From the NCBI GenBank assembly GCA_963835575.1, contig CAWIGG010000002.1, positions 1,024,001 to 1,088,000 of the forward strand: 64,000 bases of DNA, given 5' to 3'. Shown here piece by piece: positions 1 through 64,000 of the stretch; within the stretch, counting starts at the first letter, position 1, and the number at the start of each line of letters is the position of its first letter. The DNA is from an uncultured Spirochaetota bacterium. GTDB lineage: Bacteria > Spirochaetota > Brevinematia > Brevinematales > JAOACQ01. The notes below the pieces were generated by a model, which saw only the letters and a list, made by a program, of their open reading frames with translations, had not been told where the DNA came from and did no database searches. Position numbers and translations under genes: made by a program.

Positions 1-101
1 TAACCAATTGCGGACATCCGGATAGTGAAATCTTTTATAAAATAGGTAAATACCATATGAAAGATCTGGTCTATTTATTAACAAATAAAATGTGATGAGG
101 C

Positions 102-935
102 TCACTTGAACATAAGCCCGATCAGCCGGTCCAGGATCGGTGAAGGTATCATGGTCGTCAAATTGTCAATCAGGATACTTTTTGAAATGATATAGCGGGC
201 CTTCGGGTTTTTCTTAAGGAATATTTTATAGATTATCCCGGCGGCCTCATCGGAAGGCAGGCCCTGGTTGCCTCCGGCGATGAATTTTCCGGCGCCTGAT
301 TGATAGCCTTTTTTATACCTCTCATTGACCTTCGGCAGGAGCTCTTTTTTAATCCTCTTCCAGCTGTTATTCCAGATCGGAGTGGCCACAGCGCCCGGTT
401 CGAGGATGACAGTTTTTACCCCGAAAGGCCTCATTTCTCTCCTTAAGGATTCCGTAAAGCCCTCCAGAGCGAATTTTGAGGAGACATAAGGGGAAAAGTA
501 GGGTAGTCCGATCCTACCGGCAAAAGAGCCGTTGATGATGATTTTTCCTTTGTCCTTGATCAGCAGGGGGATCAGTTTCTGCGTCAGGGAATAAAGGCCG
601 AAATAGTTCACCTCAAAAACCTCACGGACGCCGCTGAGAGGCATATTCTCCACAGGGGCAGCCAGCACCATCCCGGAATTATGGATGAGGGCGGAGATTA
701 TAAATCCTTTTTTTGAAAGATTTTTTACCGATGCCGCGAACGCCCCGATCTCCTTTTCCTTTCTCAGGTCCATTTTCTGCGTGATCAGGTTATTTTTAGC
801 CGGGAATGGGGGATTAACCAGATAGGAAGCCAGGACAGTATAGCCTTCATCTAAAAAAACGCGGCAGAGGCTTTTTCCGATCCCGGTATCGCAGCCTGTA
901 ATGACAATAAGATTTTTCTCATTATTTTTGTTCAT
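102..935 (-). CDS. SDR family NAD(P)-dependent oxidoreductase
   Basis: ITGCDTGIG Rossmann motif, EVNYFG, YVSSK catalytic YxxxK, EPGAVAT. Confidence 0.93.
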   Translation of the reverse strand: MNKNNEKNLIVITGCDTGIGKSLCRVFLDEGYTVLASYLVNPPFPAKNNLITQKMDLRKEKEIGAFAASVKNLSKKGFIISALIHNSGMVLAAPVENMPLSGVREVFEVNYFGLYSLTQKLIPLLIKDKGKIIINGSFAGRIGLPYFSPYVSSKFALEGFTESLRREMRPFGVKTVILEPGAVATPIWNNSWKRIKKELLPKVNERYKKGYQSGAGKFIAGGNQGLPSDEAAGIIYKIFLKKNPKARYIISKSILIDNLTTMIPSPILDRLIGLMFK

Positions 936-1115
936 AAGGCCTCCTTACCGATAAAAAACATGGTTTTTAAAATTAATAAGTGTTAATATAATATATTATG
1001 CGGTATAATATTAGTCAAAAAATATATTAAAATATATGAGGGAAATTCCATTAAATAAAATGCAATAATATTGAATAAAAATTTCAAGAAAAGACGTCTG
1101 CAAAGGTAATATATA

Positions 1116-1254
1116 AAGACCTTTGCACAGTAAACTTAAGATAATTCGCTGCCTGATAAAACTTTAGGCAATAAATTGCCGCTTTAAACTGGACTTTTTC
1201 ACGGTTTCTATTTAATTATCCGTTAATGGTTTGCGGAAACCGTGCAAAAGTCTT
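1116..1254. mobile_element. Putative ~140-bp MITE with IS5-like terminal inverted repeats
   Basis: AAGACCTTTGCAC (1116) and GTGCAAAAGTCTT (ending 1254) are inverted repeats with 1 mismatch, flanked by TATA on both sides; no coding capacity. Confidence 0.55.
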
Positions 1255-1290
1255 ATATAATAAGAACAGGAATAAAATTGGAGGTTTTCA

Positions 1291-1827
1291 ATGGCAAAGG
1301 ATATTTTTGCAAAAATGGTGGTCATTTTTATTCTGTCCATTTCTATGGGTTTAAGCTGTTCGAATAATTCCGGCAATGACTCAAAACAAACAGATAGTCC
1401 TTATGATCTTGTGATCTATAATGCCACAACAAGTCCATCTCTTCCGGTCACTTTTAAGACAAATGACAGGACATCCGTCAGCTTTACGGCATTTATATCG
1501 AATAAAGGAGCATTTATTACAAATTCATTGTTCATTATCGCAACCGTCTTTGTGACACACATATCCGGGATGAGTTATGCGGATATTGAAAAATGCTACC
1601 CATTAATAGCTAATGGAGTTCAATATAACATGCAGACGGGAGCCGTTCTTTCCATAACAATACCAGAATTTCCGCCGTTTGACATTTCCCAATTCACTGC
1701 GCCCGGCACAAATTATTATTATATTTTAACTTCTATAGATGATATTAATAATTACGAATATCCGGATAAAACTCCCGATGATAACGTCTATCAGTTGAAT
1801 TCTACGCCTGTTATTGTGACAGAATAA
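1291..1827 (+). CDS. Hypothetical lipoprotein
   Basis: GGAGG RBS; hydrophobic N-terminus ending in GLSC lipobox-like motif. Confidence 0.7.
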   Translation: MAKDIFAKMVVIFILSISMGLSCSNNSGNDSKQTDSPYDLVIYNATTSPSLPVTFKTNDRTSVSFTAFISNKGAFITNSLFIIATVFVTHISGMSYADIEKCYPLIANGVQYNMQTGAVLSITIPEFPPFDISQFTAPGTNYYYILTSIDDINNYEYPDKTPDDNVYQLNSTPVIVTE

Positions 1828-1909
1828 ATATTTTACGAATGGTTTAAATTATTTCCAGGACTTAAATGGATTTTGGAGCTGTTTTTTAACAAATAATTGG
1901 AGTGATTTT

Positions 1910-2818
1910 ATGAAAAAGAAAATGAACGACTTAATTATTCTCAGTCTGGCGATTATTTCTTTAATGATGATGCTGTTTATATTAACGAATTGTACCATTG
2001 CTCCCGGCTCTTCCGGCACATCCGGCCCGGCCCCTGTTTACGGCCATACAAACAGGGTCGCCGTGATAGGCGACAGTATTTCGGCCGGGATTAATTCCGA
2101 TTATTTTTTACAAGGTAAAACTAATGCAACTTATGGATGGGTAGATATGCTGAACGGCGAAGGCTATACCGGTATTCCGGCCCCGGATCCGAATATTCAT
2201 GCAATCTGGCCTGATACGCTTGTTATCCTCAATAATTATGCGGGATCGGGATTAACGGCCGTGTACTGGAATAATTCTTCCGTTCTGGCGCCTGTCATCA
2301 GCTTCAATCCGGATATCATTATCGTCTTTATCGGGGCCAATGATGTTCTCAATTCTGTAAGGGATAAAAGCCATCCCGGCATAATACCGGACAGCGATAT
2401 GATAGCGCTGACCAACAATATAGGCGGGATATTGGATAAGCTGACAAATAGTCTCACAAACGCCAGGCTTGCCCTGATTGATTATTACGATTTTCTGGAC
2501 GGCCGCAGTAGAGACCTGACAAATTCTTCCACTTTAAGTATGTTCAACTATTTTTCAAATATGTCGGAATACACTACCAATGGAAACTTAATGATGTCTA
2601 ACCTGGCCCTTGGATATGGAGCAAAATTCATTGACATATATCCCGGATTTTTGAACCATTGCTACGGCAGTCTCCTGGGCGGGTCCCATTCATTGCCTGA
2701 TTTTGTCAATTTTGGATTATATACTTTCACGAATTATATAGATCCTCATCCGACAACAGCGGGTCACGGCAACATATTTGTCACAGTCCTGAATGTTATT
2801 AAGTATATGACGAATTGA
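1910..2818 (+). CDS. SGNH/GDSL hydrolase family lipoprotein
   Basis: GDSI block I, GAND block III, DPHP block V; signal peptide ending LTNC. Confidence 0.88.
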   Translation: MKKKMNDLIILSLAIISLMMMLFILTNCTIAPGSSGTSGPAPVYGHTNRVAVIGDSISAGINSDYFLQGKTNATYGWVDMLNGEGYTGIPAPDPNIHAIWPDTLVILNNYAGSGLTAVYWNNSSVLAPVISFNPDIIIVFIGANDVLNSVRDKSHPGIIPDSDMIALTNNIGGILDKLTNSLTNARLALIDYYDFLDGRSRDLTNSSTLSMFNYFSNMSEYTTNGNLMMSNLALGYGAKFIDIYPGFLNHCYGSLLGGSHSLPDFVNFGLYTFTNYIDPHPTTAGHGNIFVTVLNVIKYMTN

Positions 2819-2819
2819 T

Positions 2820-4673
2820 TCAATAGCTCAATCCGTACCCATAGGGATAAAGCACATCGATTTTCGTATCCCCTGTATTGGCGTTCCAGAATTTGTCGTC
2901 CTTCGGCCATGTGAAGGGGAGCTTTCCCGTCGGGTTGTAATCGCCGAACAGGACATCCGCTACGCCCTGTCCCTCCGTGCCCGGGAGCCATGCCGCGAGC
3001 AACGCCTGACATTTTTCATCAAATAAAGAAGTAACGACGGGCCTCCCGGATAGAATGACAACGATGGTCGGTATGTCCTTGTTCTGAAGCTGGTCAATCA
3101 AGTCCATATCATCATATTCAGGGATCGGCGTTGTGCTGTCGCCCAGCATTTCGGCATATGGCTTTTCACCGATCACAATAAGGAACGCGTCAATATTTTT
3201 TACTTTTCCGCTGGAAATGTCTTTTAAATCCGTTACATATGTCACTTCCGTTTTTTTGGAAACGGTATTTTTTACTGCCTTGAGGATTGTCGTGCCTGTC
3301 TGCTGGCTTGTCAGCGATCCCTGCCAGTTGATAGTCCAGCCGCCGCATTGAGCGCCGATATTATCGGCTTTGGGGCCGAGAACGACCAGGTGCTTGATGC
3401 TTTTTGCAAGCGGAAGCGCCTTGTTTACATTCTTGAGCAGGACGATGGATTCCCGGACGGCCTGACGGGCTATTTCGCGGTGTTTTTTTGAACCGAATTC
3501 TCTTACAGCGCCGATATTTCCATGCGGGTGGTCGAAAAGGCCCATTTCATATTTAACCCTCAGGATCCTCGCCGCCGCGTCATCAATCCTTTCGGGACTG
3601 ATTTTCCCTTCTTTTACCGCTTTTTCCACAGTCGCTATGAAGAGCTCATATTTGTCCGGCACCATTACCATATCGATCCCGGCGTTGATCGATTCCGTTA
3701 CCTGGTCTAAATATTTGCCTGGAAGATCCTCGATGGCCTGCCAGTCCGATACCAGAAAGCCGCCGAACTGAAGCTCACCTTTCAGGACATCGGTCAGCCA
3801 TTTTTTATTTCCATGCATTTTTTCTCCGTTAACGCTTGAATAGGAAACCATAATCGATTCGGCGCCGGCTTTAATAGCCTCTATATAAGGTTTTAAAAAT
3901 ATACTGCGTAAAACATCTTCTTTTACCCTTGCGTCGCCCCTGTCCAGGATTCCGGTTATTCCGGTCCCGTAAAATGTTCCCCCGTCGGCCAGGTAATGCT
4001 TGGGGCAGGCAAGAACGCTGGAAGAGTCTGAATTATCGGACCCTTGGAAGCCTCTGACAGCCGCCGAACCCAGAAGGGCGACCAGCTCGGGGTCTTCGCT
4101 GTAGCTTTCATAAGTCCTTCCCCATCTTTTGTCTCTGGCAACGGCCACGCAGGGAGCAAAAACCCAGTTGATGCCGAGAGACGCGCTTTCCAGTGCTGTA
4201 ATCCTGGCCGCTTTTTCAACAAGGCCGGGATCGCGCGTCGCGCCCATTCCGGCGTTATGCGGAAAAACAACCGCTCCGAGGATTCTTGCGTTGCCATGAA
4301 CGGCGTCAATACCGTACAGGATGGGAATTTTAAGCCTTGTCTGCAATGCGTATGATTGATAATAGCTTGTATAATTAACCCAGTCGGAGGGACCGTTCCC
4401 TTCGGCAGGCGATGTATTTCCGCCGCTCAGAAGCGATCCGATAAAATATTTTTTTACATCGGCAGGATTCTGCATATAGGAAGTATCGACCTGCGTCATC
4501 TGGCCGATCTTTTCCAGAAGCGTCATTTTAGCCAGGAGAGTTCTGACCCTTTTGTCAATGATATCATCAGCATAGGACAGAAGCGCAGAAATTTGAAATA
4601 TAAATAACAATAATGATAAGATTACCAGCCGCTTTCCGGTCTGTCTGGTCCGATGCCGTTTTTTATTAACCAT
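2820..4673 (-). CDS. Secreted GH3 beta-glucosidase
   Basis: EKIGQM, GIDAVHG, RWGRTYES, KHY, VSDW nucleophile motif, AWLPGTEG, YPYGYGLSY. Confidence 0.95.
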   Translation of the reverse strand: MVNKKRHRTRQTGKRLVILSLLLFIFQISALLSYADDIIDKRVRTLLAKMTLLEKIGQMTQVDTSYMQNPADVKKYFIGSLLSGGNTSPAEGNGPSDWVNYTSYYQSYALQTRLKIPILYGIDAVHGNARILGAVVFPHNAGMGATRDPGLVEKAARITALESASLGINWVFAPCVAVARDKRWGRTYESYSEDPELVALLGSAAVRGFQGSDNSDSSSVLACPKHYLADGGTFYGTGITGILDRGDARVKEDVLRSIFLKPYIEAIKAGAESIMVSYSSVNGEKMHGNKKWLTDVLKGELQFGGFLVSDWQAIEDLPGKYLDQVTESINAGIDMVMVPDKYELFIATVEKAVKEGKISPERIDDAAARILRVKYEMGLFDHPHGNIGAVREFGSKKHREIARQAVRESIVLLKNVNKALPLAKSIKHLVVLGPKADNIGAQCGGWTINWQGSLTSQQTGTTILKAVKNTVSKKTEVTYVTDLKDISSGKVKNIDAFLIVIGEKPYAEMLGDSTTPIPEYDDMDLIDQLQNKDIPTIVVILSGRPVVTSLFDEKCQALLAAWLPGTEGQGVADVLFGDYNPTGKLPFTWPKDDKFWNANTGDTKIDVLYPYGYGLSY

Positions 4674-5037
4674 ACTTTTCTCCTCAAGTTTGCATTTTTT
4701 TAATATATCTTATTACAGAAAATCCTGAAAATAATTGTATTTTATGAACTTTCAACGTTGTTCTGTATTATGCATCTTTTGCAAAAAAACCGCCTTATCT
4801 TAATGACAGAATAATAAACTGTCAATAAATGGAATATCACTTATGATTAAATGAAAACGGCCTGATTTTATCAGGAAAGAATTTTTTGTTCTTACAAATC
4901 ATAAAAAATATTTTTTATTTTCTTTTCAAAAAATGATTAAAAAAGACGTAGTATATATAGAACTGGATTTCTATTTTTTATTTAATTTAAGATTTTAATA
5001 GTTATCATTTGTATAAAAATTGAATAGGGGGCCGGCT

Positions 5038-5685
5038 ATGAAAATAGGTATCATTGACAGCGGCGCTGACAGAATATTCGCGAAAGATTATTCTCTGATT
5101 ATTAAATCCGCTTTTGTTTTTAAAGAGAACCCGGAAAAGATCAGTCTGCAGGCTTTTGAGTATAATAACAGAGATATTTCAGAATGGCTGAAGGGCAGAA
5201 GCGACATTCTGTCTGATGAAATCGGCCATGGAACGGCCGTTCTATCCATTATCTCTAAAAAATATCCCGACGCGGAATATTACATAGCCAAAATGATCGA
5301 TTACAAAAATGACTATTATTCACGCTGTCTTTTGGAATCACTGCGCTGGATGGTGGAAAAGGCGGCTCCGGACATCATCAATATAAGCTACGGCACAGTA
5401 GACAGCGGAGTGAGAGAGGAATTGTACCAATTAACTAAGAGAGGAAAAGAAAAAGGAATAAAAATTTACGCGGCGGGAAGCTCCTATCTCAGTTATCCCG
5501 CTGTTTTTGATACTGTAATCACCGTGACGGATACAAGGACGATCGACAGCAAATGCCACTGGATCATGCAGATGGCCGTGGACAAGATCGTCAGTGATGA
5601 ATATGTGGAGATATGGCGCAATAATGAGTGGATAAAGGACCATGTTTATCCCGGCTGGGCCAGCGCCATGGTGGTAGAAGACTGA
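5038..5685 (+). CDS. Small S8 (subtilase)-like protein, catalytic Ser motif apparently absent
   Basis: IIDSG, GHGTAV, IINISYG and YPA motifs present; no GTS/GNS motif near C-terminus; start set at ATG 5038 after a GGGGG RBS-like run. Confidence 0.7.
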   Translation: MKIGIIDSGADRIFAKDYSLIIKSAFVFKENPEKISLQAFEYNNRDISEWLKGRSDILSDEIGHGTAVLSIISKKYPDAEYYIAKMIDYKNDYYSRCLLESLRWMVEKAAPDIINISYGTVDSGVREELYQLTKRGKEKGIKIYAAGSSYLSYPAVFDTVITVTDTRTIDSKCHWIMQMAVDKIVSDEYVEIWRNNEWIKDHVYPGWASAMVVED

Positions 5686-5757
5686 GAATCATTATAAAAG
5701 AGTCCCGGGTGATTGCCGACACTGAAAAGAAATTTGAATATGCGAAAGTAGATTAAA

Positions 5758-5777
5758 TATGGTGATGTCATAGATAT
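5758..5777 (+). repeat. 20-bp direct repeat, left copy flanking the DUF3800 cassette
   Basis: TATGGTGATGTCATAGATAT, 19/20 identical to 6952-6971. Confidence 0.8.
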
Positions 5778-5881
5778 AGGAAGAAATAAATCGTGAACTA
5801 TAAATTTTGTTTAAAAAATAAATATTAGAATATATTAGGAATTTTGGCAAATTAGTTGCACCTACTATATTAGCAAAACAC

Positions 5882-5910
5882 TTGACATCGTTTAAAGATA
5901 ATGGTATATT
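5882..5910 (+). promoter_or_regulatory. Sigma70-type promoter
   Basis: TTGACA-N17-TATATT. Confidence 0.7.
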
Positions 5911-5955
5911 ATTTAACGTTCATTATTTATATTTTCTATAAAATATCCGATAATG

Positions 5956-6031
5956 AAAAAAAGCGTCTGGAAGGAGCCGCAAAGCGTCTCTCAGAAAGGC
6001 TATATTGCCTTACATCCAGTCGCTTTTTTTT
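5956..6031 (+). ncRNA. Candidate structured RNA upstream of DUF3800 gene (possible DUF3800-associated RNA motif)
   Basis: Outer stem AAAAAAAGCGtCTGGA / TCCAGtCGCTTTTTTT encloses sub-hairpins such as AAGGC-tatatt-GCCTT; GC-richer than surrounding DNA; ends in a U-tract. Confidence 0.55.
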
Positions 6032-6058
6032 ATATTCCATTATTTATAGGAAGAAATT

Positions 6059-6946
6059 ATGTTTCTATGTTATATTGACGAATCAGGCACACCAGAAGTA
6101 CCAGGGAATTCAAAATATTATGTATTAGCAGGAATTGCTATACCAATCACAAAATGGAAAGATTGTGAAAATGATATAAATAGAGTAAAAGGCAATTACG
6201 CACTTCAAAATGATGAAATTCATACAGCATGGTTGAGTCGCAAATATATTGAACAAAGTAAAATTCCAAATTTTGAAACTTTAAATTATCATCAAAGAAG
6301 ATTTGAAGTAGAACAAATAAGGAATAATGAATTATTAAAACTTCAAAGATCAAGAAAAAATAAGTTATACATACAAACAAAGAAAAATTACAAACAAACT
6401 AATGCCTATATCCATTTAACATATAATGAAAGAATAGACTTTTTAATTGATATAGCTAAATTAATTTCCGGATGGGGATATGTAAGATTATTTGCCGAAT
6501 GTATTGATAAATTTTATTTTGATCCAGCTAAAACAAAACGTAGTATTGCAGAACAAGGATTTGAACAAGTAGTGTCTCGTTTTGAACATTATTTATCATT
6601 ATGTGGCAAGTCCACAAAAATATTTGGGTTACTTATTCACGATAATAATGAAACAGTTGCAAAAAAACATACTGAATTAATGAAAAACTTTCATGCCAAT
6701 GGAACATTTTGGACTGGTATCAATAATATTATTGAAACTCCTTTATTTGTTAATTCAGAACTAACAAGCATGATTCAGATAGCTGATCTTTGTAGTTATA
6801 GTTTGCGTAGATATTTAGAAAATGCAGAAACTGATTTATTTAAACTAATATTTACTCGGGCTGATACTCACAATGGAAAATGTGTAGGAGTTAGACATTT
6901 TACAAATGCTTCTTGTACTTGCATAATCTGTCAATCTCATAAATAA
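6059..6946 (+). CDS. DUF3800 domain-containing protein
   Basis: N-terminal YIDESG, EIH and C-terminal IQIADL motifs; AT-rich relative to neighbours. Confidence 0.88.
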   Translation: MFLCYIDESGTPEVPGNSKYYVLAGIAIPITKWKDCENDINRVKGNYALQNDEIHTAWLSRKYIEQSKIPNFETLNYHQRRFEVEQIRNNELLKLQRSRKNKLYIQTKKNYKQTNAYIHLTYNERIDFLIDIAKLISGWGYVRLFAECIDKFYFDPAKTKRSIAEQGFEQVVSRFEHYLSLCGKSTKIFGLLIHDNNETVAKKHTELMKNFHANGTFWTGINNIIETPLFVNSELTSMIQIADLCSYSLRRYLENAETDLFKLIFTRADTHNGKCVGVRHFTNASCTCIICQSHK

Positions 6947-6951
6947 AGAAT

Positions 6952-6971
6952 TATGGTGATGTCTTAGATAT
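6952..6971 (+). repeat. 20-bp direct repeat, right copy flanking the DUF3800 cassette
   Basis: TATGGTGATGTCTTAGATAT begins 5 bp after the DUF3800 stop codon. Confidence 0.8.
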
Positions 6972-7028
6972 TTTTTGTTTTTATATTGATATTTTTGTTA
7001 TTTAAAATTATCAAATCAATCTCCAATC

Positions 7029-8018
7029 TCAAATCTTTACCCACACGCCTTTTCCACCCGATTTAAACAGAGCGTCGAGGACCTTCATATTATTGACCGC
7101 GTCTTCCGGCGGGATGGGAACTTCCGTATCCTCTCTCACGGCCTTCGCGAACGCGTCGAACTGAAGAAGGTAATGGTCCGAAGCCTCCGTTTTGATGATC
7201 TCCGCCGGCTTTCCCCCTCTTGCCAGGATGATGGAAGCGGGCTTGCCGGGTAGAGGATTAAATGGAATTTCAATGATCAGGACGCCTTCGCTGCCATGAA
7301 CTTCCACTTTCTGCCAGTTGTAAGTCTGCGTTGAAACTGTAAAGACCGTCCTGGCGTCCTCAAAGTCCAGAATTCCCGACGAGAGGACATCGGTCCCGAA
7401 ATCCTCGTCAAAGGCGTTCAGGCCGGCCGCGCGCCAGGGTTCGGATTCCAGGAGGAAGCGGGACGAGGAAACGGCGTAGCAGCCGATATCGAGGAGCGCG
7501 CCCCCGCCGTAGGCCTTGATGTTCCTGATGTCGTCGGGGTTTTTATTATTGTATCCGAAGAAAACGTATATCGACTGGACCTTTCCGATCCTTCCTTTTT
7601 TGACAATCTCCAGGGCTTTAATCCACTGCGGATGGAACCGGTACATGAACGCTTCCATGATTTTAACATCCTTTTTACGGGCATAGTCAACGGCTTTACT
7701 TGCCTCATCAGCGTTCATGGCTATGGGCTTTTCGCAGATGATGTGCTTTCCGGCATCAGCGGATTTTTTGATCCATTCCAGGTGGAGGTGGTTGGGCAGC
7801 GGAATGAAGACCATCTCAATGGATGGATCGCCCAGCAGCTCTTCATAGGATGAAAACCACCGCGGTATGCCGTATTTTTTCGACGCTTCCTCTGCTTTTT
7901 CAGAGGAGCGGGATGCGACCGCATAAAGTTCTACAAGCTTCGATTTTTTAACAGGCGGAAGTACTCTTGAGATAAAATGGCTGGAAACTCCCAGGACCCC
8001 CATTCTGACAGGTTTCAT
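7029..8018 (-). CDS. Gfo/Idh/MocA family oxidoreductase
   Basis: LPNHLH, GKHIICEKP, EAFMYRFHPQW, GGGALLDIGCY. Confidence 0.95.
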   Translation of the reverse strand: MKPVRMGVLGVSSHFISRVLPPVKKSKLVELYAVASRSSEKAEEASKKYGIPRWFSSYEELLGDPSIEMVFIPLPNHLHLEWIKKSADAGKHIICEKPIAMNADEASKAVDYARKKDVKIMEAFMYRFHPQWIKALEIVKKGRIGKVQSIYVFFGYNNKNPDDIRNIKAYGGGALLDIGCYAVSSSRFLLESEPWRAAGLNAFDEDFGTDVLSSGILDFEDARTVFTVSTQTYNWQKVEVHGSEGVLIIEIPFNPLPGKPASIILARGGKPAEIIKTEASDHYLLQFDAFAKAVREDTEVPIPPEDAVNNMKVLDALFKSGGKGVWVKI

Positions 8019-8080
8019 ATGCGCCTCCTCTATTTTTGGCGGGCTATCGGACAGCCTTAATTACATCTTTGACCGCTTAT

Positions 8081-9037
8081 TTAATCGACAAATTTTTTTA
8101 TAAGTCCGACGACTTCGGGACCGAGATAATCGTGATCCTTGCCTTTGAACATAAAGACCGTGACATCGACTCCGGCATTACGCATTTTATCAGCATAGGC
8201 GTTTCCTTCGTCGCGAAGCGGATCGAGCTCGCAAGTGACGACTAAAGCCCTCGGCAGGCTGGCAAACGATGAAGCCTTTATCGGATGTGCATAAGGATCA
8301 TTCGCGTACTTTTCCGGGTCGCCGGTATACAGCCTCTCGAAACTCTCCATACTCTTCTTCGTCAATATCGATCTGCCTGCATTTTTCACACGCGATGGAA
8401 AAGGCTTGTCATTATCATCAGTTCCGACCGGCGGGCACAATAAAATCTGTCCTTCTATCCTGGCTCCGGATTTATCGCGGGACATCTGGGACAGAACAGC
8501 GGCAATTTGTGCGCCCGCGCTGTCGCCGGCAACGTAGACCTTATGAGGATCAATACCGAGTCTTTTATAATTTTCAGACGCCCATTTCAGTACGGCATAT
8601 GAGTCGTTAATCCCCTGAGGGTAAGGATGCTCGGGAGCAAGCCCGTAATCAACGGATATGACGACTGTATTGCATTCCTTCGCGATCCTTCGTGTGAATC
8701 CGTCGGTCATCTCGATTCCGCCGAGAATAAATCCGCCTCCATGCATATAAATGACAACTTTCGAGGAAGCAAGAACGCCGATCGGTGTATAAATCCTGAT
8801 GGCGACATTTCCATTTGGACCGGGAACAGACATATCTTCGATGTTTTTCAGTTTTATGTCTTTGGATTGCAGGGATATATTGCTGTTTTTTTTCATCACC
8901 GTAAGATTTTCTTCTATATGATCCATCATATACCTGACATAAAGCGGAAATATGAGAAAATTAAAGGCAATAATACATAAAAAAATAATACAAACAATAA
9001 TTGAAGGAATCAATATTAATTTGGTTTTTGTTTTCAT
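8081..9037 (-). CDS. HSL-family alpha/beta hydrolase (esterase) with N-terminal membrane anchor
   Basis: HGGGF, DYGLAPEHPYP, GDSAG, DPLRDEG. Confidence 0.93.
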   Translation of the reverse strand: MKTKTKLILIPSIIVCIIFLCIIAFNFLIFPLYVRYMMDHIEENLTVMKKNSNISLQSKDIKLKNIEDMSVPGPNGNVAIRIYTPIGVLASSKVVIYMHGGGFILGGIEMTDGFTRRIAKECNTVVISVDYGLAPEHPYPQGINDSYAVLKWASENYKRLGIDPHKVYVAGDSAGAQIAAVLSQMSRDKSGARIEGQILLCPPVGTDDNDKPFPSRVKNAGRSILTKKSMESFERLYTGDPEKYANDPYAHPIKASSFASLPRALVVTCELDPLRDEGNAYADKMRNAGVDVTVFMFKGKDHDYLGPEVVGLIKKFVD

Positions 9038-9198
9038 ATTTACTCCTTATGAACAATATCAGTATTGGATATTTAATACCTGAAATTTCATCTATTAAAA
9101 ATAATAAACAAAATCCGATTAAAAAGCAAAAAGATTCAGGGCAGTTCAAAATAAAATTTCAAACTTTTCATAAAAACAATCCGGTTTTATCACCGTCT

Positions 9199-9227
9199 TT
9201 GACATTTCATAGTGGGTTTCTTATAAT
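9199..9227 (+). promoter_or_regulatory. Perfect-consensus sigma70 promoter
   Basis: TTGACA-N17-TATAAT. Confidence 0.85.
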
Positions 9228-9234
9228 ATAGCCC

Positions 9235-9379
9235 ATTTTTCAGCAGGTTGTACAGATTTATGCTGCTGCTGAGTTCTCTTGTTGGTGTCCTTCGGCTTTA
9301 TTTGGGAACTAAGCTTGTCGAACCACGAACTCCGAATGACAACGAATGGGCAGCAGCGTATTTTAGATCACAGAAAAAT
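9235..9379 (+). ncRNA. Candidate rod-shaped structured RNA or long leader, class unassigned
   Basis: TATGCTGCTGC/GCAGCAGCGTA, TGTCcTTCGG/CCGAAtGACA and ATTTTTC/GAAAAAT nested pairings start just after the promoter. Confidence 0.4.
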
Positions 9380-9390
9380 AAATCATTAGT

Positions 9391-9424
9391 GGCAGTTCAA
9401 AAATTTTACGATTTTTGAACTGCC
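9391..9424. repeat. Perfect 14-bp-arm palindrome
   Basis: GGCAGTTCAAAAAT-tttacg-ATTTTTGAACTGCC. Confidence 0.8.
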
Positions 9425-9442
9425 TAATACAGGAGTTTCTCT

Positions 9443-10594
9443 ATGCTTAAGCGACCGGTCCGATTATTTCTCATCATTATCCAGTTTCTTTTAATTTCCG
9501 CCCTGCAACTCCATGGTTTTCAGCTCAAACTTCTCAAAAGCTTCGAGAACTGGGGAATGCCGAAGTCGATCATGGCGTCCCCGAATGGGAAATACGCCGT
9601 TTCCATGAACCTGGAAGACTGCAGTATCTGGATTATGGATACACAAACACTTAAGATAAAACAGAAGGTCAATTTCAAGAAAACCGCGGCCAGGGGATGG
9701 AATTATGACAGAAAGGTTACGATCCCGTCCGTGGCCGAAAAGCCTGTGGAGTGCGATTTTACGGACAACGGCCGTTTTATCTGGCTGTCTTTCCATAACG
9801 GCTCCTCCGTCGTCGTCTACGACACGGAAATGGATACGATGAAGAAGGACATGGCGCAGGAGCTCGCGGCCAAGTTCGGTTATGAGCTTCAGGAAGCGCA
9901 GGTGGAGGACCTGGAAAATAACACGAAAACCACCGTTTACCTTCCGAAAATAAAAGTCGGCAAAACGCCCAAGACCGTCAGGCCTACGGCAGATGGAACC
10001 AAAATCCTGGTCTCCAACTGGCACGGCAGCTCCGTCTCCGTGATCGACAGGAAGCTCATGAAAACCATAAAAGAAGTCAAACTCGGCGGCGGGCATTATA
10101 TTCCCCGCGGTTTGATCATTACGTCGGACTCAAAGACCGCCTATATCGGCGAAATGAGCGGAGATGCCATTACGGAAGTCGATCTGGATACTTATAAAAT
10201 AACAGGGGATTATCCCATCACCGGCTGTCCCGGCTACCTCGTGATCACAAAGGACGATAATTACATTTACTACACGACAAATGAGCCGGATGAAAAGGGA
10301 GCAATCATGATCGCCAAGGTCTGGAAATGGAACACGAAGACCAAAAAGAACGAGGCTTTTGTCCGTGTCGGGCTTCAGGCACGGACCCTTGCCATCACGC
10401 CGGACAATAAATACCTGATCGACGGCGCACAGCATTCCGGCGAGCTCTATGTCCTTGACGCGGATACTCTCAAGATCGTCGCAAAATATCTCTTCGCGCG
10501 GCCGGTGGGCCTGTCTGTCACGCCGGACGGGACACAGCTCTGGGTGTCGAGCTACGGCGGGGGGTATCTGCGGGTGTATCAGATTATAGAATAG
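9443..10594 (+). CDS. Secreted YncE/YVTN-type beta-propeller protein
   Basis: Signal peptide; repeated SPNGKY, TADGTKILVSN, TPDNKY, TPDGTQLWVS blades. Confidence 0.85.
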   Translation: MLKRPVRLFLIIIQFLLISALQLHGFQLKLLKSFENWGMPKSIMASPNGKYAVSMNLEDCSIWIMDTQTLKIKQKVNFKKTAARGWNYDRKVTIPSVAEKPVECDFTDNGRFIWLSFHNGSSVVVYDTEMDTMKKDMAQELAAKFGYELQEAQVEDLENNTKTTVYLPKIKVGKTPKTVRPTADGTKILVSNWHGSSVSVIDRKLMKTIKEVKLGGGHYIPRGLIITSDSKTAYIGEMSGDAITEVDLDTYKITGDYPITGCPGYLVITKDDNYIYYTTNEPDEKGAIMIAKVWKWNTKTKKNEAFVRVGLQARTLAITPDNKYLIDGAQHSGELYVLDADTLKIVAKYLFARPVGLSVTPDGTQLWVSSYGGGYLRVYQIIE

Positions 10595-10603
10595 CTGATT
10601 AAC

Positions 10604-10665
10604 TGATAGGAAAAATTATAATTCCCACCGGCTGCAATTCTACCCCTCGGAAGAAAAAACCGCAA
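10604..10665 (+). repeat. 62-bp dispersed direct repeat, copy 1
   Basis: About 56/62 identical to 12777-12838. Confidence 0.85.
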
Positions 10666-11052
10666 CGGGAAATATCATTCCATATTTTTGAAATAACCAG
10701 CGTTATTACTTAAAATGAGGTGTTGATTATTAATTGGACCATCATTATGGCAGTTCTATTGAGAAAATTGAACAAATATTATTTTCTTGTTCGTTTTGTT
10801 TTTTTATTGGCGCAGAACCAGTTAATAAATATGGCTCATAATGATTATGGATATGCTTCATTAACTTACGGAATAGGGAACCAGAATTAAACTATTCGGG
10901 ATATGTTCAAATATTTTTCATGGTATTATCATAATTAGAAAGGCAGGGTATTATATTTCTTTATTGAAATAATCATTCTGAAAGACGGCTTTTTTTTATT
11001 CCGCATATTACAGCCGGCCGTATTGATACTTATCATGCTTTAAGGGGGCAAT

Positions 11053-12615
11053 ATGAAGACAAAATCTTTTATTGGTATCATCATTAACCTGTTTGTTTTA
11101 CTGGCGCTGTTATCCTGCGGGCAGAAAGCGGCGTTGAAGGGAGAGAAACCGCAGGAAGAAGCGGTCACTATTGAAACAAACCAGATTTTTACCACCGAAG
11201 ACACCGTGGAAAGTTCGAATAGAATGAAGGTCCTAATACTGCCTCTTATTGACCGGTCGGACCATACAAAATATCCAAACGCGAAAATCGTTAACACCAT
11301 TTTGATGAATGAATTATACGCTTTTCTTTACATTGAGCCTTCCTTCGCCGTACCTGAAAAAACAACCCTGACCGAGATGGATTCCTCTTTTTTGTATCAA
11401 AAGAATCTGGATCCGAAGGAAATCTACAACCAATATCAGGCTGATATTGTGATTTACGGCGATTACAGCCTGATGGGCATTAAATCCGACCCCCAGGCTC
11501 AAATCCATCTCAATATCTGGCAGAAACCGACGGGAAAGATTGTCACCAACCTCTATAAAACTCCAATTGACACCGATATTTTTGATACGATTGAAACAAT
11601 GCTTTCTCAAATCATCAATACCACGCTGGATGAGGATATCAAAATCGCCTTTCTGAATTTCGGGAATATAAAAGTCGGGAACGGCGCTTATTCCCTGATT
11701 ATTAATAATAAAATGGCTGCGAAAATTACCAACGACAACTTCGCGATGAATCTGAAAATCGTGCCGAACGCTGTTTATATGGTCAAGTTAAGAAATTTAT
11801 CCGATAACAAAATAGTATTAAACACACCGGTTATAGTCAAACCGGGAGAATCGACCAATATCAGCTATTCCGCCCTGGGAAATATCATATGCACTATGCG
11901 GAAAAAAATACCCGGTGAAGACTATCAAATTTTTCTGGACGGTAAAAAAATACTACTGAATGAAGTACTTTCCAACATCCCTGCTGGGAGGGAATATTCT
12001 GTCAAAGTGGTTGATAGCCATGAAAATGAATATACTGAAAAATATTATTTATCCGACGGACAATTCAAGAATCTGATTTTACCTCAAAAGAAAATGTTAT
12101 TGTTTGATATAACCAATGAAAAAATTACTTCTTATTCTGTATACCATGGCCTTCGCAGCAAAGTAGAAATAAACACTAATAGGAATGAAATAACAGAAGG
12201 AAGAAATTCTTTTTCCGCGGATTTTAACGATCCTTATGACAACGTAAATAATGCGTATGCCGGTATTCAGGTGCATCTTAATTACGACAAAATGGACTGG
12301 ACCGGTATGGATACCTTTAAAATATGGATTTTCGGCAGGAAGACGGACATATCCTATTTTATGACTCTAGTTGATAAATGGGAAGAGCAGTTTATATACT
12401 GGTTTACTGATGACTGGAAAGGCTGGAAACAGATAACTATACCCCTCGATCATTTTTGGTTTCGCACCAGGTATCAGTCTTCTACTGCGAAAATAAATAA
12501 TAAAATTGATTATCCTCTGTCGGCTTTAGAATTTCAAATGAACTTATGGGATAGAAGTACCAGCGTTGGGGTTTTCAGATTGACTATCGGTGAAATGGAA
12601 GTCACCAGGGAATGA
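11053..12615 (+). CDS. Lipoprotein with C-terminal CBM11/CIA30-like carbohydrate-binding domain
   Basis: LLSC lipobox; C-terminal DWTGMDTFKIW...DDWKGWKQITIPLDHF. Confidence 0.7.
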   Translation: MKTKSFIGIIINLFVLLALLSCGQKAALKGEKPQEEAVTIETNQIFTTEDTVESSNRMKVLILPLIDRSDHTKYPNAKIVNTILMNELYAFLYIEPSFAVPEKTTLTEMDSSFLYQKNLDPKEIYNQYQADIVIYGDYSLMGIKSDPQAQIHLNIWQKPTGKIVTNLYKTPIDTDIFDTIETMLSQIINTTLDEDIKIAFLNFGNIKVGNGAYSLIINNKMAAKITNDNFAMNLKIVPNAVYMVKLRNLSDNKIVLNTPVIVKPGESTNISYSALGNIICTMRKKIPGEDYQIFLDGKKILLNEVLSNIPAGREYSVKVVDSHENEYTEKYYLSDGQFKNLILPQKKMLLFDITNEKITSYSVYHGLRSKVEINTNRNEITEGRNSFSADFNDPYDNVNNAYAGIQVHLNYDKMDWTGMDTFKIWIFGRKTDISYFMTLVDKWEEQFIYWFTDDWKGWKQITIPLDHFWFRTRYQSSTAKINNKIDYPLSALEFQMNLWDRSTSVGVFRLTIGEMEVTRE

Positions 12616-12657
12616 ATTTGTACGCTTTACCATTATAATCAGCAAGGAAAATTTTAT

Positions 12658-12776
12658 ATGCTTTTTTCTGCACTTAAAGGCCGGGTTTCCGGAACCATGA
12701 CGGTAGTTGCGACCGCTTTTCTCTGGAGCATAGCCGGCCTTTTTATCAAGATGATAGATTGGAACCCCTTTGAGAG
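12658..12776 (+). pseudogene. Truncated DMT/EamA-family transporter N-terminus
   Basis: ATAFLWSIAGLFIKMIDWNPF resembles EamA TM1; similarity ends where the 62-bp repeat begins. Confidence 0.6.
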
Positions 12777-12838
12777 TGATAGGAAAAATAATAATTCCCA
12801 CCGGCTACTATTCAATCCCTTGGAAGAAAAAACCGCAA
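12777..12838 (+). repeat. 62-bp dispersed direct repeat, copy 2
   Basis: TGATAGGAAAAATAATAATTCCCACCGG...GGAAGAAAAAACCGCAA. Confidence 0.85.
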
Positions 12839-12854
12839 ATATACATCGAATGAA

Positions 12855-13143
12855 TTGAAAGACTATTTATCTAAAACAAGTCCAAATATTATCAGAAGTA
12901 TGAGTAGAAAGGATAATTGCTGGGATAATGCAGCCGCTGAGTCATTTTTTAAGACGCTAAAACAGGAATTATATAAGTTAAGGGATAATGTCAATTTTGA
13001 AGAGTTGAAATACATGCTTTTTAAATATATTGATGGATATTATTATACTCAGTGTAAGCAGTCATCATTAAGTTATAAAACACCGTTGGCGTTAAGACAG
13101 GCCATGGCTATTTAGCCTGTCCACAAAATAGGGTAAGTCCGCA
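12855..13143 (+). mobile_element. IS3-family remnant (integrase C-terminal fragment plus right inverted repeat)
   Basis: SMSRKDNCWDNAAAESFFKTLKQE motif; end CTGTCCACAAAATAGGGTAAGTCCGCA resembles an IS3 IRR ending in CA. Confidence 0.85.
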
Positions 13144-13388
13144 CCTCCTTTTCTTTGATTTGCTTTTTCCACATATTTCTTATCACAAATTAACAAAACT
13201 TTTTTTATTTCTGGGTTAATAACCATTTGTTCCATAAAAGCAATTGCATAATTTCCTTCTATTAAATCCCATTTATCCAATATTACATTTACACCAGATC
13301 CTACCAATTCAGAAGCTAATTGAATTACCCATTTTTGATGATCATCTGAAGTCCAAGAATATGAAATAAACACTTTCGGATTTTCCAG
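13144..13388 (-). pseudogene. Truncated SEFIR/TIR-domain gene
   Basis: ENPKVFISYSW..H..WV..LA..L...GV.VILDKWDL..G...Y..KA..RKGG, cut by the IS3 end; expected start reads CTG after an AAGGA RBS. Confidence 0.8.
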
Positions 13389-13540
13389 ATAATTTCCTTT
13401 TACATTTAAGAATAAAGTATAATCGCTTTATTTTAATAAACATAAATATAAGTGTCAATATAAGAACTTCATGCTCACGCACCCTCTGCGTCTCAGTGGT
13501 GAAATAGATATTTTTACTAACAAACTGTCATAAATAAAAA

Positions 13541-13620
13541 TAAATCCTCAAAAACTTGTGGTGAGCCTGCCGAATCCATCCGCCTCATCCGTGAAAATCC
13601 GTGTGAACAATCGGCTATTA
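13541..13620 (+). repeat. Dispersed composite repeat copy
   Basis: Closely matches 63849-63929; related to the reverse complement of 56725-56806. Confidence 0.85.
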
Positions 13621-13623
13621 CAA

Positions 13624-13655
13624 GAAAAGCCCGGCTCTTTCGAACCGGGCTCTTC
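13624..13655 (-). terminator. Rho-independent terminator of the 13674-14855 gene
   Basis: Minus strand GAGCCCGGTT-cgaaag-AGCCGGGCTT followed by TTCTT. Confidence 0.7.
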
Positions 13656-13673
13656 AATGAAATTATGTTGAGA

Positions 13674-14855
13674 TCAATAATGGTTGACAGCAGTTGCGCT
13701 GATGTATAGCACATCATCCGCCGTGCCCCAGATTCCGTCAGGACCGGCATTGGTGTAATCGTATTCTTTCGTAAACCAGTAAGTGCTGACAGGGTCGTTG
13801 AATTCATGTCTGGCGTACAGCATGACATGATCGTCGGCGGTAAACCAGATATGATCGGGGCCGGCTCCGTCATAGATCTTCAGAGTCGACCAGCTCCAAT
13901 GCAGAGGAATGATTTTGTCTGCCGAAAAGGTTTCTATGTAATAACTTGCCGCGTTCGGCTGCAGGGTGTCGTTATACATTCCCAGGAACATATTAGTGAC
14001 ATTAGGCTCGGGTATCTGGTCATCGCCTGTGAACCAGACTCCGTCAGGTCCCGGACTGACATAGCACACTCTTTTTATCTCATTTCCGGCGCTGTCGTAA
14101 GTATCATGATAATAAGAGGAAATAGTGTTGTCGCTGTAATAATAGACGACTTCGTTAGTTCCGTACAGCTGGTAGGTTGTCAAAGCATCGTCGGCAGTCA
14201 GCCAGTTGCCGTCAGGGCCGGGATCGCCCACCCAATGGCCGCCGCCGAGTGGTGAGCCGTCAGCATAGTATCCGTTTATGTTCCCGGACTGATTATATTG
14301 AAAATGCCCGAAGTATCCGGTTACTCCCGTGAAGTTTGTCCACAGATCACTTGCTGCTAATGTTCCATCCGCATTGTAGTATTTGATCAGCCTGCAGGCA
14401 GGCATGGGCAGGGAAGGAGCGGATGAATTACTTCCGTTGTTTACTGAGATGGATACGCTGCCCCCCAGCATGACATTGATAGTGTAATTATACCCCGCAG
14501 CCAGTGTGAACATAACGCTGGATGTGTTGGTTATGCCGGAAGCGTCCCAGTCATGAACGGTAAAAGCATATTGACCGGTGCTTAACCCCTGGAAAGTGAA
14601 GACGGACGGTTCCCCTTGAAACCAGTTTGTGGAATAAACACTCGAACCGTTAACCAGCGTCATTTCCGCACCGGTAACGGCGTTCGAACTGACCGTTATC
14701 GAGCTTTTAGCTCCCGCCCCCTGCAGATTAACCGTTAAAGAAGCTGTACCTGTATTTCCCAGCCCCAGGTCCCGGGCCTCATTTTGTGGCTGTACGGAGC
14801 ACCCGGCAGCCAGCAAGACAATTGCCGCAAAAGAAAGAAACAAAAGTTTTCTCAT
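13674..14855 (-). CDS. Lipoprotein with four GPDGxWxTxDD repeats
   Basis: LAAGC lipobox; GPDGNWLTADD, GPDGVWFTGDD, GPDHIWFTADD, GPDGIWGTADD. Confidence 0.8.
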   Translation of the reverse strand: MRKLLFLSFAAIVLLAAGCSVQPQNEARDLGLGNTGTASLTVNLQGAGAKSSITVSSNAVTGAEMTLVNGSSVYSTNWFQGEPSVFTFQGLSTGQYAFTVHDWDASGITNTSSVMFTLAAGYNYTINVMLGGSVSISVNNGSNSSAPSLPMPACRLIKYYNADGTLAASDLWTNFTGVTGYFGHFQYNQSGNINGYYADGSPLGGGHWVGDPGPDGNWLTADDALTTYQLYGTNEVVYYYSDNTISSYYHDTYDSAGNEIKRVCYVSPGPDGVWFTGDDQIPEPNVTNMFLGMYNDTLQPNAASYYIETFSADKIIPLHWSWSTLKIYDGAGPDHIWFTADDHVMLYARHEFNDPVSTYWFTKEYDYTNAGPDGIWGTADDVLYISATAVNHY

Positions 14856-14920
14856 GAGAATTCCTCCTTATATAAAATATCTTTTGAAAATTAGTTGATA
14901 ATTCCGTTTTTTAATCTATA

Positions 14921-14980
14921 GGGCAGTTCCAAAACCTGTTTTGGAAACATCTTATCGATTTTAAGATTTTGGAACTGCTC
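14921..14980. repeat. 60-bp inverted-repeat element
   Basis: GGGCAGTTCCAAAA ... TTTTGGAACTGCTC, flanked by TA. Confidence 0.7.
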
Positions 14981-15145
14981 TATTTATAATACGATCCTAT
15001 CATCTTATTTTTGAAAATTTTTAAAAATAAATTTTAATCGAAAAAAATGGATGAAATGCTTATTTCTTTGCAAAGATCCCGAAAAGGAAAATTATTACTT
15101 GGCACTGTCTTAATCCCCGCAAAAGAGTTTGCCCCGCTTAACGAA

Positions 15146-15179
15146 AAAGGCGGCGAGAGATTTATCTCCCGCCGCCTTT
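15146..15179 (-). terminator. Rho-independent terminator of hppA
   Basis: AAAGGCGGCGaGAGAT-tt-ATCTCcCGCCGCCTTT hairpin with a T-run on the minus strand. Confidence 0.75.
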
Positions 15180-15200
15180 GTATTGTCAATAATGACTTGC

Positions 15201-17630
15201 TTAGCTTTTCTTGGGGATTCTCATGGCATAGAACGACCGCCACACGAAAACGAGCGCAACCAGAAGGAAGAAAGCCCCGACATAGGGAGCCGTCTTAGCA
15301 AAGCTCGGAACAATGGCGATTTCCATGGCCAGGAGTCCGAATAATGTGGTGAACTTGATGATCGGGTTGAGAGACACCGAAGAAGTGTCCTTAAAGGGAT
15401 CGCCCACTGTGTCGCCGATGACTGTCGCGTTATGGAGCGGAGTGCCTTTTTCATTAAGGTCGACTTCCACGAATTTCTTGGCATTGTCCCAGCACCCGCC
15501 GGCGTTGGCCATAAAGATGGCCTGGAACAGACCGAAAACCGCGATCGAGATCAGGTAGCTCACAAAAAAGGAAGCGGCATTCGGGTTTGTTTTATCAGAA
15601 GCCGAGAAGCATGCGAACGCGAGAGCAAAGGAAAAGATCGCAATAAAGATATTGATCATTCCCTGCTGGGCATACTGCGTGCAGATCTTAACAACTTCTT
15701 TCGAGTTGGCTATAGAGGCGCTCTTTGAGCCGCCTGTCAGCTTGATGTTCTTTTTAATATATTCAACAGCCCTGTATGAACCGGTTGTAACGGCCTGCAT
15801 GGAAGCGCCGGTGAACCAGAAGATCACGATGCCGCCGCAAATGAAGCCCAGGATCGTGAAGGGGTTCAGAATGCTTAATATAGTTGCAATATTGCCGTCT
15901 CCAGCAGGATAAAAAGATTTCTGCAGTAAAAGAATGATTGAGAAGATCATTGTGGAAGCCCCGATGACGGCTGTGCCGATCAAAACGGGTTTTGCCGTCG
16001 CCTTAAATGTGTTGCCTGCCCCATCATTGGCTTCAAGATAATGTTTTGCCTTTTTAAAGTCAGGCTTGAAGTTGAAGTCCTTTTCAATCTGTTTTGCAAC
16101 GCCGGGTGTGGATTCGATCAAGGACAGTTCATAAATGGACTGGGCGTTGTCTGTCACGGGGCCGTAGCTATCCACAGCAATTGTAACAGGGCCCATTCCC
16201 AGAAGACCGAAAGCCACAAGGCCGAATGCGAACACAGATGAATAACCCATAATTTCCGGCGGAATATTGATGCTGGCGATATATGCAATGAACATCAGGC
16301 CGGCAATAACCAGGCCGATCCAGAAAGCGCTGAAGTTCCCGGCGACAAGTCCTGAAAGGATTGTCAGGGACGCTCCGCCTTCCCTGGAAGCTGTGACGAC
16401 TTCTTTGACGTGCTTTGATTTGGTGCTTGTAAAGATCTTTGTAAATTCAGGGATCAAAGCCGCTCCAAGAGTGCCGCAGCTGATGATGATGGAAAGGACC
16501 AGCCAGAGATTATTTGGTAAAGACGAAAGCTGCCAGTAGCTGACTGAGAACGTGACAAGTATGGAAAGGATTGAAGTGATCCAGACCAGTGATGTAAGAG
16601 GTTTCTCGAAATCGATGTCGTCCTTTCCTTTATATATGAGGCTTGAGAAAAATTTATTGATCCAGTAAGCTACGATGGATGTGATGATCATCAGAACACG
16701 CATAATGAAGATCCAGATGAGGAGCGTGATCTGATAACCCGGCAGAACGGCAAGGACAATAAATGTGATCAAAGCCACGCCGGTCACGCCGTATGTTTCA
16801 AAACCGTCGGCGGTCGGGCCTACGCTGTCGCCGGCGTTATCACCGGTACAGTCGGCGATCACTCCGGGGTTCCTGGGATCGTCTTCCTTGATCTTGAATA
16901 CGATTTTCATCAAATCGGAGCCGATGTCGGCGATCTTGGTAAAGATACCGCCGCAGATACGGAGTGCGCTCGCGCCCAGCGATTCACCGATGGCAAAACC
17001 GATAAAGCATGCTCCGGCATATTCCCTGGGAATGAAAAGCAATATGATCAGCATCATAATAAGCTCTACTGATACAAGAAGAACGCCGATGCTCATACCG
17101 GACTGCAGAGGGATATTCAGCAGTTTGATCGGCTTTTTTTCAAGAGAAGCAAAAGCCATGCGGCTGTTGGCCAGAGTGTTGATCCGGATGCCGAACCAGG
17201 CCACGCCGTACGAACCGAGAATACCGACTACGGACCATGCTAAAATCAGGAGAACGCCTCCGAAGGGGTTTCCCTGAAGGAATCCGAAATAAAATCCGAT
17301 ACATGCGGCGATAAACACCTCGAGAATGATCAGGAATTTGCCCTGCTGTATCAGATAGGTCTTCGCGGTCTCAAAAATTGTCTCCGCGACGGCCAGCATA
17401 GATTTGTGAGCTTTCAAGCTCTTTACGCGAAGGTACTGATAAACCCCGAACACCAGACCGAGGACGCAGACAGCCATACCCAGTATCAATAAAATATAAT
17501 TGGGGTTGGAGCTGAGATCGGGAATTTTCAGGGTCGCTTCGCTTGCCATAAGCGGAGAAGCAAGGGTGAGCAGAAGCACAGCTAACGGCAGAGTCTTAAA
17601 CAGACTTTTGAATTTCGATTTGAAATCCAT
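15201..17630 (-). CDS. hppA: Membrane-bound ion-translocating pyrophosphatase (divergent clade)
   Basis: GGIFTKIADIGSDLMK, EDDPRNPGVIADCTGDNAGD, DSYGPVTDNA, GAGNTFKA, GGCWDNAKK, GDTVGDPFKDT. Confidence 0.95.
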   Translation of the reverse strand: MDFKSKFKSLFKTLPLAVLLLTLASPLMASEATLKIPDLSSNPNYILLILGMAVCVLGLVFGVYQYLRVKSLKAHKSMLAVAETIFETAKTYLIQQGKFLIILEVFIAACIGFYFGFLQGNPFGGVLLILAWSVVGILGSYGVAWFGIRINTLANSRMAFASLEKKPIKLLNIPLQSGMSIGVLLVSVELIMMLIILLFIPREYAGACFIGFAIGESLGASALRICGGIFTKIADIGSDLMKIVFKIKEDDPRNPGVIADCTGDNAGDSVGPTADGFETYGVTGVALITFIVLAVLPGYQITLLIWIFIMRVLMIITSIVAYWINKFFSSLIYKGKDDIDFEKPLTSLVWITSILSILVTFSVSYWQLSSLPNNLWLVLSIIISCGTLGAALIPEFTKIFTSTKSKHVKEVVTASREGGASLTILSGLVAGNFSAFWIGLVIAGLMFIAYIASINIPPEIMGYSSVFAFGLVAFGLLGMGPVTIAVDSYGPVTDNAQSIYELSLIESTPGVAKQIEKDFNFKPDFKKAKHYLEANDGAGNTFKATAKPVLIGTAVIGASTMIFSIILLLQKSFYPAGDGNIATILSILNPFTILGFICGGIVIFWFTGASMQAVTTGSYRAVEYIKKNIKLTGGSKSASIANSKEVVKICTQYAQQGMINIFIAIFSFALAFACFSASDKTNPNAASFFVSYLISIAVFGLFQAIFMANAGGCWDNAKKFVEVDLNEKGTPLHNATVIGDTVGDPFKDTSSVSLNPIIKFTTLFGLLAMEIAIVPSFAKTAPYVGAFFLLVALVFVWRSFYAMRIPKKS

Positions 17631-17728
17631 TCTATTCCTCCAATAAAAATTATTTTGTATAGATATTTGTGATAATTATTTCAGGTAATGTTGTGTATTC
17701 ATTAATGATGGAGAAAATTAACCGGATT

Positions 17729-17757
17729 ATTCTATATCCTTTAATAAGTTATGTCAA
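17729..17757 (-). promoter_or_regulatory. Sigma70-type promoter for hppA
   Basis: Minus strand TTGACA-N17-TAGAAT. Confidence 0.75.
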
Positions 17758-17879
17758 GGAATGAAGCAGATGCTTAATTTCAATAATAGAAAAGGATTAT
17801 ATGATCGGAGAAAGATTGTTAAAAAAAATTAGCGGGTTAAAAATACAGATTTTTGTTTTTTTGAAGTGCTAAATACTAG

Positions 17880-18035
17880 AAGCCGTCATTGCGAGAATAC
17901 CGGTCATATACTGTGCCGATAATCCCCGTACGAAGCAATCTGTCAATTCTATACGGTTCCTTTGTTCGTAGACAGATTGCTTCGTACTATGAATAGTGGG
18001 CATAGTTTAAATCTTGTGACTCGCAATGACGGCTT
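17880..18035. repeat. 156-bp nested palindromic element (REP/RPE-like)
   Basis: AAGCCGTCATTGCGAG/CTCGCAATGACGGCTT outer arms and GTACGAAGCAATCTGTC/GACAGATTGCTTCGTAC inner arms, both perfect. Confidence 0.85.
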
Positions 18036-18140
18036 TTGTAATAAACTCATAAAAAAATAAAGGATTTTGTAAGCTCAGGGTTTCTTTCTTCCCGTCTTCC
18101 TGTGAAATTATTTCCTGATAAAACGGAAAACCTCATAAAT

Positions 18141-18169
18141 TTGACAAAAAATATGTTAATATTTATTCT
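18141..18169 (+). promoter_or_regulatory. Sigma70-type promoter of the hydrogenase operon
   Basis: TTGACA-N17-TATTCT. Confidence 0.7.
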
Positions 18170-18184
18170 TTATGATTAATTTTC

Positions 18185-18230
18185 AGGTCGGTATAGATGG
18201 GGATGGGCGCCTATTTATTCAACAGTGCCT
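18185..18230 (+). promoter_or_regulatory. Candidate Na+-I (DUF1646 motif) riboswitch aptamer
   Basis: AGGTCGGT-ATAGATGGG-GATGGGCG-CCTATTTAT-TCAACAGTGCCT: 9-bp inner stem, G-rich loop and AGGT/GCCT closing stem in the 5' UTR; resembles the consensus as I recall it. Confidence 0.65.
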
Positions 18231-18260
18231 ATTTCTTTAGCATAAGGAGAAATATAAGAG

Positions 18261-19700
18261 ATGAATAGCCAGATAATATTATTGTCGGCGGTTTTTATCC
18301 CGTTTTTCGGTTCGCTCATCCTGCCGCTGATCGGTCATTTTTCAATCAAAGTCCGGAATTTACTTTCGCTTCTTTTTGTGTTTTCCTCATTTGTTCTCTG
18401 CGGTTTCATGCTGCCCTCAGTTCTCGCCAATCAGGCCATTACTTTTACGCTGAACCTGGATATGGGCTTCCTGGGGAATAATCCCGTTCTCTTCAGGGCG
18501 GACGGCCTGGCGGTATTTATGGTGATGGTTTCGTCCCTGATCGGTTCGATCATTGTCCTGTATTCATTCGGCTATATCAGCCACTATAAAAACCAGAATG
18601 AGTACTACCTGATGGTGGTCATCTTCCTGGGCTCCATGATGGGTATTGTCTTTTCGGCGCATCTGATCTTCCTTTACCTGTTCTGGGAAGTGTCGGCAAT
18701 CTGCAGCTGGCGTCTGATCGGCTTCTTCCGGGAAAAAGACATTGTCCTGAAAGCGGACAAGGCCTTTCTGGTCACATTCGCCGGTGCTGTCATCATGCTG
18801 ATCGGCTTTATCATGATCTACCGGCAGTTCGGCACTTTCGACCTGACGCAGATCAAGCAAGGCTCCGTTATCTCAAACGCGGCCGTTGTTGTGATCCTCT
18901 TCGGCATACTGACAAAATCGTCGACCCTGCCTTTTCATACATGGCTTCCCGACGCCGGTGTCGCGCCGTCGCCTGTGACTTCACTTCTCCATGCCGCGGT
19001 ACTGGTCAAGATCGGCGTGTATGTGTTCGCACGGCTCTTTTTCGTAACGTTCAGCCTGGAAGCATTCTGGCATACGGCTGTGCCGATAATCGCGGCGGTC
19101 AGCGCCCTCGTTGCCGCCGGAGCGGCCATTATTGAAACGGATTTAAAAAGGATCATCGCCTATTCGACGATCAGCCAGATCGGCTTTATTTTCCTTGGTT
19201 TATCGACCGGCAGTATGCTGGGAATGGCCGGCGGTCTTCTATATATATTGATGCATGGGCTGGCAAAGGGAGGACTGTTCCTCTGCGCCGGGATCGTGGA
19301 GCAGAACGCCAAGTCCAAGGATATCACCAAGCTCGGAGGCCTGATATCAGTGATGCCCATAACGGCAATAACATTCATCGCGTGCGCCTTTTCGATCATG
19401 GGCATACCGCCGTTCGGCGGCTTTTTCTGCAAGTATATGGTGATCGGCGGAGCCGTGGAAGCGGGCCAGAACTGGATCGCCCTTGTCTTCATACTGGGGG
19501 CCGTTCTGACGGTCATCTATCTTCTCCGCGTTTTTGTCAGCGTATTCATGGGGCCGCTCAAGCTGGAATCGGTCAAGGAAGGCTCTTCCACTATGCTGGC
19601 CAGCGTGATACTTCTCGCAGTACTGTCTCTCGCGGGCGGAATATTCATCAATTTCCCGGCTGATTTTGTCCAGACTATTATCAAGGGGGTTATCGGCTAA
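18261..19700 (+). CDS. Antiporter-like membrane subunit (NuoL/MrpA/MrpD family) of group 4 hydrogenase
   Basis: LFWE, KSSTLPFHTWLPDA, SLLHAA, KRIIAYSTISQ, HGLAKGGLFLCAG. Confidence 0.92.
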   Translation: MNSQIILLSAVFIPFFGSLILPLIGHFSIKVRNLLSLLFVFSSFVLCGFMLPSVLANQAITFTLNLDMGFLGNNPVLFRADGLAVFMVMVSSLIGSIIVLYSFGYISHYKNQNEYYLMVVIFLGSMMGIVFSAHLIFLYLFWEVSAICSWRLIGFFREKDIVLKADKAFLVTFAGAVIMLIGFIMIYRQFGTFDLTQIKQGSVISNAAVVVILFGILTKSSTLPFHTWLPDAGVAPSPVTSLLHAAVLVKIGVYVFARLFFVTFSLEAFWHTAVPIIAAVSALVAAGAAIIETDLKRIIAYSTISQIGFIFLGLSTGSMLGMAGGLLYILMHGLAKGGLFLCAGIVEQNAKSKDITKLGGLISVMPITAITFIACAFSIMGIPPFGGFFCKYMVIGGAVEAGQNWIALVFILGAVLTVIYLLRVFVSVFMGPLKLESVKEGSSTMLASVILLAVLSLAGGIFINFPADFVQTIIKGVIG

Positions 19701-21563
19701 ATGGATAACAATTTACTTCTCATACCCATATTTCTACCCGCTCTTCTCGCTTTAATAATATTTCTAATACCCAGAAAGGATAAATGGATCAAGGAAGCCG
19801 TCACCCTGATCGGCGTAGCTGTAAACCTCGCGGTCTGCATCGTCTTTTTCGGGAAAGAGATGGTCCTGAACATGCCATGGGTCGCCATCGGCAGTTTTAA
19901 AATTGATTTTCTCTTGAGGCTCTATCATTTCAGCTCGTTCATCATACTGGCCGTGTCCGGTTTTGCCTTTATGATCGCCCTTTATTCAACGATATTCATG
20001 CGCGGGAAGGAGAACCTCCGTCTTTTTTACGGCTTTCTTTTGATCAACGTCGGCCTGGTGAACGGCGCGGTCCTGGCCAACCATTTGATCCTGATGCTCT
20101 TTTTCTGGGAAGGGCTCCTTATCGCCCTATTCGCTATGATCATGTCCGGCGGAAAAAGCGCGTTTCCCACGGCCGTCAAGACGTTTGTCCTGAACGGCGT
20201 CGCTGACTTCGGCATGATCCTGGGCATCGCGCTGGTCGGCTTTATCATGAAAGGGAACCTTGCCATGGATGTCATTTCCAAAACTCCCATTCCCCTCAAC
20301 GATTTCTGGGGGATATTCGCTTTTATTCTCATAATGACAGGCGCCATAACCAAGGCGGGCTCCATGCCCTTCCATACCTGGATACCCGACGCGGCAATTG
20401 ACGCTCCCCTGCCGTTTATGGCCTTTCTGCCGGCTTCTATTGAAAAGCTGCTCGGCATTTATTTCCTGGCGCGTGTCACGCTGGACCTCTTCGACTTCAA
20501 GGCAGGCTCTGTCATGTCTATCGTCGTAATGACCATCGGCGCCGTGACGATCCTCCTGGCCGTGATGATGGCGCTCATCCAGAAAAATTTCAAGCGTCTT
20601 CTTTCCTACCATGCCATCAGCCAGGTCGGCTATATGATCCTCGGCATCGGTACGGCGATCCCTGTCGGCATTGTCGGCGGGCTCTTCCATATGATCAACC
20701 ATGCCATGTATAAAAGCTGTCTTTTTTTAACGGGCGGTTCCGTGGAAAAACAGGCCGGCACGACGGAGCTGAAGGACCTGGGCGGGCTGGGCAGAAAGAT
20801 GCCCATCACGTTCATCTGCTTTATCGTCGCGGCAAGCGCCATTTCCGGAGTTCCGCCGTTCAACGGCTTCTTCTCGAAGGAGCTCGTGTTTGACGGCGCC
20901 CTCGAAACAGGCCATGTCGTATTTTATATAGCGGCTTTACTCGGAGCATTCCTGACGGCGGCCTCATTCCTCAAGCTGGGACACGCGGCTTTCCTCGGCA
21001 AACAGAATAAGGACTACAGCAAGGTCAAAGATCCCGGCTGGCCGATGCTTGTCCCGATGATCGTGATCGCGCTCGGCTGCATACTTTTCGGCGTTTATAA
21101 CCCGCTTCCGCTGAACGGCCTGATCCAGCCGATACTGGGCGCGAGGCTCGAGCACAGCTACGCCGGACTTCCCGGCAACTGGACCCTTGTCATTATTTCC
21201 GTTTCAGTGCTGGTCCTCGCTTTCCTGAACCACCTTTACGGCGTGTGGAGGACGAAATCCGGCATCGGAGCGGTGGACCATATTTACCATGCGCCGGGGC
21301 TTAATACTATTTATAAATGGGCCGAGAAACGCTATTTCGACCCCTACAATATCGGGATGATCATCGTGAACGGCGCCTCCAGAGTTCTATGGTGGATAGA
21401 CAGGGGGATCGATTGGATTTATAATAAATTTTTCGTTGGGGTTGTTTCAGCCTTCTCGTTTGTGATTAGAAAAGCCCATACAGGCAGTTATTCGCTCTAT
21501 CTTTTATGGTCGCTGGCGGGCCTGGCGGTCATCATTGTCATTTTTATATTTCAGTTGCGTTAG
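19701..21563 (+). CDS. Antiporter-like membrane subunit, long NuoL/MrpA type
   Basis: FFWE, KAGSMPFHTWIPDA, KRLLSYHAISQ, GVPPFNGFFSKE, C-terminal amphipathic extension. Confidence 0.92.
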   Translation: MDNNLLLIPIFLPALLALIIFLIPRKDKWIKEAVTLIGVAVNLAVCIVFFGKEMVLNMPWVAIGSFKIDFLLRLYHFSSFIILAVSGFAFMIALYSTIFMRGKENLRLFYGFLLINVGLVNGAVLANHLILMLFFWEGLLIALFAMIMSGGKSAFPTAVKTFVLNGVADFGMILGIALVGFIMKGNLAMDVISKTPIPLNDFWGIFAFILIMTGAITKAGSMPFHTWIPDAAIDAPLPFMAFLPASIEKLLGIYFLARVTLDLFDFKAGSVMSIVVMTIGAVTILLAVMMALIQKNFKRLLSYHAISQVGYMILGIGTAIPVGIVGGLFHMINHAMYKSCLFLTGGSVEKQAGTTELKDLGGLGRKMPITFICFIVAASAISGVPPFNGFFSKELVFDGALETGHVVFYIAALLGAFLTAASFLKLGHAAFLGKQNKDYSKVKDPGWPMLVPMIVIALGCILFGVYNPLPLNGLIQPILGARLEHSYAGLPGNWTLVIISVSVLVLAFLNHLYGVWRTKSGIGAVDHIYHAPGLNTIYKWAEKRYFDPYNIGMIIVNGASRVLWWIDRGIDWIYNKFFVGVVSAFSFVIRKAHTGSYSLYLLWSLAGLAVIIVIFIFQLR

Positions 21564-21575
21564 GAGGACATAAGC

Positions 21576-23009
21576 GTGCAAGCCTTATTTATTCTTGTCC
21601 CGTTAGCGGCGCTCATCATACTGAACCTTCCTTTTAAACAGGCTTTCAGAAAAAGCGCCATAGTCGTAGCGATACTGATCGCTATATTCCAGATGGTTTT
21701 AGCTCTCAGTTCAGGGGTCATGCTCTGGACAAACATCATAGAGTTTTTTAAATTCAAATTCGTAACGGAACTCAGCATAGATTTTTTGAGCCTGGTAGTC
21801 CTCTTTACAATCGGGCTGATAGCTTTTACAGCGCTTATTGTCAGTCAATCTTCCTATAATAAAGACAAGTTCAATCTGATCAATCTGATCCTGATACTTA
21901 TGATGGGAATGAACGGCGTTGTAATGGTCAGGGACCTGTTTTCCCTTTATGTATTTCTGGAAATAACCGCGATTTCATCTTTTATTCTGATAGCTCTGGA
22001 AAAAGGCATTGAAGGCTTCGAGGGCGCATTTAAATATCTGGTGATGTCCGCTGTGGCGACCATATTTCTTTTGACAGCAATCGGTCTTGTGTTTCTGACG
22101 ACCCAAGACCTTACTTTTAACACCGTGGGCAATTATATAAAAAGCCTGAACGGGAAATTTCCTCCTCAGATGATTACCGCCCTGATACTCTTCATTACAG
22201 GTCTAGCGATAAAGGCCGGTATTGTTCCCTTCCATGGCTGGCTTCCGGACGCGTATATGTCCGCTCCTGCTTCTGTTTCAATCCTCTTAGCGGGCATCGT
22301 GACGAAGGTGGCCGGAGTTTATACTATTATACGGCTTGTGAACGATGTGTTCAACAACATGAGCGTTATCAACAGCATCCTCATGGCCTTCGGCGCGCTG
22401 TCCATCGTGGTCGGCGCGTTGGCGGCGATAGGGCAGAGCGATTTTAAAAGGGTCCTCGCTTATTCCAGTATCAGCCAGATCGGCTATATTATCCTGGCCG
22501 CAGGAATAGGAACGCCCCTTGCTTACGCCGGCGCGCTTCTGCACTTTTTTAATCATGCCACTTTTAAGTCCCTCCTTTTCGTCAACTCCGCCGCGGTCGA
22601 AACGCAGACGGGGACAAGGGACATCAATAAACTGGGCGGGCTTGGAAGTAAAATGCCTGTCACAGCCGGCACGTCTGTGGTCGCTTTTCTTTCAACAACG
22701 GGGATGCCGCCTCTCGCGGGCTTCTGGAGCAAATTGATCATCATAGTTGCCGCATGGACCGCGAGTTATTATATTTATAGTATCATAGCGGTATTAGCGA
22801 GCATATTAACACTCGCGTATTTTCTCATTCTGCAGAGGAAGGTGTTTTTCGGAAAAACCGCTGCCGGATTGGAAAATATAAAAGAAGGCAATATCGGTTT
22901 CACTCTTCCCGCGCTTATTCTTGCCGCCATAACTGTTATTTTAGGTCTGGCATTTCCTTTTATTGTACAATTACTGCAGACAAACGGCTTGCTTAAAATA
23001 ATGATATAA
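21576..23009 (+). CDS. Antiporter-like membrane subunit (MrpD/NuoN family)
   Basis: DLFSLYVFLE, KAGIVPFHGWLPDAY, KRVLAYSSISQ, PPLAGFWSK. Confidence 0.92.
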   Translation: MQALFILVPLAALIILNLPFKQAFRKSAIVVAILIAIFQMVLALSSGVMLWTNIIEFFKFKFVTELSIDFLSLVVLFTIGLIAFTALIVSQSSYNKDKFNLINLILILMMGMNGVVMVRDLFSLYVFLEITAISSFILIALEKGIEGFEGAFKYLVMSAVATIFLLTAIGLVFLTTQDLTFNTVGNYIKSLNGKFPPQMITALILFITGLAIKAGIVPFHGWLPDAYMSAPASVSILLAGIVTKVAGVYTIIRLVNDVFNNMSVINSILMAFGALSIVVGALAAIGQSDFKRVLAYSSISQIGYIILAAGIGTPLAYAGALLHFFNHATFKSLLFVNSAAVETQTGTRDINKLGGLGSKMPVTAGTSVVAFLSTTGMPPLAGFWSKLIIIVAAWTASYYIYSIIAVLASILTLAYFLILQRKVFFGKTAAGLENIKEGNIGFTLPALILAAITVILGLAFPFIVQLLQTNGLLKIMI

Positions 23010-23023
23010 TTGGAGAAAGTAGA

Positions 23024-23539
23024 ATGAAAGAGATAGTTCTTATTATTATATTCGTGAGCCTGGTCGTTGCGGCCCTGATGTCGGTTATGATAAGGAGCCT
23101 GATCAAGGCCGCCATAGCCCTGGCTGTCACGAGCGCGGTCCTTGCTATAATTATGTTCCTTCTGAACGCGTGGATAGCGGCGGTGATCGAGCTGTCCGTC
23201 TGCGCGGGAATGATCACGGTCGTTTTTATCAGCGCGATCAGCCTTACCAAGCCGCTGACGGATGAGGAAATCGTCATTGAGGCGAAGCACCGGGTGAAGC
23301 GTTTTATTTATCTTCCGTTCATACTCATAGCCGCGATGGTCCTGCTTTACATCGGCTGGCAGAACCATATCATCAATTTCGACTTCATTCCGAAAACCGC
23401 CGTAACGCCGCATGACTTCGCGGAACAGAGCGATATTATCTGGAATAAAAGGCCGGTCGACATCCTGGGGCAGATTATCGTTATTTTTTCAGGGGTTTTC
23501 GGCGTCGTAGTTTTATTTAAGGAGCGTACCGTAAAATGA
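23024..23539 (+). CDS. NuoJ-like membrane subunit
   Basis: Hydrophobic; AAVIELSVCAG; operon position. Confidence 0.75.
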   Translation: MKEIVLIIIFVSLVVAALMSVMIRSLIKAAIALAVTSAVLAIIMFLLNAWIAAVIELSVCAGMITVVFISAISLTKPLTDEEIVIEAKHRVKRFIYLPFILIAAMVLLYIGWQNHIINFDFIPKTAVTPHDFAEQSDIIWNKRPVDILGQIIVIFSGVFGVVVLFKERTVK

Positions 23540-23847
23540 ACGTGGATATGAGTTTTGTTATATTCAGCGCCATTGTTTTACTTCTTATTACAGGGCTGTA
23601 CTGCCTGATCGTCACGCAGAACCTCATCAGGATACTGATAGGACTGGAGATACTGACAAAGGCCGTCACACTGCTGTTGATCGCGGCGGGATATCTGACC
23701 AACTGGGCCGCGGTGACCCAGTCGTTTGTCATCACGCTGATCATTATCGAGGTCGTTGTCATTGTCGTCGCGTGCGGGATCGTGATCGGCGTCTGCCTGC
23801 ATAATAAGAACCTGGACACGCGGAACCTCAGGAAATTAAAGGAATAA
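23536..23847 (+). CDS. NuoK/MrpC-like membrane subunit
   Basis: GLYCLIVTQNLIRILIGLE; three TM segments. Confidence 0.85.
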   Translation: MNVDMSFVIFSAIVLLLITGLYCLIVTQNLIRILIGLEILTKAVTLLLIAAGYLTNWAAVTQSFVITLIIIEVVVIVVACGIVIGVCLHNKNLDTRNLRKLKE

Positions 23848-23857
23848 GGATATCATT

Positions 23858-24178
23858 ATGGTTAATATACTCATGCCTCCTATCGCTTTTCTCATCATAC
23901 TTCTGCTTTCGTTTATTTTTTCGGGGATCTTCCAGGGCTTATCGGCAAAAGGCAAAGAGACCGCCGGTAAGGAAAAATCCTATGCCTGCGGCGAGGATGT
24001 GGCCACGAACAAGGCACAGCCCGATTACAGCCAGTTTTTCCCGTTCGCTTTCTTTTTTACCATTATGCATGTTCTGGTGCTGATGATCGCGACGGTCACG
24101 AAGGGAATAATCGGCCTGCCGCTTCTCTATCTGGCCGCCGGCGTGATAGCCCTGTTTATACTTTTCAGGAGGTCATAA
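23858..24178 (+). CDS. NuoA-like membrane subunit
   Basis: KEKSYACGE loop followed by FFPFAFFF TM. Confidence 0.8.
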   Translation: MVNILMPPIAFLIILLLSFIFSGIFQGLSAKGKETAGKEKSYACGEDVATNKAQPDYSQFFPFAFFFTIMHVLVLMIATVTKGIIGLPLLYLAAGVIALFILFRRS

Positions 24179-24609
24179 TGTCTCTGGTCAGGAAAATAAT
24201 GACATGGGCCAGGATAAAGTCGCCCTGGATCATTCATTTCAATACAGGCGCGTGCAACGCCTGCGATATAGAAATACTGGCGGCGCTGACGCCCAGGTAC
24301 GACCTGGAGCGCTTCGGTGTCCAGCTGAAAGGCACGCCCAGGCATGCCGACGTGCTGGTGTGCTCGGGACCTGTGACCCTGCAGACAAAAGACAGGCTTT
24401 TGAGGATCTATGAGCAGATGGCCGAGCCGAAGTTTGTCGTGGCGGTCGGCACATGCGCTTCCTCGGGAGGCGTATTCAACGGCTGTTACGGCGTTAAGGG
24501 CGGCATCGATACGATCATTCCCGTGTCCGCCTACATACCGGGATGCCCGGTCAGACCGGAGGCGATCATAGACGGTGTGGTGAAACTTCTGGCAAAGATC
24601 AAAGGTTAA
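24178..24609 (+). CDS. Hydrogenase small subunit (NuoB/EchC-like, 4Fe-4S)
   Basis: GACNACDIE, PRHADVL, VGTCASSGG, IPGCPVRPE. Confidence 0.93.
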   Translation: MSLVRKIMTWARIKSPWIIHFNTGACNACDIEILAALTPRYDLERFGVQLKGTPRHADVLVCSGPVTLQTKDRLLRIYEQMAEPKFVVAVGTCASSGGVFNGCYGVKGGIDTIIPVSAYIPGCPVRPEAIIDGVVKLLAKIKG

Positions 24610-24625
24610 AAGGGGAGGCATAGTT

Positions 24626-25096
24626 ATGGAAAGGGCCGAGAATATCAAAGAGATATTAATAAAAAACTTCGGTATTTCAGACGATAAAATCAGGATACAG
24701 AGACAGCGGAGGATCTACGCTGAAATCCCCTCTGAAAAAATACATAAACTGATGGAATTCTTAAGGGACAATCAGGATTTTACATTCCTCTGCACCATCA
24801 CCGGCCTGGATGTGGGCGAAAATTTCCAGGTGATATACCATCTGGCGGATAGTCAGGGGACTTTGCTCAACCTCAAGATACACACCCCGCGTTCCCATCC
24901 TGTGATCAAATCCGTTACGCCTCTCTTTAAAGGCGCGGTCTTTTATGAAAGGGAGCTCAAGGACATGTTCGGCATCGAAGTGGAAGGCGTGCCTCCCGGA
25001 AGAAGGTACCCTCTTCCCGACGGCTGGCCGGAAGGCCAGTACCCGCTCAGAAAGGACTGGAAGCAGGAAGAAGAAACCAAGGCGCAGGAGGCGTAA
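24626..25096 (+). CDS. NuoC/EchD-like subunit
   Basis: LCTITGLD, YERELKDMFGI, YPLRKDW. Confidence 0.9.
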   Translation: MERAENIKEILIKNFGISDDKIRIQRQRRIYAEIPSEKIHKLMEFLRDNQDFTFLCTITGLDVGENFQVIYHLADSQGTLLNLKIHTPRSHPVIKSVTPLFKGAVFYERELKDMFGIEVEGVPPGRRYPLPDGWPEGQYPLRKDWKQEEETKAQEA

Positions 25097-25097
25097 A

Positions 25098-26315
25098 ATG
25101 GCAAAAGTTGTAGTGCCCATCGGTCCCCAGCATCCGGCCCTGAAGGAACCGGCAAGTTTTACCCTTTATCTTGAAGGAGAAAGGGTCGCCGCGACGAATG
25201 TCGCCCTCGGTTATAACCACCGCGGCGTTGAAAAGGCATGCGAACAGCGCACTTATATACAGAGTATGTACCTCATCGAAAGGGTCTGCGGGATCTGCTC
25301 GCATTCCCATTCCACAGCTTTTTTGCAGGCGGTGGAAGAGATCGCGGCGCTCGAGATCCCAAAAAGGGCCGCTTATATCAGGACGCTCGTCGGAGAGCTG
25401 GAAAGGATCCACAGCCACCTCCTCTGGCTCGGCGTGGCCGGGCATGAACTCGGTTTTGACACGCTCTTTATGTATAGCTGGCGCGACAGGGAGGTCGTGA
25501 TGGACATCCTGGCGATGCTCACCGGGAACAGGGTCAATTACGGGATAAATACGATCGGCGGCGTCAGAAGAGACATTTCGAAAGAGCAGATCGAGGATAC
25601 GCTTAAAGCCGTTGATATACTGGAAGAAAGAACAAAATATTACATAGAGGTAGCGACGCAGGAAACGACCCTTATCGGCAGGCTTGCCGGGGTCGGGAAG
25701 CTTCCGAAAGATCTGATAGCCCAGTTCGGCACGACAGGCCCGACGGCAAGGGCCGCCGGAATAAAAAAGGACGTCAGGAAAGACGATCCCTATGCCGCGT
25801 ACGCCGAATTGAGTTTTAACGTCGTTACGGACGACCATGCCGATGTGCTGGGAAGGACCATTGTCCGCGTGATGGAGCTGATGGAAAGCTACAAGATCAT
25901 CCGCCAGGTCCTCAAGCAGCTTCCGGACGGTCCCATATCCGTACGAGCACCGAGGAAAATACCCGAAGGCGAGGCCATCAGCCGGTACGAAGCCCCGCGC
26001 GGCGAGGATTTTCATTATGTTAAAGGCAACGGCTCCGAAAAGCCTGAAAGGGTAAAGGTCCGAGCCCCGACGCTGGCTAATCTCGCCGCCATATCCTATA
26101 TGCTGGACGGCGGATACCTGGCCGACGTGCCGATCGTCATCGCGGCCATCGACCCCTGTTTTTCATGCACCGACAGGATGATCGCGGTCAATGACCTTGA
26201 GACAGGGAGGAATTCCCTGATGGATTGGGAAGGCCTGCGGAATTACAGCTTAGAATGGTACAGAAAAAACCGCGGCCTTGACATGGGTAAAATTAAAGCA
26301 ATTTCCAAAAAATAA
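25098..26315 (+). CDS. Group 4 [NiFe]-hydrogenase large subunit
   Basis: GPQHPAL, HRGVEK, L1 ERVCGICSHSH, L2 DPCFSCTDR plus 45-aa C-terminal extension; start at ATG 25098 after GGAGG. Confidence 0.93.
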   Translation: MAKVVVPIGPQHPALKEPASFTLYLEGERVAATNVALGYNHRGVEKACEQRTYIQSMYLIERVCGICSHSHSTAFLQAVEEIAALEIPKRAAYIRTLVGELERIHSHLLWLGVAGHELGFDTLFMYSWRDREVVMDILAMLTGNRVNYGINTIGGVRRDISKEQIEDTLKAVDILEERTKYYIEVATQETTLIGRLAGVGKLPKDLIAQFGTTGPTARAAGIKKDVRKDDPYAAYAELSFNVVTDDHADVLGRTIVRVMELMESYKIIRQVLKQLPDGPISVRAPRKIPEGEAISRYEAPRGEDFHYVKGNGSEKPERVKVRAPTLANLAAISYMLDGGYLADVPIVIAAIDPCFSCTDRMIAVNDLETGRNSLMDWEGLRNYSLEWYRKNRGLDMGKIKAISKK

Positions 26316-26477
26316 TTTTTTGGAAATTGCCTGAATAAAAATATTTTTGGGTAATTAAAATGATGCAGTCCCTCACCATTTTGTTAGCTCAAAAGGATAG
26401 CCAGGCAAAATGGTGAGGGACTGCAAGACTCTGAACTATATCGGAAGTTCTAAAAAATCACATTTTTTAGAACTTCC
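26298..26477. repeat. Cluster of three perfect hairpins inside the hydrogenase operon
   Basis: 15-bp stem 26298-26330, 20-bp stem 26364-26425, 15-bp stem 26443-26477. Confidence 0.85.
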
Positions 26478-26496
26478 ATAAGGAAGGTAATAGATA

Positions 26497-27456
26497 ATGG
26501 CCGAAGTTCTCACCAATCTTTTTCAGATGATCGTTTTTCCGGGATTTATATTCCTCGGTATTTACGGGATTATCGTTGAATTCATCGACCGGAAGCTCTA
26601 CGCGCGGTTCCAGAACCGTGTCGGCCCGCCCTGGTTCCAGCCCCTGGCCGATTTTATCAAACTGCTCGGCAAGGAAACGATCATCCCCGCTGAAGCGGAC
26701 AAAAGGATGTTCAAAATGATCCCTGTTTTCGCGCTGGCCGCCGTCTGCACGGCGTTCCTCTATATACCGGTCTGGAACAGCCAGTCGCTTTACCCATTCA
26801 AAGGCGATGTGATCGTCGTGCTTTATCTGCTGACTATACCGACATTGACATTCTTCCTGGCGGGATGGCACTCAAGCTCGCTTTTCGCGGCGCTAGGCTC
26901 GGTGAGGACGCTCACACAGCTCTTCGCCTATGAAGTGCCGCTCTTTATGGCCATACTTGGGCCGGCAATCCTCGCGGGAAGCGCAAGCGATTGGTCGCTC
27001 AGCGGTATTTCCGCTTTTTACGGAGCGCATCCGCTCTATATCCTGATCAATATACCCGCTTTTATCGTGGCGATGATCGCTGTGCAGGGAAAATTAGAAA
27101 GGGTGCCGTTCGATATGCCCGAGGCCGAGACGGAAATCGTGGCCGGCGCATTTACCGAATACAGCGGAAAGCTCCTGGCGATCTTCAGGATGTCCATAGA
27201 CATCGAGATGGTTGTCGCCGCGGCGCTATTGTCGGCGGTCTTTTTCCCGTTCTTTATCACCGGCAATGCCATCCTTGGATTCGCTCTGTTCATAGTCAAG
27301 ACTTTATTCATCGTTTTCATTCTATCGGCGGTACGCGCGGCGCTGGCCAGGCTCCGTATCGAGCAGATGGTCGCCTTCTGCTGGAGGATACTGACTCCGA
27401 TCGCGCTCGTCCAGCTCTTAGCTAACCTGATTTTAAAAGAGGTCCTGAAAATATGA
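26497..27456 (+). CDS. NuoH/EchB-like membrane subunit
   Basis: DRKLYARFQNRVGPP, QPLADFIKL, RVPFDMPEAETE, TEYSG. Confidence 0.93.
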   Translation: MAEVLTNLFQMIVFPGFIFLGIYGIIVEFIDRKLYARFQNRVGPPWFQPLADFIKLLGKETIIPAEADKRMFKMIPVFALAAVCTAFLYIPVWNSQSLYPFKGDVIVVLYLLTIPTLTFFLAGWHSSSLFAALGSVRTLTQLFAYEVPLFMAILGPAILAGSASDWSLSGISAFYGAHPLYILINIPAFIVAMIAVQGKLERVPFDMPEAETEIVAGAFTEYSGKLLAIFRMSIDIEMVVAAALLSAVFFPFFITGNAILGFALFIVKTLFIVFILSAVRAALARLRIEQMVAFCWRILTPIALVQLLANLILKEVLKI

Positions 27457-27800
27457 AAAAACCCGGCAAGATGCTCCCTTTCATGATGAAAATGCTTGTA
27501 ACAAAACCGGCGACGGTTTTATATCCCTATACAAAGGTGGAAATGCCCCTGAATTTCCGCGGCAAACTCAAGTTCGACGCGTCGAAATGCATCGGCTGTA
27601 AGATGTGCATGCGGGACTGCCCCTCCGACGCCATCGTCATAGAGAAAACCGGCGAAAAGCAGTACGAGGCGGTCGTCTATCTTGACAAATGCATCTACTG
27701 CGGCCAGTGCGTCGACAGCTGCCCCAAAAAGGCGCTCTGGAACACCACGGAATACGAGTTGGCCAACTACGACCATGAACACCTGAAGGTGAAAATCTAA
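27453..27800 (+). CDS. NuoI/EchF-like 2[4Fe-4S] subunit
   Basis: CIGCKMCMRDCP and CIYCGQCVDSCP. Confidence 0.93.
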   Translation: MKKPGKMLPFMMKMLVTKPATVLYPYTKVEMPLNFRGKLKFDASKCIGCKMCMRDCPSDAIVIEKTGEKQYEAVVYLDKCIYCGQCVDSCPKKALWNTTEYELANYDHEHLKVKI

Positions 27801-27802
27801 TA

Positions 27803-28342
27803 ATGCGGCCGCTAAGAAACAAACCGCTCAAAAACCCTGAGGAATCACTGTTTCAAAACATTATCCATGGATGCCTGACAGGCACAAAAAAGTTCGCCGT
27901 AATGGGGATCGGCGCCCTCCTCAATTCCGACGACGGCGCGGGCGTCGTCATCGCGGAAAACCTTCTCAAACTTTTCAAAAACAAACCTTCCGAAAAATAC
28001 CGGATTTACAGCGGCTGTACCGCCCCGGAGAACTTTACCGGAGAGATCAAGCGCTTTTTTCCAGACCATCTGCTGGTCGTGGACGCGGCGGACTTCAAGG
28101 CAAAGCCCGGGAGCGTACAGATCATCGATATGGACAAGATAGGCGGGGTTTCATTCAGCTCGCACATGCTTCCCATTAAAATAATGATCGATTATTTGAA
28201 GAAGGAAATAGGGTGCAGGGTCACGCTTCTCGGCATTCAACCGGACAATATTACATACGGGGAGAAGATGACGCCGGCTGTCAGGAAGACGGTGAAGGAA
28301 CTGACGGAGATTCTGAAGGAAGAAATAGAAAGGATTATCTAA
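27803..28342 (+). CDS. hycI: Hydrogenase maturation endopeptidase, HycI-type
   Basis: GIG..L.SDDGAG, TAPEN, VDAAD, FSSHMLP, GIQP. Confidence 0.88.
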   Translation: MRPLRNKPLKNPEESLFQNIIHGCLTGTKKFAVMGIGALLNSDDGAGVVIAENLLKLFKNKPSEKYRIYSGCTAPENFTGEIKRFFPDHLLVVDAADFKAKPGSVQIIDMDKIGGVSFSSHMLPIKIMIDYLKKEIGCRVTLLGIQPDNITYGEKMTPAVRKTVKELTEILKEEIERII

Positions 28343-28537
28343 TCATATCAGAACTTATCAATAAACCATTCTTTATTAAAATACCAAATTCAGCAGGATT
28401 TAACTGGATTAACAGGAAGATTGTTTTAGTTAAGTCAAGAAAAAAACAATCAAAATATTTAAAAAACCTCAGTAGTTCGATATAATAAAGGCGGAAGAAA
28501 ATGGAGGTGTTGCTCGCGGAATATTTCCGCAGGGTTT

Positions 28538-29812
28538 CTAACCCACTTTTGCCACCCCGTTTTCTTCCATTTTCCTTATATTTTCAGACTCATAGTCCTT
28601 TAATATCCGAAATATCTTACGGACTAATGCTCTGGCAACCCTTTTATTCGCTTCGAGCCTGCTCATTCCATTTTTTATCAAATTCCTGTGCATGCCGGAA
28701 ATATGGTGGTCCGGATTCCAGTGAACAAAGTTCTTGGCCGCGTTCATAAAAGCGTTTTTCAAACGGCGGTTATAATCGTGAGTATGTTTCATCTTCTTTC
28801 TTTCACCCCTATTTTTCTTTCCGGTTTCATCTTCCACCATACCGAATCCCGCATATAACGCCAGGCTGTCCTCTTTAACAAAACGATTGATATGAATAAT
28901 CTCGGCTATCATCGTAGAGGCAGTGATCACGCCGATTCCTTTCAACCCATTGCCATTGGATTCGTCATAGGCTAAAACCCGGACAGCTTCCCTGGATTCA
29001 GCCAGATTATCCAAAATCTTCTTCATTTCTTCCTTATGGCCTTTCAAAAGAATAATATTTTCAGCAGATTGCCGGATCATCATGGAAATGGGGCCCGCTA
29101 CACCCAAGATTCTTTGGGCTATTACCTGTAAGCCGGCGATGGTCTTATCCCGGCCTCTATAAGAGCCTCCACCCATCAGCTCTTTCATTTTCTCCGCACT
29201 TAATCTCCTCCATTGGCTTAAATCGGGACAATTACACAGCAAATTCAGTACTCCTGCGCTATTCAAAACATTATGTCTGTTATCCGTCTCCATATTCTTG
29301 CCGCTTAAGAACAGGTAAACATCCGGGGAAGCCTCGCATAAAAGCTTCCACAGCCCGGATATTTCCTCTGTGATCCTGCCGCTTACACTTTCATATTTCC
29401 GGGTTATCGTCTGTAATTCGCTGTCAACAGGATAGACCCTTCTCCATTTTTCCAGAGAACCGTTCATTTCACGCTCTAAAGCCAAAAGAGCGGCGGCATG
29501 AGCATCCTTTTCGTTGTTCTTTCCCGCCGGGAGCTGGCTTTTCCTCTTTTGTTCAACATCCCTTGCTTTAAACGAGTAATAGGTCATCGATTCCTTACGA
29601 AGCACTTTCTCTAAGGGCTTACTCTGCCCGTTGCTTCCCTCGATGGCGATAATCGGGTCATTTTTCGACCGAGTCCATTCGATCAGATTATCAAGGCCGC
29701 TTGTGGTAACCGGAAAGGCTTTCCGTTCCGTTTTCCAGTCTTCCGCTTTGACATACATACACACATACTGTTGTGAATCGGGATCAATCCCGATAGCATC
29801 CCGGATTAGCAT
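28538..29812 (-). CDS. IS110-family recombinase/transposase
   Basis: GIDPD, IAIEG, KNNEKDA RuvC-like motifs; KGIGVITA..IAEI....RF.....LALYAG C-terminal Tnp domain. Confidence 0.9.
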   Translation of the reverse strand: MLIRDAIGIDPDSQQYVCMYVKAEDWKTERKAFPVTTSGLDNLIEWTRSKNDPIIAIEGSNGQSKPLEKVLRKESMTYYSFKARDVEQKRKSQLPAGKNNEKDAHAAALLALEREMNGSLEKWRRVYPVDSELQTITRKYESVSGRITEEISGLWKLLCEASPDVYLFLSGKNMETDNRHNVLNSAGVLNLLCNCPDLSQWRRLSAEKMKELMGGGSYRGRDKTIAGLQVIAQRILGVAGPISMMIRQSAENIILLKGHKEEMKKILDNLAESREAVRVLAYDESNGNGLKGIGVITASTMIAEIIHINRFVKEDSLALYAGFGMVEDETGKKNRGERKKMKHTHDYNRRLKNAFMNAAKNFVHWNPDHHISGMHRNLIKNGMSRLEANKRVARALVRKIFRILKDYESENIRKMEENGVAKVG

Positions 29813-29839
29813 TTTTTCCTCCAGCAGATTAAAATATCA

Positions 29840-30045
29840 GACCGTTCCATTTCGGCACCCTTGTAATGAGCGACAGGATTATTCAAGGGAATATCCTGGC
29901 AATTGTTTTAAGAGACCAAAACGGTCCTTGTGGAGTTGGCAATCTTCCTGTGTGCCTTGGTTTCAAACCAGAAGGCAGGCGGGTAGTGAGCAACAACTTC
30001 CACAAGGAGGTATTCTACTGAAGAATTATTTTTTGTAAACTTTTT
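29840..30045 (-). ncRNA. Candidate IS110 bridge RNA
   Basis: Two consecutive stem-loops with internal loops (29925-30008 and 29840-29926) containing segments that match the target flank and the element end. Confidence 0.65.
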
Positions 30046-30096
30046 CTCCAAAATATAGCTTACAAGGCAGGAAGAAGGGAAGGGGTACGGGAGTTA

Positions 30097-30122
30097 ACCA
30101 CAGATTGCACAGATTGCACAGA
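30097..30122 (+). repeat. 9-bp-period tandem repeat
   Basis: AACCACAGATTGCACAGATTGCACAGA; related inverted copy near 59300-59326. Confidence 0.75.
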
Positions 30123-30389
30123 AGGAAATCGGGGAATAGGGGCTACGCCCGGTTATACAAAGGAAATCAAATAAATGGAGTTCTTTATAATTTTATTAAA
30201 GTTTATTGAGTTGATATAATTAAATGGGGATTACACTGATTGAAGGTATTTTTCTGCTTTTGCGAGTAAAAAAACGCCTTTGCGAGAGACATTATTTCAC
30301 GCAAAGTCGCAGCCGTAGGACCGGCACAACAGGCATTGCGGCGGCGAGGAGCGCAACAGCTATGCCTTGTTATATGGCGTTTTACCTGC

Positions 30390-30785
30390 CTATCGGTATA
30401 ATTCGTAATAGTTTCTAGGGTTTATTATTTTTGTATTTTTATAATTTATTAAATCTAATAAATCTTTATCGCCGGTAAGGATTAAATCAGCTTCAATATT
30501 ATCAGCCAATAATAATACAGGATTATCTTTTATATCTCTGCTTTTTTTATACAATAATCCTTTTGGTTCAACAATTTCACTTATTTGCTTAAGGAATTTT
30601 AACAGACGTATGATTTCATCTTCCGGTACATGGAATTTATTCTCTAATTTGGTTTTCAATTCTGTCAAAATCCATTCGGATAAATAAATATCATCATTGT
30701 CAATACATAAATCAAAAACTTTTTTAGCAAGTCCATCTGTTAAAAAGGAAGATAGCAGCACATTTGTATCAATTACAATCTTCAA
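30390..30785 (-). CDS. PIN-domain toxin of a type II TA system
   Basis: IVIDTNVLLS, SRDIKDN, LILTGDKDLL. Confidence 0.9.
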   Translation of the reverse strand: MKIVIDTNVLLSSFLTDGLAKKVFDLCIDNDDIYLSEWILTELKTKLENKFHVPEDEIIRLLKFLKQISEIVEPKGLLYKKSRDIKDNPVLLLADNIEADLILTGDKDLLDLINYKNTKIINPRNYYELYR

Positions 30786-31006
30786 GATAGTTCTTTATCA
30801 TTGTAAATATCTTCATCAGAATAGAAACCTGCTTTTTCAGCATAAGGAACTAAGCTATCCCTGATATTATAAAATTCATCATGTAAAAGATACTTATCAA
30901 GAGCTTTATTTATTATTTCGCTTTTAGTCAAGTGTTTTTTCCTGGAAATTGATTCCAGTTTTTTTTTGAGAATTGGATTAATACTTACTGTTAATATCTG
31001 TCTCAT
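30782..31006 (-). CDS. RHH/CopG-family antitoxin
   Basis: ILTVSI...L..I.......KSEIINKAL; 4-nt overlap with the toxin gene. Confidence 0.85.
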   Translation of the reverse strand: MRQILTVSINPILKKKLESISRKKHLTKSEIINKALDKYLLHDEFYNIRDSLVPYAEKAGFYSDEDIYNDKELS

Positions 31007-31024
31007 ATAGAACTCCTTCCTAAC

Positions 31025-31061
31025 TGTATTACAGTATAATACAAATTATAATTGAAGTCAA
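31025..31061 (-). promoter_or_regulatory. TA promoter with palindromic operator
   Basis: Minus strand TTGACT-N17-TATACT; TGTATTA-N5-TAATACA (31025-31043) overlaps the -10 and start site. Confidence 0.7.
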
Positions 31062-31684
31062 TTGAATTTTAAAAAGTCAGGCAGGGAGGCGAAAAGTCAT
31101 ATGTGAAGCCCGCGGGACTTAGAGCTTTGCTTGGTTCGACAAGCACATCACATCGCTTGTCGAACGGGTTTGGTGAGCCCTGCCGTTGTAAATAGATTTT
31201 TTTCACAGGGAGACGGGAAGATATTTTGTTCAGAGTTGAGTTATAGGTTAAAAACAAATCTATTTTCTTCCCGCTTCTTGTCTAAATAAACCACTGAGAG
31301 CACCCTTCGATGAACTCAGGGTAAACTCCGGACACGGAGATTTCTGTATTTACAAGACTTTGTAATTAAACATAAGCGTATTTTAATACCCGATTGTTTA
31401 CAAGGATGATGCGGATAACACGGATTTTCGCGGATCAGATGATTTCTTCCGGTATCATAAAGCTCACAAACAATAACAACATATCAGACGACATTTTAAT
31501 TATAAAAATTCCAGTCTTGACAGTAAAGTATTGCTTTATTAAGATGAATATAAGAAACTTCGTGTATTTTATAAAAAATGAAATGCGTTTATATGGATAT
31601 AAGTGCACGCTCGCCCTCTTTTGCCGTCCGGCAGGTTTAGTGACCCACCCCCCTGACTACCTTCAGTATAGCCTTTTCAGATTT

Positions 31685-32446
31685 TCAGGTCAAAGATTTT
31701 AACTCATTTTTCTTGATAAAATTATTTAACCTGAAACTTTTACCTTCAATAACTATTTTAACCGAACCATCTATCAATCGGTCCATAACAGCGCTGCCGA
31801 TCAATGGATTGGAGAAAACGGAAGGCCATTCCGAAAGATCCCGGTTGCTTGTTATGATAGTCGATGCCTTTGTATAACGGCCATAGATTATTTCATAAAG
31901 GTCATCCTGCTGCTGCTGGTTCAAATCCTGGAGCCCGAAGTCATCCAGTATTAGAAGTTCGATTTTACAGATGTTTTTCAACTTTAAGATGTGACTTCCA
32001 TTTCCTCTGGCCGCGTTAAGGGAGCGCAGGAGAAGAACCGTGTTCTTAAAGACCACCTCGTAACCTCTCCGTATGGCCTCATGCCCGATAGACTGAGCGA
32101 GATGCGTTTTACCTACCCCGGAAGGGCCTAAAATGAATATGTTTTCTTTCTTTTTCAGGAAGTGGCAGGTAGAAAGTTCCTTTATTACAGATTCATTTAC
32201 CTGTGAGTTGAAATTGAAGTCGAAACTTTCCAATGTTTTATCATATTCAAGGCTGCTCTTTTTCAACCTGATGTTCAACATATGCTGGTCTCTGCAATCA
32301 GATTCTTCAAGCAGTAAATTGAGTAGAAAATCCGTATAGGACATCTTCTCATTCTGGGCCTTCTGGAGATGATAATCTAAATTTTCCAACATACCGGAAA
32401 GCTTCAAGCGTTTAAGCTGGGGTGTCAATTGTGTCCTGTCGTCCAT
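31685..32446 (-). CDS. istB: IS21 helper ATPase IstB
   Basis: GPSGVGKT Walker A, LLILDD Walker B, IITSN, DRL. Confidence 0.95.
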   Translation of the reverse strand: MDDRTQLTPQLKRLKLSGMLENLDYHLQKAQNEKMSYTDFLLNLLLEESDCRDQHMLNIRLKKSSLEYDKTLESFDFNFNSQVNESVIKELSTCHFLKKKENIFILGPSGVGKTHLAQSIGHEAIRRGYEVVFKNTVLLLRSLNAARGNGSHILKLKNICKIELLILDDFGLQDLNQQQQDDLYEIIYGRYTKASTIITSNRDLSEWPSVFSNPLIGSAVMDRLIDGSVKIVIEGKSFRLNNFIKKNELKSLT

Positions 32447-32454
32447 GTATCCTC

Positions 32455-33997
32455 CTATAATTTGAAGTAACCGTTATCCCTGGCATACTTGAACGGAAGA
32501 TAGGTTTTAGGTGAAGGATCAACATAGGCAGGGTCCTTCCGGTCAAGTTCCTTAATACAAAATACTTTTTACGCTCGAATAGCTCGGAGTATCATAGAAA
32601 ATTGCCCTCCTGCAGGCCGCTTCTACACGTTCTTTTGGATATTTCTTTGAAAGGAACAGAACAGCCCTTGCAGAGCGGAACCCGTCTATCTGCCTATGAG
32701 AAAGTATTTTCTCAACAACTTCAAGAGTCGATTGCCCTATGCTTTGCGCCCAGGTAAACAGCGTTGATGTTAAATATTCTTCTTTATACGGCGGAGCGTG
32801 AAGAGGGTTGCGCATATATTCCCATTTTCTTTTGGCCCTTTCATGAACGGCTATCAATTCATAATCAGAATATACCTTCACAGACTTTGAATCGGCACAA
32901 ACCATTACTTCCTGTCCGATATACTTGTATGGAACGCTATATTGCGAATTATCATATTGAATCATCCATTCAGGCCGCACAACGCAGGTTTTCCAGCTTA
33001 TCACATCCCAATCATCTAAAGGCAGCCTTGTGAGGGTCTTTAATTCTTCGATGAACAGTTCGAATGGTGATCTGCCAACACCATGGATAATTCTGATATC
33101 TGCCGTGTCCTCATCCCATTTTTTAAGGGATTCTTCCAGATCGATCGATAAGGGGATTTGATGGCCTTTCTGTATTTGTTTTTCTGTGAAGTATGGCCAG
33201 AAATTTCTTTTGATATACTTGATATCATTCTCAACGCCGCCCTTGTGTTCAGGTTTCCCGGGAAGGCAGGGACTGATGAGGAAATCGTAATGTTTGGCCA
33301 GTTCCTGATAACTTCGATTGATAACAGGGTCATAAAAGGCGGCTTTTACAACGGCTGATTTGAGATTGTCTGGAACAACCTTCCTGGGTATTCCCCCAAA
33401 GGGATGAAAAGCATGTATATGGCACAGGAAAAACGTTTCTTTTTTCTGATTATAGACTGCCTCACGATATGCTTTCCGTGACTTTCTAAGCCTTCCGGAA
33501 AACACCCAGGCTTTCCTGTTTCTGCACTCAAGGGGGTCATAAGTAAGTCCGAGATATCCGAAATCCACTTCCATAACGCCGTCTTCAAGCGGCCGGATCA
33601 TTACGCTTGGTTTAATTTCTGGGAATTTCTTCTGTATATATCGGCGTACAGTGGTCTCCGAGATATTTGAGCAATCTGAATATTCACTTATCAGTTTGTG
33701 AATAACCACAAAACTTTTACCATCTTTCTTGTATTGTTGAAGTTTGTCAACATATCTATCCAGAATATGGGATTTTTTTGTGCTGTTTTCCGTCTCATTA
33801 TATGCAAGGTCCATGTCTTTCTCAGAAGGTAAGCCGGAAGACGCTGAAAGCCATCCCTTTTTATCTCCTATATTCTTTATCTTTCTTATGACTTCCCGGT
33901 GTGTCCCGGTCTCTTTAAAGATATTCCTTATAGATTCGCCTTTTTTTAACCGGATTAATATTTCGATTAGCTGTGTCATGGTTTTTACCCTCGCCAT
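32455..33997 (-). pseudogene. istA: IS21 transposase IstA, frameshifted near the C-terminus
   Basis: EVDFG, VPDNLKSAV, KGGVE DDE motifs; ORF stops at 32552 but a shifted frame continues IKELDR...FKYARDNGYFKL to 32455. Confidence 0.8.
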
Positions 33998-34129
33998 TAA
34001 TTTCCCTCCTGTGTGATTTCATTAATTACTTGTAATGTAATTATATCACACCAGGCGGGTCACTAAAACGCCGGGGGGGTGGGTCATTATTTTGCCGACC
34101 CCTGGGTCACTCGCGGTGCCGGATTGCAA

Positions 34130-34486
34130 ATGAAACAGGATTTCAAAGATATAACGGATGCGGAAAAGTTAAAAAAAGCTGAAGAAGATTGGAAAAATTA
34201 TCGAAAGGAATTAGAGAAAGATAAAGAATCTTTGGAAAAGAATGTACAGGAAATCCAGCAAAAAACAGGGCATAAAGGAATATCTGATAAAAAAGTAAGC
34301 GAAAATAAAACAACAGCTGAGGAAGATATTGAGAATAAAGTGTTAGATAAGAAAGTTGCTGAAATGAAAGAAAAATTAAAACAAAGAAAATCATTAAAAG
34401 ACGGAGTAAACAAAGACACAGAAGTTCAGAGCAGTAAAAAAAGTACTATGGAGGAATTGAAAAATAGAATAAAAAAATCGAAATAA
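34130..34486 (+). CDS. Highly charged coiled-coil protein, probably a C-terminal fragment cut by IS21
   Basis: K/E-rich; begins immediately after the IS21 end. Confidence 0.5.
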   Translation: MKQDFKDITDAEKLKKAEEDWKNYRKELEKDKESLEKNVQEIQQKTGHKGISDKKVSENKTTAEEDIENKVLDKKVAEMKEKLKQRKSLKDGVNKDTEVQSSKKSTMEELKNRIKKSK

Positions 34487-34579
34487 ATAATTCATTCCAG
34501 AATAATTAAGCTTTATTTATGCAACTTTTTAAATATTTCTGATTTTATTCCGAAATTAATAAAAAGCCGGAGTGTATAT

Positions 34580-35254
34580 ATGAAAAAATGTAAGTCTAAA
34601 AATGAAAAATTGTTTTCTCTTTCTTTTTTTACACTTGATGAGAGAATCGAAAAGACAGTAAAGCAGGAGATAGATAAATCGTTTTCAATTTACTCAAAAA
34701 TGAAAGATAAAAAGGATATGAAAGATGTTATCTATTCCTGTGTAAAAGAATTATTGGTAAACGCATCACAATCTAATATTAAAAAAACTTTTTTTGTAGA
34801 AACGAAAATTGATGAAAAAGATCAAATCAAATATCTTACGGCAAAGAGAAAAGTTAGAAAAATAATGACAGAGCATTGCCTGCCATATCTCAGGGAAAAA
34901 TTAAAAAAGTATAATTATGATGTTCAGATTAAAATTGAAAACAAAGATAATGGTATAATCATCATTGTTCAAAATCCGAATCCTTTATATAGGGCAGAAG
35001 AAGAGCGAATAATCAGGCAAAACTTAAAAAAAGCCATGGAAAACGACTTTTTTGATCTCAGGATGTTTTATTCTGATGATGCTGTAAATGATGAAGGCGC
35101 AGGATTGGGACTTTTATTTATTGTAAATCTGCTGAAAAAGATGGAAATAAATCCTGCCTATTTCAGAATAGGGATCATTCAAAATAATACAGTGGCAAGG
35201 ATTGAAATACCTATTAATAGAAAATATATTGGTATTAGAGAAACATTTCAATGA
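34580..35254 (+). CDS. Stand-alone HATPase_c-like (anti-sigma kinase-like) protein
   Basis: KELLVNA N-box and EGAGLGL G-box; no H-box. Confidence 0.65.
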   Translation: MKKCKSKNEKLFSLSFFTLDERIEKTVKQEIDKSFSIYSKMKDKKDMKDVIYSCVKELLVNASQSNIKKTFFVETKIDEKDQIKYLTAKRKVRKIMTEHCLPYLREKLKKYNYDVQIKIENKDNGIIIIVQNPNPLYRAEEERIIRQNLKKAMENDFFDLRMFYSDDAVNDEGAGLGLLFIVNLLKKMEINPAYFRIGIIQNNTVARIEIPINRKYIGIRETFQ

Positions 35255-36504
35255 GTAACAAATAACTCGAGCCCATCAATACTTTTTATTGTTACTTCCT
35301 CGTCTTTCTTAATCGGGTCCAATGATACTGCTGTCCATATCTCCCCATGTACAAGTATTTTGCCTTTTCCATTATTAAAGTCATTAAGGGCTACGCCCTT
35401 CTGACCGATCATGCCTTCCTTTCCTGATTTTGCTTTTCTACGCAGAGCTTGTGAAACAAGATAGACAAGACCTAAAAAAACAAAAAAGGTTGAGACAGCA
35501 ACAACAGCTATGGATGAATAAGAAACGCGTAAAAATGGCAAAGGCGAATCAAAGAGCATGGCAGATCCTATAACCAGACTGATCAGACCGCCGACGGTTA
35601 GGAGACCATGCGAAGTTATAAATATTTCAAGTAAAAATAATACAAATGATAAAAGAATAAGGAAAAATCCGGCGAAACTGAACGGCAGATATTGCATTGA
35701 AAATAATGCAATTATAAGAAGTAAGGCGCCGATGGCTCCTGAAAAGATCGTTCCGGGATGAATAATTTCATAAATAATCCCATAAAAACCAAGTATCATT
35801 AGGAAATAGACAAGATTTGGATTAGCTAAAATAGTAAGGAGTATTTCCGCCCAATTTTTTTTTATCGGGTGCCATTCAATTATTGTCTTATTACCATAAA
35901 TTTGTTGTATTAAATTTGTATTATCTTTAGCGATATAATCAATCACTTTAATTTTATAAGCCTCTTCGCTTGTAATTGAAACGCTGTTTTTAACAGATTG
36001 AACAGCCCAATCAACATTTCTATTTCTTACTTTGGCAATGGATTCAATAAAGGCTATTGAATCATTTTCAATTTTTTTAGATAAATGCTTTGTGTTTTCA
36101 TCTTCTTTCTCAGAATTACCCTGATTACCTATTGTCACCGGATGAGCTGCGCCGATATTACAGGCAGGCGCCATAGCTGCATATTTTGCAGAAAGAGTTA
36201 TAAAAACTCCGGCTGATCCAGCACGGGCTCCGGATGGAGAAACATACACAATTGTATCAATTTTACTATTAAGAAAGATCTGCACAATATCCCGTGTTGT
36301 TTCAAGCAATCCACCGGGAGTATCCATAGAAAATATTATCGCATCCATTTTTTGAGATTCTGCGTCCTGTATGCTCCTTTTAATATATTTTTCGGTTACA
36401 GGAGTAATTGCTTCCTTAATTTCACATAAAGCTACTTTTTTATCTATACTGTAGAGAGGCTGAATAACAGCTAAAATTATCAGAATCAGTAATATATTTT
36501 TCAT
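35248..36504 (-). CDS. nfeD: NfeD family membrane-bound serine protease
   Basis: MDTPGG, GARAGSAG, NIGAAHPV, TM block, C-terminal VHGEIWTA OB fold. Confidence 0.93.
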   Translation of the reverse strand: MKNILLILIILAVIQPLYSIDKKVALCEIKEAITPVTEKYIKRSIQDAESQKMDAIIFSMDTPGGLLETTRDIVQIFLNSKIDTIVYVSPSGARAGSAGVFITLSAKYAAMAPACNIGAAHPVTIGNQGNSEKEDENTKHLSKKIENDSIAFIESIAKVRNRNVDWAVQSVKNSVSITSEEAYKIKVIDYIAKDNTNLIQQIYGNKTIIEWHPIKKNWAEILLTILANPNLVYFLMILGFYGIIYEIIHPGTIFSGAIGALLLIIALFSMQYLPFSFAGFFLILLSFVLFLLEIFITSHGLLTVGGLISLVIGSAMLFDSPLPFLRVSYSSIAVVAVSTFFVFLGLVYLVSQALRRKAKSGKEGMIGQKGVALNDFNNGKGKILVHGEIWTAVSLDPIKKDEEVTIKSIDGLELFVTH

Positions 36505-36566
36505 ATCTTATCCTCAATAAATTTGTAATTATAATAATAAAGAAGAAAAGAGGTGTCAAGGAATGG

Positions 36567-37061
36567 CTATTGTATTTTTAATGAACTGATGGCTGAAAGA
36601 TTGCCTGCAAGAAAACCTATTATTCTTTGAGAAATATCAGATATAAAAAAGGCAATTTTTGTGTCATGAGAAGATGGTATGAATTGGAAAAAACCTGAAG
36701 AATTGCCAATATTTATAATGACTCCAATTATTATAAGAAATTGAAATAATCCTATTATACCACCGAGAAGGCTATCCAGCCATTCCAATTCTAAAAATTC
36801 TATCATATCTTCAAGGAGGTATGTTAATTTTTTTATTACAAAATATATTATTATAAAAAAGAGCATAAATAATATAATATACCCCATTTTATTATATTGT
36901 GCTGGAAATATTGTTATTAATAGCGGTGCCAGCTTACTGGCTCCAAATATACCCCCCAGTATGGCTAAAAGGCTAAAAATCATATATATAAAGCCTTTAT
37001 TAAATCCCCAGATAAAGCCAATTAATAATAATATGATTACAACAAAATCAATCGGGTTCAT
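36567..37061 (-). CDS. cvpA: CvpA family membrane protein
   Basis: ID..........GFNKGFI and WLDSLLGGIIG; start at ATG 37061 after AAGGAG. Confidence 0.85.
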   Translation of the reverse strand: MNPIDFVVIILLLIGFIWGFNKGFIYMIFSLLAILGGIFGASKLAPLLITIFPAQYNKMGYIILFMLFFIIIYFVIKKLTYLLEDMIEFLELEWLDSLLGGIIGLFQFLIIIGVIINIGNSSGFFQFIPSSHDTKIAFFISDISQRIIGFLAGNLSAISSLKIQ

Positions 37062-37233
37062 TTTTTTCTCCTTTATATATATCGGAATTCTTAAAATTCT
37101 TGTTATAAATGGCAAAAAAGAATTATAATAATTGCGAAATAATATTATATATGCCTGCTTATTTATTCATAATGTGAAGCATAATATATCAAAAAATAAA
37201 TAATTCATAATATAATGCTTTTAAGGAGAAAAT

Positions 37234-38073
37234 ATGAAAGGAGTGATTGTTGCCGCTGGATACGGAACACGATTTATGCCTCTTACAAAAACACTTCCCA
37301 AGGAAATGCTTCCATTGTTTGATAAACCCCTTATTGATTTTATATTGGATGAATTTGAAGAAGCGGGCATAAAGGATGTTATTATTATAACCAGCCGGAG
37401 GAAGAAAGTTTTAGAGGATTATCTTGATAGAGAAGTTGAATTGGAATCTGTTTTTGAGAAAGAGAAAAAATTACATTTATTAGAAAAAATCAGACCCAGA
37501 CAAATGAATTTTTATTTTGTCAGGCAGCAGGAAATGAAGGGTACAGGCCATGCCCTGCTTCTTGTCAGATCTCTCATACAGAATGACCCTTTTATGGTTG
37601 CTTATCCGGATGATATTGTATTAAGTAAACCAGGCTTAACAAAAATAATGTGTGATATTTACCGTAAAACCGGAAAAAATATACTCGCGGTCAGAGTAGA
37701 AAAAGAAAATGTCTCACGCTATGGTGTTGTCCAATGTAAAGATATAGAATCATATACTCAGATCACAAAAATAATAGAAAAACCCTCAAAAGAAGAAGCT
37801 CCCAGTAATTATGTGTCAATCGGCAGGTATTTACTTCTTCCCGAAATATTTGATTTATTAGAAGAAGGTTTTAAAAAGCATAAGCATGGAGAATACTATC
37901 ATATTGATTCCATTAATAGCCTGGCGGCCAAAGGAAAAGTATTAGCGCATGAAATTGATGGAATAATGCTGGATACAGGGGAACCGTACAGCTATCTTTT
38001 ATCATGGCTAACTTATATTCAAAAACATCCTGAAGGCTCTAAAATACTTCATTCTTTTTTAAAAAATTGTTGA
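37234..38073 (+). CDS. galU: UTP--glucose-1-phosphate uridylyltransferase
   Basis: AAGYGTRFMPLTKTLPKEMLP, KGTGHA, IIEKP, GRY. Confidence 0.93.
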   Translation: MKGVIVAAGYGTRFMPLTKTLPKEMLPLFDKPLIDFILDEFEEAGIKDVIIITSRRKKVLEDYLDREVELESVFEKEKKLHLLEKIRPRQMNFYFVRQQEMKGTGHALLLVRSLIQNDPFMVAYPDDIVLSKPGLTKIMCDIYRKTGKNILAVRVEKENVSRYGVVQCKDIESYTQITKIIEKPSKEEAPSNYVSIGRYLLLPEIFDLLEEGFKKHKHGEYYHIDSINSLAAKGKVLAHEIDGIMLDTGEPYSYLLSWLTYIQKHPEGSKILHSFLKNC

Positions 38074-38111
38074 AAATATTTTACTTGAATTCAATGATCT
38101 GATATTAAGAT

Positions 38112-39908
38112 CTAAAATCTTACACAAACAACGGCTTTAAATGATGATGAAGGGTCGAATTGAAGGCCTAAATAGACTTCCTCATTAAAAAGAGCATAAG
38201 CTGTCAATCCTAATGTGGCAATGGCGGAGATTACACCCCAGGTAGTCGAACTCTGATAAAGATTATCATAACCTTGTGCATATCCCCAATAATAATTATT
38301 CAAAGTGCTGTAATATAAATCATAGTAATATTCTCTTTGATAGTGGCTGTATATATTTAAACCAACAAACCAGAATGTTAAACCCCATCCTCCGAAAACG
38401 CTCCACCAGTAAATCTGACGGACCCACTTTGGATTTCCCTCATTTTGAGAAAATGAAGCATTAATTTGAAATGTTTGATTAGTATTATTTAAGGTAAATG
38501 TTTGATAATATGGGAAATAATTTGTTTCAGGAGAGATGATTTTAACTCTATGCTGAATATCAAGTGTCAAGTTTGTTGCGATGAATGGCGTCATACCGGC
38601 ATAATAGGAATCGATAAAAATCAGCGCATTTGTAGGTTCAGATTGGATATCAACTATTCCGCCGACTTTAAGCTGATCTATTGATTTAGAAATCTGATTA
38701 GTTTTATTTTCCAGGATATCCGCCTGAATAACTACCTGATGATAGCCCTGTTTTAAAAATGAAAAAAGATGTTTGCCGGCCGGTATTGAAGGATAGTAAA
38801 TCGGGCTTTTACCGATGAATATTCCGTCATAATAAATATTGGCATCTTCAGGCTGCGAAATAATTATAATATCGCCTGTTTCCCTGTTAAGAACTATTTT
38901 CCTGATAGGTTTGATGAAATCAAACATCTTTTCTGGAACCTTATCTTCTCTTGAGGTTATGTTCATATCAATACTATTTGTTTTATCTAAAAAATAAGAT
39001 GATTTCAAATTTATTTTTAATTGATTCGGCCCCATTCTTTTTTCAAGAAGTTGATAACTTCCTTTAATCGAACAGAAAAAATTTTGCTGTAAAGTATTAG
39101 TCATGATATTAGTTATTATATTATTGTTTGAAATAACAGCGTTTGTGAGAGAATTATTTGTATGTGAAATAGCTGGCAATATGTTACTATTAGATGATTG
39201 AATTCCAGTATCTGCATTAATAACGTCAACTGGTATATAGCATATAGTATTAGTTATATCAGGGAATTCATTTGTGATCAAATAGATATATTTCTCTTTT
39301 GTTAACTTAATGATATTTGTTTCTATCATATTTGATATATTTCTATTTGTTTCAACAATTAAATTTGTATTTGTCATTATCATAATTTCAAATTTGATAT
39401 TCTTTTTCTTTTTTAAATGAGGATTTAATGTTATTAAATTTGAATTAGTTATGAGTTGAATACTACTATTTGTAAGGATTTGCTCGCTGTATTGGGTTAT
39501 AGTTAAAGACATATTTGTAATATAATTTGAAAAAAAGGAATTAGATGCGGTTACAATATTTTCAATATTGGGTGTGACGCTGAAATCTAAGAGGGCCAAA
39601 GGAATATAAGCCGTTTCATTTTCCAGCGGTTTTAAATCATTGATAAGCATATTAGGAAGCGCATCAGTCAGATAATCCAGATCATGTTCCCCTGTTAAAT
39701 TGTTAAATGGATATATCTTTATAATATAATGATTTGAAAAAGAATTAATGATTGCAGATTTAAGGTTGTCTTTCTGTCTTGCCGCTTCTTCTTTTATAAT
39801 ACCGGATGTACAGGAAAAAAAAAGTATAAAGAAAAGAAAAAATGAATATTTCAAATTCAAATGAACCTCATTATTTTTAAAACTCTTATTGTGATATAGA
39901 TGAGACAT
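38112..39908 (-). CDS. PEGA-domain protein, probable lipoprotein, with a Thr-Asn-rich region
   Basis: FFSC lipobox-like motif; SQPEDANIYYDG..IGKSP and SEPTNALIFID....GMTP PEGA repeats. Confidence 0.8.
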   Translation of the reverse strand: MSHLYHNKSFKNNEVHLNLKYSFFLFFILFFSCTSGIIKEEAARQKDNLKSAIINSFSNHYIIKIYPFNNLTGEHDLDYLTDALPNMLINDLKPLENETAYIPLALLDFSVTPNIENIVTASNSFFSNYITNMSLTITQYSEQILTNSSIQLITNSNLITLNPHLKKKKNIKFEIMIMTNTNLIVETNRNISNMIETNIIKLTKEKYIYLITNEFPDITNTICYIPVDVINADTGIQSSNSNILPAISHTNNSLTNAVISNNNIITNIMTNTLQQNFFCSIKGSYQLLEKRMGPNQLKINLKSSYFLDKTNSIDMNITSREDKVPEKMFDFIKPIRKIVLNRETGDIIIISQPEDANIYYDGIFIGKSPIYYPSIPAGKHLFSFLKQGYHQVVIQADILENKTNQISKSIDQLKVGGIVDIQSEPTNALIFIDSYYAGMTPFIATNLTLDIQHRVKIISPETNYFPYYQTFTLNNTNQTFQINASFSQNEGNPKWVRQIYWWSVFGGWGLTFWFVGLNIYSHYQREYYYDLYYSTLNNYYWGYAQGYDNLYQSSTTWGVISAIATLGLTAYALFNEEVYLGLQFDPSSSFKAVVCVRF

Positions 39909-39947
39909 ATTATAAAGAGGAGATATTATTCCGTCAAAACTATCGCT

Positions 39948-42074
39948 TTAATCCCATTTTGTGATGTCCAGAAGCTCATATATTTTAATAGGTTCCTTAC
40001 CGCCTTTAATATAAATTGTATCCAATTCCCTTGTAATAGCCCATTCTTTGACTTTTTCATATGTAAATTGGCTTATAATAATATTGGTTTCATAAAATTT
40101 ATTCTCGTCCTGCAGATCTTCGGCAAGGTTCATATTATCTCCGATCGCGGTATAATTTCTCTTCTTTTCCGAGCCGATATTGCCCACTGTGATGCTGCCT
40201 GTATTTAAACCAATACCGATATTAATAGGCTTGTATCCTAATTTTGTCTGTTCCTCGTTAAAGACCTTCAAGGCTTCTATCATTTTAATGCCTGCCTGGC
40301 AGGCCTTTAAAGCATGATCTTCCAGATCAATGGGCGTACCCCAGAACGCCACAACAGCGTCTCCAATATATTTATCAAGCGTACCCTTAGTTTCCATGAT
40401 AATATCTGTCATTTTTGTCAGATAAATATTAAGAAAACTAATCAGCTCTTTCGGTGCCATTCCTTCTGAAAGGGTGGTAAATCCCCTGATATCTGAAAAA
40501 AGCACGGTTGCTTCCTTATCCTGCCCTCCCAGCTGAAGCATTTCCGGGTTCTTGACAAGTATATTGACAAGATCAGGACTGACATATTTTGAAAATGTTG
40601 ATTTAATGAATCTTTTTTCTGTTTCTTCAGTTAATAAAATATAAACCTCACCTAATATGAGGACCATTATGCTTGTTATAATTGGAATAAGGGTTATGAT
40701 TTGAATATTAAACTGGAATAATGCGAAACTCAGTATTATTGGGAATATAATTGACAAGATAAGAGCCGCGATAGTTGCTCTTGTGCCGCTGGATAATAAT
40801 AAACCGATGAGTAAAGTAAATAATATTGTATAACTGATATTCATCCAAAGAGGGATTTCTATAATAAAATCCCTGTTCATAATGGTTCCCAGGGAATAAC
40901 CGAGGTGTTCCACACTGTACATACTTCCCATTGGAGAAAGCCATTTATTGTCAGTTGCGCCAGGTATAATTACACCGATAAGAAAGATTGAGTTTTTTGG
41001 AACGCCCATGTTGAGAGCATATTTAACAGGGATAATTTTTATATAACCGGAGCTTGGGTTCGCTTTATAGTTTATTGAAAGTCGGTACTCATTATCAACA
41101 GGGATCTTGAAATCGATTCTCTCATTTTTATACAATGCGTTTTTAATAGTGATTAAACCTTTATTCAGAATGATATTACTGATGTCGGCATTGAGTAATT
41201 TCACTGCTGTGGCTAATATAACAGAAGGGTAATAAACATTTGTTAATTTAATAGTTCCGTTATCCTCAGTATAATATTTCATAGATAAAATCAGCGGATT
41301 TTTCCTGTATATTTCCTCTCCCGGTTCATTTGGTTCAATATTTACAGCGCCTGCGAAGGTTAAATTTTCAGAAATCTCTTTCATAATGGATTTTATTTTA
41401 AAATACGGTTTTAACTGCCCCAGATCGCCTTTTATATTCAATTCAAATTTCCGCAGTGCGGCCGCTTCAGGCGAATTATATGACAGTCCTTCATCTAAAA
41501 CGATTTGCCTGTTTTTACCTTTTATCTCTTGAGATTGAATATTTTTATTAAGATTCAGGCCTTGAATGTCATAAAGCATAAAATCATCGCCTACAATGCG
41601 TTTATACTTTTTTAGAGATTGAATGAGCGCTTTATCGCTTTCTTTCCGGGGGCTTGGTTTATCAAAGAAAATATCAAACAGCATCAAACTTGGAGCATAA
41701 CTTCTCTGGCGTGGAATATCTTTTAAAGAGTTGTAATAGTCCAGCATTTTAGCCCATACGTTTCTATCCAGAGGGTAGGTGTTATAATACAAAATAGATT
41801 CGTTATCTACTGATATGACTAGCATATTTGTATAAATTCCGGCAACGTTTTTTCTGAATGTCAGCTTGCCGCCTATGGCTAAAGAACCTGATTGAAAGGC
41901 TTTAGAAATAAAACGCCAGTTTAAGGATGAGTTTTCAATACCGCTCAGGAATTTCCTGGCTGCGGGGATATTATATTGTGAAGGCAATTGATACATACCG
42001 AGAATTAAAACCAGCACTCCTATGGAAATCAATACTATGATAAAAAATTTATTCGCTTTTCGTTTTTGTTTCAT
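39948..42074 (-). CDS. CHASE2 membrane class III adenylate cyclase, subunit retaining both metal-binding Asp but lacking the catalytic Arg
   Basis: FDIFF CHASE2 motif, three TM; FSDIRGFT, DKYIGD, YTAIGDNMNLAEDL. Confidence 0.92.
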   Translation of the reverse strand: MKQKRKANKFFIIVLISIGVLVLILGMYQLPSQYNIPAARKFLSGIENSSLNWRFISKAFQSGSLAIGGKLTFRKNVAGIYTNMLVISVDNESILYYNTYPLDRNVWAKMLDYYNSLKDIPRQRSYAPSLMLFDIFFDKPSPRKESDKALIQSLKKYKRIVGDDFMLYDIQGLNLNKNIQSQEIKGKNRQIVLDEGLSYNSPEAAALRKFELNIKGDLGQLKPYFKIKSIMKEISENLTFAGAVNIEPNEPGEEIYRKNPLILSMKYYTEDNGTIKLTNVYYPSVILATAVKLLNADISNIILNKGLITIKNALYKNERIDFKIPVDNEYRLSINYKANPSSGYIKIIPVKYALNMGVPKNSIFLIGVIIPGATDNKWLSPMGSMYSVEHLGYSLGTIMNRDFIIEIPLWMNISYTILFTLLIGLLLSSGTRATIAALILSIIFPIILSFALFQFNIQIITLIPIITSIMVLILGEVYILLTEETEKRFIKSTFSKYVSPDLVNILVKNPEMLQLGGQDKEATVLFSDIRGFTTLSEGMAPKELISFLNIYLTKMTDIIMETKGTLDKYIGDAVVAFWGTPIDLEDHALKACQAGIKMIEALKVFNEEQTKLGYKPINIGIGLNTGSITVGNIGSEKKRNYTAIGDNMNLAEDLQDENKFYETNIIISQFTYEKVKEWAITRELDTIYIKGGKEPIKIYELLDITKWD

Positions 42075-42092
42075 AGCTCCCCCTCATGATAA

Positions 42093-44165
42093 TTATTTGT
42101 TAAGGTCTAATAACTCATAAATTCTTACAGGTTTTAATTTTCCTTTTACACGGGTTAAATCCAATTCTCTTGCAATGATTTGAACCTTTATCTTTTCAAA
42201 ACAATATTCGCTGATGATTATTTCGGTGTGATAAAACTTATTCAAACCTTTTAGCCGGGATGCCAGATTGACTGAATCTCCTATGGCCGTATAATTTTTT
42301 TGACGTTCAGAGCCGACATTACCCACAATAATATTTCCTGTATTGATGCCAATATTGACAATAATAGGTTTATGCCCTTTTGACGACTGTTCTTCATTAA
42401 ATTCCCTGACTGCCTTTATCATTTTTATTCCTGCTTCACACGCCTTTAAAGCATGATCTGAAATATCGATTGGGGCTCCCCAGAATGCCATAACGGAATC
42501 TCCTATGTATTTATCCAAAGTTCCGCTGGATTCCATAACAATATCAGCCATTCTTGAAAAATAATTATTGAGGAATTCAATCAGCTCCTTGGGGTTCATT
42601 TTTTCTGAGATATCAGCAAGATTTTTTATAGCTGAGAAAAGAACGGTTACTTCCTTATCCTCACCTCCCAGCTGAATTTTGTCGGGATTTTGTATGAGAA
42701 TATCCACCAGCTTCGGATTAAGATAACTGGAAAAAGTTGATTTAATAAAAATTTTATCCTTTTCTTCGGTAAAAAGCATAAATATTTGAACAGATATCAG
42801 GGCCAAAAGACTGCTTAAAATTGGAATAAAAGTAATGATGATGATATTAAACTGGAAAAGTATAATTCCAATTAAAAGAGGAAGAAGTATTGAAAAAGCA
42901 GCGGCCAATGCGACAAAACGGGAACCGCGGGATGTAATAAAGCCTACCAGGAGAGTGAGCAGCAGAATTTCAATAATATTAATCCATTCCGGTGTATTAT
43001 TTATGAAATCCCTGTTTAGGATCGTTCCCAGCGCATAACCGATGTGTTCGACGCCGTACATATCACCCAAGGGAGATAACCAGATATCCTGAGAGCCTTT
43101 TTTTGAATACATGCCTATAAAAACAAGGCTGTTTTTCGGAAGTTTAGCCGTTGTAATATCCTTAAAAGATATTTTATGAATATATCCGCTTCCGGGCCTA
43201 GATTTATAATTGATATTGACCAGCCAATTCTCATCAACGGGAATATTAAAATCTGATATCCTGCCGTTATAACTGGCATTTTTTATTATTATATTGCCCG
43301 GTTCGGTAATAATATTTGTAATATCAGATTTTAATTGCGAAAGGATCATACTCAAAATAATTGAAGGATAATATATATTTGTCAGAATGTAAGAATTGTC
43401 GGGCTGTTCAATTTTATAATAAACAGGAAGAATAAGCGGCATTAAACGGTACGTGTTTTCTTTGGATAAGATATTGGCAGTTCCTATAAAATCGAGATAT
43501 TCAGGAAGTTCTTTCATAAGAGGAGCAACTTTTGGGAAAAATCTCATAGATGAAAATTTAATGTTATTTGCCAATTTGATTTCAATTTTCTTAAGAGCCT
43601 GGACTCTGGAAGAATTATAATCCAGAGCCTGCTCTATGATTTTAATCTTTCTCGCTTCTATAATATTTTGCTCTTCCCCGGTTAATTCATTAATATTCTG
43701 ACCTTCTATATTTTCAAGAATGATATCTTCGCCTAAAATGCCTTTATAATTTTTAAAAGAATTTATTAAAGCCTTGTCGCTTTTCGGATTCTGGCTCGGG
43801 TCGCTGAATACTATATCAAAAAATACCAGAGACGGCTTATTTGGGAAAGTATTAAAATGATTCAGCGCAGAAGCCCAGACTTTTCTATCAAAAGGAAATG
43901 TTCCGAACGATTCAATTGCATCATCATCTATACCTGCGATGATAATCTTATTATATATATCGTTCTTTTTTATTTTTAAAATGGTTTCATCAATATATGC
44001 TTTAGTGGCAAACCGCCAATTGACCGAGTTATTTTCAAAACCCTGAAAGATTCTCATACTCGGTACATAATAATAGAGCCCGGAAATAAGACAAAATACC
44101 AATAATGATAAGAGCAAAACAATTATATATTTGTTTATTCTTTTTTTTACTTTAATTTCCCCCAT
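42093..44165 (-). CDS. CHASE2 membrane class III adenylate cyclase, subunit lacking the first metal Asp but retaining Asn/Arg
   Basis: IDD, FPFDR, FFDIVF CHASE2 motifs; [32 protein letters not shown]. Confidence 0.92.
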
Positions 44166-46380
44166 AATTTTCCCTCCCATCATTTCGTAATTTAAAGATT
44201 AGACCACCCAGGGGCGGTAAAGTGATGTTGAGTGAATAAAGTTTACCATTCCAGGGAACTTCATCTGCTGTAACGCCTCCGTTATTGCCCATATTACTTC
44301 CGCCGTACTTTTCGGAATCAGAATTGAAAATTTCAGAATAATAACCAGGTTGTATTGTGCCGACTTTATAATTGCAATGCGGGGTAGGCGTAAGATTGTG
44401 AACTACTACGACAAAATCCCCGTTTTTTGCCCTTCTGATATAGCTGATAATGCTGTTGTCGGAATCATAAAAATCGATCCATTCAAATCCATTCGGATTA
44501 AAATCGACTTCGTAGAGCGCAGGCTCATTTTTGTAAAGATAATTCAAATCGGAGACAAGGTTCTGTATTTTGTAGTGAGACTCATATTGAGTCAGGTGCC
44601 AATCGATGCTTTTACTTTCACTCCATTCATCCCACTGGGCAAATTCCTGGCCCATAAAGAGAAGTTTTTTCCCGGGATGAGTTGTCATATAAGTATAAAG
44701 AAGTCTTAAATTAGCGAATTTCTGCCAATCATCGCCCGGCATTTTGCTTAAAAGGGAGGCTTTGCCATGGACGACTTCATCATGCGAAAGGACAAGAATA
44801 AAATTCTCGCTGTAGGCATAAATCATGGAAAATGTCAGAGTGCCCTGATGATATTTCCGGTATATCGGATCTTTACTGAAATAGACCAGAGTATCATGCA
44901 TCCATCCCATGTTCCATTTAAATTCAAATCCCAGTCCGCCGACATACGTCGGTCTCGATACGCCTCCGAAGGCCGTTGATTCCTCTGCGATTGTCGTAGT
45001 TCCTGGAAACTTACTGAAAACCAGTTCATTCATCTTTTTCAGGAAATCAATAGCTTCCAGGTTTTCCCTGCCGCCGTACTGATTCGGTATCCATTCACCT
45101 TCCTTCCTGCTGTAATCAAGATAGATCATTGAAGCGACGGCATCCACTCTTAAACCGTCAATATGGTACTTTGAGAGCCAGAATAATGCGTTTGAGATTA
45201 GAAAATTTTTAACTTCATTGCGCCCGAAATTGAAAATCTTAGTTCCCCAGTCCATATGTTCGCCCTTTCTGGAATCAAAATGCTCATAAAGAGCCGTGCC
45301 GTCAAAATAACACAAGCCATGAGCGTCTTTTGGGAAATGGCCGGGTACCCAGTCAATGATAACGCCGATATCATTTTGATGGAGCGTATCAATAAAAAAC
45401 ATAAAATCTTCCGGTGTACCGAAGCGGCTGGTCGGGGCAAAGTATCCTGTGACCTGATAACCCCAGGAGCCGTCAAAAGGATGCTCCGCTATAGGCATCA
45501 ATTCAATATGTGTATAATTCATCTTCTTTAAATATTCGGTAAGTTTTAAAGCGGACTCTCTGTAATTCAGATAACGGTTATTTTCTTCCGCTATGCGCAT
45601 CCAGGACCCGAGATGAACTTCATAAATTGACATTGGTTTTTCCAGGTTCCGGCATCGGCTTCTTTTGTTAAGCCAATTTTCGTCGTTCCATTGATATTTA
45701 TTGATATTCCAGACAATAGAGCCTGTTTTCGGCCGCATTTCCGCATAAAATCCGTAAGGGTCCGCTTTTTCCATTAAATGGTTATCCTGTGTTTTAATGG
45801 TATATTTGTAAATATCGCCTTCTGACAGGCCGGGTATGAATATTTCCCATATTCCCGAATGTCCTAAAACACGCATTTGATGCCGACGGTTGTCCCATCC
45901 ATTGAAGTCTCCCATCACACTGACAGCTTTTGCATTAGGAGCCCAGACAGCAAATTGCACGCCTTTAATGCCGTTGATTTCCATTATATGAGCGCCTAAT
46001 TTTTCATAGGCTTCCTGATGGCTTCCCTCATTAAAAAGATGTCTGTCTAAATCAGAAATAACAGGCAGAAAAGAATAGGGGTCATGAATTTGATGAACAA
46101 AGCCGTTGTCGTACTCGATTTTTAATTCATAAGGTAAGAATTTACCATTTTGTTTATTGATATATTCAAAGAAACCATCATTATGTATTTTGTTCATTTT
46201 TACAGCTTGATTATCTTCAAGATTTATAATCCAGGCCTGTTTTGCAGAAGGTATAAAAGCAAGGATAGAACCGCATTGTTTTCCATCGACAATAACAGTG
46301 TGAAAACCGAGGATCTCGAATGGGTCATAATGCTCAAAATTAATTATTTTATTGAGCTTTGCATCTGAAACATACTGCAT
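44152..46380 (-). CDS. glgB: 1,4-alpha-glucan branching enzyme
   Basis: [51 protein letters not shown]. Confidence 0.97.
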
Positions 46381-46624
46381 ATTAATATCCCTAGAAAAAT
46401 TTTAGGAATTTTTATAAAAATATTCTTCCTGACCTGTTTAAGTTATATGATATCAGAAAAGAAAAAATATGCAAGAGGATTTTTATTTACATTATAATTT
46501 AACTCTATTAAAAAGATTTATATTCAAGATTTCTCTCTTACAGAAAAGAATAATTTAAAAGTTGCGTGAAATAGAATAAGATAGTATCATATTTCCATTA
46601 AAATGACAGTGAAGAGGATCAATA

Positions 46625-47485
46625 ATGCCTATTAAATTAATGCATCAAATGAATAATCTTTGTATTGCCGAGTTTGAAAATGTTATATCATTCTGGAATA
46701 TGCTTAAATACCTGGTTGAAACACCTTATTTAAAACATTATATCATTGAAAACTATGAGGGCGGTAATACTCTGGTCAGCAGGGATGCCTGGGAAGAAGA
46801 AGGGGTTATGTTCAAAGAAATTTCTCCAGGCACTTATTTCTTCCCTTATGATTCGGTCGGTTTTATTCTGGATGACAGTATTCATAATATTAATTTGATT
46901 ATATTAGACCATTATTCACAGGGTTTTGATTATAAAAATGAAAACGATCTGATGGTTTCAGTTAAAAATACAGATAATGTTATAATGACAGTGCCAAATA
47001 ATCAGGTCAGTAAATTAATAGCGCTTTATCTGCTTTCATATATGAAAATCGGTTTCGACAGAAATTTAATGATTTCTCTTGCAAATCTGATTGAATCGCT
47101 GTCAATTGATAAAATAAAGCAGATAGAATATGTCAAATCGAGTTTCATTATTAAATTAAAGGGCATCGATTTTATCATAAAAATAACATCAGATGATGAA
47201 ATGTTTTCATTTTATAAAATCAATTATTACAACAACAGATGCAAAAAGGAATTTGTAAAGGAAGATAAAGTTAAATCCATTGGTTATTTGAAAAAAAAAA
47301 TAATAAAAAAAAATAAATACTTTACGATAGGGTATTACCTGCTGATTGCCGCGGTATTTACAGCGATACTGATATATAATAAAAAAATCTTCTTTTTTCT
47401 CTTAATCGGCCTTGTGCTTTTTTTAATAATCACTTTTATTATAAAAAAAAATGCTTACCGCTTCTTTTCAAAGGAAGGTAAATAG
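46625..47485 (+). CDS. Hypothetical protein with two C-terminal TM helices
   Basis: 286-aa ORF with GAGG RBS; hydrophobic C-terminus. Confidence 0.65.
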   Translation: MPIKLMHQMNNLCIAEFENVISFWNMLKYLVETPYLKHYIIENYEGGNTLVSRDAWEEEGVMFKEISPGTYFFPYDSVGFILDDSIHNINLIILDHYSQGFDYKNENDLMVSVKNTDNVIMTVPNNQVSKLIALYLLSYMKIGFDRNLMISLANLIESLSIDKIKQIEYVKSSFIIKLKGIDFIIKITSDDEMFSFYKINYYNNRCKKEFVKEDKVKSIGYLKKKIIKKNKYFTIGYYLLIAAVFTAILIYNKKIFFFLLIGLVLFLIITFIIKKNAYRFFSKEGK

Positions 47486-47492
47486 CCCGTCC

Positions 47493-48218
47493 TTATTTAA
47501 TCTTTAAGATTTTATGCACCTGCGGGATGATCCTTACATCCATTTTTCCCTTCTCTGCTAATGAATTGATAAAATCAGTGTTATTTCCAATAGTTATTTT
47601 TCCTTTTTGAGTCAAAGGCTGGTAAATAAGGACAGTACCGGGATTGTTTTTATGAACCTGTAAGGCTGTTTCATACGCTTCTTCCAGTTCCTTTTTTGAA
47701 GAAAGAGGGGAAAATACACATTTTAAAATGATGTTTTTTCCGTTTGATATATTTTTTAAGAATTTTTTATGCTCTTTGTGAATACGGAGCCCGGATGTAC
47801 TGTAAATTTTTATATCAATAGACCAGTAATCGGTATTTTGAATGAGTTTTTTTGAAAGACTATTGGGAAGCGTTCCGTTTGTTTCTACAAGGATCTTTTT
47901 ATTTTTAAGAAATATAAGAGATTCTTCAATAAAATCAGAGAAGAGAAGAGGTTCCCCTCCCGTAAATGTCAGATAATTAAAATTAAAAGAAGATAAAATT
48001 TTCTGAAACTGCTTAATAGTGATTGGATTATTATATCTTTTTTTGCTGTTTCCGGCTGAGACCGTACAAATTTTGTTCGGTTTAACCGACCATTTTGTGT
48101 CGCAATATGTACATGATAAATTACAGCCGCCGAAACGTACAAATAAAAACGGTTTTCCTAATAAGGGGCCTTCACCCTGAAGAGAGTAGAATATCTCAGA
48201 AATATTCGCGCATTTCAT
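47493..48218 (-). CDS. queE: 7-carboxy-7-deazaguanine synthase (radical SAM)
   Basis: [40 protein letters not shown]. Confidence 0.92.
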
Positions 48219-48796
48219 ATTTCACTATCAAAAAGCAAGTTTTTAAGCCAGGCAATAGCTTCCCGTATATTCGTAAAAGTTTCTTCCATAAAATTTATCT
48301 TATTCGGCTCGGAAGCAATATAATGCACATTTGTAAGATTCATTTTATGCGCAATAAAACTGATCCTCGGAATATGATATTTCTGGCTGATAAAAACCGC
48401 GCTATCTGAAATATTATTATTGATCATGTATTTCTTTACATTTTTTATTGTTATGAATGTAGTTTCTCCTTTATCATCCACAATAATATTGCTGAGAGGA
48501 ACATTGTTTTTTAATAGGTAGTTTTTCATAACAAAGGCCTCAGGCGATTGCCCGCTTACAAATATATTCTTGATTTTTTGTGTATGATAGAGTTCAATTG
48601 ATTTATCCAGACGGAATTTCAATGCCAGGCTCGGATCACTTGATTTTGTAATTCCGGCGCCGAATACAACTCCTAAATTGCTGTAACCGTCCGTGTCATA
48701 AGATACAGGGTAGAAGGCAATAAATACCCTGAGAAAAATCAATAATATAATGAATAATGATATTAAAACTATGATAAATTTTTTAAAGAATTTCAT
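48215..48796 (-). CDS. YdcF/SanA (DUF218) family protein
   Basis: VVFGAG, RLD, VSG, EAFVMK, QKYHIPR, RE. Confidence 0.85.
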
Positions 48797-48806
48797 GGCC
48801 CATCCG

Positions 48807-50195
48807 TTATAGTATGTATTTTGTCAGATCAGTACTTTGTATAATTGAAGAAAGGCGTTTTACTACATAATCCGCAGTGATCTGTTTGGTTTTTTCCATT
48901 GTATCGGAAGCATCAAAAGATATCTCTTCCAGAAGGTATTCCATTACGGTATGAAGCCTTCTGGCGCCTATATCTTCCACGGATTTATTTATTTCATACG
49001 CGATTTCCACTATTTTATCAAAAGCCTTATCGTCAAATTCCAGAGTAATGCCTTCCGTAAAGAGAAGCGCTTTATACTGTTTTATAAGGGAATTTTTCGG
49101 CTCTATCAGAATCCTTTTTAAATCGTCTTTCTGGAGGCTGCTGAGCTCAACTCTGATTGGAAAGCGGCCCTGGAGTTCAGGTATCATATCGGAAGGCTTT
49201 GAGACATGAAAAGCCCCGGCGGCGATAAAAAGCATATGGTCTGTCTTGACCATTCCGTATTTTGTACTGACAGTTGTCCCTTCAACAATGGGTAAAAGGT
49301 CCCTCTGAACTCCTTCCCTGGAAACTTCAGGCCCATGTCCTTTTGCTTTATCGGAGATTTTATCTATTTCGTCGATAAATACGATTCCCATTTCCTGAGC
49401 CCATTTAATGCCCAGTTCTATAGCTTTATCCTTGTCAACCCGGTCTTCCATAAACTGCTGGGCGAGGGCATCTTTTGCTTCTTTGACCGTGATTCTTTTG
49501 ACTTCTTCAGTTTCCATACCCATATCATTAAAAATGGACTGAAATCCGTTTTCAACATCATCCATTCCAGGAAATATCTCGACCATAGGAAATACCGGTG
49601 ATGTTTTCTTTTTCAGTTTGATATTGATGACCATATTATCCAGTTCATGATTCTTCAGTTTTCTTTTTATATCATTTTTTATTTTAATTTTATCCATTTG
49701 CTCGATGTTTTCACCGTTATATTCGCCGCTTCGGACATATTCGTCATAAATATTCTTCTGAATAATTTTTAAAGTATCTGTGTAAATATCTTCTTTCGCG
49801 TTTTCTCTCATTCTTGATTTGATGATATTAACGGAATGGTTCACCAGGGCGCGGATCATATGCTCGACATCACGGCCCACATAGCCCCTTTCCGTGAATT
49901 TAGTCGCTTCAACCTTGATGAAAGGCGCGTCCAGGATTTGCGCCATCCTTCTGGCGATTTCGGTTTTTCCGACACCTGTAGGTCCTATCATTAGAATGTT
50001 TTTGGGGGCTATTTCCTCTTGCAGTTCCTCTGATACATATTTTCTTCTGATTCTGTTCCTGAGAGCTATCGCAACCAGTTTTTTCGCCCTTTCCTGACCG
50101 ATGATATAATTATTAAGCGCCTTTACGATTTCCGCTGGTTTGAAATTGCTGAGGTTTTCATTAAATTCGACAATAGATGGACCTGAATTCGGCAT
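48807..50195 (-). CDS. hslU: HslUV protease ATPase subunit
   Basis: GPTGVGKTEIARR, KVEATKFTE, IDEIDKI, GVQRDLLP, ELQGRFPIRV. Confidence 0.97.
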   Translation of the reverse strand: MPNSGPSIVEFNENLSNFKPAEIVKALNNYIIGQERAKKLVAIALRNRIRRKYVSEELQEEIAPKNILMIGPTGVGKTEIARRMAQILDAPFIKVEATKFTERGYVGRDVEHMIRALVNHSVNIIKSRMRENAKEDIYTDTLKIIQKNIYDEYVRSGEYNGENIEQMDKIKIKNDIKRKLKNHELDNMVINIKLKKKTSPVFPMVEIFPGMDDVENGFQSIFNDMGMETEEVKRITVKEAKDALAQQFMEDRVDKDKAIELGIKWAQEMGIVFIDEIDKISDKAKGHGPEVSREGVQRDLLPIVEGTTVSTKYGMVKTDHMLFIAAGAFHVSKPSDMIPELQGRFPIRVELSSLQKDDLKRILIEPKNSLIKQYKALLFTEGITLEFDDKAFDKIVEIAYEINKSVEDIGARRLHTVMEYLLEEISFDASDTMEKTKQITADYVVKRLSSIIQSTDLTKYIL

Positions 50196-50209
50196 GAATT
50201 TATCCTGTT

Positions 50210-50752
50210 TTATAATTCTTCAACAATAATATTATTATTTGTATAAATGCATATTTTAGAGGCTATTTCGAGTGAGAGATAAGCCGCGTCTTTTATCGGC
50301 ATATCGGGGTTCGCTTTCAAAAAGGCCAGCGCGGCGGCTCTCGCGTAAGGCGCGCCCGACCCTATAGCCGCGATATTATCTTCCGGTTCCAGAATATTAC
50401 CGTTGCCGGAAATAACCAGTGTATTCTTTTTATTGGCGACAATCAGCATCGCCTCCAGCTGCCTGAGATATTTATCAAGGCGCCAATCCTTTGCCAGGCT
50501 GACGCTCGCTTTTAAAATATCGCCGGAGAATTCCTCCAGTTTTGTCTCAAATTTTTCAAGAAGCGTAAAAGCGTCGGCGGCTGAGCCCGCGAATCCGGCA
50601 AGAACGGTTTCTTTAAAAAGCTTTCTTATTTTAATGGCATTGCTTTTAATTATTGTTTCGCCCAGCGTTACCTGGCCGTCTCCCGCTATTGCGATATTAT
50701 TATCTTTTCTGACACAGATGACTGTTGTTGAGTGCCAGCTGTTATCATTCAT
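50210..50752 (-). CDS. hslV: HslUV protease peptidase subunit
   Basis: STTVICV, AGDGQVT, GFAGSAADA, AIGSG, ICIYTN. Confidence 0.96.
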   Translation of the reverse strand: MNDNSWHSTTVICVRKDNNIAIAGDGQVTLGETIIKSNAIKIRKLFKETVLAGFAGSAADAFTLLEKFETKLEEFSGDILKASVSLAKDWRLDKYLRQLEAMLIVANKKNTLVISGNGNILEPEDNIAAIGSGAPYARAAALAFLKANPDMPIKDAAYLSLEIASKICIYTNNNIIVEEL

Positions 50753-50823
50753 AAAGCACCCCCTTTCAGAACCATTAATCATCAGAGTATAACATTGGAA
50801 TACCTTTTATTCAAATAAAGTAT

Positions 50824-51993
50824 TTATTTGCGGGTAATCATCTTTGTTCCTTTGCTGAGCGGGATATAGAGAGTGAATTTGCTGCCCTTTCCTTTAGTGC
50901 TTTCAACCTTTATATCTCCGCCATGTTCTTTGATGATTTTATAAACAATGGTCAAACCGAGGCCGGTCCCATATTCTTTTGTCGAAAAATAGGGTTCGAA
51001 TATTTTCTGGATCTTCTCGCTGTCAATACCGGAACCTGTATCGCTGATAGATATGCCGATTGAATCCGTGGCATTATCAAAAAAAGTGCAGATAGTTAAA
51101 ATTTTATCATTATTCGGATCAACGGCGCTTGTTGACATTGATTCTATGGCGTTTTTTAGAAGGTTAATAATGGCCTGTTTAAGGTAATCCCTGTCAAAAA
51201 ACAATTTTGGGACATCATTATAATCCTCGATCAATTCAATCTCGTTTTTTTCTATCTCCGGTTTGATCAAAAAGATTATATTCTTTAAATACTGGTTGAT
51301 ATTCTCAAAAGTGAGTTTAAGTTCCCTCTTTCTGGCTGCGGTCAGGAAATCATTTACAATCTTAGCCAGACGGTGCTGTTCTTCATCAACGATCTGTATA
51401 TAATTATTCACTTCAGGAGGGACTTCTATTATCTTTTTGTGTATTCCCTTTTTCAATATCTGGGTATGAAGGTCGATGGCTGTCAGCGGATTCTTTATTT
51501 CATGGGCAATACCGGCCGCGAGCGTGTTGAGCGCTGAAACCGATTCCGCATTCTTAAGCTGGAAGTCTATTTTCTTTTTTTCACTAATATCCTTTAATTT
51601 TATGAGAAAAATATTGTCGCCTAGGGTTACTTTTTCAAAATAATAATAACGGGTTTCTTTCGCATTGTCGGAAAACTCCGCTTTAAAGTCGCTTTTGGGA
51701 AGGGAAGAAATGATACAGTCAAATAAAACCTGATTTCCGGCAAGCTTTTTCAACTCGTCTGTTAAAGCCGGTATTTTAACTATCCTGGGTGTCATCAATA
51801 GTTTTTTCGCGGATTGATTCAAAAAGAATATTCTGTTCTCATTAATGATGATTATAGCCTCATCAGAATGGTCAAGGATGTCCTTGAAAATCCGTCTTTC
51901 ACTTTCCAGCGATTCAACAATGAATTTGATTTTAGACTCGTCCTGATGTGAAATGTTTTCCAGGAACTTTTCAAAAAATTTATTGTTGGGCAT
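50824..51993 (-). CDS. Soluble PAS-type sensor histidine kinase
   Basis: AHEIKNPL H-box, NLLKNA, DTGSG, FEPYFSTK, GTGLGL. Confidence 0.93.
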   Translation of the reverse strand: MPNNKFFEKFLENISHQDESKIKFIVESLESERRIFKDILDHSDEAIIIINENRIFFLNQSAKKLLMTPRIVKIPALTDELKKLAGNQVLFDCIISSLPKSDFKAEFSDNAKETRYYYFEKVTLGDNIFLIKLKDISEKKKIDFQLKNAESVSALNTLAAGIAHEIKNPLTAIDLHTQILKKGIHKKIIEVPPEVNNYIQIVDEEQHRLAKIVNDFLTAARKRELKLTFENINQYLKNIIFLIKPEIEKNEIELIEDYNDVPKLFFDRDYLKQAIINLLKNAIESMSTSAVDPNNDKILTICTFFDNATDSIGISISDTGSGIDSEKIQKIFEPYFSTKEYGTGLGLTIVYKIIKEHGGDIKVESTKGKGSKFTLYIPLSKGTKMITRK

Positions 51994-52098
51994 AGGCTGT
52001 AAAACCCTCTTTATTTGATTCTAATTTATGCCGATACAAAAGATACCTATATTATATAATATAACATTAATTATTAAAAGAATGGAGTAATACTCAAA

Positions 52099-52950
52099 AT
52101 GGCGCTTAAACAGATACCAAGGGAAAAAAAAGAAGCTTATAACGCAATAGTAAAAGACTTGAAAGAGCAAATGGAAGTTGTCCAGAAAAAAGCCCAGAAA
52201 TATGAGCGCGATGGCATGAGAGATAAAGAAATCCCTTCACTCTATAAAAGGATAGCCGCAAGCAATGTTTACCTTGAAACAGTCAGGATTTACTGCAAAA
52301 TGAATGAATACAGTCTTCAGATTATGGATATAAAGAATGATCTTTATCTGACTAACGCGAGGAAGAATATCTACCAGGCAATAAAAATGCTGGAATCCAT
52401 TGTCGGAAACGTTATTGATTCAGCCCTGACCGACAATGCCGAGATCCTGGAAAGGCTGACCCTTCTTAATCCGAAAAGGGTATTGAATTTGCTGAAAAAG
52501 ATAGAATACAGTATTGCCCTTGTCCAGTTTTCTGAAGGCGAAAATACCAAATGGAAGTGGACTTTTGTAGAAATGTACGGAAAACTGGCAGCTCTGGCTA
52601 AAAACCTGATCAATTTTAAAGTTTACGCGCAGCAGATGTTTGATCCCAGTAATCCATCCTATCAGGATATTAATGAGCTGTTTGAGCTTACAAAAAAATT
52701 GATCGATACGGCGGCTCAAAAATACAGAACAAAATATGAATTGAGCACCATGGAAGTAGCGGACATGAACAAAGGAATGGATTTTCTTAATTTGATAGTC
52801 CGTATTTATATTATTTTAAATGAACAGCCGCAGGCGCAGGAAGCCAAGAAAACATTAGAAAAATGGAAAGACAAGCTGGAACTGGATATCAGGAAAAGAG
52901 AAGAGGAAACAAAAAAGCAGAAACAGGAAGCGGCCTCAAAGCGAAAATAA
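52099..52950 (+). CDS. Hypothetical helical protein
   Basis: 283-aa ORF with GGAG RBS; no recognisable motif. Confidence 0.7.
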   Translation: MALKQIPREKKEAYNAIVKDLKEQMEVVQKKAQKYERDGMRDKEIPSLYKRIAASNVYLETVRIYCKMNEYSLQIMDIKNDLYLTNARKNIYQAIKMLESIVGNVIDSALTDNAEILERLTLLNPKRVLNLLKKIEYSIALVQFSEGENTKWKWTFVEMYGKLAALAKNLINFKVYAQQMFDPSNPSYQDINELFELTKKLIDTAAQKYRTKYELSTMEVADMNKGMDFLNLIVRIYIILNEQPQAQEAKKTLEKWKDKLELDIRKREEETKKQKQEAASKRK

Positions 52951-52971
52951 CTCCCATTTTTTCAAATTATG

Positions 52972-53011
52972 AGGGCAGCGTCAAAAAACTTTGTTTTTTT
53001 GACACTGCCCT
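52972..53011. terminator. Palindrome between convergent genes, likely bidirectional terminator
   Basis: AGGGCAGcGTCAAAAAA ... TTTTTTGACaCTGCCCT. Confidence 0.65.
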
Positions 53012-53014
53012 TAA

Positions 53015-54289
53015 TTATTTCACTTTCAAAATGCTTTTAATACAAACTATCCTGACGCAGATACAGAGAAGCTCAATAGCTTTCTTTAATTCTTCAACAG
53101 GCGGATAAGTCGGCGCTATCCGGATATTTCTGTCCCTGGGATCCTTTCCATAGGGGAATGTGGCGCCCGCTTTTGTCAGGACGACCCCGGCCCCTCCGGC
53201 TAAAGCAACGACTTCTTTAGCGCATCCGTCAAGGACGTTCAGGCTGATAAAATAGCCGCCGTTCGGCTTATTCCATAAAGCGATTTTTTTAACTTCAAGT
53301 TCTTTCTCGAGAATTGAAAGGACAATATCAAACTTGGGTTTTAAAATCGCCGCGTGTTTTTTCATGTGGCCGGTAATACCATCCATATTTTTGTAGTATT
53401 TGACATGTCTGAGCTGATTGATCTTATCCGGGCCGATTGTCTGGATGATGAGCTGTTTTTTAATAAAATTTATATTATTTTCGCTCGCGGCCATAATGGC
53501 AATACCAGCGCCTGCAAAAGAAATCTTTGAAGTGGAACTGAAGATGAATACCCGGTCAGGATTTCCAGCTTCTTTGCAGGCCTTCATAATATTCAGAAGC
53601 CGGTCCGGCTTTTCGGTCAAATGGTGAATGGCATAGGCATTATCCCAGAAAATCCGGAAATCTTTTGCCTTAGTTTTCATGTTTGCAAAACGGCGTACCA
53701 CGTCATCGGAATAGGTGATCCCTTCCGGGTTGCTGTATGTCGGGACGCACCAGATGCCTTTGATTGAATCATCGCCAGCCACCAGCTTTTCAACGGCGTC
53801 CATATCAGGCCCGTCTTTTTTCATATCTATAATGATCATTTCTATATTGAACAGTTCGCAAACGGCAAAATGGCGGTCGTAACCGGGGCTGGGGCACAGG
53901 AATTTTACCTTCGGCAGTTTGTCCCAGGGGGTTTCGCTTCCGGATACGCCTAAAAGAAGGGCCTTCGCGATAGTGTCATGCATCATGGCCAGGCTTGAAT
54001 TCCCGCCGATGATGATTTCCTTTACGTCAACGCCCAGCATTTCCGCGAAAAGGGCCCTGGCCTCAGGGATTCCGTCCACTCCGCCGTAATTCCGGCAGTC
54101 GGTGCCGTCCGCTGTTTTATAATCCAGGGATTTCAGCATATCCATCGCCAGGTCAAGCTGGTCCGGGCCGGGTTTGCCTCGGGACATGTCCAGCTTCAGA
54201 TTCAGGGCTTTAAAATCATCATATCTTTTCTGCAAAACAGATAATTCAGTGTTCAGTTTTTCTTTACTCATGGATAAATAATCTGCCAT
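53015..54289 (-). CDS. PLP-dependent aminotransferase, class I/II fold
   Basis: LDMSRGKP, PGYDRHF, YSNPEG, WDNAY, STSKI, NIRIAPT. Confidence 0.92.
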   Translation of the reverse strand: MADYLSMSKEKLNTELSVLQKRYDDFKALNLKLDMSRGKPGPDQLDLAMDMLKSLDYKTADGTDCRNYGGVDGIPEARALFAEMLGVDVKEIIIGGNSSLAMMHDTIAKALLLGVSGSETPWDKLPKVKFLCPSPGYDRHFAVCELFNIEMIIIDMKKDGPDMDAVEKLVAGDDSIKGIWCVPTYSNPEGITYSDDVVRRFANMKTKAKDFRIFWDNAYAIHHLTEKPDRLLNIMKACKEAGNPDRVFIFSSTSKISFAGAGIAIMAASENNINFIKKQLIIQTIGPDKINQLRHVKYYKNMDGITGHMKKHAAILKPKFDIVLSILEKELEVKKIALWNKPNGGYFISLNVLDGCAKEVVALAGGAGVVLTKAGATFPYGKDPRDRNIRIAPTYPPVEELKKAIELLCICVRIVCIKSILKVK

Positions 54290-54385
54290 ATAAAAACCTC
54301 ACATTATTTTATTTTAAAGCGGAGTATTTTAATAAATATTCAACAAAGATTCAAGTAAATGGAGAAGTAATTTTATATTATCCGG

Positions 54386-55891
54386 TTATATTAAGATGGG
54401 TATTTCATCGTTCTTCTTTTCTTTAGCAGAGGTATCTTTTTTGTTAAGGAATTCCCCACCCAGTTCATAGAGCTTTTCCTTTTTATTTAAATCAGGGTTG
54501 TCCATAACCTTCTGGAGCATATACTCGAGCATTTCGCCGATGGTCCTGGAGGGCTCGATATTGAATTTCCTCATGATTTCATAACCGTTGATATCCAGGT
54601 CGGTGACTTTGAGCGCGTTATCTTCCTTGATTATCGCGTCTATCCTTCTTTTAAATTTATCAAGGATGTCGGCCTCGCCCACGCGCATACCGCTGCCGAT
54701 CCGGTCCGCTTTCCGGAGTTCGAAGAGGTCCGCCAGCTCTATTGAATCATTCTCAAGCTTTCTCAGGAAGCGGCGTACGGCGCCGTCGCTCCATTCTTCC
54801 GTATAATAAAACATATGGAGTTTGACCAGTTTTTTAATCTTTTTAAGGTCGTTATTGCTGAATTTCAGGCGCTTGAGGATCCTTTCGGTTATCTTTTCGC
54901 CGATGACCTCATGGTTATAAAAGACATTGCCGTTGCCGTTAGCCGAGGCGTAGTTCTGCGCCCTGGGTTTGCCGATGTCATGGAAGAGCCCTGCCATCCT
55001 GACAAGAGGCTTCTTAGGACTGACGGCGTCGCAGGTATAGAGGTTATGATAATAAACGTCATACTTATGGAACTCGTTCTGGTCCATTTGATAGCCTTCC
55101 AGAAGCTCCGGCATAAAAAGGTTTAAAATGCCGGCCGTCCTCATGTATTCAATCCCGACGGACGGCTTCGTTGATTTCATCAGCTTAAAAAGCTCGTCAT
55201 GGACCCTTTCATAAGAGACCATTTTGATTGTATTGAGAGTCTTCAGTATGGCATTTAGAGTACTACCGTCAATCTTAAAATTGAGCTGGGAGGCAAAACG
55301 GCAGGCCCTGATCGGGCGCAGGCCGTCCTCTTTAAAACGGTCCATAGGGTTCCCGACTGTCTGGATCAGGCCTTTTTTCAGGTCTGTCAATCCATGGAAA
55401 GGGTCAATGAGCTTCTTTTCAAGGATATCATAGGCGAGCGCGTTAATGGTAAAGTCCCTTCTGCCCAGGTCTTCTATCAGGGAAGCGGAAAATTGTATGG
55501 AAGAGGGGTGCCGGCCGTCTTTATAATCCTTATCGATACGGTAGGTTGTAACCTCATAGTTATTGGCCTGGCCGTTTTTATTGATCACAACGGTGACTGT
55601 CCCATGTAAAAGGCCTGTTGGTACGGTAAAAACCCTTTCTTTCCCTTTTTTTTGAAATAGCGCCATTACCTGCTGAGGCGTCGCGTTGGTCGTGAAATCA
55701 AAATCGGAATCCTTGAGCGACGCTTTTTCCGGGCTTCCGGCCAAGATGATATCCCTGACGGCCCCGCCGACAAGAAACACCTCAAAGCCTTTGGACTTTA
55801 ATTTTTCACTGATATAAAGGAGGTCTTCGGGGATTTTATCCTGGAATAAATCCATGGGAAGAGAATCGGAATAAGACATTTTTACTCCCAT
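54386..55891 (-). CDS. cca: CCA tRNA nucleotidyltransferase with HD domain
   Basis: VGGAVRD, DFDFTT, RRDFTINA, EDGLRPIR, HDIGKP; start may be 55879. Confidence 0.9.
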   Translation of the reverse strand: MGVKMSYSDSLPMDLFQDKIPEDLLYISEKLKSKGFEVFLVGGAVRDIILAGSPEKASLKDSDFDFTTNATPQQVMALFQKKGKERVFTVPTGLLHGTVTVVINKNGQANNYEVTTYRIDKDYKDGRHPSSIQFSASLIEDLGRRDFTINALAYDILEKKLIDPFHGLTDLKKGLIQTVGNPMDRFKEDGLRPIRACRFASQLNFKIDGSTLNAILKTLNTIKMVSYERVHDELFKLMKSTKPSVGIEYMRTAGILNLFMPELLEGYQMDQNEFHKYDVYYHNLYTCDAVSPKKPLVRMAGLFHDIGKPRAQNYASANGNGNVFYNHEVIGEKITERILKRLKFSNNDLKKIKKLVKLHMFYYTEEWSDGAVRRFLRKLENDSIELADLFELRKADRIGSGMRVGEADILDKFKRRIDAIIKEDNALKVTDLDINGYEIMRKFNIEPSRTIGEMLEYMLQKVMDNPDLNKKEKLYELGGEFLNKKDTSAKEKKNDEIPILI

Positions 55892-55895
55892 TTTA

Positions 55896-56549
55896 CTACT
55901 TGAGGGCTTTTTGAACTATATCCCGTGAATTCTGAAATACATCTGCGATGAGTTTCTCGCTTAAACCGGCGCCTTTCAAAATGTTTTCCGCCATCTGATG
56001 GCTGATAAAATCGTTGTGGGAATGCGCGTCGGTATCGATCACAAGGGAAGCATTGCAGAGAGAGGCCAGACGGGCGACATGCCCGTTTGTCAGTGAATGG
56101 CCCTTACGAGCGGTTATTTCGAGATAAACGCCGTTTTTAACGGCATTTATAACTTCCTCTTCCGTTATGAGGCCGGGATGGGCGAGGATATCGACCTTAG
56201 CTTTGATCGCCGCGGCGTTTGTGCCGGGCCGGACAGGCTCGACAATTGTTTCGCCATGCACAATGACGATGGACAGGCCGTTTCCGCGAACGTAATCGGT
56301 CAATTCCTTGATCTCTTCCGGCAGGACATGCGTCAGCTCGACCCCGGAAAGGACTTTGATGTCCTTCTGGAGCTTATTCATGGTAGCCGCGAACTTTACG
56401 CCTTCCCTGCAGAGAGTCTCTATGTTTGAAGAATCGGCATGGTCTGTCAGCGCGATGGCTTCGTAGCCGATCTGGACGGCCCTTCTGACCTGCTCGGCGG
56501 GGATCAGCGCGCCGTCGCTCCAGAGGGTGTGTGTGTGTAGATCGATCAT
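55896..56549 (-). CDS. PHP-domain phosphatase (histidinol-phosphatase-like)
   Basis: DLHTH, TDH, GVE, HGET, LAHPG, DTDAH. Confidence 0.88.
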   Translation of the reverse strand: MIDLHTHTLWSDGALIPAEQVRRAVQIGYEAIALTDHADSSNIETLCREGVKFAATMNKLQKDIKVLSGVELTHVLPEEIKELTDYVRGNGLSIVIVHGETIVEPVRPGTNAAAIKAKVDILAHPGLITEEEVINAVKNGVYLEITARKGHSLTNGHVARLASLCNASLVIDTDAHSHNDFISHQMAENILKGAGLSEKLIADVFQNSRDIVQKALK

Positions 56550-56667
56550 AATTTTATCCTTATGATACAATAATTGAGATATTTTACAGTAAACCGGGGA
56601 AAAAGTAAATAATCGGGATGGGCAGAAGGGGGTTTTAATTCACTACGGAGTTCACGGAGAACAGTGA

Positions 56668-56807
56668 TTTAATACTAAAGCTTTAATACGATTAAGGATT
56701 TCATAACAGAATTCTTTTTCATAATATCCGATTATTCACAGGATTTTCAGGATTAAGGTGGATTTTGAGGATTTAGTTATTCATCAACATAGTTTGTTAG
56801 TAAAAGT
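56668..56807 (-). repeat. Dispersed composite repeat copy (inverted)
   Basis: Reverse complement aligns with 63817-63985. Confidence 0.8.
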
Positions 56808-56836
56808 AATCCAAGGTAGCGGAGAAAGAGAAATAT

Positions 56837-56865
56837 TGACTTATAAAATGAAATAGAATATGCTT
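56837..56865 (+). promoter_or_regulatory. Sigma70-type promoter, separated from the 58277 gene by IS5
   Basis: TTGACT-N17-TATGCT. Confidence 0.55.
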
Positions 56866-56902
56866 TTATGTCTTTATGGATTATAAGGCGAAGGTGATAT
56901 AT

Positions 56903-58186
56903 GGGCGGTTTTAAAAACCGCCTAATTTATCAACACTTCCCTGATAATAGAAAATATTTTCAAAATATTTCTGCCAACAGGTTAAAAACTGTTTCTATTA
57001 CCAAAATTCAGGCAAACACGGGCAATATTATCCATATCTTCTGCATTTTAAGCCGCACAAGACGCAATTCGACCTTTTACCACAACATACCGTGCTAAAT
57101 TATAAACCAGATTCATCAGCCCGATTTGGCTCTCTGCCCTTTCTTTTCCTATCGATCGTATTGTACTGCCGTTCATACTATTTTCAACAAAACCAAAAAC
57201 ATGCTCAACACGAACTCGGATGCGGCTCTTTCTTCTATTTTTTTCTTTCTGCTTCTCCGTCAATGGCTTATTTCTGTATCCTTTTTCGTGAATCCGGTTT
57301 TTCATCTCAAATTTTTCTAATATTCCTGCTACCGTTGGGCCAACATATGCGCTGTCCGCGTAAAACGGCTTCCCTTTGTCTTTCTCATTCAATAGAGGTT
57401 CAACTACCTGTGAATCGTGAACGCTCGCATCTGTCGTGACATAAGAACGAATAAGTTTTGACTTCACATCAACCTTTGTATGGTTTTTGTATCCGTAATG
57501 CCTCTCTTTATTCTTGGTCATCCAGCGCGCATCCGTGTCTTTATGGGAAAGCTTATGCGTATTATCTTTCCAATCTTCCGGAACCTCGCCTTCTTTTATT
57601 TTCTTGTTTTCTTCGCGGCTGTTCCTCTGCCGGGGAACATCCACAAAACTTGCGTCTACCATAACGCCCGCTTTCCCTATCACACCTTTATTCTCAAGAT
57701 TCTCATCGAATATTTTAAAAAGTTTCTCTATTGCTTTCGCTTTCATCAGTTTTTCCTTGAATTCCCAGATTTTACTGTAGTCCGGAACTTTGTCCGAAAG
57801 TGTTATCCCAAGATATCGCTGAACGGATAACCTGTCATTGATCTGAAATTCCGCTTGCTCATCGGAAAGATTGTAATACCTCTGGAATATCAGTATCTTG
57901 AACATGAAAACATAGTCATAATGTGGCGCTCCGCCCGGCGCCTTCTGCTCTTTCGGCGCCAAAATCTCTGTTAACAGCGGCCGGAACATCTCAAAGTCTA
58001 CAACCCTGTTAAGCTTATCCAGCGGTGTTTTTACGCCGCTTAGCTTTTCCATCCGCTCCTGATATTCAAACAAGTTACGGTCTTTCCGCTTAATTTTTGT
58101 CATAGCCTTACCTCTGTTTTCTTTGACTATGATTATATGTTTTTATATACTATTTGTATATGATACGTGGGTTTTTCAAACCGCCC
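56903..58186 (-). mobile_element. IS5-family insertion sequence
   Basis: IRs GGGCGGTTTTAAAAACC and GGTTTTTCAAACCGCCC; ATAT on both flanks. Confidence 0.92.
57048..58103 (-). CDS. IS5-family transposase
   Basis: LSDEQAE, VDASFV, GYKNH, HDS, ADSAY, RVRVEHVFG. Confidence 0.93.
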   Translation of the reverse strand: MTKIKRKDRNLFEYQERMEKLSGVKTPLDKLNRVVDFEMFRPLLTEILAPKEQKAPGGAPHYDYVFMFKILIFQRYYNLSDEQAEFQINDRLSVQRYLGITLSDKVPDYSKIWEFKEKLMKAKAIEKLFKIFDENLENKGVIGKAGVMVDASFVDVPRQRNSREENKKIKEGEVPEDWKDNTHKLSHKDTDARWMTKNKERHYGYKNHTKVDVKSKLIRSYVTTDASVHDSQVVEPLLNEKDKGKPFYADSAYVGPTVAGILEKFEMKNRIHEKGYRNKPLTEKQKEKNRRKSRIRVRVEHVFGFVENSMNGSTIRSIGKERAESQIGLMNLVYNLARYVVVKGRIASCAA

Positions 58187-58276
58187 ATATTGTAAAGTAG
58201 GCGAAATGCTTCATAATAAATCTCATCGAAAAGATAGGTGAAAGGGTGAGCTGGTTATTTAAAATTTGGGAGAACT

Positions 58277-59080
58277 ATGGATTATTCAGAATGTATAGTC
58301 ACATATATTGATATATTAGGTTTTAAAAATTTAATAAAAACAAAGAAGCCAATCGAAATCTATAATATCTTAAGGGAATTTCATAAAAGCATAGATAATA
58401 AATCTTGGTATAATTCTTTAGGTTTTAATGAACATGCCATTGATGAGGGTAAATTAAAATATTTTGTATTTTCTGATTTAATGTTAAGAGCTCGAAAATT
58501 AGATGAAACAAATATTCTTGATAAGGAATATATCATTAGTCTCATTATTTATGAATTATTAAGTATTACTCAAGATCAATACAACTTAATCACAAATAAT
58601 AATGTTTTAGTAAGAGGGACTCTACATATAGACAAATTATTTTTTGAAGACAAAAATGATATTGTTTTTGGTCCTGCGTTAATTGAAGCTTATCAAATTG
58701 AAGAAGAAATTGCTTTATATCCTAGATTAGTTATTTCTGAGAAATGTATAGAATTTATTAAAAGTAATTCTTTTACTCGTAATCTAATAAGAAAAGATTT
58801 TGATGGAATTTATTTTGCGGATTATTTATATTTTCACTCATTAAAAGTATCTGGAGATTTATTAGAATCTAAATTATTAGAACAGAGATTTGATAAACAT
58901 AAAAATTCGATAATTTACTTAAACGAACAGAATTCAAATGAAGTAAATATTAATATTAAAAGAAAAGTTCAAATGAAGATTGATTGGCTAGCAAATTATC
59001 ATAATTTAACTATTTCTAGATTATCAGAAATAAGTAATAAAAGCTTTTTAAATGATCTTAAAATTCAAAATAATGCCTGA
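58277..59080 (+). CDS. AT-rich hypothetical protein with nucleotidyl-cyclase-like motifs
   Basis: YIDILGFK, FSD, VRG, FGPALIEAY..E...A.YPR. Confidence 0.6.
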   Translation: MDYSECIVTYIDILGFKNLIKTKKPIEIYNILREFHKSIDNKSWYNSLGFNEHAIDEGKLKYFVFSDLMLRARKLDETNILDKEYIISLIIYELLSITQDQYNLITNNNVLVRGTLHIDKLFFEDKNDIVFGPALIEAYQIEEEIALYPRLVISEKCIEFIKSNSFTRNLIRKDFDGIYFADYLYFHSLKVSGDLLESKLLEQRFDKHKNSIIYLNEQNSNEVNINIKRKVQMKIDWLANYHNLTISRLSEISNKSFLNDLKIQNNA

Positions 59081-59124
59081 ACAATTTAATATTCACCTGA
59101 CAGTAATCCTCTAAAAAACCAACT

Positions 59125-59378
59125 CTTCCCGCCTTCCTATCTTCCTGTTAATTTTATCCCAAATCCTGTTAATCCTGTTCAATCCTGAATATCCTGCTGA
59201 ATTGGGGTCTATGTATCCGCCTTAATTATATAAATCGGGATGCATTTATTAAACATATTCTGTCCACCGGCGTAGCCCGCAAACTTTTCCCCAATCCCAT
59301 CTGTGTCATCTGTGAAATCTGTGGTTCCTTTCCGTGTCCAACCTTCGATTCGCGTCGATTCGCGTGCATTCGCGGGTT
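59125..59378 (-). repeat. Cluster of 8-10-bp-period tandem repeats
   Basis: CTTCCCGCCTTCCTATCTTCCTGTTA; AATCCTG x3-4; ATCTGTG x3; ATTCGCG x3. Confidence 0.75.
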
Positions 59379-59425
59379 ACCCCGTTCGTGCTCTTGGTGT
59401 TTAGCCCGCAGGATGCGTTAATTTT

Positions 59426-59890
59426 TCACCCTATAATATCGGGATTGATGAACCAGAGTATGCGCCATTGACCGGCCGCGTCCCTTTCAAGGCAGAGAAC
59501 GCCGCCGTCCGGGATGGTGAGGATTTCCGCCTCTTCATCCCCCGTCAGGAGTTTTGCCGCCAGTTTGTCCAGATGGGGCAGGTGCCCGACGATCATGGTG
59601 TCGTTATTCATCCCGGTCATTATTTCGGCCCATTGGGTCACACCATCGTTCGGCTTCAGGCCTTCCCGCTCCTCCGGCCCGTACGCCGACCGGATCTTCC
59701 CGGCGATGATTCCGGCGGTCAGCCTTGCCCGCGTCTTGACGCTGTGGTAAAGCGCATTGACCGTTATCCCGTTCTTTTTTAGAAAAGAGGCCGTTCTTTT
59801 CACCCTGCTTTTACCGTTTTCGCTGAGGACGCGATCGGCATCATCCTCCGCGTTCACCGCCGCACCGTGGCGGACAAGATATAATTTCAT
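59426..59890 (-). CDS. sixA: Phosphohistidine phosphatase
   Basis: LYLVRHG, DRVLS..G, RARLTA, VGHLP. Confidence 0.9.
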   Translation of the reverse strand: MKLYLVRHGAAVNAEDDADRVLSENGKSRVKRTASFLKKNGITVNALYHSVKTRARLTAGIIAGKIRSAYGPEEREGLKPNDGVTQWAEIMTGMNNDTMIVGHLPHLDKLAAKLLTGDEEAEILTIPDGGVLCLERDAAGQWRILWFINPDIIG

Positions 59891-60758
59891 ATTATCCCCC
59901 GCAGTTTTTCTTTCTAATTATACTGAAAAGAGATGATTTAAACAAATTATCCGGGACAAATGTCTAATGCATAATTCCTTTGATGATAAAGAAATGGTAT
60001 TGACATTTTATTTATATCCGGTATATAATAACCGGAATACCGGACCAGGGAGAATTTTATGCCTCAAAACACCATTCCTCAGCTTTTTGAAGAAAGCGCC
60101 GGGCAGTTTCCTTATAATGTTATGATCTGGGAAAAGAAGGGAGACACCTATAAAGGCATTACTTATAAAGAAATGCGGGAAAAAGTCTATGAATACGCCG
60201 CCGGTCTGATGGCCCTGGGCCTCAAAAAAGGGGACAGAGCCGGCTTGATTTCTGAAGGGCGCAATGATTGGGTGATGAGCGAACTGGCAATTCTTTATAC
60301 GGGAGCTGTCAACGTTCCGCTTTCCGTCAAGATCGAAGAATTGAGCGATCTGCAATTCCGTCTGGCCCATTCCGGGTGCAGGATGGCTATTGTTTCCGCC
60401 AATCAGCTGAAAAAGATCAGGCAGATAAAGAAAAACCTTCCCGATTTGAAAACCATCCTTATATTGGATAAAGTTGAGAAGAAACGGCCGGATGAATTAC
60501 TTCTTTCAGATGTCATGGAAAAAGGCAGAGCTTTTCTAAATAAAAAGCCGAATGAATTCAATGCCGTTTGGCAGTCAATCAAAGAAGATGATTACGCAAA
60601 TATATGCTATACGTCGGGAACTACGGCAGACCCCAAGGGCATTATCCTGACACACCGGAATTACACAGCCAATATTGAGCAGTCTTCAGATATCGTCGGC
60701 GTGGAGGAAAGTGACCTTGTGCTCCTCATACTTCCCTGGGACCATGCTTTTGCCCATA

Positions 60759-62433
60759 TTGCCTGTCGGTTTTTATAACATGCTTCATGGACATACGGCA
60801 GGGTTCCCGTTAAAATAAAACGGGAGAAAAAGATGGCAAGATTTGAAAAGAACAGCCTGGAGCAGGGTGAGTTCCTCGCGATCAATATAGGCGAGCAGTT
60901 TGATGAGAATTCCAGAGAATTTATACTAAAAGAATTCATCAAAAACCGTATTAAACTGGAGGATTTCGCGGCTTACTATAAGAACGACCATAGAGGCAGA
61001 GAGATTAAAAATCCTCGGGATGTGATCTGTGCGGTACTCTACGGTTACATTACGGGAAATCGTATCAGCCGAAAGATAGAAGATTTGCTGAAAAAACACA
61101 TTGGGTTTATGTATGTTTCAAACCGGCTGAAAATTGACCATTCGGTAATTTGCGAGTTCAAGGTACTTTTTCAGGAAAAGATCGAGGAGTTGTTCAGCCA
61201 GCTTTTATATATACTCAACGAAATGGGGTCTATAGATTGGGACATGGTAGTGGGTGACGGCACAAAGATCAAGGCCTACGCGAGTAAGAATAAGAATGTG
61301 GGAAAGAAACATACCCGGAAGCTGATGGACACTTACCAGAAGATGGCGGAAAAGATTGTGAAACAAGACCTGGAACTGGAAGAATCTTACCGGGAAGGCA
61401 AGCTGGAGCAGCCTTATTACGAAGCGGAGAAGAAGCGGGTATCAAGGCGGAAAAAGATTTACGATAGTGTTTTGAACCAAATCGATGAATACAAAAAACA
61501 GGTAGAGAGAGGGGAAAAGACAGACGAAGAATTCACCAACCTGACTGATCCCGAAAGCAAGCTGATGTCTGGAAATCCGCATAGTGTGTTTATACAGGGA
61601 TATAATTCGGCGATGATGGTCAGTAATAATGATGTGATTATAGATTTTGAAGCAATCACAACACCGGAAAAACAGCATACGGAAGAAATGGTAAAGAGGG
61701 TGGAACAGAAAAAAGCGGAATTAAAAGTTGATAAGGCTAGCAAATACCTTTTTGATTCGGGTTTTCAGGACATGGAAGAGACAATCCGGATGGTGGAGGA
61801 AGGAAAAGACCTTTATGTGGATACGAAAGAGCGGGATTTCAGTGATAAATCACAGAAGCGAAGAGACTTTAAACTGGAAAAGATTGATGACGAATATATC
61901 CTGGGATGCCGGGGCGGCCGTAAGGAAAATGGGTATTTAGATCGAAATAACCAAAGATATACATTTTTGTATTCACGGAAGGGCTGTGAAAGATGTCCAT
62001 TTTTCAGTGAGTGTTATAAAAACATCAAACCGAAAACACAGCAAAAGACAGTAATTTTCAGTGAGTTTGAATTGAATAATCGGTCTAAGATTGATGCTTA
62101 TTTAACAAAACTTTACAGCGAAGAAGGGCAAAAGATATACAACCGCAGGATAGGTAAAGAACACGTATTTTCAAACATCAAAACACAGAAGGGTTATGTT
62201 CAGACAGTTTACAGAGGTCAACGGAAAGTGAATTTGGAGCTATGCTGGGTATCCCTTGCGCATAATTTTATGAAATATGCCCAATATTTGAGAAAATAGA
62301 GAGGATTTTGTATAGTCTGAGTATCGATTATTCGAAATTTATTATTAAAATCAGCTAAGCTGACAAAATTTTTATTTGCCCGCTTATTGTAAGGGGCTGG
62401 TTTGACTCCGAAAATGAAATAACCGACAGGCAA
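60759..62433 (+). mobile_element. IS1182-like insertion sequence
   Basis: 13-bp IRs TTGCCTGTCGGTT and AACCGACAGGCAA; CATA target duplication at 60755-60758 and 62434-62437. Confidence 0.92.
60833..62299 (+). CDS. IS1182-like transposase
   Basis: SRKIE, DHSVI, DGTKIKAYAS, TDPES, GYN, DSGF, CxxCP, EHVFSNIK. Confidence 0.88.
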   Translation: MARFEKNSLEQGEFLAINIGEQFDENSREFILKEFIKNRIKLEDFAAYYKNDHRGREIKNPRDVICAVLYGYITGNRISRKIEDLLKKHIGFMYVSNRLKIDHSVICEFKVLFQEKIEELFSQLLYILNEMGSIDWDMVVGDGTKIKAYASKNKNVGKKHTRKLMDTYQKMAEKIVKQDLELEESYREGKLEQPYYEAEKKRVSRRKKIYDSVLNQIDEYKKQVERGEKTDEEFTNLTDPESKLMSGNPHSVFIQGYNSAMMVSNNDVIIDFEAITTPEKQHTEEMVKRVEQKKAELKVDKASKYLFDSGFQDMEETIRMVEEGKDLYVDTKERDFSDKSQKRRDFKLEKIDDEYILGCRGGRKENGYLDRNNQRYTFLYSRKGCERCPFFSECYKNIKPKTQQKTVIFSEFELNNRSKIDAYLTKLYSEEGQKIYNRRIGKEHVFSNIKTQKGYVQTVYRGQRKVNLELCWVSLAHNFMKYAQYLRK

Positions 62434-63816
62434 CATACCTGCGGCATTTATACTATAATTAAAAACGGAGCGGGCCTCGCGTCCGTACAACTTGGTAAAA
62501 CGTCTCTGGAAACGGTCAAGAATGTTCCCGTTAATATTAAGGAAATCAAGCCCACGATCCTTCTCAGCGTTCCGGCCCTTGCCAGGAACTTCAGGAAGAA
62601 TATAGAGAAGGCCATTCATGAAAAAGGAGTTGTTATTGAATGGCTTTTTCATACAGCTCTTGGAATTGCATACAGATATAACGCGGAAGGCTGGAACAGG
62701 GGAAAAGGCTTAAGAAAATTATTTAAGCCATTAAACGGCCTCTTTGATAAAATCCTGTTCAATAAAATAAGGGAAAACTTCGGGGGCCGGCTTAAATTCT
62801 TCATAGGCGGAGGGGCGCTATTGGATATTGAGCTCCAGAGGTTTTTTTACGCTGTCAGGATGCCAATGTACCAGGGATACGGCCTCACGGAAGCAGCCCC
62901 GGTGATTTCAGCTAATGTGGGAAGAAAGCATAAGCTGGGCTCATCCGGCTCCATTGTCAAAGACCTGTATGTGAAGATCTGCGATGAAAACGGTAAAATC
63001 CTGCCTGCCGGGGAAAAAGGCGAGATAGTTGTGAAGGGCAAAAATGTCATGGCCGGCTATTGGAAAAACGACAGGGCGACAAAAGAAACTTTAAAAAACG
63101 GCTGGCTTTATACCGGCGACCTCGGTTATCTGGATAAAGACGGCTTTCTCTATGTCCTCGGCCGTTTCAAAAGCCTTCTTATCGCGAGCGACGGTGAAAA
63201 ATACAGCCCGGAGGGGATTGAGGAAACAATTGCGGATAATTCCCCCTATATCGACCAGGTCATGCTTTATAATAATCAAAGTCCATATACAACCGCTCTT
63301 GTAGTTCCAAATAAGGAAGCTCTTCTCGGCTGGCTGAAAAGCCATGATTTATCCTGCAAAACCCGGGAAGGCTGTGAAAAAGCGCTGAGGCTGATTCAAT
63401 CCGAGATTAATAAGTTCCGGGAAAATCCGCATTTCAGGTCGCTTTTCCCTCAGAGATGGCTTCCTTCAGCGGTTGCCGTACTGGACGAGCCTTTTACAGA
63501 GCAAAACCAGATGCTCAATTCCACATTGAAAATGGTCCGCAGTAAAATAGCCGAATTTTATAAGGAAAGAATTGATTATTTATACACGCCGGAAGCTAAA
63601 GACATAATGAATAGTCGGAACAGTGCCGTCATCAGCAGGCTTGAAGATTAAAAATACGATTGAGATTAATAAAAATAATTAAAATCAAGGATAATCCTGG
63701 TATTTCACGCAAAGTCGCAAAGTCCGCAAAAAATTTTTATTTTTACTAACAACGCGATCAAACTAAAAAACTTATTTTCTTCTTTTTCTTTATAACACCT
63801 CTGTATTGAAATAAAC

Positions 63817-63985
63817 ACTTTTACTAAACAGCTATCTTGATGAATAACTAAATCCTCAAAAACTTGTGGTAAGCTTGCCGAATCCATCCGTCGTCATCCG
63901 TGAAAATCCGTGTTAACAATCGGATATTATAAAAAAGAATCCTTTTATTAAATTCTTAATCGTATAAAATCTTCAGTACTAAAAC
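63817..63985 (+). repeat. Dispersed composite repeat, longest copy
   Basis: Matches 13511-13620 directly and 56668-56807 inverted. Confidence 0.85.
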
Positions 63986-64000
63986 TTTTTATTCCCCGTC

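Follow-up and report, generated by a model that had tools for sequence, protein, structure and literature searches.

The window (the whole stretch of 64,000 nucleotides that was analysed) carries on its minus strand an IS110-type element which, judged from its sequence, is very probably an autonomous, recently active insertion sequence working like IS621, and the feature that appears actually to set it apart is an active site with Asn and Thr where IS621 has D102 and S241. A previous sequence-only reading had described a divergent recombinase of the IS110 type whose bridge RNA has two loops and targets a dispersed repeat; this description is strongly supported by the location of 6/6 copies in the repeat and by the covariation of guides and flanks among orthologs, and the core, the ends and several guide assignments of that reading are corrected here.

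Ends, copies and target repeat of the element

The element, its boundaries and the members of its target family in the window are the following.

28418..30066, minus strand: whole IS110-type element of 1649 bp, both CT cores included (6 genomic copies; ortholog ends agree)
30065..30074, minus strand: left target half CTTCCTGC (30074-30067) plus left CT core (30066-30065), from direct reading and six-copy comparison
28412..28419, minus strand: right CT core (28419-28418) plus right target half TCCTGT (28417-28412), from direct reading and six-copy comparison
18088..18103, plus strand: target site without insertion, identical to the consensus that the six occupied sites give (genome C2:1042088)
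59125..59148, plus strand: three-unit member of the target repeat family with two overlapping 1-mismatch sites, from the genome repeat search
31205..31220, minus strand: member of the target repeat family with 1 mismatch (genome C2:1055220)

Six copies, with 0-4 mutual differences, were found in the genome (G000), and their outer flanks are all different beyond the target. In gene orientation, all six read CTTCCYGY-CT-TGTAAGC at the left end and AAAACAAT-CT-TCCTGT at the right end, having CT at both boundaries in 6/6 copies, while TGTAAG and AAAACAAT are retained at the element ends of orthologs whose flanks are unrelated. Because the ends are shared by the six copies and by these orthologs, the core is CT and the element spans 28418-30066, in place of the TT core and the 28410..30075 limits assigned before. 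By direct reading there are no terminal inverted repeats, the two ends not being inverted copies of each other. The non-coding left end measures 254 nt from core to start codon, with the guides upstream of the gene, and the right end has 118 nt without a sub-terminal repeat.

The insertion site of all six copies is an octamer-periodic repeat, CTTCCYGY-CT-TCCTGT, so that the proposed comparison of other copies and their insertion sites returned the same ends and the same repeat in 6/6. Empty copies of this corrected consensus are present in the genome as 18 exact sites (0.04 expected), 57 at ≤1 mismatch and 122 at ≤2. The consensus corresponds to the last two units of short octamer arrays, and 9 pairs of array ends face outward, 93-419 bases apart, as inverted pairs that could form hairpins. 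The three relatives of the repeat named by the sequence-only reading do exist (18088, 31205-31220 and 59125/59133). Its 26-nt empty site does match 59125-59150 at 22/26, but contains 8 element-end letters, and the match arises because the repeat is 8-periodic; no genomic match to the 26-mer was obtained with up to 3 mismatches and one with 4, compared with 17 at 1 mismatch for the corrected 16-mer. The 22/26 match is the point in favor of the earlier version taken whole (TT core, 26-nt empty site, 11-nt right guide, offset left guide and no right donor guide), which is nevertheless extremely improbable, given that the five other copies and the orthologs keep TGTAAG and AAAACAAT as ends, that six flank pairs refute it, and that the absence of close matches to the 26-mer, the end of guide covariation at target position 14 and the presence of the donor guide TTACAAG (see below) all run against it. 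The CT-bounded element is therefore the one described in what follows.

Other occurrences were also recorded. A 3' fragment of a sister element, 86% identical and with the same right end, lies at C2:1329628-1330118 of G000, and its right flank CT-GTGGC is a different target. A genome of the same family has an ortholog of the element; the element search matched 5/401 genomes of the phylum, and a scan of a genome collection gave 1 locus. A 98.7% identical copy occurs in the contigs of one DNA run of another study, with target-type repeat letters at its left end and other right flanks. Joined element ends (circle junctions) were found neither in G000 nor in the contigs of 4 DNA sequencing runs, and among the sequencing runs listed as carrying the element none is an RNA run. 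The sequence of ortholog L030 ends within a junction, 7 bases beyond the core. Ortholog L049 was considered as a circle junction and rejected, since non-element DNA begins after 7 bases; it sits in a donor-like site (L049:1581-1600) mimicking the donor right half for 7 bases, as half-match recombination would give.

Two of the six copies are interrupted at the same base, between bridge RNA and ribosome-binding site (about window 29822-29825), by a 1678-bp element with terminal inverted repeats (C2:1643158-1644835 and C5:162932-164609). This element is IS1182-like (213 bits, below the 270 cut-off) and has 24 full-length genome copies, one of them at window 60759-62433. The SNP patterns of the two interrupted copies are not the same, pointing to two separate insertions at the base of the long RNA-enclosing stem. 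The neighborhood in the window also includes a hydrogenase cluster upstream, which ends with hycI at 28342. Next to the element are a putative toxin gene of a PIN-family toxin-antitoxin system (TIGR00305; 30390-30785, minus strand), which lies amid word repeats, and an IS21 istA/istB pair (31685-33997, minus strand).

Bridge RNA and covariation of its guides

The upstream left end, in which the sequence-only reading saw two stem-loops, folds far better than chance (z -5.2; 0/200 shuffles as good) and corresponds to a single two-loop unit with no tandem guide array. Its parts, all on the minus strand, are listed below.

29926..30007, minus strand: target-binding stem-loop of the bridge RNA, from the fold; outer helix 99% paired in 48 orthologs, 4/15 pairs with two-sided change
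29977..29986, minus strand: left target guide CTACCCGCCT, target positions 0-9 with the core included, in the canonical register ending on the core
29944..29950, minus strand: right target guide CAGGAAG, core plus 5, from six sites and covariation
29941..29943, minus strand: handshake segment ATT, complementary to the donor bases directly before the core
29840..29925, minus strand: donor-binding stem-loop of the bridge RNA, from the fold; helices 94% and 98% paired (48 orthologs)
29902..29910, minus strand: left donor guide TAAAACAAT, identical to the element right end 28428-28420
29860..29866, minus strand: right donor guide TTACAAG, complementary to core plus left end (CTTGTAA)
29859, minus strand: donor-loop handshake base G, directly following the right donor guide

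This two-loop structure has 94.7% of cells paired in 48 aligned orthologs, 13/38 pairs having two-sided change, against 29-55% in slid controls, and its shuffle control is inflated by the relatedness of the orthologs. The inner hairpin of loop 1 reaches ≤ -3 kcal/mol in 44/48 orthologs and in 25% of shuffles. The donor-stem pairing given by RNAalifold is a slid register and was set aside, the register named here being counted separately. An Rfam search over 27500-31500 gave one chance match only (E 0.55).

The guide strings quoted by the sequence-only reading stand at the quoted positions, and their roles are partly reassigned. The offset left guide CCTGCCTT has 5/8 bases paired in the inner stem of loop 1 (MFE fold) and matches the flank of this copy only; the actual guide is CTACCCGCCT, at 29986-29977. 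The string ACAGGAAGATT (29951-29941) pairs with the target flank and core as claimed, except for its last 3 bases, which pair with the element's own end. Since covariation ends at target position 14, what was taken as an 11-nt right target guide is a 7-8-nt guide plus handshake bases, the extra ATT being the handshake segment; the A at 29951 also fits target position 15 here, a position without covariation in the clade. The right donor guide that had been missed is TTACAAG, at 29866-29860.

For the covariation analysis, 91 loci were examined, 65 of them with a right guide and at least 8 flank bases; L030 and L049 were excluded for their donor-like flank. The right-guide set, with own-genome copies and one duplicate dropped and one locus kept per guide, comprises 44 guides, and the left set comprises 41 guides from 56 loci. 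The right guide agrees with the flank at positions 10-14 in 40, 40, 39, 38 and 37 of the 44 (shuffled mean 11-15, maximum 23-26), and at positions 15-17 in 12, 10 and 10, which is chance level, and thus a clade-wide right target guide of 8 nt or more was rejected. The left guide agrees at positions 0-7 in 26, 18, 23, 27, 29, 34, 28 and 32 of the 41 (shuffled 10-14), counting as misses the left guides of L002, L061, L064 and L066, which look mis-registered by the rule, and L006, whose left end is probably mis-called. The totals are 226 matches against 91 ± 9 shuffled for the right guide and 229 against 101 for the left, bearing out the proposed check of guide-target covariation, with the significance overstated by the shuffles because the ortholog loci are related.

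In this genome, the occupied sites are the repeat variants nearest to the left guide, 6/6 being within 2 mismatches compared with 21/60 empty sites (Fisher p 0.003). The left guide is mismatched at position 2 in 6/6 insertion sites and at position 7 in 4/6, and no perfect match to its target was found in the genome. Targeting through recognition of the repeat by the protein, the loop matches being incidental, would be compatible with a left guide imperfect at every site here and with the 9 inverted repeat pairs as possible hairpins; such targeting is highly improbable, because 44 right guides track 44 flanks at the level given above and the flanks of the orthologs are unrelated to this repeat. 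The preferred reading remains targeting by the bridge RNA. As separate observations, L035 and L081 have guide and right flank in common and a different left flank, and the orthologs L001/L085 and L086, from related genomes, carry guides directed at words of the CTCTGTG/CTCCGTG type, which are another repeat family of the same style, so that retargeting from one word-array repeat to another seems to occur in this lineage.

The donor varies hardly at all within the clade; its positions 3-5 show 2 compensated changes (L064 and L086) and 2 uncompensated ones (L042 and L061), and the left donor guide has no match to donor positions 6-7 in most orthologs. These two positions are paired by the target-loop handshake in 58/63 junction/guide pairs, including 3 compensatory ATT/AAT cases. 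The covariation of the donor-loop handshake is weak (21/49 against 15.8, p 0.04), with T facing A in 7/7.

Like IS621 and ISCro4/IS622 (PMC11208160, PMC11208158, bioRxiv 2025.05.14.653916), the element has an upstream left-end RNA, two guide loops, a CT core and a predicted junction promoter, inserts into a dispersed host repeat and has the same domain order and fold, and its target of 14 bases is like that of IS622 (bioRxiv 2025.05.14.653916). In IS621, the handshake involves A81/U82 against donor dA6/dT7 and G166 against target C7 (PMC11208158), and the element similarly has an A/U handshake against donor A6/T7 and a G at the donor loop. It differs from the IS621 described there in its natural right target guide of 7 nt instead of 4 paired, in a contiguous instead of discontinuous right donor guide, and in a second -35-like box inside the left end. 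By extension from IS621, transcription of the left end would yield a bridge RNA of about 170 nt, to which a recombinase tetramer would bind; of its two loops, the first would pair with the 14-15-bp target, the left guide with the bottom strand and the 7-nt right guide with the top strand, and the second loop would pair with the joined element ends, with the handshake bases favoring strand exchange.

Recombinase and its active site

The reading of the open reading frame as an IS110-type recombinase holds, and the relevant features are as follows.

28538..29812, minus strand: recombinase of 424 aa with RuvC-like domain, coiled coil with a long variable insert, and Tnp domain (Pfam, model)
29513..29515, minus strand: codon of Asn100, which in the profile alignment to 8wt6 and 9t56 stands at the position of D102 of IS621, the third residue of DEDD
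28823..28825, minus strand: codon of Thr330, at the position of the IS621 catalytic S241, in an xxTG motif with G331 next (profile alignment)

The single 424-aa protein matches PF01548 (49.8 bits) and PF02371 (49.3 bits), both above curated cut-offs, and the IS110 family NF033542 of NCBIfam at 102 bits, below the cut-off of 140. Its structure model has a pLDDT of 90, the best fold matches being IS621 and ISCro4, with about 15% identity in structural alignment. The profile alignment sets nKnNekDA against IS621 NKTDTVDA and rehstG against RRYESG, which places N100 at D102 and T330 at S241; a register of KxDxxDA three residues off, given by single-sequence phmmer, was ruled out by the profile alignment and 32 outgroup proteins. 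The tetrad therefore reads D10, E58, N100 and D103 instead of DEDD, and T330-G331 stands in place of the conserved catalytic SG. As it departs from the literal DEDD and serine, with Asn clade-wide, the protein is a variant and not a plain member of the IS110 group.

Among the best 120 of 215 homologs, D10, E58 and N100 are found in 120/120 and D103 in 119/120, and residue 330 is Thr in 116 and Ser in 4. A quick tree with midpoint root covers 69 proteins, of which 60 came from the representatives search and have at least 370 aa and 9 are further chosen homologs; in it, the 37 proteins scoring at least 300 bits form one side of a long branch (SH-aLRT 100). These 37 representatives have Asn in 37/37, with Thr in 33 and Ser in 4 scattered members, and the 32 remaining proteins have Asp at the third position in 32/32, with Ser in 25 and Thr in 7. 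Those seven (P0212, P0244, P0245, P0249, P0252, P0255 and P0260), having Thr with a normal DEDD, fall outside the DEND clade and group together with weak support. At the 65 loci with a readable right junction, including 3 own copies and 1 duplicate, 58 are Asn/Thr and 7 Asn/Ser. All four ACN codons are used at the Thr330 position and the exceptions are AGC/AGT Ser, as would be expected were a hydroxyl the selected property. Compared with the 80%-identical ortholog L003, dN is 0.115 and dS 2.18, and a dN/dS of about 0.05 corresponds to purifying selection.

In IS621, D11, E60 and D105 bind metal, and D102 docks the serine loop by a hydrogen bond to G242 without binding metal; mutation of D102 or S241 (the named mutants are alanines) abolished recombination (PMC11208158). 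In a scan of IS622, mutations of the catalytic residues as a group were highly depleted (bioRxiv 2025.05.14.653916). Here it is proposed that D10, E58 and D103 would hold the metal in this clade, that Thr330 would be the nucleophile, forming a 5'-phosphothreonine link, and that Asn100 would take the loop-docking role of D102, presumably supplying that hydrogen bond; these roles of Thr330 and Asn100 are likely.

The same essentiality of D102 and S241 in IS621 (PMC11208158), together with the presence in G000 of four other IS110-family loci, two of which are intact DEDD/SG copies, would fit a catalytically dead or scaffold Asn/Thr protein, the element being moved in trans, via this bridge RNA, by a canonical DEDD/Ser IS110 recombinase of the host. 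This is very unlikely, given the near-invariance of D10, E58 and D103 in the homologs, a hydroxyl position that is only ever T or S, and the low dN/dS; moreover, the DEND clade has conserved ends and RNA of its own and extends over many clusters at 50% identity, as would not be expected of a dead protein, and the two intact DEDD/SG copies have their own ends and flanks. An active Asn/Thr recombinase is thus retained as the preferred reading. The other IS110-family genes are the near-identical DEDD/SG pair at C2:475443 and C5:7117, with flanks of CACAGAG/CACGGAG-type words, and those at C2:1620128 and C2:1856108, comprising a copy whose RuvC part contains a stop and a gene present once.

Threonine at the serine motif is already on record in the wider family, since IS1111 transposases (the seekRNA elements) have SG or TG at the C-terminal motif, with SG conserved in the IS110 group (PMC11187229). 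However, in IS1111 elements the non-coding region lies downstream, sub-terminal inverted repeats are present and the transposases have 330-350 aa (PMC11187229), whereas here the RNA is upstream, such repeats are absent and the protein has 424 aa. In its length and the position of its insert, the protein is like the long IS110-subgroup transposases (395-455 aa, with a long variable region; PMC11187229), and the spacing from the D102 to the S241 position is 222-223 residues in most homologs of the element, compared with 139 in IS621. The nearest outgroup proteins, of about 400 aa, have the KxDxxDA and YxG-x7-SG frame in common with the element and differ from its clade in the Asp or Asn at the third position, as counted above. 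The Tnp/Nop-like domain is shared with TIGR-Tas (NF052498; PDB 9mty), for which the match is 32.5 bits with a cut-off of 100, and in contrast to TIGR-Tas the element has IS ends, several copies and no upstream tandem guide array. In the literature searched, no account was found of a DEND tetrad or of a Thr-bearing IS110-group clade, although supplementary ortholog and residue tables may include such proteins; Asn for D102 across the whole lineage, with mostly Thr for S241, is thus apparently an unrecorded catalytic signature.

Promoter-like sites and meaning for the family

Three promoter features were located on the minus strand.

28433..28438, minus strand: -35 box TTGACT of the predicted circle-junction promoter; TTGA at this place in 38/38 distinct junctions
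30057..30062, minus strand: -10 box TAAGCT of the predicted circle-junction promoter, with a 17-nt spacer after end joining; TA...T in 37/38 junctions
30012..30039, minus strand: putative internal promoter-like site TTTACA-N16-TAGAAT, directly before the bridge RNA; 10/12 consensus

The junction promoter read earlier as TTGACT-N16-TATTTT becomes TTGACT-N17-TAAGCT with the corrected ends, and a sigma-70-like TTGA..-N17-TA...T arrangement across the joined ends is seen, at the level of sequence, in 37/38 distinct junctions, as expected for IS110. For the internal site, 49 distinct ortholog upstream segments were compared: the -35 begins with TTG in 45 and the -10 with TA in 40, and a score of at least 8/12 is reached in 29/49 segments against 9.6% of shuffles. 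Against a promoter are the final T of the -10 box, present in only 2/49 segments, and the 7 sites given by the scanner in this region, where 3.2 are expected by chance. The balance tips slightly towards a working internal promoter.

A DnaA-box-like motif, TGTGGATAA, was found in 31/44 ortholog left ends (0.7 expected), directly upstream of the internal -35 and often doubled (e.g., in L002, L008 and L082, 44-56 bases before the target-loop stem); the matching was to the DnaA-box consensus. The short left ends of the window element and of L003 are without the motif. Immediately ahead of the motif, the sequence looks like a degraded copy of the donor junction. No account of DnaA boxes in IS110 ends was found in the literature searched. 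Control by DnaA in the box-bearing relatives has a little short of an even chance. The wider proposal, of a widespread bridge-recombinase lineage built on DEND and a Thr nucleophile, with its RNA made from the internal promoter and mostly gated by the adjacent DnaA box, is tentative and rather unlikely as a whole. If true, the internal promoter and DnaA gating would tie excision to the host replication initiator, and not to read-through or prior circle formation. For other IS110s, copy-out has been argued (bioRxiv 2025.10.25.684509, bioRxiv 2026.08.31.748434), and studies of IS621 are at odds over excision by cutting or by copying.

The novelty of the element is tempered by the Thr already noted at the motif of IS1111 and by the wide mining of the class at present, with bridge-RNA elements now common (32,190 predicted; bioRxiv 2026.10.21.760802). 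Bridge recombinases are under development as genome-writing tools, and a published ortholog screen focused on the IS621-like clade (bioRxiv 2025.05.14.653916). The present lineage is distant; its RNA is cleanly readable, its natural right guide has 7 nt, and at least 44 settings of that guide occur in nature, so that with its boundaries solved it is directly testable. The natural Asn/Asp and Thr/Ser states, including the reversals to Ser within the clade, may serve to test the role of D102 and Thr as carrier of the covalent link to DNA. In IS621, the first RNA of the integrated element has been explained by weak read-through (PMC13626964), and a conserved internal promoter would bear on the source of this first RNA.
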